From the NCBI GenBank assembly GCA_003645885.1, contig QNCW01000003.1:1-32386 (forward strand): DNA of 32,386 nucleotides. Direction: 5' to 3'. The stretch is from Candidatus Latescibacterota bacterium (GTDB lineage Bacteria; Latescibacterota; 4484-107; B68-G9). The position numbers and the translations under genes are program-made. Shown here one piece after another: positions 1 to 32,386 of the stretch. Within the stretch, counting starts at the first letter, position 1; every line of letters begins with the position of its first letter. The notes beneath the pieces were generated by a model. That model was given only the letters and a program-made list of their open reading frames with translations. It did not search any database and was not told the DNA's origin.

Positions 1-2592
1 ATCGTAGATCGCAAGGTGGACCTCCGCAGGGGACGGGAGGGAGAAGGGGATGACGGTGCATGAGTTGAACGGGTTGGGATAGTTCCGTCCGAGTCCAAAT
101 CCGCAGGGCACCTGCCGGGGGTCTTCCTCCACCCAAGGGGCAGGGGCCAGGACCAAGGCCTTCCTGGACAGATACCTCACAGCCGGCCAATTCTTCTCCT
201 GCCAGATGGCCCTCACTAACACCCTTCCCGGCTTCCAGCCTTCAGTGCTAACTTCGCCCTCATAGACGGTCCCCTGTTTCACCATGACGACGGGGATTAT
301 TTCCCCATCGGGCCTTTCGACGGTGACATCCATCTCCCCCTTCCAAAGGGGATGATGATAGCTCAGCTCCGCTTTTATCACGATCTCCTCCCCAACCGTC
401 GGCTCTTCGGGGAAGACCTGAAGCTTCACCCCAACTACCCCATCGTAACAGCTCTGGTAGTGAGAACCTTCTCCAGAAAGGTTAAATCCGTAAGGAGCGA
501 AACTTTCCGCCCACTGGGGAGTTCCGGGGACATCGCCACTTGAAAGCATCTCCTGCCACTCTTCGTCGGTGAGCCTATCTGCCATGGGATGCTTGAACTC
601 GAAATACGAGAACATCGCTCCCTGGGCCACCACGAGCTCACCTTCCACCTCCACGATGACGTAAAGGTTCAAAGGGCATCCAACTCCTTCCTCCAAACAA
701 AGCCCCGAGTTCGGGTCGGTGTGCACATCGGCTACCACCGCCATATGGTCGTCCGTATCGCTTTCTATCTGGCCGCTTATCTCGGGAGGGAAGGTGACAA
801 GATCTTCTAAACGACCCCCTATCGAACAGATAAGTTCGTATTCTTCGAAGTCCAAGCCCTCGTTCATCAGCTCCTTCTCCGAGATTAGCTTTAGCTTCAA
901 AAGTAACGACTCAAAGGAGTTCAGCTTCTTCTCCACCTCACCTATCAGCAACCCCCTTTCCTCCAGCCCTGTCCTCATAAACCTGGCCAGGGCCGCAAGC
1001 CTGGCATATAGGTGCGGGTTGGGCTCCACGTATCCATGGACGAGGCCCGGAGGAAAGCCACTCGCTCCGACAGTATAGCTCTGCTTGGCATACAGGATGG
1101 TATCGTGCCTGAGTTCCGCCCACGAGCCCAGAGCAGTTATTAGCTCCTTGTCAGCCCATGCGGGGTTCTGCATGAAGGAGGGATATCCCTCGCCCTTGGG
1201 GAAAAGTAGAGGCATAAGGCAATAAAGCCAGTTCCAGTATAGGTTCTGAGCCCATACCTCCTCATCGAAGGAACGAAAGAGCTGCCTTAGGGAGTCAACT
1301 TTGGCCGGATATTCTGGATAAAGCTCACCCTGATGGTACACCGAATCCAATATCGCAGCAGCCCTCTCGGAGCCCAGCACCGAGAGCACGTCCAGACCCA
1401 TCGGAAAGAGCCTGCCCCGCACCTTCGAATAGACAAGTTCCGTGAATATATGGGAATCCGGTATATACCTCTGCCCCATGAACCTGAACCCCTTGGTCAC
1501 ATCCTCGAACTCCTCCCACTCCCATACCCAGGAGGAGCAGATTGCAGGGTCGCGAAGCTTCTTGGCCTCCTCTATGAACTGCGAAAGCTTCCCATCTTCG
1601 GCGAATCCTTCCAAGGGAAGGTTCCGGTAGCCCGGCCCATACACCTTCCTTATAAGCTCCAGGTACTCCTGCACAGTCAAATCGTCCGCCCTCCCGACGA
1701 AGAAGACGGTGGGGGTGTATATCTCATCCCACACCTCCAGAGCAGGCCGACCTTCGACCTCGGTCCGATCTAAGGCAAGCACTATGTAGATGGCCCCGAG
1801 GGTCTCCTCCTTGCCCTTTTCTATTCCTCCCTCCCGAGGAAGTGGTTCGAGCCTGAACATCATCCTGCCGTACCACATCATAGCCTTGAAATACCTCCTC
1901 AGGACCTCGTTCCTGGTATAGTGCCCCCTCGGCTTATACTGGCTGTAGTCCTCCATGTACCCGAAGATGGGAGAAGATTCGAAACCCCTATGGGCATCTA
2001 TCAGGGCCAACTCCGCTTCCACCAGATCCCTTACATACTCCGGGACCGGAGTATCCGGGTCCAATAGCTTAGTAGCCACGGAAAGATAGGCCACATCCCT
2101 CCTCAAGACCTCCTTGACCTTAGGATTTTCTACCTGGTTATACATCTCCTCCATCTGTTCCAGCATCGCCTCGTTCAGAGCATCCAGGTCAGAGCAGAAC
2201 CTCCCGACCTCCAAAAGCCTCAGAATATTGTCGTAGAGCACGTGGAACGTGTGGAGCACGCAGTCGGTCGTAACGAATATGGGGACCTGCCTTTCCATCA
2301 GCTCCTTGTAGATGTCATACATCTGCTTGTAATTACTTGGACTTGCGAAGAAGCCGTTCTTCAAAAGAAGGGCCTTCTCCTCCTCGCCGAAGGAGAACTT
2401 CCCTAAGTTCGCCACGTTGGAGAAGTCCGGCTCGACCACATAAGGCTTGACCTGCGGGACGACTTCCACAGGATATGGCCTGTAAACTCCGAACTCTGTC
2501 CTCACCTCGTGCCTTATCTCCGCCAACATCCCCGCCGATACATCCAATGCTGCGAAGAGGGCCAAAACGAGCGATGCGCCCCTTTTCCACAT
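1..2592 (-). CDS. DUF3160 domain-containing secreted protein with an Ig-like linker and a T9SS type A/FlgD-like C-terminal domain (3'-partial, >864 aa; absent from the ORF track)
   Basis: Translated by hand from the ATG at 2592 (SD AGGAGGAGGTGAG upstream); no in-frame stop down to position 1. N-terminus MWKRGASLVLALFAALDVSA is signal-peptide-like. DUF3160-type motifs: PIFVTTDCVLHTFH, EDYSQYKPRGHYT, YFKAMMWYGR, FRFMGQRYIPD, WAELRHDTILYAKQSY, GYVEPNP, VADVHTDPN, RLTDEEW. The end reads ...FGLGRNYPNPFNSCTVIPFSLPSPAEVHLAIYD (NYPNPFN at 64-84). Confidence 0.9.
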   Translation of the reverse strand, partial: MWKRGASLVLALFAALDVSAGMLAEIRHEVRTEFGVYRPYPVEVVPQVKPYVVEPDFSNVANLGKFSFGEEEKALLLKNGFFASPSNYKQMYDIYKELMERQVPIFVTTDCVLHTFHVLYDNILRLLEVGRFCSDLDALNEAMLEQMEEMYNQVENPKVKEVLRRDVAYLSVATKLLDPDTPVPEYVRDLVEAELALIDAHRGFESSPIFGYMEDYSQYKPRGHYTRNEVLRRYFKAMMWYGRMMFRLEPLPREGGIEKGKEETLGAIYIVLALDRTEVEGRPALEVWDEIYTPTVFFVGRADDLTVQEYLELIRKVYGPGYRNLPLEGFAEDGKLSQFIEEAKKLRDPAICSSWVWEWEEFEDVTKGFRFMGQRYIPDSHIFTELVYSKVRGRLFPMGLDVLSVLGSERAAAILDSVYHQGELYPEYPAKVDSLRQLFRSFDEEVWAQNLYWNWLYCLMPLLFPKGEGYPSFMQNPAWADKELITALGSWAELRHDTILYAKQSYTVGASGFPPGLVHGYVEPNPHLYARLAALARFMRTGLEERGLLIGEVEKKLNSFESLLLKLKLISEKELMNEGLDFEEYELICSIGGRLEDLVTFPPEISGQIESDTDDHMAVVADVHTDPNSGLCLEEGVGCPLNLYVIVEVEGELVVAQGAMFSYFEFKHPMADRLTDEEWQEMLSSGDVPGTPQWAESFAPYGFNLSGEGSHYQSCYDGVVGVKLQVFPEEPTVGEEIVIKAELSYHHPLWKGEMDVTVERPDGEIIPVVMVKQGTVYEGEVSTEGWKPGRVLVRAIWQEKNWPAVRYLSRKALVLAPAPWVEEDPRQVPCGFGLGRNYPNPFNSCTVIPFSLPSPAEVHLAIYD

Positions 2593-2598
2593 TTAGGC

Positions 2599-3648
2599 TC
2601 ACCTCCTCCTAAGTGTCTTCTTGACCTCGCCCCAAGTTACGGGATCTGCCGACAGGAGCTCGAGCTCGAGGGCTTCGGCCAGCTTTACCGGATCGACCCT
2701 ACCTTCGTGTAGGTCCCCCCTGTACGATAAGCTTCCGTGCTCCATGTAGTGGAGGGCGATGTAGGGTACCTCAACCTTGATGTCCTTTAAGGGGTTGACT
2801 ATTACGATGTAGCCCATGTTGACGTATTCGCCGCATATCCCGCACCGCTCTAAGCCCCTCATCGCATATTCCACCTTGTAGGGATGGGTTTTACTCTGGG
2901 CGGTGTCCAGGTCTTCTATGGCCTTCAGCATAACCTTTGCAAGCTGCACCCCGTCGGGCACGCCGTCGTCGTCCGTGTCCGGGTCATCGGGATCGGTGCT
3001 AAGCTTGGTCTCCTCTGAGTCCTTAAGCCCGTCATTATCCCTGTCCTCGGCTATGTAGATTACATGGGGATCGGTCCCCCCGCCCACAGCCGGATGCGAC
3101 GGGAAAAGTATCAAGCATGCCGCAGCTATGCCCCCGACAAGGCTCTTAAGAAGGCCCCGGCCCGAAGCATGCGAAAGCAACTTTTCGCATTCGTCCCATA
3201 TGCGCCTATACTCGGGGAGCAAAAGCGGAGTCACCCGGCATCCCCTGCAGGCCCAGTGGAAGAGGAGCCTCTGGTCCTCGGGAGGAAGGCCGTTCTCGTG
3301 GTACCCCTCCTCTATGAACTCCTCCACGCAACAGGGCGGATAACCGAACAAGAAGCCCTCGAGCCTCATATCGTCCTCGGACTTTGCCACAGGGCTTCCG
3401 GAGAACCTGCGCCTGTATACCTCTATGTAAGAACGGTTAAGTCCGAACAGGAGCTCTTGGACGGTCGTTCCCGAGGGAAGCTTCCTTTCGACGACCACAG
3501 GTCCGAGGCCGAGGGATTCGAGGGTCCTTATCTCCTTCCTCCCGAACGGTCCTTCCCATCTGCTTATGGGCTTTAAGCCCTCGGCCGTCAGAAGCGTCAA
3601 ATACGCCAGCTCAGGGTCCAACCGGACGAGCTTCCCAGCGTCCTTCAT
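2599..3648 (-). CDS. Bipartite hypothetical protein: Cys-rich DUF483-like N-terminal domain, internal signal/TM segment, thrombospondin type-3-like Ca-binding repeats, CxxC/His domain, WGxVK tail
   Basis: 349 aa, SD GGAGGAGG upstream. Motifs EGFLFGYPPCC and HWACRGC, hydrophobic stretch LVGGIAAACLILF, DRDNDGLKD...DTDDDGVPDG, CGIC, HYMEHG, end SADPVTWGEVKKTLRRR. The DUF483 resemblance rests on the GYPxCC motif only. Confidence 0.75.
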   Translation of the reverse strand: MKDAGKLVRLDPELAYLTLLTAEGLKPISRWEGPFGRKEIRTLESLGLGPVVVERKLPSGTTVQELLFGLNRSYIEVYRRRFSGSPVAKSEDDMRLEGFLFGYPPCCVEEFIEEGYHENGLPPEDQRLLFHWACRGCRVTPLLLPEYRRIWDECEKLLSHASGRGLLKSLVGGIAAACLILFPSHPAVGGGTDPHVIYIAEDRDNDGLKDSEETKLSTDPDDPDTDDDGVPDGVQLAKVMLKAIEDLDTAQSKTHPYKVEYAMRGLERCGICGEYVNMGYIVIVNPLKDIKVEVPYIALHYMEHGSLSYRGDLHEGRVDPVKLAEALELELLSADPVTWGEVKKTLRRR

Positions 3649-3669
3649 CGTGTTCCTCCTCCTTGCACA

Positions 3670-3699
3670 AATATAGCTTCTCTACCTTATCGGCGTCAA
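3670..3699 (-). promoter_or_regulatory. Putative sigma70 promoter for the 349-aa/DUF3160 gene pair
   Basis: TTGACG-N18-TATATT on the minus strand, directly after the upstream terminator. Confidence 0.55.
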
Positions 3700-3700
3700 G

Positions 3701-3744
3701 AAAAAAACGACGGGCCAACCGAGAGGCCTCGGCACGGCCCGTCG
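3701..3744 (-). terminator. Intrinsic terminator after the 209-aa secreted protein gene
   Basis: Minus strand CGACGGGCC-gtg-CCGAG-gcct-CTCGG-tt-GGCCCGTCG followed by T7. Confidence 0.8.
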
Positions 3745-3759
3745 GGCGCCGGAACTCAG

Positions 3760-4389
3760 CTACCTGAAGCCGGCCTTCACCTTCCCCCAGGATGAGGGTT
3801 CGACCGCCGTAGCACCGAAGATCTTCCGGAGGGTTTCGGCGTCGTAAGCCTCTTCTTCGATGGCTTCGGAAGCAACGGAGTTCCTTTCACATATAGCCAA
3901 CACCTCGAAGATAACTTCGGGGTCAGAGGCGACCACCTCCGCCTTTATGGTCACCTCCCTGCCGACCCACCCTTCGAGGTCGATGGTGCTACTTTGAAGC
4001 ACGACCTTGTCGTCGAGGGTATAGGTGCCGTCGTCCCTCTTTAAGAGCGTCCCGTAGCCACCTATTACCTGTTGATGAACTTCATCCCCCGGCTCTGTGG
4101 TCTCGTGATGTTCCTCGATCTCCAGCACTTCGATCGTGAGGGGGTCTTCGGATACCACCTCTCCTTTGACGACAACCTCTTTGCCGACGTATGGCTCGAG
4201 GTCGATTCCGCCGCTCCGCAACGCTATGCCGTCGAGGAGATAGGTCCCGCCGTCCTTCTGGAGTATCCCTCGAAGGACCACTATATCGGGGTCGTCTTGG
4301 GCCATAACTAAGGAGACGATAGCAAAAACCACGACGGCGGACCAGAACAGTGCCTTAACTACCGGCCAGAACAACTTCTTCCGTTCCAT
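3760..4389 (-). CDS. Secreted protein with two ~52-aa beta-rich (OB-fold-like) repeats and a WGxVK C-terminal tail
   Basis: 209 aa; SD AAGGAGG; Sec-type signal peptide ending ...SLVMA|QDD; two aligned repeats; ends ATAVEPSSWGKVKAGFR. Confidence 0.85.
   Translation of the reverse strand: MERKKLFWPVVKALFWSAVVVFAIVSLVMAQDDPDIVVLRGILQKDGGTYLLDGIALRSGGIDLEPYVGKEVVVKGEVVSEDPLTIEVLEIEEHHETTEPGDEVHQQVIGGYGTLLKRDDGTYTLDDKVVLQSSTIDLEGWVGREVTIKAEVVASDPEVIFEVLAICERNSVASEAIEEEAYDAETLRKIFGATAVEPSSWGKVKAGFR
3892..4269 (-). repeat. Internal protein-domain duplication in the 209-aa protein
   Basis: aa 41-91 GILQKDGGTYLLDGIALRSGGIDLEPYVGKEVVVKGEVVSEDPLTIEVLEI versus aa 113-166 GTLLKRDDGTYTLDDKVVLQSSTIDLEGWVGREVTIKAEVVASDPEVIFEVLAI. 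Confidence 0.85.
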
Positions 4390-4420
4390 CTTTCCCTCCT
4401 TTTCATTTCCGTCCTCCTTC

Positions 4421-4436
4421 GCTCATCCGGATGAGC
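4421..4436. repeat. Perfect 16-bp palindrome in the 5' leader of the sigma54 transcript
   Basis: GCTCATCCGGATGAGC. Confidence 0.6.
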
Positions 4437-4452
4437 TTCGTCATACTTTTGA

Positions 4453-4469
4453 AGCAACATATGTGCCAA
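4453..4469 (-). promoter_or_regulatory. Sigma54 (RpoN) -24/-12 promoter
   Basis: Minus strand TTGGCACATATGTTGCT matches TGGCAC-N5-TTGCW with exact GG-N10-GC spacing, about 65 bp upstream of the ATG at 4389. Confidence 0.85.
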
Positions 4470-4563
4470 CTCCTTGGGTCCAGAGGCTAATCCTTTAAAC
4501 CGTTATAAAACCGAGATTTTTGAGATTTAGTGATAACACTGAATGTTCCGGAGGAAAGGAACC

Positions 4564-4601
4564 TTTCAAATTTCCGAAGCTCGGCTTTCAGATTTCTGAA
4601 A
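4564..4601. promoter_or_regulatory. Pair of related dyad sites (candidate enhancer/UAS for a sigma54 activator)
   Basis: TTTCAAATTTCCGAAG (4564-4579) and TTTCAGATTTCTGAAA (4586-4601; perfect TTTCAGA-N2-TCTGAAA), 22 bp apart, about 120-160 bp upstream of the predicted sigma54 start site. Confidence 0.55.
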
Positions 4602-4625
4602 TAGTGAAGGCCCTCGATGAATCCC

Positions 4626-4654
4626 TTGACCGGAGGGGAGGCTTGTGGTATATT
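4626..4654 (+). promoter_or_regulatory. Putative sigma70 promoter for the DUF4398 lipoprotein gene
   Basis: TTGACC-N17-TATATT with an extended -10 TGn. A weaker second candidate, TTGCAT-N17-TATTTT, lies at 4708-4736. Confidence 0.6.
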
Positions 4655-4785
4655 CCAGGGGAGAGATGGTCACTCCTTTCATTCTGGAGTGCGGCACAGA
4701 AAAAAACTTGCATATCGGCGGACATCTTATTATTTTTAGCAGAGGACGAGACGAGCATCCACCCTCAAAAAGGAGGTACGGTGCT

Positions 4786-5463
4786 ATGAAGGGAAAGGTT
4801 ATGATGTTGGGAGCCCTGTTGTCCTTAGTAGCATGGGGATGCGCCAAACCCCCTACCCAGGAGATGGAGGCGGCCAAGGCGGCGATCAAGGCGGCCAGGG
4901 ATGCGGAGGCTCAGGTATACGCCCCCGACGAGCTTAAGGCGGCGGAGAAGGCCCTCTCCGACGCTGAGGCCAAGGTCGAGGCGAAGAAGTATAAGGAAGC
5001 CAAACCGTTAGCTATCAAGGCCAAGGAGCTGGCCGATAAGGCCAAGGAACTGGCTGTAAGGAACAAGGAGAAGACCCGCTCGGATGCGGAGGTCGCCTTG
5101 GACGACGCTTCCAAAGCCATCTTTGAAGCCAAGGAGGCGTTGGAAGCCGCTGCCGGGACGCTGTCCAAGGTCGGCAAGGTCCTGCCCGGAAAAAAGAGGG
5201 AAGAGTTCGATAGCGAGTTGGACTCCCTAAAATCCTTGGTCGAGCAGATGGAGAAGGACTTAGAGGCCGGAAGGATGGCGTTCAACAGGGGCGCCTACAA
5301 GGACGCCCTGGAAGGGGCAGAAGATTTGGTGGGGAAGGCCGGGACTTTAAAGGACGAACTTTTGGCCTTAAAGGATAGGATAGTTAAGGCTCGTCCCCTT
5401 CCCTGGTACGAGCGCCTGAAGAGGAAGAGGTTGGAGGAGCTTAGGAAGCAAAAGGGTTCCTGA
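4786..5463 (+). CDS. DUF4398-like alanine-rich coiled-coil lipoprotein
   Basis: Start moved to the ATG at 4786 (SD AGGAGGT). MKGKVMMLGALLSLVAWG|C lipobox, then KPPTQEMEAAKAAIKAARDAEAQVYAPDELKAAE, typical of DUF4398. Confidence 0.8.
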   Translation: MKGKVMMLGALLSLVAWGCAKPPTQEMEAAKAAIKAARDAEAQVYAPDELKAAEKALSDAEAKVEAKKYKEAKPLAIKAKELADKAKELAVRNKEKTRSDAEVALDDASKAIFEAKEALEAAAGTLSKVGKVLPGKKREEFDSELDSLKSLVEQMEKDLEAGRMAFNRGAYKDALEGAEDLVGKAGTLKDELLALKDRIVKARPLPWYERLKRKRLEELRKQKGS

Positions 5464-5481
5464 CATAACCGGTGTCACGCC

Positions 5482-5516
5482 CAGCTACGGCCTTCCGCCG
5501 TAGCTGTTGGCTTTTT
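5482..5516 (+). terminator. Putative intrinsic terminator/hairpin between the lipoprotein gene and gltA
   Basis: CAGCTACGGC-cttcc-GCCGTAGCTG followed by TTGGCTTTTT. Confidence 0.65.
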
Positions 5517-5529
5517 ATGGAGGGGGGAG

Positions 5530-6936
5530 ATGGCGAGAGCTGGAACCATCCCAAGGCAGAGGATGCCCGAACAGGACCCCCAGGTCCGCATCCACAACTT
5601 CCGGGAGGTCCCCTTGGGGTACACCCCAGAGCTTGCCATGAGGGAGGCGGAGAGGTGCCTGCAGTGCAAGAACCCGCAATGTGTCAAGGGATGTCCCGTG
5701 GAGGTCGACATCCCGGGGTTCATCCGGCTGATCCGGGAGGGGGACTTCCTCGGTGCTGCACGCAAGATAAAGGAGACCAATAACCTCCCTGCGATATGTG
5801 GCAGGGTTTGTCCACAGGAGACGCAGTGCGAGAAACTCTGCGTGCTCGGGAGGAGGTACGAGCCCGTGGCCATAGGGAGGTTGGAGAGGTTCGCCGCCGA
5901 CTACGAGAGGGAGCACGGCTACGATCCTCCTGCTCTGCCTCCTCCCACGGGGAAGAAGGTAGCGGTCGTGGGCTCGGGACCTTCGGGGCTAACCGCCGCT
6001 GCGGACCTGGCCAAGATGGGGCATAAGGTAGTGATATTCGAAGGGCTACATGTGCCCGGAGGGGTTTTGGTGTACGGCATACCGGAGTTCCGTCTGCCTA
6101 AGAGCATAGTACAGGCGGAGGTGGACTTCGTCAGGAGCCTCGGGGTGGAGATACGCACCAACTGGGTGATAGGCAAGATACGCACCGTGGACGAGCTTCT
6201 GGAGGAGTACGATGCGGTCTACATAGCGACCGGAGCGGGCGCGCCGACGTTTATGGGCATCCCCGGGGAGAACCTGAACGGGGTGTACTCCGCTAACGAA
6301 TACCTTACCCGTGTCAACCTTATGAAGGCTTATCAGTTTCCCGAAGCTGACACCCCTGTGCGGAGGGGGAGGAAGGTGGCGGTGATAGGTGGAGGGAACG
6401 TCGCCATGGACGCAGCGAGGACGGCCAGGAGGCTCGGGGCGGACGTCACGGTGATATACCGCCGCTCACGGGCGGAGATGCCGGCGAGGCTCGAGGAGGT
6501 ACACCATGCCGAGGAGGAGGGGGTCAATTTCCAGTTCCTCACCAATCCGGTCCGTTACATAGGGAACGACGATGGATGGGTGGTGGCGGCCGAGTGCATA
6601 AGGATGGAGCTTGGGGAACCGGACTCCTCGGGAAGGAGGAGGCCCGTGCCCGTGCCCGGCTCCGAGTTCACGATAGAGGTCGACCAGGTGATAGTGGCCA
6701 TAGGGACACACGCAAATCCTTTGGTCCCTTCTACCACCAGGGACCTCAAGCTCAACGAGAGGGGATATATAGTCGTGGACCCCGAAACCGGGGCCACGAG
6801 CAGGGAAGGGGTCTTCGCAGGGGGCGACATAGTCACGGGAGCTGCGACGGTCATAGAGGCCATGGGAGCCGGAAAGAGGGCGGCCAGGGCCATAGATGCC
6901 TACCTCAGGGGGACGGATGGAGCTGAACGACTTTAA
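5530..6936 (+). CDS. gltA: NADPH-dependent glutamate synthase beta-like (homotetrameric GltA / NfnB / SudA family) Fe-S flavoprotein
   Basis: 468 aa; CLQCKNPQCVKGCP and CGRVCPQETQCEKLC Fe-S motifs; GSGPSG FAD site; YGIPEFRLPK; GGGNVAMDAAR and YRR NADPH site; GGDIVTGAATVIEAMGAG. Confidence 0.9.
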   Translation: MARAGTIPRQRMPEQDPQVRIHNFREVPLGYTPELAMREAERCLQCKNPQCVKGCPVEVDIPGFIRLIREGDFLGAARKIKETNNLPAICGRVCPQETQCEKLCVLGRRYEPVAIGRLERFAADYEREHGYDPPALPPPTGKKVAVVGSGPSGLTAAADLAKMGHKVVIFEGLHVPGGVLVYGIPEFRLPKSIVQAEVDFVRSLGVEIRTNWVIGKIRTVDELLEEYDAVYIATGAGAPTFMGIPGENLNGVYSANEYLTRVNLMKAYQFPEADTPVRRGRKVAVIGGGNVAMDAARTARRLGADVTVIYRRSRAEMPARLEEVHHAEEEGVNFQFLTNPVRYIGNDDGWVVAAECIRMELGEPDSSGRRRPVPVPGSEFTIEVDQVIVAIGTHANPLVPSTTRDLKLNERGYIVVDPETGATSREGVFAGGDIVTGAATVIEAMGAGKRAARAIDAYLRGTDGAERL

Positions 6937-7816
6937 GCGTTACCTCCGACCTGAGGTGGTCTCCCGCTTGGGAAGGACCGAGCTTGTGGCCAGGCTCGTC
7001 GTCGAGGGGTTCCTTACCGGGCTCCACAGGAGCCCTTACCACGGGTTTTCGGTGGAGTTCGCGGAGTACAGGCCCTACCTCCCCGGGGACCCTCCGAGGG
7101 ATGTGGACTGGAAGGTGTACGGCAAGACCGACAGGCTCTACGTTAAGGAGTACGAGGAAGAAACCAACCTTAAGGCCTACATAATGTTGGATGGAAGCAA
7201 TTCCATGGGCTTCACATCCGGGGAGGTAACCAAGTTCGAATATTCCAAGTACCTCGCCGCTTCCCTGTGTTACCTCCTCCTGAGACAGAGGGACGCCGTA
7301 GGCCTTGCGGTCTTCCGGGAGGGGATGACCTCCTACCTCCCCCCACGCTCCGTCCCCTCGTACCTTTACGAGCTCCTCCGCCGTCTGCCGTCCTCCCCCC
7401 AGGGGAGGACCCAACTCGGCCCGGCCCTGCACTCCTTAGCCGAGCGCGTAACCAAGAGAGGGCTCGTGGTCGTGCTCTCGGACCTTATGGACGACCCGGA
7501 GGAGGTCCTCGCAGGGCTCAAGCACCTAAGGCACAGGAAACATGAGGTCATAGTCTTCCACATCTTGGACCCTGCGGAACTTTCCTTTCCCTTCCAGGAA
7601 CCGGCCGTATTTCGTGGCATGGAGGGTGAGGGGGAGGTGAGCTTGGAGCCTTGGCATATAAGGGAGCACTACAGGAGGATGGCCTCTGATTGGGTCGGAA
7701 GGCTCGAGGGGGAGTGCAGGGAGCATGGGATAGACTACACGCTCCTGAGGACCTCGGACCCCTACGACGTTGCCCTCCTCAGATACCTGGCCCGGCGCAG
7801 GGTCGTGGCCTCGTAG
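6917..7816 (+). CDS. DUF58 domain-containing (vWA-like, MoxR-associated) protein
   Basis: GLHRSPYHGFSVEFAEYRPYLPGD, VDWKVYGKTDRLYVKEYEEETN, LDGSNSM, VVLSD. The likely start is the ATG at 6917, overlapping the gltA 3' end. Confidence 0.9.
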   Translation: MELNDFKRYLRPEVVSRLGRTELVARLVVEGFLTGLHRSPYHGFSVEFAEYRPYLPGDPPRDVDWKVYGKTDRLYVKEYEEETNLKAYIMLDGSNSMGFTSGEVTKFEYSKYLAASLCYLLLRQRDAVGLAVFREGMTSYLPPRSVPSYLYELLRRLPSSPQGRTQLGPALHSLAERVTKRGLVVVLSDLMDDPEEVLAGLKHLRHRKHEVIVFHILDPAELSFPFQEPAVFRGMEGEGEVSLEPWHIREHYRRMASDWVGRLEGECREHGIDYTLLRTSDPYDVALLRYLARRRVVAS

Positions 7817-7835
7817 CACCCGTCGGAAGGATTTC

Positions 7836-7879
7836 AAACTTATAGGGGAGGCGGCCTTAGGCCGCCTCCCCTAAGTTTT
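7836..7879. terminator. Bidirectional intrinsic terminator between convergent DUF58 and fhs
   Basis: 14-bp stem TAGGGGAGGCGGCC-tta-GGCCGCCTCCCCTA flanked by AAACT and AGTTTT. Confidence 0.85.
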
Positions 7880-9630
7880 CAGAACAGCCCCTTCGTGAGG
7901 CCGGTCTCCAGGTCTACGTCCACGTCCACGAAGGCAGGTCTGGACGGAAGCCCTGGCATGGTCTGCATGGTCCCGCAGATCGGGTAGTAGAACCCGGCCC
8001 CTACCGATGCCCTTATGTCCCTTATGGGGAGCTTGTAGCCCTTCGGTGCCCCGAGCCAGTTGGGGTCGTGGGATATAGAAAGGTGGGTCTTGGCTATGTT
8101 GATGGTCATGGGAGAGAAGCCTATCCTTTCGAACATCTTCAGCTTCCTGTCCGCCTCGGGGTCGTACTCGACGCCGTCGGCCCCGTGGACCTTGGTGGCG
8201 AGGATGTGGATCTTCTCCCTTACGGGGGTATCGTCGTCGAACAACGGCTTGAACTCGTGGGGCTTCTCCACCGCCTTGAGGACCTCCTCCGCAAGCTCCA
8301 GGGCCCCTTCCCCACCCTTGGCCCAACATTCCACCACAGCGGCTCCGTCAGCTCCGAGTTCTAAAGCCATCTTCTTCACAAGTTCCAGTTCCTTCTCGGT
8401 GTCGGAGGTGAAGCGGTTTATGGCCACCACCACGGGGACCCCGAAGAGCTTGACTATCTCTATGTTCTTGGCTAAATTCGTCCTACAGCCCTTCTCCAGG
8501 GCCGGGAGGTTCTCGGTCTCGACGGCCTCCTTGATCTTGGAGTACTTCATCCCTGGCTTGAAGTGGAAGGCCCCTCCGTGCTGCTTCAGGGCCCTCACCG
8601 TGGCCACGACGACGGCGCAGTCGGGCTTTATCTCGTAACCTGCCCACCTCGCCTCCCTACAGGTCACCTCGCAGAACTTGGTGAACCCACAGTCCGCTCC
8701 GAAGCCGTTCTCCGTGACCACGTAGTCGGCGAGCTTCAGGGCCACGAGGTCGGCTATGGTGGAGTTGTTGCCGTGTGCCACGTTCGCGAACGGGAAGCCG
8801 TGGCATATCATGGGGTGCCCTTCGGTGGACTGGACGAGGTTGGGCTTTATGGCATCCTTGAGTAACACTGTCATAGCTCCTGCGACCTTCAGGTCCTCGC
8901 AGGTCACGGGCTTGCCGTCGTAGGTGTAGCCCACGACCGCCCTCCCTATCCTCTCCCTCAGATCCTTCAGCCCTGTGGTGAGGGCGAGTATGGCGGCGGT
9001 CTCGGTGGCCACTGTTATGTCGTAGCGGGCCACCCTTGGGTACCCGTTCGCCCTCCCTCCGAGCCCGACTACGACCTCCCTCAGGGCCCTAGCGTTCACG
9101 TCCACGCAGTAGGTCCAGGTTATGTTGAGGGGGTCTATGTTCAACTTGTTCTTGTGGAGTATGCTCGCATCTATGGCGGCGGCGCAGAGGTTGTGGGCCG
9201 TGTCCACGGCGTGGATATCGCCCGTGAAGTGGAGGTTGATCTGCTCCATAGGTAGGGCCTGGGAGTACCCTCCACCTGTGGCACCTCCCTTTATCCCGAA
9301 GGTGGGACCCTTGGAGGGCTCCCTGAAGGCGTTTATGACCTTCTTCTTCATGAGCCAGAGGGCCTGTCCGAGGCCGAACGAGACCACGGTCTTCCCTTCC
9401 CCTAAGGGGGTCGGGGTTATCGCCGTCACCGCTATCAACTTCCCGTTCGGCCTGTCCTTGAGCCTCTCCATCACTTTGGCGTAGTCTATCTTGGCTATGT
9501 ACCTCCCGTAAAGCTCTATCTCCTCCTCCAGGAGCCCAGCGTCCTTGGCCACATCCACTATCGGCCTGAGCTCGGCCTCCTGGGCGATCTCAAGGTCCGA
9601 AGGGACCGGCCACCTCTTCTTTACAGGCAT
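7879..9630 (-). CDS. fhs: Formate--tetrahydrofolate ligase
   Basis: 583 aa; TAITPTPLGEGKT, GPTFGIKGGATGGGYSQ, INLHFTGDIHA, PFANVAHGNNS, VATVRALK, AKTHLSISHDP, MQTMPGLP. Confidence 0.96.
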   Translation of the reverse strand: MPVKKRWPVPSDLEIAQEAELRPIVDVAKDAGLLEEEIELYGRYIAKIDYAKVMERLKDRPNGKLIAVTAITPTPLGEGKTVVSFGLGQALWLMKKKVINAFREPSKGPTFGIKGGATGGGYSQALPMEQINLHFTGDIHAVDTAHNLCAAAIDASILHKNKLNIDPLNITWTYCVDVNARALREVVVGLGGRANGYPRVARYDITVATETAAILALTTGLKDLRERIGRAVVGYTYDGKPVTCEDLKVAGAMTVLLKDAIKPNLVQSTEGHPMICHGFPFANVAHGNNSTIADLVALKLADYVVTENGFGADCGFTKFCEVTCREARWAGYEIKPDCAVVVATVRALKQHGGAFHFKPGMKYSKIKEAVETENLPALEKGCRTNLAKNIEIVKLFGVPVVVAINRFTSDTEKELELVKKMALELGADGAAVVECWAKGGEGALELAEEVLKAVEKPHEFKPLFDDDTPVREKIHILATKVHGADGVEYDPEADRKLKMFERIGFSPMTINIAKTHLSISHDPNWLGAPKGYKLPIRDIRASVGAGFYYPICGTMQTMPGLPSRPAFVDVDVDLETGLTKGLF

Positions 9631-9667
9631 CTTACCCCCCTTCCGTTTGGGCCTATCTTTCTATTCA

Positions 9668-9731
9668 AATTTACGAAATAACCTTTTAGATGTCAAGGAA
9701 GCTTGACACCGGGAGGAGGTTTATGTAACTT
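9668..9731. promoter_or_regulatory. Back-to-back sigma70 promoters for fhs (-) and hrcA (+)
   Basis: Minus strand: TTGACA(9696-9691)-N17-TAAATT. Plus strand: TTGACA(9703-9708)-N17-TAACTT. Confidence 0.7.
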
Positions 9732-9756
9732 TAAACCCTAGAAAGGGGGGATGTCC

Positions 9757-10791
9757 ATGACGGAAGAGCTTTCCGAAAGGGACCGCACGATCCTTCATTC
9801 CGTGATACATACGTATGTAGAGACCGCCGTGCCGGTCGCCTCGCAGACGATATGCAGGAGGTACCGGTTGGGGCTCAGCTCCGCCACTGTCCGCAACACT
9901 ATGATGGAGTTGGAGGACAAGGGGTACATAAGCAGACCCCACGTCTCCGCCGGGAGGGTCCCCACCGACAAGGGATACAGGTTCTACGTGGATGTACTCA
10001 TGCCCCGCAGGTACCTTTCGGAGTCGGAAAAGGAGACCTTCAGACGGAAGGTCCGGGACGCCGTGCGGGAGGAACAGGTGGACCGGATTTTAGAGCAGGT
10101 GGCCCGGGCGTTGGCCGATATGGCCAAACAGCTTGGGGTCGTTTTGGCACCCAGCTTCGAGAACGGCATCTTGGACAGGATAGAACTGGTCCCCCTGACT
10201 TCGCAGAGGTTGCTTCTAGTGCTCACCATAAGGTCCGGGCTTGTAAAGACGGTGGTGCTTAGGGTGGAATCTCGGGTCAGACCGGAAGATGTGGAGGAGA
10301 CCCGTCAGGTCCTCAATCAGAGGCTCGCCGGTCTGACCATCGGGGAGATAAGGCGTTCCATCGGTGAGCGTATGCGAGGGGTCGGAAGGGGGGACCCTAA
10401 GGTGCTTCAGGTCATAGTGAAGGAAGCAGAAGAGCTGTTTTGGTTCAGTCCATTCGAGGACCTATATATAGGCGGTATACCTTACATCTTCTCCCAGCCC
10501 GAGTTCAGGAACCCGAGGAGGGCGAAGGCCATCGTGAGCCTTCTCGAGGAGAGGGGGGCTGTGACCGAAATGTTGGCCGAGAGGATGGACCGGCCCGGGG
10601 TGCACATATCCATAGGACATGAGCACCAAATCAGGCCCATGCAATCCTGTAGCTTACTTACCGCCACCTATCAGGTAGGGAACGTTTCTGGGGTTGTGGG
10701 GGTCCTGGGGCCGACCCGTATGAGATATTGGAAGCTTTCCGCCTTGGTGCAGTACGCCGCCCAGCTCATAGAGGAGCTGTTGAGGAATTGA
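9757..10791 (+). CDS. hrcA: Heat-inducible transcription repressor HrcA
   Basis: PVASQTI, LSSATVRNTMMELEDKGYISRPHVSAGRVPTDKGYRFYVD, C-terminal GVLGPTRMRY. The ATG at 9757 fits the SD spacing better than 9751. Confidence 0.95.
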   Translation: MTEELSERDRTILHSVIHTYVETAVPVASQTICRRYRLGLSSATVRNTMMELEDKGYISRPHVSAGRVPTDKGYRFYVDVLMPRRYLSESEKETFRRKVRDAVREEQVDRILEQVARALADMAKQLGVVLAPSFENGILDRIELVPLTSQRLLLVLTIRSGLVKTVVLRVESRVRPEDVEETRQVLNQRLAGLTIGEIRRSIGERMRGVGRGDPKVLQVIVKEAEELFWFSPFEDLYIGGIPYIFSQPEFRNPRRAKAIVSLLEERGAVTEMLAERMDRPGVHISIGHEHQIRPMQSCSLLTATYQVGNVSGVVGVLGPTRMRYWKLSALVQYAAQLIEELLRN

Positions 10792-10807
10792 GGGGCCTTC
10801 GCACTTC

Positions 10808-10837
10808 TTGACTTTCGTTTCCTTCCCTTGTTAATTT
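10808..10837 (+). promoter_or_regulatory. Putative sigma70 promoter for the TPR-crp-CNNM-era operon
   Basis: TTGACT-N18-TAATTT with TGn extension, ending 7 nt before the GTG at 10845. Confidence 0.55.
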
Positions 10838-10844
10838 ACGTTCC

Positions 10845-13800
10845 GTGACATTTCTACTCCTCCTTCTGGCGAACTTCCACCCGGCTCGGGCCGGGGACGA
10901 TTTCCAGTTCGCCCGCAAGCTTTACAGGGATGGTTTCTACGAGCTTGCGGCAGCCCAACTTAGATGTTTCCTGGAGGAAGACCCCTCCGGCCCCGATGCC
11001 CCGGAGGCCCTCCTCCTCATGGCCCACGCCCTGTCCAAGGAGGGGAGGTGGAAGGAGGCAGCGGAAGCTTACGGACGTTTCTTAGCGAGGTACCCCGAGG
11101 ACATATGGGCTGGGGAGGCCCTTTGGGGGAGGGCTTTGAGCCTCTCCAAGCTCGGCAGACACCTCGAGGCTGCCGAGGCCTTCGTAGAACTTTACCGCCG
11201 CATTCCAGCCGGGAAGCGAGCGGTTTCGGCCCTTCTGAAGGCCGCCGAAAGTTTCAGGAGGGCCGGGAGACCTGACAGTGCCCTGAGCGTCCTCGGGGAG
11301 CTGGAGAGGACGTTCCCCTCGGCAGAGGAGGTCAGGTACGAGAAAGCTCTATGTCTTAAGGCCTCCGGGAGGCTCCGGGAGGCCCTCGAAGAGCTTGAGG
11401 GTCTGTCCCGGCCGGACGCCCTCCTGACCCTCGGCCGTATATCTTTGAGCTTGGGAGAGGTGGCCCGGGCCGAAGGGGCCCTGAGGGAGCTCGAGGAGAA
11501 GTTTCCCGAGGAAAGTTCAACCGCCCTCCTGGCCTTCGAGATGGCACAACACAGCTTAGAAGAAGGGGACGAGGACCGAGCCCGCCGCCTGTTCGCATCT
11601 GCCCTCGGCTCCTCCCTGCCGGAGGACCTCGTTCCCTCGGCCCTTTTGGGTGCCGCAAGGGCCTCCCGCCTTACGGGCGACGCCTCGGACGCCCTCGCCC
11701 GCTGCGATGCATTCCTGAACAACTTCCCCGGACATCCCCTGGAATCCGATGTCCTGGCCGAGAGGGTCCTCTGCCTTCTAGTCTTGGGGGAGGAGGAAGA
11801 TGCCCTTTCCACCGAAAGGAGGCTCCGACGGGAATTCCCGGACTCCCCCTTACTTCCCCTCGTATGGAAGGCCTTAGGAGATTTCTACAGGGAAAGGGGC
11901 GAGCTTTTAGATGCCGTGAGGTACTACAAAAGTTGCTTGAGGAAGGAGCATGGGGAGGACGTGGCGCTGGCCTTAGCCGAGACCTACCGCTCCCTCGGAT
12001 GGTACGAGGAGGCCCTCAGGATATATCAGGGAACGAGCTGGGAGGACTCGGCCGCCTCGGCACAGTGGGGACTTGCCGAGTGCTTGGAGGAGATGGGGGA
12101 CCCGAGGGCGGCAGGGGAGTACGCTCGCTTCCACAGGCGTTTCCCCTCCGACCCAAGGTCGGAGGAGGCGAAGAAGAAGGAATCGTTCCTCAAGGCTCGC
12201 TCCCCGAACTTGGAAGGGGCCATCCGGGCCCTGGCCGAGGCCGAAAGTGGATCGGAAGAAGCTTTGGCGGAGGTTTACCTCTCGCTCGGAAGGCCCGAGG
12301 AGGCTATGAGGCTCCTTTCGAAGGAGGTGGAGGACACCACTGCGTCTGATACCGTGCTCTACCTGTTCGCCAGGAGCGCCCTGCTTTCCGGAAGGAGGCA
12401 AGAAGCCCTCTCAGCCTACAGGAGGCTGATCTCTCGGTATCCGGAAAGCCCCTACTCCGAAGAGGCCTCGCTTTTCGTCCTGAGGGAGAAGCTCTCCCAT
12501 ATACCGGAAGGACGGGGACTTTACGAGGCCATGCTTTCCGGATACTCCGAACTTCTCAGGCGCTACCCCTCAGGCGACAGCACGGACGCCATAATCTTCG
12601 GCATAGCAAATGCCTACAGGGGACTTGCCTCCTACGACAGTTCGGAGGTCGCGAGGGCCCTCTCATGGATGGACAGGCTTTGGAGGTACTACCCCGAAAG
12701 TTCCTACGCCGACGACGCCATGTTCTGGGCCGGAAAGCTAGCCCTCAGACGAGGTGCCCTCTCCTATGCGGATTCGACCCTCTCCAAGCTCGTCGAGGAA
12801 CATCCCGAAAGTCCCTTTTCGCCGAAGGCTTACGAGCTTCTGGGGGAGATAGCCTTAAGAAGTGGTCGGGAGGACCTCGCCGCCCGATACTGGGAGGAGG
12901 CTTTGTCCAGCCTTCCCGAGGACGAGGAGCTCTTAGGGCGCCTGGCCGAACTCTACATCTCGCTCGGGAGCCCGGAGAAGGCCGTCCCTCTCTACCGGAG
13001 GCTCGTGAGGTTGAGGGAGACCCCAGAAAGGCTCGAGGCCTTGGCCTCTTCCTGCCTTATGGCCTCCCTTAAGGAGGAGGCCGTAAGGTGGTACGGGGAA
13101 CTGATCTCAAAATATCCCGACCTCGGAGATTCGGTCCGCATAGCCTACGGCGAGCTTTTGGCAGAACTTGGAAGGAAAGAGGAGGCCGTAGAGGTCCTAA
13201 AGAAGGTCGAATCCCCCGGGGCCCTTTCCCTCTTAGCGGACATGCTCTACGAACTTGGCAGGTACGAGGATGCCCTCGCCGTCTACGGTAGGCTCGGAGC
13301 GCTCGGGAAGGAGGATTTCGGCAGGAAGATCCTTTGTCTTATAACCTTAGGAAGAAAGGAGGAGGCTCGGAGGCATATAAAGGCCTTCCACAAGAGGTTC
13401 GGAAAGGGGGGGGAATGGGACGACAGGTTCAACGTGGCCTTCGGAAGGGAGGCCTTGGATAGGGGCTTGTACAAGACCGCAAGGGAATATTTGAGAAAGG
13501 TCAAGGGAGGCAAATACCTCCCCCAAGCCCGCTATTATATAGCCCTTTCCTACTTTAAGGCCAAGGAGATGGACAAGGCCATAGAGTCCTTCTTAAGCCT
13601 CGTAAAGATGGACCCCGAGGCCTCCATCCTGAGGAAGGCCCATATGCGCTTGGGGACCTTATATTACCTCACAAGCCAGTACGCCCTGGCAGCGGACTCC
13701 TACAGGAAGGCCCTCTCGGAAGGAATCTCGGGCAGGGAGGCCCAGGAGGCCCGTTTCAACCTGGCCCTCTCATACGAAAGGCTCGGAAGGTACGAGGAGG

Positions 13801-14243
13801 CCCTTTCCGAGCTGGAGGCTTTGGAGAGGGACTTCCCCGAAAGCCCCCTCCTGAAGAGGGCCGAGATAAAGCGAGGGATCTACATGATGAAGCTCAGGAG
13901 GTACGAGGAGGCCATAAGACATTTCGAAGCCTTACTTCCTAAGGTGGACAGAGCAACCCAGGCCGAACTTTGGTTCCACATAGCTGAGGCGTACGCTTCC
14001 TTGGGCAGGTACGAGGAGGCTGCCTTAGCTTACCTGAGGATATCCTACCTCTATCCCGAACAGAGGCTCTGGGCCGTCACAGCGGAGTACGAGGCCGCTG
14101 GGGTGCTCGGGAGGATGGGGAGGTCAGAGGATGCGAGGAAGTTGTACGAGGATATACTTAAGACGCACGGGCCCCAAAGCGAATGGGGTCGGGCCGCCTC
14201 CGAAAGGCTAAAAGAGCTTAAAGGGAAAGCCCATGAAGATTAA
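10845..14243 (+). CDS. Large exported tetratricopeptide-repeat protein (CpoB/BamD-like repeats)
   Basis: 1132 aa; short hydrophobic N-terminus ending ARA; many TPR helix pairs ending in YP/FP-x-S turns. Confidence 0.85.
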   Translation: MTFLLLLLANFHPARAGDDFQFARKLYRDGFYELAAAQLRCFLEEDPSGPDAPEALLLMAHALSKEGRWKEAAEAYGRFLARYPEDIWAGEALWGRALSLSKLGRHLEAAEAFVELYRRIPAGKRAVSALLKAAESFRRAGRPDSALSVLGELERTFPSAEEVRYEKALCLKASGRLREALEELEGLSRPDALLTLGRISLSLGEVARAEGALRELEEKFPEESSTALLAFEMAQHSLEEGDEDRARRLFASALGSSLPEDLVPSALLGAARASRLTGDASDALARCDAFLNNFPGHPLESDVLAERVLCLLVLGEEEDALSTERRLRREFPDSPLLPLVWKALGDFYRERGELLDAVRYYKSCLRKEHGEDVALALAETYRSLGWYEEALRIYQGTSWEDSAASAQWGLAECLEEMGDPRAAGEYARFHRRFPSDPRSEEAKKKESFLKARSPNLEGAIRALAEAESGSEEALAEVYLSLGRPEEAMRLLSKEVEDTTASDTVLYLFARSALLSGRRQEALSAYRRLISRYPESPYSEEASLFVLREKLSHIPEGRGLYEAMLSGYSELLRRYPSGDSTDAIIFGIANAYRGLASYDSSEVARALSWMDRLWRYYPESSYADDAMFWAGKLALRRGALSYADSTLSKLVEEHPESPFSPKAYELLGEIALRSGREDLAARYWEEALSSLPEDEELLGRLAELYISLGSPEKAVPLYRRLVRLRETPERLEALASSCLMASLKEEAVRWYGELISKYPDLGDSVRIAYGELLAELGRKEEAVEVLKKVESPGALSLLADMLYELGRYEDALAVYGRLGALGKEDFGRKILCLITLGRKEEARRHIKAFHKRFGKGGEWDDRFNVAFGREALDRGLYKTAREYLRKVKGGKYLPQARYYIALSYFKAKEMDKAIESFLSLVKMDPEASILRKAHMRLGTLYYLTSQYALAADSYRKALSEGISGREAQEARFNLALSYERLGRYEEALSELEALERDFPESPLLKRAEIKRGIYMMKLRRYEEAIRHFEALLPKVDRATQAELWFHIAEAYASLGRYEEAALAYLRISYLYPEQRLWAVTAEYEAAGVLGRMGRSEDARKLYEDILKTHGPQSEWGRAASERLKELKGKAHED

Positions 14244-14916
14244 AGAACTGCTGCGCATAGTTCCCCTCTTTTCGGACCTCGAGGATGAGGAACTTGAACT
14301 TCTGGCCCAGGCATCCTACCCGGCCCACTTTTACAAGGGCCAGGTAATCCTCATGGAGGAGGAGGAGGGGAACACCCTTTTCGTCATAGAAAGGGGCAAG
14401 GTAAAGGTCTCGGTCCAGGACAAGGAGGGCAGAGAACTGGTTTTGGCGGTGCTCGGGGAGGGGGATTTCTTCGGGGAGATGGCGATCTTGGACGGCAAGC
14501 CCCGCTCCGCAAGTGTCGTAGCCTTGGAGGATACGCTCGCCCTCACGCTCAGGAGGGGGGACTTCTTGAACATAATCCACCGGAACCCCTGGGTGGCGGT
14601 GAGGCTCCTGGAGGAGATGGCCAAAAGGATCCGCAAGGCGGATGTTAAGATGAAGAGCTTGGCCCTCTTGGATGTTACAGGGAGGATAGTTTACTCCCTG
14701 CTCCAGATGGCCGAGGACGGCGTCAGGGTTCCCGAGGGGGTCCTCCTCCCCTCCCGGGTCACGCGCCAGCTTATAGCCGATATGTCCGGGACGTCCAGGG
14801 AGACGGTATCTCGCACCTTGGGACGGCTCAGGGACGACGGATACATACGTATAAGTGGAAGGAGGATAATACTCCTAAGGGAGGACGAACTTTGGGAGCA
14901 CTTTATCTCCCTTTGA
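14233..14916 (+). CDS. Crp/Fnr family transcriptional regulator (cNMP-binding domain + HTH)
   Basis: GEGDFFGEMAILDGKPRSAS cNMP pocket; IADMSGTSRETVSR HTH; no Fnr cysteines. Confidence 0.92.
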   Translation: MKIKELLRIVPLFSDLEDEELELLAQASYPAHFYKGQVILMEEEEGNTLFVIERGKVKVSVQDKEGRELVLAVLGEGDFFGEMAILDGKPRSASVVALEDTLALTLRRGDFLNIIHRNPWVAVRLLEEMAKRIRKADVKMKSLALLDVTGRIVYSLLQMAEDGVRVPEGVLLPSRVTRQLIADMSGTSRETVSRTLGRLRDDGYIRISGRRIILLREDELWEHFISL

Positions 14917-14917
14917 A

Positions 14918-16156
14918 ATGGATATGCTCCTTCAGATCTTAGCCTTGGCCGGTCTTCTCTTCCTCTCGGCCTTCTTCTCGGGCTCCGAGACCGCCTTTTT
15001 ATCCTTGGACGCTGGCGAAAGGTCCAAGTTCGCAGCCGAACGCTCCCTGATCTCTAAGGCCGCCGTCTTCTGGACGGCCCATCCGTGGAGGTTTCTGGCT
15101 ACGGTGGTGCTCGGGAACATGGCCGTCAACACCCTCGCATCCAGCGTCGCCGCAGGGATGCTCTGGGAGGCCTTCGGCAAGGAGGGGATCCTCCTGGCGA
15201 CCTTGTGTATGACGTGGCTGATATTGCTCTTCGGGGAGACCGTGCCCAAAAGCCTCGGGGTCAGAAGGGCGGAGGCCATCTTCAGGAAGGCAGCCCTGCC
15301 CCTGATGTTCTTCTCGTGGCTCGTCCTTCCCTTCAGGGAGCTGTTGAGGTCGCTCATGTCCTTGGTCACGCCAGGAGCACGCAACGAGGGCATAACCGAG
15401 GAGGAGCTGCGCACGGCCGTAGGGATAGGACATAAGGAAGGAGTTTTGGAGGATTTCGAAAGGGAGCTGATACAGAACATCTTGAGGGTGGACCGCATGG
15501 CCGTGAGGGAGGTTATGACCCCGAGGATAGAGATCTTCTCCCTGGACGCAGAGCTTCCTATAAAGGAGGCAGGGCGGATAATGGCCCAGAAAGGGTTCTC
15601 CAGGGTGCCCATATGGAAGGGCGACGAGGACCACATAGTGGGATACGTCCACATAAAGGACGTGCTCAAAGCCAAGGTAGAAGGGTGTGGAGGGAAACTT
15701 AAGGACATAGCGAGGAAGGTGGACTTCGTGCCCGAAAGCAAGAGGGTGGGGGAGCTCCTCAGGGAGTTCAGGAGGGGGAGGAAACACATAGCCGTAGTCG
15801 TGGACGAATACGGGGACCTGGCCGGGATAGTCACCTTGGAGGACCTGCTCGAAGGGGTGGTGGGCTGGATAATGGACGAGAGGGAGAGGTGGAGGAACCA
15901 GCCCCGCTTTCTGGACGGGAACAGGGCTTTGGTCTCCGCAAGGATGGACTTGGAGAGGTTCAACGACCTCTTCGGGACAGAGATAGATTCCGAGGAGGCC
16001 GAGACCATAGGCGGGTACCTCATGGAGAGGCTGGGGAGGGTGCCGAAGGTGGGGGATGGGATCGCTGTGGGGGACCTTGAGGTGAGGGTCGTCAGGGCCG
16101 CACCGAACAGAGTCTTGGAGGTCGAGGTGGTAAGGCTCAGGCCCGGGGGTGTATGA
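14918..16156 (+). CDS. CNNM/CorB (HlyC/CorC, hemolysin family) transporter with DUF21, CBS pair and CorC domain
   Basis: SAFFSGSETAF, FGETVPKS, VREVMTPR, FSRVPI, VVDEYGDLAGIVTLEDLLE, ETIGGY. Confidence 0.92.
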   Translation: MDMLLQILALAGLLFLSAFFSGSETAFLSLDAGERSKFAAERSLISKAAVFWTAHPWRFLATVVLGNMAVNTLASSVAAGMLWEAFGKEGILLATLCMTWLILLFGETVPKSLGVRRAEAIFRKAALPLMFFSWLVLPFRELLRSLMSLVTPGARNEGITEEELRTAVGIGHKEGVLEDFERELIQNILRVDRMAVREVMTPRIEIFSLDAELPIKEAGRIMAQKGFSRVPIWKGDEDHIVGYVHIKDVLKAKVEGCGGKLKDIARKVDFVPESKRVGELLREFRRGRKHIAVVVDEYGDLAGIVTLEDLLEGVVGWIMDERERWRNQPRFLDGNRALVSARMDLERFNDLFGTEIDSEEAETIGGYLMERLGRVPKVGDGIAVGDLEVRVVRAAPNRVLEVEVVRLRPGGV

Positions 16157-17124
16157 GTTCGCTCTTGCTCGGCATAGTGGCCTGTGTGCTCCTCAGCGGC
16201 TTCTTCTCCGGGGTTGAGACCGGGCTCGTCTCCTGCAACAGGCTGAAGATAAGGCACCTGGCCGAAGGAGGGAGTTGGAGGGCCCGCATAGCCGACAAGC
16301 TCCTGGCCGAGCCCGAGAGGTTCCTGGTGCTGACCCTGGTGGGGAACAACATCTCCCTCGTGACGGCGACCACCCTCACCACGTACCTTCTGGTACGCCT
16401 GGTCGGGGAGGGGAGGGCGGAATGGATGACGACCCTGATCCTCCTTCCCAACATCCTCCTCTTCGGGGAGATCCTGCCCAAAGCGGCCTTCAGACACTGG
16501 GCGGACAGGTTGGTCCTTTGGACTTCCCCGGTCCTTTGGTGCTTCCTCCACCTCCTTATGCCCGTAATATGGCTCACCGTGGTGCCTACGAGGTTCATCC
16601 TGAGGACCGTCTTCAGGATCTCCCCCGAAGAGCGCTCCCATCTGATATCCAGGGAGGAGCTGAGGGCCCTGATAGAGGAAGGTAGAAAGACCGGCTCGGT
16701 GGACCAGGAAAAGGGCAGGATGTTGACAGAGCTTTTCAAGGTGAGGGGGAGGCCCGTAAGGGACGTTATGGTCCCCATATCTAAGGTTCCCAAGGCCGAT
16801 GCTAAGGCGGAAGTAAGCGATGCTGTGCGCTCGCTTTTGGATCTCGGAGGCCCGGGGGTGGTGGTGTTCAAGGACAGGAAGGCTGTAGGCATCGCCTTCC
16901 CCGACAGAATGTTAGAGGCTCGGGAGGGAACGAAGCTCGGTGAGATAGTCGAGGGTGTGGAGTGGGTGCAGGAGCACGAGAAGGCTTACAAGGTCCTGGA
17001 CAGGTTGCGAAGGAGCAGCCACCACGTCGCCCTGGTGGAGGGACACTTGGGAGGGTGCATAGGCCTGGTCAGGCTGGAGGACGTCGTAGAGGAGATAGTG
17101 GGAGAGATATGGGAAGAGGTATGA
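16153..17124 (+). CDS. Second CNNM (DUF21 + degenerate CBS) protein lacking the CorC domain
   Basis: SGFFSGVETGLVS, LVGNN, FGEILPKA, GLVRLEDVVEEIVGEI; ATGA overlap with the previous gene. Confidence 0.88.
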   Translation: MSSLLLGIVACVLLSGFFSGVETGLVSCNRLKIRHLAEGGSWRARIADKLLAEPERFLVLTLVGNNISLVTATTLTTYLLVRLVGEGRAEWMTTLILLPNILLFGEILPKAAFRHWADRLVLWTSPVLWCFLHLLMPVIWLTVVPTRFILRTVFRISPEERSHLISREELRALIEEGRKTGSVDQEKGRMLTELFKVRGRPVRDVMVPISKVPKADAKAEVSDAVRSLLDLGGPGVVVFKDRKAVGIAFPDRMLEAREGTKLGEIVEGVEWVQEHEKAYKVLDRLRRSSHHVALVEGHLGGCIGLVRLEDVVEEIVGEIWEEV

Positions 17125-18569
17125 CGATATTGGTGGTGAGCAGGGACGAGGAACTCAGGAAAGATATGGTCTCCTGGTTCGAGGGTGGGGGAGGACATGT
17201 AGTGTTGACCGAGGGAGGACGTCCGGCCCTCTCCCTGGTCGAGAGGGGAAACGTGGACCTTGTGGTATGGGACGGGAGGGACGTGGGGGAACTCGAGGCC
17301 ATATGCAGGGAGGCTAAGAGGCATTACCCAAAGGGCATGGTGGTCTCGATATCGGACGGGGATGTCCCGAGCTGGGTCCAGGTGGACGGGGTCCTGGAGA
17401 GGCCCATCGTGAAGGAGGACCTGGAGAGGTTCCTGGAACATGTCCGGGAGAGGGAGAGGTTCCTCTCGGAGAACGGTCTGATAGGTCGGTCGGAGGCGAT
17501 GCAGGAGGTCTTCGAGACCGCCTTGGAGGTGGCCCACACGGACGTACAAGTTTTGCTCACGGGGGAGAACGGCACGGGCAAGGATATGCTGGCCAAAGCC
17601 ATCCATAACCACAGTCCGAGGAGGGAGGGACCCTTCATCCCCATCAACTGCGGTGCCATCCCGGAGAGTTTAATAGAAAGCGAGCTTTTCGGGTACGAGA
17701 GGGGGGCCTTCACAGGAGCCACCGGGAGGCGCATAGGGGTGTTCGAGGCTGCCCACGGCGGAACCATATTCTTGGACGAGATAGGGGAGATGCCCCTATC
17801 AGCACAGGTGAAGTTGCTCAGAGTTTTGGACGAGAGGAAGATAATGAGGATAGGGGGTAGGGAACAGATATCCGTGGACGTGAGGGTGATAGCTGCCACC
17901 AACAGGGACCTACGTCAGGAGGTCCTGGAGGGGAACTTCAGGAGGGACCTGTACTACAGGCTCAAGGTGGTGGAGATCCGCATCCCGCCCCTCCGCTCCC
18001 ATCCCGAGGACATACCCCTTTTGGTACAGGCTTTCGTCCAGGAATACATCGAGGAACACGACATGCCCTTCGGAGGTATATCCGAGGACGCTATGGAGGT
18101 CCTCATGCGTTACCCCTGGCCGGGGAACGTCCGGGAGCTTAAGAACGTCGTGGAGAGGATGATAGTGCTCTCCAAGGGGAAGAGGATAACCGCATCGGAC
18201 GTCCCACAGTACTTGGACGAACGCTTCGAGCCCTCCAGGAACCTCCCCGTGGCCACCGGAAAGACTCCAGACCAGGCCGAGAGGGAACTTATCTACAGGG
18301 TCCTGCTCGAGGTCAGACAGGAGCTCTCCGAGATAAAGGACCTCCTCCTTAGGAGACCGGAGCCCCTACCTTACCTCCCCAAGGAGGTGGAGGTAATAGA
18401 GGAACATGTGGAGGAGCCCGAGGAGATCAAGACTATGGAGGAGATGGAGAAGGAGATGATACAGAGGGCCCTGCGCCACACCGGAGGCAACCGCCGCAAA
18501 GCTGCGAAGCTCTTGGGGATAGGTGAGAGAACTTTGTACCGCAAGCTCCACAAGTACGGGCTGTCGTGA
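17121..18569 (+). CDS. Sigma54-dependent transcriptional activator (bEBP) with a degenerate receiver domain and Fis-type HTH
   Basis: Start ATG at 17121 (ATGA overlap). GENGTGKD Walker A, ESELFGYERGAFTGA, FLDEIGEM, RRDLYYRL, WPGNVREL, GNRRKAAKLLGIGERTLYRKL. Confidence 0.93.
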   Translation: MTILVVSRDEELRKDMVSWFEGGGGHVVLTEGGRPALSLVERGNVDLVVWDGRDVGELEAICREAKRHYPKGMVVSISDGDVPSWVQVDGVLERPIVKEDLERFLEHVRERERFLSENGLIGRSEAMQEVFETALEVAHTDVQVLLTGENGTGKDMLAKAIHNHSPRREGPFIPINCGAIPESLIESELFGYERGAFTGATGRRIGVFEAAHGGTIFLDEIGEMPLSAQVKLLRVLDERKIMRIGGREQISVDVRVIAATNRDLRQEVLEGNFRRDLYYRLKVVEIRIPPLRSHPEDIPLLVQAFVQEYIEEHDMPFGGISEDAMEVLMRYPWPGNVRELKNVVERMIVLSKGKRITASDVPQYLDERFEPSRNLPVATGKTPDQAERELIYRVLLEVRQELSEIKDLLLRRPEPLPYLPKEVEVIEEHVEEPEEIKTMEEMEKEMIQRALRHTGGNRRKAAKLLGIGERTLYRKLHKYGLS

Positions 18570-19459
18570 TGGGCACTAAGTGCGGATATGTTGCTATAAT
18601 AGGAAGGCCGAACGTGGGCAAGTCCACCCTCATGAACTCCCTCGTAGGGGAGAAGCTCTCCATAGTCACACCGAAGCCTCAGACCACGAGGACCAGGGTC
18701 TTAGGGATACTCACCGAGGACGACGCCCAGATGGTCTTCCTGGACACCCCCGGGTTCCTGAGGCCCAGGGGCCTCCTTCAGGAGGCCATGGTGAGGGAGG
18801 TGAGGGAGGGGCTATCGGAGGCGGATGTGGTCCTGGCCATAACAGATGCGACCGACCTGGAGAGGACTTTCGACGAGGAACTTCGGGAGCTACTTAAATC
18901 CTCGGGCCGTCCGGCCGTGGTAGCCCTCAACAAGATGGATCTGGTAGGAGGGAAGGAGATATTTGAAGGGCTAAAGTGGCTCTACGAGAGCTTCCCGACG
19001 GAGGTAGTGCCGATATCGGCCCTCAAGGGCCACAACTTGGACGAGCTGAAGAAGGTCCTGAAGGGCTTCCTCCCGGAAGGCCCCTTCCTCTACCCACCTG
19101 AGGTCCTGGCCGACCAGCCCGAACGCTTCTTCGTGGCGGAACTTATCCGTGAGGAGCTATTCCTGAACCTCGGCCAGGAGCTTCCGTACGCTACCGCCGT
19201 CAAGGTTGAGGAGTTCAGGGAGAGGGACCCCTCGCAGGGCAAGACCTACATAAGGGCCACGATATACGTCGAAAAGCCCTCCCAGAGGGGGATAGTAATA
19301 GGTGAAGGTGGGGCGATGCTCAAGAAGATAGGCCAGTGGGCGAGGAAGAAGATAGAAGCGTTCCTAGGCCGGCCCGTGTACCTCGAACTTTGGGTGAAGG
19401 TTAGGCCCAAATGGTCCAGGAAGGAGGCCACGCTCAGGGAACTTGGGTACCTGAGGTGA
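18569..19459 (+). CDS. era: GTPase Era
   Basis: GRPNVGKSTLMN, KPQTTR, DTPG, NKMD, ISA, and a KH domain (QELPY, IVIGEGG, VYLELWVKV). The start is the ATG at 18569 or the GTG at 18566. Confidence 0.96.
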   Translation: MGTKCGYVAIIGRPNVGKSTLMNSLVGEKLSIVTPKPQTTRTRVLGILTEDDAQMVFLDTPGFLRPRGLLQEAMVREVREGLSEADVVLAITDATDLERTFDEELRELLKSSGRPAVVALNKMDLVGGKEIFEGLKWLYESFPTEVVPISALKGHNLDELKKVLKGFLPEGPFLYPPEVLADQPERFFVAELIREELFLNLGQELPYATAVKVEEFRERDPSQGKTYIRATIYVEKPSQRGIVIGEGGAMLKKIGQWARKKIEAFLGRPVYLELWVKVRPKWSRKEATLRELGYLR

Positions 19460-19473
19460 GCCGGCCACTCCTA

Positions 19474-19502
19474 TTGACAACCGAGCGAGATATTATTATA
19501 TT
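19474..19502 (+). promoter_or_regulatory. Sigma70 promoter of tRNA-Asp
   Basis: TTGACA-N17-TATATT, 14 nt before the tRNA. Confidence 0.8.
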
Positions 19503-19516
19503 TCCTCCGCAAAGGC

Positions 19517-19594
<78 letters not shown>

Positions 19595-19603
19595 TTTTCT
19601 CTT

Positions 19604-19634
19604 GGGCTGCCCGTTCAGGTCAGCTCTTTTTGTT
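19604..19634 (+). terminator. Putative terminator after tRNA-Asp
   Basis: Imperfect hairpin GGGCTGCC...GGTCAGCTC followed by TTTTTGTT. Confidence 0.5.
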
Positions 19635-19648
19635 AGGTGGAGGTCGTC

Positions 19649-20686
19649 ATGAAGTGGTGGCATTTGAAGGATAGGTTCATAAAGTTGGTGCACATGGATG
19701 GGGACGGGCTCGTGCCCGGGAGGGTGGTGGTGAACGGGACGATATGGGACGAGAACGAGGAGTACCTCAAAGAAGTCTCGGAGGAGGCCCCACACGTCGA
19801 GGTGAGCGTGGCGAGGGACCCCCAGAGGGCTCGGGAGAACTGGGTTAGGGACGCATGGGGATGCCTCTGGCACTACCCCGGGGGATACTTGGACGGCCAG
19901 GTGGTGGAGCATCCCTTGGAGGACTGGTCCTCCTGGAGGGAGTACTCTCCGCCCGACCCCGAGGACTTCACGGACTGGGGTAAGGCCGGGGAGGACGTAA
20001 AGAGGGCCAAGGACGAGGGGAAGGTTGCCTGGGGCCACGTCGAGCACGGTTTCCTCTACCTCAGGCTCACGTACCTCAGAGGGTTCCAGAACTTCATGTT
20101 GGACGTGGGGGAGGGAAGGAAGGAGCTGAGGGAGCTGATAGACATGGTGACGGACTACTGGTGCGAGGTGGTGAGGAGGTGGCTGGAACTGGGGGTGGAC
20201 GCCATCTACTTCGGGGACGACCTGGGACATCAGGACTCCCTCCCCATAAGCCCGGAAAGCTGGAGGAAGCTCATAAAGCCCGCCTACAGGAGGATATTCT
20301 CGCTCTGCAGGGAAGGGGACGTCGAGGTATACCTCCACACCGACGGGTACGTGGTCGACATAATCCCCGACCTTTTAGAGGTCGGGGTCACGATCCTCAA
20401 CCCTCAGGACCTGGTGAACGGCCTGGAGGAACTCAGGAAGCTTGCGTGGGGTAAGGTATGCATAGACTTGGACATAGACAGGCAGAGGATAACGCCCTTC
20501 GGGACCCCAGAACAGATAGATGAGCATATACTTAGGTGCGTGAGGACCCTGGGCTCCCCGATGGGAGGACTCATGCTCATATACGGGGCCTACCCCGGGA
20601 CCCCAGCGGAGAACGTTGCGGCGGTCATATCGGCCATGGAGAGGTACCACGACTGGTGGAGATGTGGAGGGACCCGGAGAGGATAG
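19649..20686 (+). CDS. Uroporphyrinogen decarboxylase (URO-D/MtaA-like) family protein of unknown substrate
   Basis: RDAWGCLW, YLRGFQNFMLD, FGDDLGHQD, ISPESWRKLIKP, YLHTDG, GTPEQI. Start ATG at 19649 with SD GGAGGT. Confidence 0.85.
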   Translation: MKWWHLKDRFIKLVHMDGDGLVPGRVVVNGTIWDENEEYLKEVSEEAPHVEVSVARDPQRARENWVRDAWGCLWHYPGGYLDGQVVEHPLEDWSSWREYSPPDPEDFTDWGKAGEDVKRAKDEGKVAWGHVEHGFLYLRLTYLRGFQNFMLDVGEGRKELRELIDMVTDYWCEVVRRWLELGVDAIYFGDDLGHQDSLPISPESWRKLIKPAYRRIFSLCREGDVEVYLHTDGYVVDIIPDLLEVGVTILNPQDLVNGLEELRKLAWGKVCIDLDIDRQRITPFGTPEQIDEHILRCVRTLGSPMGGLMLIYGAYPGTPAENVAAVISAMERYHDWWRCGGTRRG

Positions 20687-20701
20687 GACTGGACACGGGC
20701 C

Positions 20702-22174
20702 ATGTGTCAGGAGGTCGACGGAACGAGGGAGCTTGCGGAGCTCGCCCTGGAAGTTGCCAGGACCTGTGGGGCGAGCTATGCGGACGTGAGGATAGTGCGC
20801 ACTGAGGAGGAGAGGATATCCGTCAAGAACTGCTTAGTATCCGAGCTTTCGCGGAACGAGGACATGGGCTTCGGGGTCAGGGTCTTAGCGGACGGAGCCT
20901 GGGGGTTCTCGAGCAGCAGCGTGCTCTCCGAGGAGGAGGTGCGAAGGGTCGTGGCCGAGGCCGTGGAGATAGCCAAGGCGAGCGCCTCCTTGAAGCTGAG
21001 GGACGTCACGCTTGCTCCCGAGCCTCCCCACACGGCCGAGTGGACGACACCTATAGCTAAGGACCCATTCGAGGTCCCCTTGGATGAGAAGATCGACCTC
21101 CTTACAAGGACGACCGAGGAGGCCCTGAGGACGGGGAAGATAAAGGTCGCCCAGGCCGGGATGAGGTTCGTGAGGGAGCACAAGCTCTTCTCAAACACCG
21201 AGGGGAGCTACATAGAACAGGTCCTTTACTTTTCGGGCGTGGGGTTCACTGTCTTCGCTGTAGGGCACGGCGACATGCAGAGGAGGTCCTTCCCATCGTC
21301 CTTCGGGGGGCAGTACATGTCCAAGGGGTACGAGCTTGTGGAGGAGGTACCCCTCTTGGAGAACGTGGGGAGGATATCCGAGGAGGCCGTTATGCTCCTT
21401 AAGGCCAGGCAGTGCCCCGAGGCCACCACGGACCTCATATTGGACGGCTCCCAGCTCGCCCTCCAGATACACGAGTCCTTGGGGCATCCGTCCGAGCTGG
21501 ACAGGGTCTTGGGCACGGAGGCGAGCTTCGCTGGCACGAGCTTCCTCACCCCGGATAAGCTCGGGAGGTTGAAGTACGCCTCGCCCATAGTGGACATAGT
21601 TGCGGACAGTACCGTCCCCGGAGGGCTCGCAACGGCCGGGTACGACGACGAGGGGGTGGAGGCGCAGAGGTGGTACCTCGTGAGGGAGGGCACGTTCGTG
21701 GGGTACCTCACTTCGAGGGAGACCGCCCCGGTCTTGGGCGAGCCCAGGAGCAGGGGGTGCATGAGGGCGGACGGATGGAACAGGATCCCCCTCATAAGGA
21801 TGACCAACATAAGCCTCATGCCGGGGGACCCCACCTTGGACGAACTCATAAACGACACCAGGGACGGGATATACATGGAGACCAACAAGAGCTGGAGCAT
21901 AGACCAGAGGAGGATAAACTTCCAGTTCGCGACCGAGATAGCGTGGAGGATAAAGAAGGGCAGGAAGGTCGAGGTCCTCAAGAACCCCTCCTACCAGGGG
22001 AAGACCTTGGAGTTCTGGAACTCGTGCGATGCGATATGCAACGAGGACCACTTCGTGCTCTGGGGTATAGTCAACTGCGGGAAGGGACAGCCGCTTCAGA
22101 TAGCGAGGATGTCCCACGGGGCCTCCCCTGCGAGGTTCAGGAGGATAAAAGTGGGGGTGGCGCATGCTAAGTAG
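20702..22174 (+). CDS. tldD: TldD family metalloprotease (catalytic subunit)
   Basis: YADVR, GFGVRVLADGAWGFSS, HESLGHPSELD (HExxxH), YDDEGV, IRMTN, CGKGQP. Confidence 0.92.
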   Translation: MCQEVDGTRELAELALEVARTCGASYADVRIVRTEEERISVKNCLVSELSRNEDMGFGVRVLADGAWGFSSSSVLSEEEVRRVVAEAVEIAKASASLKLRDVTLAPEPPHTAEWTTPIAKDPFEVPLDEKIDLLTRTTEEALRTGKIKVAQAGMRFVREHKLFSNTEGSYIEQVLYFSGVGFTVFAVGHGDMQRRSFPSSFGGQYMSKGYELVEEVPLLENVGRISEEAVMLLKARQCPEATTDLILDGSQLALQIHESLGHPSELDRVLGTEASFAGTSFLTPDKLGRLKYASPIVDIVADSTVPGGLATAGYDDEGVEAQRWYLVREGTFVGYLTSRETAPVLGEPRSRGCMRADGWNRIPLIRMTNISLMPGDPTLDELINDTRDGIYMETNKSWSIDQRRINFQFATEIAWRIKKGRKVEVLKNPSYQGKTLEFWNSCDAICNEDHFVLWGIVNCGKGQPLQIARMSHGASPARFRRIKVGVAHAK

Positions 22175-23477
22175 GGAGGAGATCAGGGAGATAGCGGAAA
22201 GGGCCCTGAGGACCTGCGAGGCCGACGAGGTCGAGGTCGTGGTGCGTACCTGGAGGAGCTACCTCACCAGGTACGCCTCAAACTACATACATCAAAACCT
22301 CGGAGAGGCCTCCCTCCGGATAACCCTGAGGGCGGTGATAGGAAGTAGGATGGGCGAGGCGTCGGGGGAGGGGACGGACGAAAGTTCGCTCAGGAGGCTA
22401 GCAAGGAAGGCCTCGGAGCTTGCGAGGTCCTCCCCCGAGGACCCCGAGCTTCTCCCCAGGCTCGGGCCACAGGAATACAGAAAGGTGGACGCCTTCTGCG
22501 AGGAGGGCACCTCCCCCTCGGAGAGGGCGAGGTGGATATCCGAGGTCGTGGCGCACTGCAGGGAAAGGGGACTCGAGGCAGCTGGCTTCTTCTCCGAGGA
22601 GAGGAGGGCGCTGGCGATAGCCAACTCCAAAGGGCTTTTTGCATTCTACAGAAGGACTTCCTTCACGTTCAGCGCATCGGTCACCTCGGGGGAGGGCTCC
22701 GGGTGGTGCGAGAGGAGTTCGTGGAGGAAGGATGAGATATCCCCGAGGGAGGTGGGGGAGGTTGCCGTTAGGAAGGCGGAGATGGGGAGGAACCCGAGGG
22801 AGGTGGGGCCGGGGAGGTACACAGTGATATTGGAGCCTGGGGCGGTGGCGGACCTGATAGGATACCTCGCCCCCGGCTTCGACGCACTGGCCGTGGAGGA
22901 GGGAAGGAGCTTCCTCTCCGGGAAGGTGGGAAAGAAGCTCTTCGGCGATAACATAAACATAGCATCGGATGTGTACCATCCCCTGCACAGGGATGTACCC
23001 TTCGATTCCGAAGGCGTGCCCACCAAGAGGGTCCAGCTTATAAGGGACGGGGTGGCCGAGAACTTGGCCTACGACAGGCTCACAGCGAAGAGGCACGGCC
23101 TCGAGCCCACCGGCCACGGGCTCGGTCCGAGGGGTAGGTTGGGGGCGATCCCGAGGGCCCTGGTGATGGAGGGGGGGAGGGACACCCTCGAGGAGATGAT
23201 ATCCTCCACCGAGAGGGGGATACTCGTCACGAGGTTCCACTACCACAACCTCGTGGACCCCATGAAGCTGATAGTGACGGGGATGACGAGGGACGGAACG
23301 TTCTGGATAGAGGACGGCAGGATAAGGTTCGGGATAAAGAACCTGAGGTTCAACCAGAGCCTCCTTGACCTGCTCAACAGTGTGGAGATGACCTCCGAGC
23401 CGGTTTACGTATCCGGGGCAGTGGTCCCGGCCCTGAAGGCCAGGGAGTTCAACTTCACCAGCAGTACGGAATTTTGA
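22164..23477 (+). CDS. pmbA: PmbA/TldE family protein (non-catalytic partner)
   Basis: TRYASNYIHQN, PGRYTVILEPGAV, PFDSEGVP, GILVTRFHY, TGMTRDGTFWIEDG, NLRFNQS; no HExxxH. Confidence 0.88.
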   Translation: MLSREEIREIAERALRTCEADEVEVVVRTWRSYLTRYASNYIHQNLGEASLRITLRAVIGSRMGEASGEGTDESSLRRLARKASELARSSPEDPELLPRLGPQEYRKVDAFCEEGTSPSERARWISEVVAHCRERGLEAAGFFSEERRALAIANSKGLFAFYRRTSFTFSASVTSGEGSGWCERSSWRKDEISPREVGEVAVRKAEMGRNPREVGPGRYTVILEPGAVADLIGYLAPGFDALAVEEGRSFLSGKVGKKLFGDNINIASDVYHPLHRDVPFDSEGVPTKRVQLIRDGVAENLAYDRLTAKRHGLEPTGHGLGPRGRLGAIPRALVMEGGRDTLEEMISSTERGILVTRFHYHNLVDPMKLIVTGMTRDGTFWIEDGRIRFGIKNLRFNQSLLDLLNSVEMTSEPVYVSGAVVPALKAREFNFTSSTEF

Positions 23478-23516
23478 GGGAGCATCGGCAGCCAGGACCC
23501 CGATAGAGGAGGCCTG

Positions 23517-23876
23517 ATGGTGGGAGTGGACCTCGTGGAGGTAGGGAGGATAAGGGAAGCGGCCTCGAGGTTCGGGGATAGGTTCCTTAAGAGGGTCTTC
23601 ACCCGGAGGGAGTTGGAATATTGTATGGCCAGGATGGACCCCTATCCCCACTTGGCGGCGAGGTGGGCGGCCAAGGAGGCCTTCGTCAAGGCCCTGGGAA
23701 CAGGCTTCGCCCGGGGCATAAAGTGGAAGGATGTGGAGCTGCTTCCGGGAGGGGAAAGGCCCTACCTCGTCCTCGGTGGAAGGGCCTCCGAGCTTCTTGG
23801 GGAGAGGAGGGCCGAGGTCAGCATATCCCACACCGATTCCTACGCAGTGGCCGTAGTGCTCATCTTCCCTCGATAG
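23517..23876 (+). CDS. acpS: Holo-[acyl-carrier-protein] synthase
   Basis: GVDLVEVGRI, LAARWAAKEAFVKALGTG, VSISHT. Confidence 0.95.
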   Translation: MVGVDLVEVGRIREAASRFGDRFLKRVFTRRELEYCMARMDPYPHLAARWAAKEAFVKALGTGFARGIKWKDVELLPGGERPYLVLGGRASELLGERRAEVSISHTDSYAVAVVLIFPR

Positions 23877-24801
23877 ATGCTCTGTCCGCCTTAAGCGTGC
23901 GAGCATACAGGACCCATCCTACGCCCGTCACGGGCAGGTACTGGGTGGCATGGTAGAAGGCCGATATCCCGAGGGCCTCTTCCTTTGGGACCCCGAAGAG
24001 CGAGAGCCCTAAGATGCACGAGTACTGAAGCGTGCCGACGTACCCAGGAGAAGAAGGTATCATGACCCCTATTGTCATAAGGCCCATAACCACGGGAAGG
24101 GAGCAGGCAGGAAGGCTCCTGTGGAACGCTAAGAAGCTTCCGTAGAGAGCTGCCATCGCCACCGTCCACACTCCGAAAGACAACAGGAGGACCTTCGGTA
24201 TCTTTCCTCCCCCGGCCAGAGCACCCAAGCCCTCAGAGAACGCCTCCACGAACCTCCCGAGCCTCCCTGAAAGCCTCCCGATGAGGGCCTCGACGTGTCC
24301 CCTCAGGGCTATAAGGGCGACGAGGGCGCAGACGAAGAGGCCCAGGCCCGCCGCCCCTGCGGTCCTGACCCATCCCGGAGCCCCGACGAAGGGCACCACC
24401 CCTAAGAAGGTCGCCATCACCACGAGGCCGTCCAAGGTCCTCTCCACGACTATCGAGCCTAAGGCTCCCCCCCACGAAATCCCCTCCCTCCTGCTTATTA
24501 CCTCGGCCCTCAGCAGCTCCCCCATATGGGCGGGGAGGAGGTTGTTGGCCATGAGACCTACGAGCGTGGCCGAGAGGAGGCGGTCGGTCCGGACGTGGCC
24601 CAAGGGACTCAGAAGGACCTTCCACCTCACCGCCCTCACCCATATGCTCCCGAATGTCAGGGCCACCACGGGCGCGGCCCACCAGTAGGAGGCCCCTCGG
24701 AAGGCCGTAAGGAGGGCACCGAGGTCCACCTTCCTGAAGGAGAGGTACAAAAACAGGGCGCTCAAGGCAAGCCCGATCCAGAACCTGATCCTTCCTACCA
24801 T
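23860..24801 (-). CDS. Lysylphosphatidylglycerol synthase TM / flippase-like (UPF0104) membrane protein
   Basis: Multi-TM protein; RAVRWKVLL, ANNLLPAHMGELLRA, VVERTLD, IPSSPGYVG. Confidence 0.88.
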   Translation of the reverse strand: MVGRIRFWIGLALSALFLYLSFRKVDLGALLTAFRGASYWWAAPVVALTFGSIWVRAVRWKVLLSPLGHVRTDRLLSATLVGLMANNLLPAHMGELLRAEVISRREGISWGGALGSIVVERTLDGLVVMATFLGVVPFVGAPGWVRTAGAAGLGLFVCALVALIALRGHVEALIGRLSGRLGRFVEAFSEGLGALAGGGKIPKVLLLSFGVWTVAMAALYGSFLAFHRSLPACSLPVVMGLMTIGVMIPSSPGYVGTLQYSCILGLSLFGVPKEEALGISAFYHATQYLPVTGVGWVLYARTLKADRASIEGR

Positions 24802-24853
24802 CTGAGGAATTCGGCCAGCGCCCAGTAAAAGCAGAGCCTTCTCTTTCGGAGCA

Positions 24854-25786
24854 TCAGACCCCTGTCTTTCTGAACCACTCTATCGTGCGCCTCAGGCCCT
24901 CCTCCACAGGAACCTTCGGCTCCCAGCCCAGGACCTCCCTCGCCCTGGTTATGTCCGGCCTCCTAACCTTCGGGTCGTCCTGTGGGAGGGGTTTGAAGGC
25001 TATCTTACTCGAACTTCCCGTAAGCTCTATTATCTTCTTGGCCATCTCGAGGACCGTCATCTCCTCGGGGTTGCCAAGGTTTATCGGCCCGTGGTAGTCG
25101 GACTCCATCAGGAGCTCTATACCGTCTACAAGGTCGGATATGTACCCGAAGCTTCTGGTCTGGGAGCCGTCCCCGAACACCGTGAGGTCCTCCCCCTTGA
25201 GGGCCTGGGATATGAAGGTCGGAACCGCCCTCCCGTCGTCCTTCCTCATCCTCGGTCCGAACACGTTGAATATCCTGGCTATCCTGGTGTCGAGGCCGTG
25301 GTACCTGTGGTACGCCATGGTCATGGCCTCAGCGAACCTTTTGGCCTCGTCGTACACACCCCTCGGACCTATGGGGTTGACGTGTCCCCAGTAGTCCTCG
25401 GGCTGGGGATGGACCTGGGGGTCCCCGTAGACCTCGGAGGTCGAAGCCAAAAGGAACTTGGCCCCCTTGGCTTTGGCAAGTCCCAGGGCCTTATGCGTCC
25501 CGAGTGCCCCGACCTTGAGGGTCTGGATGGGCCACCTGAGGTAGTCCGCAGGGCTTGCGGGACTTGCGAAGTGGAGCACGAAGTCCAGGGGACCCTCTAT
25601 ATATATGAACTCCGTGACGTCCAACTTTATGAACCTGAACCCATCCCTCCCCATGAGGTGGGCTATGTTGTCGGGGGAGCTGGTTATGAAGTTGTCCACG
25701 CATATGACTTCGTGCCCCCTCTCTAAGAACCTCTCGCACAGGTGAGAGCCTATGAACCCCGCCCCACCTGTAATGAGTATCCTCAT
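24854..25786 (-). CDS. UDP-glucuronic acid decarboxylase (UDP-xylose synthase) family SDR
   Basis: [64 protein letters not shown]. Confidence 0.93.
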
Positions 25787-26694
25787 CCCTCCTCCGCCAC
25801 TACCGGGTTCCTCAGGACGCCTATCCTCTCGACCTCTGCCTCGACCAAGTCGCCGGGCTTGAGGTACTCACCCCTCGCATCCCCCACGCCCGAAGGGGTT
25901 CCGGTGGCTATTATGTCCCCGGGCTCTAAGGTCATTATCCTGGATACGAAGGCGACTATCTCCGGCACCGAGAATATCATGAGCCTCGTGTTGGAGTCCT
26001 GTTTGGTCTCCCCGTTCACCCTGAGGGTGAGCCTGAGGTCGTGTGGGTCCCCTATCTCTTCCTTAGTGACCACCACGGGGCCGGTGGGTGCGAAGCCGTC
26101 GAACCACTTCCCGTTGAGCCAGTCGAAGAACGGGTCCTTCTCCCTGGGCTTGGTCCTGGGGCCTGGGTCGAACTTCCTCTCGGATACATCGTTGACCACG
26201 GTGTACCCGAATATATACTCGTAAGCCTCCTCAGGCCTTATGTACTTGCCCCTCCTGCCGATCACCACCCCGAGCTCCACCTCCCAGTCTATTGCCCTGC
26301 CTATCTTAGGTATAACGATGGGGTCCCCGGGCCCGGATATCGTGGTCGAGGGGGGCTTCATGAAGACGTAGGGGCCTACCTTCTCCTCCTCCTCCGGCGT
26401 CCGGGTCCAGTTGCTCTCTGCTATGTGCTCCCTGTAGTTCAAGGCCAGGGCCAGGAACTTGTTGGGCCTGGGCACGGGAGGCCCGAGGGGAACCTCGGAG
26501 AGGGGCTCCCAAAGCTCCTCCCCGGCCCGGTCCACGACCTCCCCTAACTTCACCAGGTCCCGATCCATCAACGCCACGATGTCCGTGGGAAGCTCCACCC
26601 CGAGCGCCTCCCCTGCCTTTGCGAGGTCGAGTACCTTATCCCCCCTCACAACTCCCAGCCTGTATCCATCTCTCCTTATGCTCGCCAAGCGCAT
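25783..26694 (-). CDS. Fumarylacetoacetate hydrolase family protein
   Basis: [55 protein letters not shown]. Start ATG at 26694 with SD GGGGGAG. Confidence 0.92.
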
Positions 26695-26704
26695 GTCTCC
26701 CCCC

Positions 26705-26732
26705 AAACAAAAAGGGGCTCGAAGCCCCTTTT
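26705..26732 (-). terminator. Intrinsic terminator-like hairpin after clpX
   Basis: Minus strand AAAAGGGGCT-tcg-AGCCCCTTTTTGTTT. Confidence 0.75.
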
Positions 26733-27978
26733 ATGCCCTCTTCCTGGTCGGAGCTTTGAAGACATATTCCGGCTCCGCCTTCCTCTCTATCACTTCCTCG
26801 GTTATTATGCACTCCTTCACGCCCTTCATGGATGGGGCCTTGTACATTATGTCCAACATAGCATTCTCCATTATAGCCCTCAAGCCCCTGGCCCCGGTCC
26901 CCCTCCTCCTTGCAAGCTGCACCACCTTTCGCAGGGCCTCGTCCGTGAACTTCAGCTTTATGCCCTCCATCTCGAAGTACTTCTGATACTGCTTGACCAA
27001 GGCGTTCTTGGGCTTGACGAGTATCTCCATGAGGGCACCTTCGTCGAGGTCGTCCAGGGCGCACACCACGGGCAACCTCCCCACCAGTTCCGGTATGAGG
27101 CCGTACTCTATGAGGTCCTCGGGCTCGACGTGGGAAAGTATCTCCCCTATTCCCTTGTCCCCCTTCCTGTAAACTTGGGCACCGAACCCTATGACCTTCT
27201 TGTTTATGCGCCTTTCTACTATCTTCTCCAGCCCTCCGAAAGCTCCCCCACATATGAACAATATGTTCTTGGTGTTTATCTGCACCAGGGGCTGCTCCGG
27301 ATGTTTCCTTCCTCCCTTGGGCGGCACGTTGGATATCGTCCCCTCCAGTATCTTCAGGAGGGCCTGTTGGACCCCCTCCCCCGACACGTCCCTCGTGATG
27401 GAGGGGTTGGCCCCGGTCTTGCGGGCTATCTTATCTATCTCGTCTATGTAGACGATCCCCACCTCTGCCCTCGCCACATCGTAGTCCGCAGCTTGAAGCA
27501 GCCTCACGAGGATGTTCTCCACGTCCTCGCCCACGTACCCCGCCTCGGTGAGGACCGTGGCGTCGGCTATGGAGAAGGGGACATGCAGGAGCTTGGCGAG
27601 GGTCTGGGCCAGGAGGGTCTTCCCGGTGCCCGTGGGACCTATCAGGAGTATGTTGCTCTTCTCTAACTCCACATCCCCATCTTCCTGGGGGGAAAGTATC
27701 CTCTTGTAGTGGTTGTAAACGGCGACGGCTAAGGCCTTCTTAGCCCTCTCCTGGCCTATCACGTATTCGTCCAGGCCCGCCTTTATGTCCTCCGGCCTGG
27801 GAAGCGAGTCGAGGCTGAGCCCCGGAGGCGTCTGGGTTTCCTCGGCCAATATCTCGCTGCACATCCTCACGCAGTCCGAGCATATGTTCACGCCCGGACC
27901 CTGGATGAGCCTGGGGACCTGTTCCTGGGTCCTTCCGCAGAAGGAACACCTCAGCCCCGGCAGCCTTCGTGCCATCAT
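26731..27978 (-). CDS. clpX: ATP-dependent Clp protease ATP-binding subunit ClpX
   Basis: CSFCG...CSDC zinc finger, [48 protein letters not shown] loop. Confidence 0.98.
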
Positions 27979-28577
27979 GTTTCCTTTCTAAGCTTTCGGT
28001 AGCTCATTATCTCGTCCACTATGCCGTAATCCTTGGCTTCCTGAGCGCCCATTATGAAGTCCCTGTCGGTGTCCCGCTCTATGCGCTCCAAGGGCTGGCC
28101 TGTGTGCTCGGAGAGGATCCTGTTTATCCTGTCCCTGAGCTGGACTATCTCCCTTGCGTGTATCTGTATGTCTGCGGCAGGTCCCTGGATCCCGTAGGCC
28201 CAGGGCTGGTGGATGACCACCCTGGAGTTGGGCAGTGCGTAGCGCTTGCCCTTCGCCCCGCCGGCCAGGAGCACGGCTGCCATGCTCGATGCCTGGCCTA
28301 TGCATATCGTGCTCACATCGGGCTCTATGTATTGCATCGTATCGTATATTGCCAGGCCGGCGGATATGCTGCCTCCCGGGGAGTTTATGTAGAGGTAGAC
28401 GTCCTTCTCCGGGTCCTCTGAAGCCAGGAACAGCATCTGGGCTATGATGAGGTTCGCTACGGTATCGTCTATGGGATAGCCCAGGACTATTATCCTGTCC
28501 CTCAGAAGCCTCGAGAAGATGTCGTATGCCCTCTCCCCCCTTCCCGTCTGTTCTATTACTATCGGCACCAAGCTCAT
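27975..28577 (-). CDS. clpP: ATP-dependent Clp protease proteolytic subunit
   Basis: [30 protein letters not shown] (catalytic Ser), IHQP, DTDRD. Confidence 0.98.
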
Positions 28578-28592
28578 ATCTTCTCCTTCGTG

Positions 28593-29867
28593 TTAAGCAG
28601 GAACCAAGATCGGTGTGTGGTCCGGGCCGACCGGAAGCTCCTCTATCTGGGCCTTGGACTCCAAGAACTCCCAGACCTTCTCCTCGATGACCTCGTCCCT
28701 TATCCTCTCCCATCGGCCGTCCTCTTTGTACTCCCTTTCGAGCTTCTCGAAGGGCTTTCCTTCCGACCTGGCCATCATGCGGACGATGTCCTCCACCTCA
28801 TCATCGGAGGCCGATATCCCCTCCTGTTCTGCTATGGACCTTAAGATCCACTTGGCCTTTATCTCCCGCAGTATCCGGGCCCTGTGCTCTCGCCTCGCAT
28901 CTTCGTCCACCTCCTCCCCCCGCCTGCGCATGTCCTCTAAGAGAGCCTCCATGTAGCGGTCCACCAGATGGTCGGGGACGGGGACGTCGTTCTTGTCCAA
29001 AAGTTGGTTCATAAGTTCCGTCCTGAGCTCCCTGGTGGAGAGTTCGTCCAACTTCCTCTGCAGGTATTCCCTTACGGCGGAGCGCATGTCCTCCAAGTCC
29101 TCGTACCCTTCGTCCCTTGCGAAATCGTCGTCCAGCTCGGGAAGGGTCTTCTCGTACACCTCCTTCACCGAGACCCTGTACCCCAACGTGACGGGGTTGC
29201 CCGATCTGTCCCGTCGCTCCAGGAAAACCTGGCGCTCCTCCCCCCTCCTGGCCCCCACGAGCTGCTCGTCGAAGTCCTCCCCGACGCCGGACCTTCCCAG
29301 CTCTATCAGGACCCCTTCCTGTCTGTGGCCCACTATCGGCAGCCCCGAGGCGTCGGTGCGCTGCACGTCCATCCTAACCAGGTCCCCGAACCTGGCCTCC
29401 CTGGCCACGGTCCTGACCTGGGCGTGGCGTTCCCTCATCTCATCTATCCACCTGTCGACGTGCTCCTCCGATACCCTAAAGAGTCTCCTCGTGGCCCTGA
29501 GGCCGGAGTAGTTCACCTCGAGCTTCGGCTGCACGTCCACCGTGGCGGTGAAGCGGAACCTTTCGCCCGGCTTGTAGTCGACCCGCTGCAGCTTGGCCTG
29601 GGAGAGAGGTTCTATCCCGAGCTGTTCCCTGGCCTCCTTGTAGAACCTCTGGATGAGGCGGTTGAACACCTCCTCCTGTATGGCCTGGCCGAAGCGGGCC
29701 TTTATGAGGGAGAGGGGGGCCTTACCCTTCCGGAACCCGGGAAGTTGGGCGTCCTTCTGATACTCCCTGTAGGCCCTCTCAAGCTCCCTCTCGACCTCCT
29801 CCACAGGAGCTTCTACCTCTATCTCCCGCCGGATGGAGTCTATCTCCCTTACGTGCGCAGTTACCAT
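28593..29867 (-). CDS. tig: Trigger factor
   Basis: [10 protein letters not shown] signature, LPELDDDFA; ATG at 29867 with SD GGAGGT. The track's longer start runs into the tRNA. Confidence 0.95.
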
Positions 29868-29885
29868 GACACCTCCACCGATATG

Positions 29886-29967
29886 TGCGAGAGGGGGGAC
29901 TCGAACCCCCACGGGATTGCCCACCAGATCCTAAGTCTGGCGCGTCTGCCAGTTCCGCCACTCTCGC
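29886..29967 (-). tRNA. tRNA-Leu (TAG), CCA not encoded
   Basis: GCGAGAG/CTCTCGC acceptor, D loop GGAACTGGCAGAC, CCAGA-CT-TAG-GA-TCTGG, variable arm GGGCAATCCC, GGGGG-TTCGAGT-CCCCC; followed by A-CAT rather than A-CCA. Confidence 0.95.
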
Positions 29968-29981
29968 ACATTGCGATCTTG

Positions 29982-30010
29982 AAAATAGCACATTATCCTT
30001 CCTTTGTCAA
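29982..30010 (-). promoter_or_regulatory. Sigma70 promoter for tRNA-Leu-tig-clpP-clpX
   Basis: TTGACA-N17-TATTTT with TGn extension; the -35 box overlaps the ispF stop codon. Confidence 0.7.
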
Positions 30011-30537
30011 TACCCAGAAGTTACCGGCCTGCGACCGTCCCCCCCCACCTCCTCGGGTTCCTCCTCCTCTATCATGACCACGGCATAAGCCGCCATACCC
30101 TCGCCGGTCCCGGTGAAGCCCATCCCCTCGGTGGTCGTGGCCTTGACGGACACCCTCTCCGGAGGGATGCCCATGGCCTTGGAGAGGATGGCCCTCATCT
30201 GAAGGATGTAAGGGGCGAGCTTGGGCCTCTGGGCTACTACGGTGGCATCCACGTTCACTATCCGGACCTTCCTCTTCCTCCTGCAGTATTCGACCAGGGT
30301 GTAAAGGAGGCCGAGGCTGGACACCCCTTTAAAGGCCGGGTCGTCGTCCGGAAACATCTGACCTATATCTCCCAGACCCGCGGCACCCAATATGGCGTCC
30401 ATTATGGCGTGGCAGAGGACGTCGGCGTCGGAATGTCCCTCAAGTCCCTTTTCGAAAGGGACCTCCATCCCTCCCAATATCAGCTTCCTCCCCTTCACGA
30501 GCCTGTGGGCGTCGTATCCAACTCCTACCCTGAACAT
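30007..30537 (-). CDS. ispF: 2-C-methyl-D-erythritol 2,4-cyclodiphosphate synthase
   Basis: RVGVGYDAH, GHSDADVLCHA, GDIGQMFP, VKATTTEGMG. Confidence 0.97.
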   Translation of the reverse strand: MFRVGVGYDAHRLVKGRKLILGGMEVPFEKGLEGHSDADVLCHAIMDAILGAAGLGDIGQMFPDDDPAFKGVSSLGLLYTLVEYCRRKRKVRIVNVDATVVAQRPKLAPYILQMRAILSKAMGIPPERVSVKATTTEGMGFTGTGEGMAAYAVVMIEEEEPEEVGGDGRRPVTSGY

Positions 30538-31214
30538 CGTCCCTCCATGAGCAGTTCCGCCAGGCGTAGGTCCTCCTGGGTGGTTATCTTTATGTTCCCG
30601 TAATCCCCCCTCACCACCCGGACTTCGTACCCCATCATCTCCACGAGCGAGGCCTCGTCCGTGGCGCAGAGGCCCTCTTCGAAAGCCCTCTCGAACGCCT
30701 CCCAGAGCACCTTCCTCAGGAAGGTCTGCGGGGTCTGGGCGGCCCAGAGGAGGTCCCTCGGGAGGGTCTTTCGCACCACCTCCCCCTCCACGAGCTTTAC
30801 GGTGTCCTTGACAGGGACGGCCGCCAGGACGGCACCGTGTTTCCTGCAGATCTCCACCGTCTCGGATATGAGTTCGGGCCGGACCAAGGGCCTCACCCCG
30901 TCGTGTACGACCACTATATCCGCCCCCTCGGTCAGCTTCAACCCCTCGTAGACTGAATCCTGACGTCGCCTTCCTCCCGGCACTATCTCCCTAACCTTAG
31001 AAAGCCCGTAGGGTTCGACCACCTCCCGAGCGCAGAAGTTCTCGTATCCCTCCGGCACGACCACCACCACCCCTTCCACGTCCGGGCAAGTTTGGAAGGC
31101 CGATAGGGTATGGGAAAGCACGGGCCTGTCCTTCAGGAGCACGAACTGTTTTGGGAGGTCCCCTCCCATCCTCTCCCCCATCCCAGCAGCCGGTATTATG
31201 GCCATAACCTTCAT
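30525..31214 (-). CDS. ispD: 2-C-methyl-D-erythritol 4-phosphate cytidylyltransferase
   Basis: IPAAGMGERM, PKQF, GGRRRQDSV, VHDGVRP, QTPQTF, TDEAS, NIKITT. Confidence 0.97.
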   Translation of the reverse strand: MKVMAIIPAAGMGERMGGDLPKQFVLLKDRPVLSHTLSAFQTCPDVEGVVVVVPEGYENFCAREVVEPYGLSKVREIVPGGRRRQDSVYEGLKLTEGADIVVVHDGVRPLVRPELISETVEICRKHGAVLAAVPVKDTVKLVEGEVVRKTLPRDLLWAAQTPQTFLRKVLWEAFERAFEEGLCATDEASLVEMMGYEVRVVRGDYGNIKITTQEDLRLAELLMEGRCSG

Positions 31215-32224
31215 AGTATCAACATAGCGTCGCCGTAGCTGTAGAACCTGTAACCCAAGCGAACCGCTTCCCCGTAGGCTTCGAGGACCCTCTCCCTTCC
31301 CGCAAAAGCCGCCACCAACATCAGAAGGGTCGAGCGTGGCAGGTGGAAGTTGGTTATGAGCACGTCCACTGCCTTGAACCTGTAAGGGGGATATATGAAA
31401 AGTTCCGTGAGACCCCTTCCGGGGCGCACCCTTCCCTCCTCGTCCGCCACCGTCTCCAGCACCCTCACGGAGGTCGTCCCGACGGCGACTACCCTACCTC
31501 CCCTTACTCTGGCCTCGTTTATGGCGTCCGCAGCCTCTCCCGTGATCTCGTAATACTCCGGCTCCATCCTGTGCTCGGATACCTCCCCCTCGACGGGCCT
31601 GAAGGTTCCGGGGCCCACGTGGAGCACAACGGGGACTATCCTCACCCCCTCCTCCCTCAGCTTCCCCAGAAGCTCCTCCGTAAAGTGTAGTCCGGCCGTG
31701 GGAGCCGCCACCGAGCCCTCCACCTTAGCGTAGACGGTCTGGTACCTCTCCTCGTCCTCGGGGACGGGGGGCCTCCTTATGTAGGGTGGGAGGGGGACCT
31801 GGCCGAGCCTCCTTAAGGCCCCCAGGTCGCCGGAGAACTTCACCACCCTCTTACCGTCCTCAGTCCTTTCGACCACCTCTCCTGTAACCCCCTCCCCGAA
31901 GTACAACTTCTCGCCCGGCCTCACCCTCCTCCCTGGCCTTGCCAGGGCCTCCCAGAGGTCCCCTTCCAGTCGGCGCAGGAGTAAAAGCTCCACCTTGCCC
32001 CCCGAGGACCTCCTCCCCAAGAGCCTCGCAGGGAATACCTTGGACTCGTTCACCACGAGCACGTCCCCTTCCCTGAGGTACCTGGGGAGCTCGTAGAACC
32101 TCCTGTGCTCCAAGGTGCCGGAGCCCCTGTGCAACACCATGAGCCTTGCGTGGTCCCTGGGCTCCACGGGATGCTGGGCTATGAGGCCCTTAGGGAGCTG
32201 GTAGTCGAAGTCGTCGGCCCTCAT
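31211..32224 (-). CDS. queA: S-adenosylmethionine:tRNA ribosyltransferase-isomerase
   Basis: DFDYQLP, IAQHP, PLPPYI, YQTVYA, GSVAAPTAGLHF, LHVGPGTFRPV, TNFHLPRSTL, YRFYSYGDAMLI. Confidence 0.98.
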   Translation of the reverse strand: MRADDFDYQLPKGLIAQHPVEPRDHARLMVLHRGSGTLEHRRFYELPRYLREGDVLVVNESKVFPARLLGRRSSGGKVELLLLRRLEGDLWEALARPGRRVRPGEKLYFGEGVTGEVVERTEDGKRVVKFSGDLGALRRLGQVPLPPYIRRPPVPEDEERYQTVYAKVEGSVAAPTAGLHFTEELLGKLREEGVRIVPVVLHVGPGTFRPVEGEVSEHRMEPEYYEITGEAADAINEARVRGGRVVAVGTTSVRVLETVADEEGRVRPGRGLTELFIYPPYRFKAVDVLITNFHLPRSTLLMLVAAFAGRERVLEAYGEAVRLGYRFYSYGDAMLIL

Positions 32225-32386
32225 GCTCGGCGGATGGAATTCACGCCATCTCGGTCAGGTACATAAATGAGGGGGGAGCACAATTCATGTTGTCTCATGT
32301 AAGGACTGCCATCATGTGGGAGATGCTGTGCAAGGGCATCCCCCAGATGCTGTTGACGATCATAGCCAGCTGTGCCAGCAAAGTGC

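Follow-up and report, generated by a model that had tools for sequence, protein, structure and literature searches.

The window analysed here, the whole stretch of 32,386 nucleotides, belongs to a 1.9-Mb Latescibacterota-like MAG (G000). Three minus-strand genes are described here, and two of them encode proteins with the same short C-terminal peptide, called the tail below. The features are as follows.

1..2592, minus strand: DUF3160 protein, truncated at its 3' end where the contig stops; its last residues (..NYPNPFNSCTVIPFSLPSPAEVHLAIYD) begin a T9SS-type CTD
2599..3648, minus strand: 349-aa protein, predicted bitopic, ending in ..SADPVTWGEVKKTLRRR
2599..2652, minus strand: divergent tail of the 349-aa protein, ending in ..DPVTWGEVKKTLRRR plus stop, 2 residues longer than the canonical tail
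3760..4389, minus strand: 209-aa protein, exported; hydrophobic leader at the N-terminus, a pair of DUF5818-like repeats, and a tail at its end
3760..3813, minus strand: canonical tail of the 209-aa protein, ending in ..ATAVEPSSWGKVKAGFR plus stop, which matches the tail-plus-stop DNA pattern and fits the 59-tail consensus described below

The DUF3160 protein matches its Pfam family at E = 8.6e-211, and its C-terminal residues fit PNPFN..(I/V)YD, a pattern also seen in the remaining T9SS CTDs that G000 encodes. The 209-aa protein matches Pfam DUF5818 below the cut-off (E = 5.7e-5) and has only 3 homologs in a search of 5.8 billion proteins. A longer homolog with a canonical tail is encoded in genome G029 (L053:6353-7435) in the same gene order as in the window, and the full order of DUF3160, 349-aa and 209-aa genes recurs at that locus. 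The 349-aa protein consists of a conserved Cys/His N-terminal domain (residues 1-160), a hydrophobic segment (~165-190), TSP3-like acidic repeats, a CxxC/VNMGY domain and the tail. The alignment of its homologs has invariant columns, its Pfam matches to TSP3_bac and DUF483 are weak, and its best fold match in the PDB, 2guk (a protein of unknown function), reaches only E = 0.09.

An earlier note on this DNA had claimed that the two tail-bearing proteins are otherwise unrelated and that both possess an export-type hydrophobic segment. The first claim was borne out, as BLASTP of one protein against the other found no significant similarity (best E = 1.1) and both ends match the motif. The second holds for the 209-aa protein, which has an N-terminal leader, and not for the 349-aa protein, in which the segment is internal. 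For the latter the prediction is a bitopic membrane protein, in which a folded N-terminal domain precedes the hydrophobic segment, and not a protein secreted in the classical way; it appears to be held in the inner membrane and is a poor fit to full export. It does carry the motif, in the divergent form. Among its homologs, P0004 (SASWGRIKKMYR), P0006 and P0015 have tails of canonical length, and P0002 and P0003 have the long variant seen in the window.

The C-terminal tail and its carriers

The tail is real and is strongly enriched at C-termini. A six-frame scan of G000 (9,181 ORFs of at least 60 aa) has shown that 11 ORFs end in [TV]-A-V-E-x-[ST]-[ST]-W-G-x-[IV]-K-x-x-[FL]-[KR], with W[GAD] variants allowed, and the tail thus extends beyond the two proteins in which it had been noticed. 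The shorter pattern WG.[IVLM]K occurs 19 times in these ORFs; nine of the 19 occurrences are at most 6 residues from the ORF end, against 0.85 expected (binomial P = 4e-8). In a non-overlapping ORF set the pattern lies near the end in 8 of 11 cases, with 0.24 expected. One of the nine near-end matches, an ExbB/MotA-like membrane protein (C171) with the end RRWGRMKQAA, was not counted as a tail; in eight of the nine, four residues follow the Lys-containing motif. A DNA pattern consisting of the tail plus a stop codon gave nine matches in G000 and the reversed control pattern gave 0. Eight of these matches are true ORF ends and the ninth (C66:8320) is an off-frame chance match.

A consensus built from 59 pattern-selected tails has the core [TV]-A-V-E-x-[ST]-[ST]-W-G-x-[IV]-K-[AS]-x-[FYL], about 16 residues in length, with the Lys usually 4 residues before the end. 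The W-G and K are near-invariant at fixed spacing and the upstream T-A-V-E block is also conserved, across several phyla. In the unbiased upstream columns of the 59 tails, V occupies position -14 in 79%, A position -15 in 64% and E position -13 in 61%, and V-E-P precedes S-S-W-G in ~28%. The motif originally described, (S/T)WGxVK..R, is shorter than this conserved unit, which also takes in the [TV]-A-V-E block. Only 9-11 residues follow the V-E-(P) block, two of them Lys/Arg, and they form no TM helix, in agreement with the earlier note. No Pfam or NCBIfam family matches the last 20 residues of any of the 11 tail proteins. Literature searches with the motif strings returned nothing relevant, although supplementary motif lists may exist outside the searched text; a search on Eisenbacteria or Latescibacteria together with type IX secretion and C-terminal signals found no paper, and the papers returned for Krumholzibacteria, Eisenbacteria, T9SS and sorting domain named neither phylum. 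The tail is absent from curated family libraries and is apparently undescribed.

The carriers are mostly proteins with the features of export. Signal-peptide-like N-termini were found in 9 of the 11 tail ORFs of G000 and, among tail ORFs from fetched loci that are complete at the 5' end, in 134 of 157, compared with 349 of 1,447 control ORFs (24%) by the same lenient heuristic, so that the suggested enrichment for signal peptides is present. The passenger domains vary and include CBM9-like, cohesin-like, CBM4_9-like, DUF5818 and TSP3 domains. The tail is retained in orthologs down to ~25-50% identity; within the CBM9-like orthologs P0045-P0059 it is kept at 52-100% identity.

In AF2 models the passenger domains are confident and no domain follows them; the last 18-20 residues, with pLDDT of 37-48, are not packed against the domain and the tail is drawn as a short helix. 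The model of the 349-aa protein has a mean pLDDT of 84.6 with low confidence only at residues 165-190 and 332-349, and a helix is drawn at 338-348 within a tail of pLDDT 47-48. In the models the tail is a loose extension whose short helix has low confidence. For the last 10 residues the mean hydrophobic moment is 0.45-0.52 at 100-110 degrees, above that of shuffled sequences (0.35, maximum 0.38 of 1,000) and of other ORF ends (0.33), and it is 0.50-0.52 at 170-180 degrees. The description of the tail as amphipathic would fit the first comparison, but the moment is equally high at the strand angle, so strand periodicity fits the tail as well as helix periodicity does.

Spread of the tail and its relation to type IX secretion

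Homologs of two tail-bearing families place the tail in the position of the T9SS C-terminal domain. Among 44 homologs of the 349-aa protein, with ends judged by eye, eight end in the tail and seven in a CTD-like end; six of these seven carry precomputed PF13860/PF18962 matches, and P0007 was confirmed. For the CBM9-like family, the best 150 of 2,129 representatives were sorted by regex classes of their ends. In 92 of these sequences the motif stands 2-5 residues before the end; in 32 it is followed by a longer extension but still falls within the last 40 residues (6-13 residues from the end). A further 10 are longer proteins with CTD-like ends, and 16 have other ends. P0077 (407 aa) and P0108 (385 aa) are composed of the lectin plus a FlgD_ig CTD. 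In both families, therefore, the tail, a T9SS CTD or nothing interchange at the same position. Because of the 32 lectin homologs with longer extensions, the free C-terminus may lie outside the signal. A resemblance of the tail to the CTD strand YD..G(R/Q)x(V/I)(R/K)xL is off by one residue in register and was not counted as homology.

The tail is present in several candidate phyla. Its spread within Latescibacterota is patchy, and other carriers occur in Eisenbacteria, Krumholzibacteriota, Effluviviacota and unnamed MAGs, with up to 84 copies per genome; the occurrence in Latescibacterota and Eisenbacteria that the earlier note had mentioned was thus correct. To our knowledge, Bacteroidota lack the tail, and we know of no tail-bearing organism in culture.

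G000 encodes the sortase of the T9SS, PorU, together with PorV and SprA, all over their cut-offs, and has at least 23 CTD matches; its 24 CTDs show PNPFN..YD..G..V..L..SGVY..K..L.R. A survey of 168 genomes of the phylum (families f1-f14) compared counts of the tail pattern with those of a control pattern. Full-length PorU was found in all of the tail-rich families f1-f5, f7-f9 and f14. In f11-f13 (56 genomes) tail counts are at background (0-2, control 0-3), and the best PorU E-values are only 1e-48 to 1e-83, from listed matches that span model positions ~5-740 and fall below the cut-off. The T9SS is not sufficient for tails, as f6 (13 genomes) and f10 (5 genomes) have full-length PorU yet only 0-2 pattern matches; CBM9-like orthologs sought in these two families gave one weak match and nothing else. 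In other phyla, all 21 tail-rich genomes tested (19-84 pattern matches, controls 0-2) have PorU at E <= 1e-93. Eighteen of the 21 matches are over the cut-off, and two of the remaining three run into the end of a contig. Among the three genomes with few tail matches (2-4), PorU gave no match in two and a partial match in one. Two MAGs, labelled Desulfobacterales and Acidobacteriota, have 2-3 tails with no PorU match; they may be mis-binned. The association with the T9SS is confounded by phylogeny because the lineages are all related FCB-type phyla. The lineage-specific export route suggested by the earlier note is doubtful, since the tail is found only where PorU, and hence a known T9SS, is present, bar the two MAGs with 2-3 tails.

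Candidate readers and alternative explanations

By hand count, a T9SS-CTD gene is found no more than 5 kb away from six of G000's 11 tail genes, compared with an estimate of ~1.4 expected from 24 CTD genes in 1.9 Mb. This gene order favours a link with the T9SS, as do the f5, f8 and f14 cassettes described below, in which a PorV-family barrel gene lies close to a tail gene. Clustering of the neighbours at 40 loci plus G000 returned only cargo-type and cassette genes and no reader. Several envelope proteins were considered as readers and rejected. A giant barrel (C56:3464-6082) was found in f1-f9 and f14, the tail-poor f6 among them, but in none of 5 tail-rich genomes from other phyla. A lipoprotein (C58:9294-9992), considered as a general reader, has the same range within the phylum and was found in 0 of 16 tail-rich genomes elsewhere; its homologs in f4, f6 and f9 are only distant and non-adjacent. 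Similarity to a C16-type PorV paralog tracks kinship over the 168 genomes and is not discriminating. A C66-type PorV paralog is missing from the tail-poor f6 and f10-f13, but as a general reader it fails in the tail-rich G007, G023 and G030, which have no close match. In G169, G174 and G175 the gene next downstream of a tail gene encodes a PorU-like C25 paralog; this was discounted because it is a single orthologous synteny, and no such arrangement was found in Latescibacterota; the paralog is present in the tail-less f13 and absent from the tail-rich G007. An ESMFold2 complex prediction that paired G000 PorV (residues 22-342) and the C-terminal 45 residues of the CBM9-like tail protein, run without controls, gave a score of 0.00 and a mark of 0.32, which is no evidence on binding either way. 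The profiling for co-occurring machinery proposed earlier has found PorU in all tail-rich genomes tested, while none of the candidate partners is universal.

The earlier idea of a sorting signal gains from the sharing of the T9SS CTD slot and from the portability of the tail among mostly signal-peptide-bearing proteins, and loses from the lack of a reader in the profiles. The explanation put forward here, with the chances for and against it about evenly balanced, is that the tail is a portable tag of ~16 residues, read by an outer-membrane machinery protein that accompanies the T9SS, which sends cargo to the surface or holds it there. A flexible linker attaches the tail to Sec-exported proteins whose folds are many and unrelated; the peptide is probably disordered until bound and may be a short helix, strand or hairpin afterwards. 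The reader could be a barrel of the PorV/PorP type, acting as shuttle or anchor, or else a peptidase resembling PorU. Such a putative reader may route tagged cargo to the cell surface or retain it there, and with a reader in that position the linear tail would serve in place of the folded CTD.

The neighbouring genes also suggest a narrower role, in which the tail is an assembly or docking peptide that plugs small lectin-like proteins into partners encoded beside them (a 232-258-aa lipoprotein, a PorV-family barrel or giant barrels) and is not a general sorting signal. The models for such docking would be the binding of a secretin S-domain to its pilotin lipoprotein, or donor-strand complementation. 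Cassettes in f5, f8 and f14 consist of a tail-bearing lectin gene, then a lipoprotein gene, then a PorV-family barrel gene. Among the lipoprotein matches listed (G000-G029), 21 of 28 start within ~400 nt downstream of a tail stop by hand comparison; a PorV-like barrel gene follows the lipoprotein gene in 9 of 12 fetched loci, with a tail-motif lectin directly upstream in 5 of the 9. Lipoprotein-like downstream neighbours of tail genes (4 of 37 and 10 of 63) also exceed those of background ORFs (8 of 471 and 18 of 545), and giant outer-membrane barrels recur in 8 tail loci. The tail is generic, however, and the partners are confined, with these queries, to f1-f9 and f14 of one phylum; genome G007 has 14 tails but one distant, non-adjacent lipoprotein homolog, and most tail genes, including both in the window, have no lipoprotein or barrel neighbour. 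This role is accordingly quite unlikely.

The failure of several profiles to find a reader would be expected if no dedicated reader existed and the tail anchored itself to a membrane or to LPS as a short amphipathic helix with Lys/Arg and a Trp at its flanks. C-terminal helices of PBP5 or MinD attach proteins to the membrane surface in this manner, and both the hydrophobic moment at 100-110 degrees and the helix drawn by AF2 in both models are consistent with it. We consider such an anchor fairly unlikely, as strand periodicity is equally strong, the helix has low confidence, and nine residues are very short for a stable anchor. A lipid-binding helix would keep only its character, whereas the near-invariant W-G/K spacing and the T-A-V-E block are the pattern of a motif read by a protein; restriction to PorU-bearing genomes and exchange with the T9SS CTD would also be left unexplained. 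These last two points weigh as well against a processing or turnover signal without a role in localisation, recognised in the periplasm by a C-terminal protease or a PDZ protein, because such proteases are universal. A reader of free C-termini could well use an exposed, flexible peptide whose distance to the end is usually fixed, but Tsp/Prc-type proteases prefer apolar ends and the tail ends are charged (K/R), and the motif is set back from the end in the 32 extended homologs among the best 150 of 2,129; we rate turnover as very improbable. That the tail is the signal of an exosortase (PEP-CTERM-like) or of another sortase, cleaved at 'VEP', is hardly credible. The V-E-P found in some tails and a truncated Exosortase_EpsH match in G000 (C35:4-162, 61 bits) speak for it, but the tail has neither a TM helix nor a basic cluster after one. 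Exosortase_EpsH (PF09721) is present in only 10 of 168 phylum genomes, which contradicts this reading: 2 of 76 in f14, 0 in f2, f4, f5, f7, f8 and two same-genus genomes, and 5 of 13 in the tail-poor f6. As a general reader the exosortase was rejected, being missing from most tail-rich genomes of the phylum.

The preferred reading, of a portable tag read by outer-membrane machinery, can tentatively be carried further. It is possible, though we would not expect it, that the linear 16-residue tag takes the place of the folded CTD and represents a third class of signal for type IX secretion or attachment, read by a specialised PorV/PorP-type shuttle or a PorU-like peptidase, or acting by trans binding to CTD-bearing neighbours with co-export. 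There are precedents for the preferred reading: PMC11969387 indicates that T9SS signals can shrink to a single 3-stranded sheet and describes 'short' 3-stranded CTDs from Prevotella intermedia, and PMC12618676 indicates that type B CTDs require cognate shuttle barrels, often encoded beside the cargo. In the recognition described in PMC10994853, SprA/PorV bury ~1,850 A2 of the folded CTD, whose conserved motifs serve chiefly to set its fold; a 16-residue peptide would be unable to match such burial, which counts against reading by the T9SS. If this further proposal is true, the T9SS-type machines of Latescibacterota, Eisenbacteria, Krumholzibacteriota and allies handle up to ~80 extra cargo proteins per genome that are missed by CTD-based predictors.

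Bacteria use short C-terminal signals to direct proteins to the cell surface, and LPXTG, PEP-CTERM and the T9SS CTD have each led to a dedicated machine. The present tail caps as many as 84 proteins in a single genome, in several phyla for which metagenomes are the only source, and its recognition would improve the prediction of secretomes and surface proteins in phyla rich in lectin-, cohesin- and CBM-like carriers for polymer degradation. It would also provide a handle for finding an envelope component and would test whether the T9SS reads a linear peptide instead of a folded domain. The contrast between tail-rich families and the PorU-positive, tail-poor f6 and f10 offers a comparative design for the reader hunt.

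Comparison with known sorting systems

The closest comparison is with the type A CTD of the T9SS (TIGR04183, PF18962 Por_Secre_tail, PF13860), which routes proteins through that system and is removed by PorU. Both lie at the extreme C-terminus of unrelated Sec-exported proteins, in the same slot, and the tail-rich genomes tested all encode PorU, with SprA and PorV also in G000. The tail has a conserved Lys near its C-terminus, and a near-C-terminal Lys is given in PMC10994853 as the one functionally important conserved CTD residue. Unlike the CTD of roughly 60-100 residues, the tail has 16, no folded beta-sandwich in AF2 models and no Pfam/NCBIfam match. It lacks motifs B (PNPF-type), D (GxY) and E (K-hydrophobic-x-K/R), bar one Lys and a hydrophobic-hydrophobic-K/R end, and is missing from the T9SS-positive families f6 and f10. 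With type B CTDs and their cognate PorP/SprF-like shuttle or anchor barrels (PMC12618676, PMC9143113), the tail would share the status of a signal class apart from type A and the frequent location of cargo genes beside an outer-membrane barrel gene, here the lectin-lipoprotein-barrel order of f5, f8 and f14. Type B CTDs are however described in these sources as folded domains with five motifs, and the barrel beside tail genes is of the PorV family, not PorP/SprF, and in many tail-rich genomes is neither adjacent nor recognisable.

The signals of PEP-CTERM/exosortase, LPXTG, GlyGly-CTERM and MYXO-CTERM resemble the tail in being short, bipartite and C-terminal on many unrelated exported proteins. 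The tail differs in having no TM helix and no basic stop-transfer cluster, and in the scarcity of exosortase noted above. A secretin S-domain is bound by a small outer-membrane pilotin lipoprotein, and the tail resembles such pairs, as well as the anchors of PBP5 and the MinD MTS, in being a short, flexible C-terminal peptide that is predicted, with low confidence, to become helical. In one gene cassette a tail gene also lies directly upstream of a small lipoprotein gene. Unlike the S-domain, the tail is found on dozens of unrelated cargo families per genome and its lipoprotein partner is not universal; unlike the lipid-binding helices of PBP5 and the MinD MTS, its sequence is far more strictly conserved.

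Tail carriers in the window and the genome

Translation of the ORFs bore out the C-terminal tail that the earlier note had described on two window proteins, which are otherwise unrelated, as it had also claimed (209-aa vs 349-aa protein, best BLASTP E = 1.1). Three adjacent minus-strand genes are concerned.

3760-4389, minus: 209-aa protein; N-terminal hydrophobic leader; two DUF5818-like repeats (Pfam E = 5.7e-5, below cut-off); end ..ATAVEPSSWGKVKAGFR
2599-3648, minus: 349-aa protein; end ..DPVTWGEVKKTLRRR
1-2592, minus: DUF3160 protein (Pfam E = 8.6e-211); the contig end cuts the gene where a type IX secretion (T9SS)-type C-terminal signal domain (CTD) starts (..NYPNPFN..AIYD)

This CTD start matches the pattern of the other CTDs of the genome. 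The gene order of window 1-4389 (-), namely DUF5818-like tail protein, 349-aa-type tail protein and DUF3160 protein with T9SS CTD, recurs at 6353-11400 of locus L053 from G029, a genome of a different family (f8) of the phylum. The shared order suggests that two tail proteins and one T9SS cargo form an operon. Members of the 349-aa family share an invariant N-terminal motif (GYPxCCVExF ... LFHWACxxC) ahead of a hydrophobic segment, which is followed by one to three CxxCG..VNMGY modules. AF2 gave the window member two confident domains and a low-confidence hydrophobic segment (165-190), and the sole fold match was 2guk (E = 0.09), a P. gingivalis protein of unknown function. These proteins look like bitopic envelope proteins of an undescribed kind. 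Of the two carriers, described earlier as exported, the 209-aa protein has a leader; the 349-aa protein lacks a signal-peptide-like start and looks anchored in the inner membrane, a warning that at least some of the carriers might stay in the periplasm for good.

The motif scan and signal-peptide comparison proposed in the earlier note were carried out on the whole MAG (1.9 Mb, 175 contigs, 84% complete; the window is contig C3). Its closest homologs with a name carry the labels Candidatus Latescibacteria or Latescibacterota. Among 9,181 six-frame ORFs of at least 60 aa, WG.[IVLM]K occurred 19 times, with 9 occurrences within 6 residues of the ORF end vs 0.85 expected (P = 4e-8); one of these nine, an ExbB-like membrane protein, was not counted as a tail. 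Once W[AD] variants are included, 11 ORFs end in the tail, which is thus not confined to the two window proteins. The DNA pattern [ST]W[GA]x[ILVMF]Kxxx[KR..]-stop gave 9 matches, one of them off-frame noise, vs 0 for the reversed control. Under one lenient heuristic applied to tail and control ORFs alike, signal-peptide-like starts were present in 9/11 of these tail ORFs, in 134/157 in fetched loci and in 24% of controls. The exceptions in the MAG are the 349-aa protein and a 161-aa ORF on contig C161, shortly downstream of a leader-bearing ORF (4690-5196) on the same strand; the two together occupy 4066-5196 (minus) and are probably a single gene interrupted by a frameshift or assembly error. 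Passenger domains are varied (CBM9-like, cohesin-like, CBM4_9-like, DUF5818, TSP3). No Pfam or NCBIfam match covers the tail in any of the 11 proteins, and a literature search of main texts found no description of it.

Anatomy and exchange with the T9SS signal

Conservation was read from 59 Latescibacterota tails selected only by the W..K..stop part, and the upstream columns, which lie outside the selecting pattern, are also conserved.

Residues by position from the C-terminus (59 tails)
-16: T/V (75%)
-15: A (64%)
-14: V (79%)
-13: E (61%)
-11, -10: S/T
-9: W
-8: G
-6: I/V
-5: K
-4: A/S
-3: L
-2: F/Y
-1: K/R

In this set the pattern itself fixed W, K and the terminus; these are also invariant in homologs found by similarity, independently of it. 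Over the last 10 residues, the hydrophobic moment reaches 0.45-0.52 at 100-110 degrees vs 0.35 in shuffles, is equally high at 170-180 degrees and therefore does not discriminate helix from strand. AF2 models of a CBM9-like carrier (22-row alignment; residues 291-310 at pLDDT ~37, helix drawn at 301-308) and of the 349-aa protein (helix drawn at 338-348) combine confident domains with low-confidence tails, and the tail is for this reason predicted to be a flexible appendage outside any domain.

CBM9-like orthologs retain the tail at 52-100% identity. The ends of 44 homologs of the 349-aa protein were classed by eye, and the best 150 of 2,129 representatives found with the CBM9-like family profile were classed by regex.

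C-terminal ends in two tail-bearing families
349-aa homologs (n = 44), tail: 8
349-aa homologs, T9SS CTD-like: 7 (6/7 with precomputed PF13860/PF18962; P0007 confirmed)
349-aa homologs, ..FYRLSW domain: 4
349-aa homologs, acidic D-x-N-x-D-type repeats: 12
349-aa homologs, nothing or truncated: remainder
CBM9-like (best 150 of 2,129), motif 2-5 residues from the end: 92
CBM9-like, motif within the last 40 residues, then 6-13 more: 32
CBM9-like, longer proteins with CTD-like ends: 10
CBM9-like, other: 16

Homologs P0077 and P0108 consist of the lectin and a FlgD_ig CTD, an architecture matching lectin plus tail. Since tail and CTD alternate at the ends of homologs in both families, the tail occupies the slot where relatives have the T9SS signal. 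The 32 extended representatives indicate that the final residues and the precise spacing to the C-terminus are less fixed than the stop-anchored pattern implies. In g43, one genus of f14, a conserved, HTERWYYRGVSE-like extension of 12-13 residues comes after the lectin motif SWG(R/S)LK(A/S)SL; it overlaps the lipoprotein gene start and places the motif off the very C-terminus (L209:5700-5814, L215:5380-5479, L218:6631-6700). Locus L055 (contig C31 of genome G003, 4348-6869) holds a tandem tail-gene array with a 70-aa fragment and, 41 nt apart in different frames, two remnants that encode tails; these resemble degenerate gene duplicates and not a frameshift site.

Distribution and co-occurrence with PorU

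The DNA pattern was counted in 168 species genomes of the phylum (families f1-f14; reversed control 0-3 per genome).

Tail-pattern matches per genome
f1: 7-9
f2: 4-14
f3: 20
f4: 14
f5: 3
f7: 9
f8: 0-12
f9: 5
f14: 1-13 (at least 1 in 76/76 genomes)
f6, f10-f13: 0-2

With a stop-free pattern, three f6 genomes gave 1-2 possible tails each and one f12 genome gave none. A stricter pattern, run on 185,579 species genomes, matched at least 120 stretches; the 80 records listed are titled Eisenbacteria/Eiseniibacteriota (24), Gemmatimonadota (5, at least one of which falls in the phylum of the MAG), Latescibacterota (3), Krumholzibacteri- (3), Effluviviaceae, Desulfobacterales and Acidobacteriota (1 each) and other (42). 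Genomes behind listed loci had 19-84 matches in 16/20 cases (controls 0-2), and the nine genomes of one small phylum had 16-64 each.

The MAG itself encodes the T9SS sortase PorU (708 bits) with PorV adjacent, SprA and at least 23 CTD-like matches. Co-occurrence profiling, also proposed earlier, linked the tail to this system. Among the 168 genomes PorU is full-length in f1-f10 and f14; f11-f13 reach no better than 1e-48 to 1e-83 in E-value, and the matches listed for them are partial. Every tail-rich family has PorU and no PorU-less family has tails; f6 and f10 have PorU and almost no tails. Outside the phylum, PorU was matched at E <= 1e-93 in 21/21 tail-rich genomes tested (18 over the cut-off), and 2/3 genomes with 2-4 tail matches, whose tail contigs are possibly mis-binned, gave no PorU match. 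The association is consistent, with related genomes counting as non-independent observations.

Neighbouring genes and the candidate partner

ORFs flanking tail genes were clustered for 40 fetched loci and the MAG, and no peptidase-like neighbour recurred. Recurrent neighbours are T9SS-CTD proteins of ~620-880 aa, giant outer-membrane barrels and, directly downstream, a gene for a 232-258-aa lipoprotein, which by hand comparison begins within ~400 nt of the tail stop in 21/28 of the matches listed. Families f5, f8 and f14 share the order lectin with tail, lipoprotein of ~250 aa, PorV-family barrel, ~1,080-aa protein and ExbB/ExbD-like genes (within loci L207-L218, for example L209:4825-10832 and L215:4460-10495); giant barrels and T9SS-CTD proteins are often upstream. 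As a general reader of the tail, the lipoprotein, the PorV-family barrel and the giant barrel were each rejected, none being general to tail-bearing genomes. Exosortase was excluded by its profile across the genomes of the phylum; the MAG has a truncated Exosortase_EpsH match (61 bits) at the start of contig C35 (4-162, plus), and 0/2 same-genus genomes match. On contig C50 of the MAG (4387-7571, plus), a T9SS-CTD protein gene precedes two tandem PorV-family barrel genes, possibly a cargo and its dedicated shuttle. A 1,363-1,393-aa PorU-like C25 paralog, matching PorU model positions 4-539, directly follows a tail gene in three genomes of a single small phylum (G169:C14:70838-73553, G174:C1:1381254-1383941, G175:C6:452288-454994), which is one orthologous synteny.

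The exchange of the tail with CTDs and its restriction to PorU-bearing genomes point to T9SS-associated outer-membrane machinery as its partner, and a putative T9SS-linked sorting or tethering tag is given about an even chance. That the tail is an autonomous anchor is rather unlikely; strict conservation of specific residues across several phyla speaks for a protein reader and against a helix that only binds lipid. A peptide docking to the products of the cassette is a slimmer prospect, and minor alternatives together share the rest.

Known T9SS recognition, as described in PMC10994853, buries a folded CTD in SprA/PorV. Such burial is beyond a 16-mer, and the tail, if T9SS-linked, must therefore work differently from a CTD. 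A T9SS-linked tag might be routed by a specialised shuttle or anchor; alternatively, a PorU-like enzyme could act on it, or it could bind CTD cargo in trans. The lectin-lipoprotein-barrel cassette resembles the type B CTD systems, in which, according to PMC12618676, cargo is often encoded with cognate shuttle barrels.
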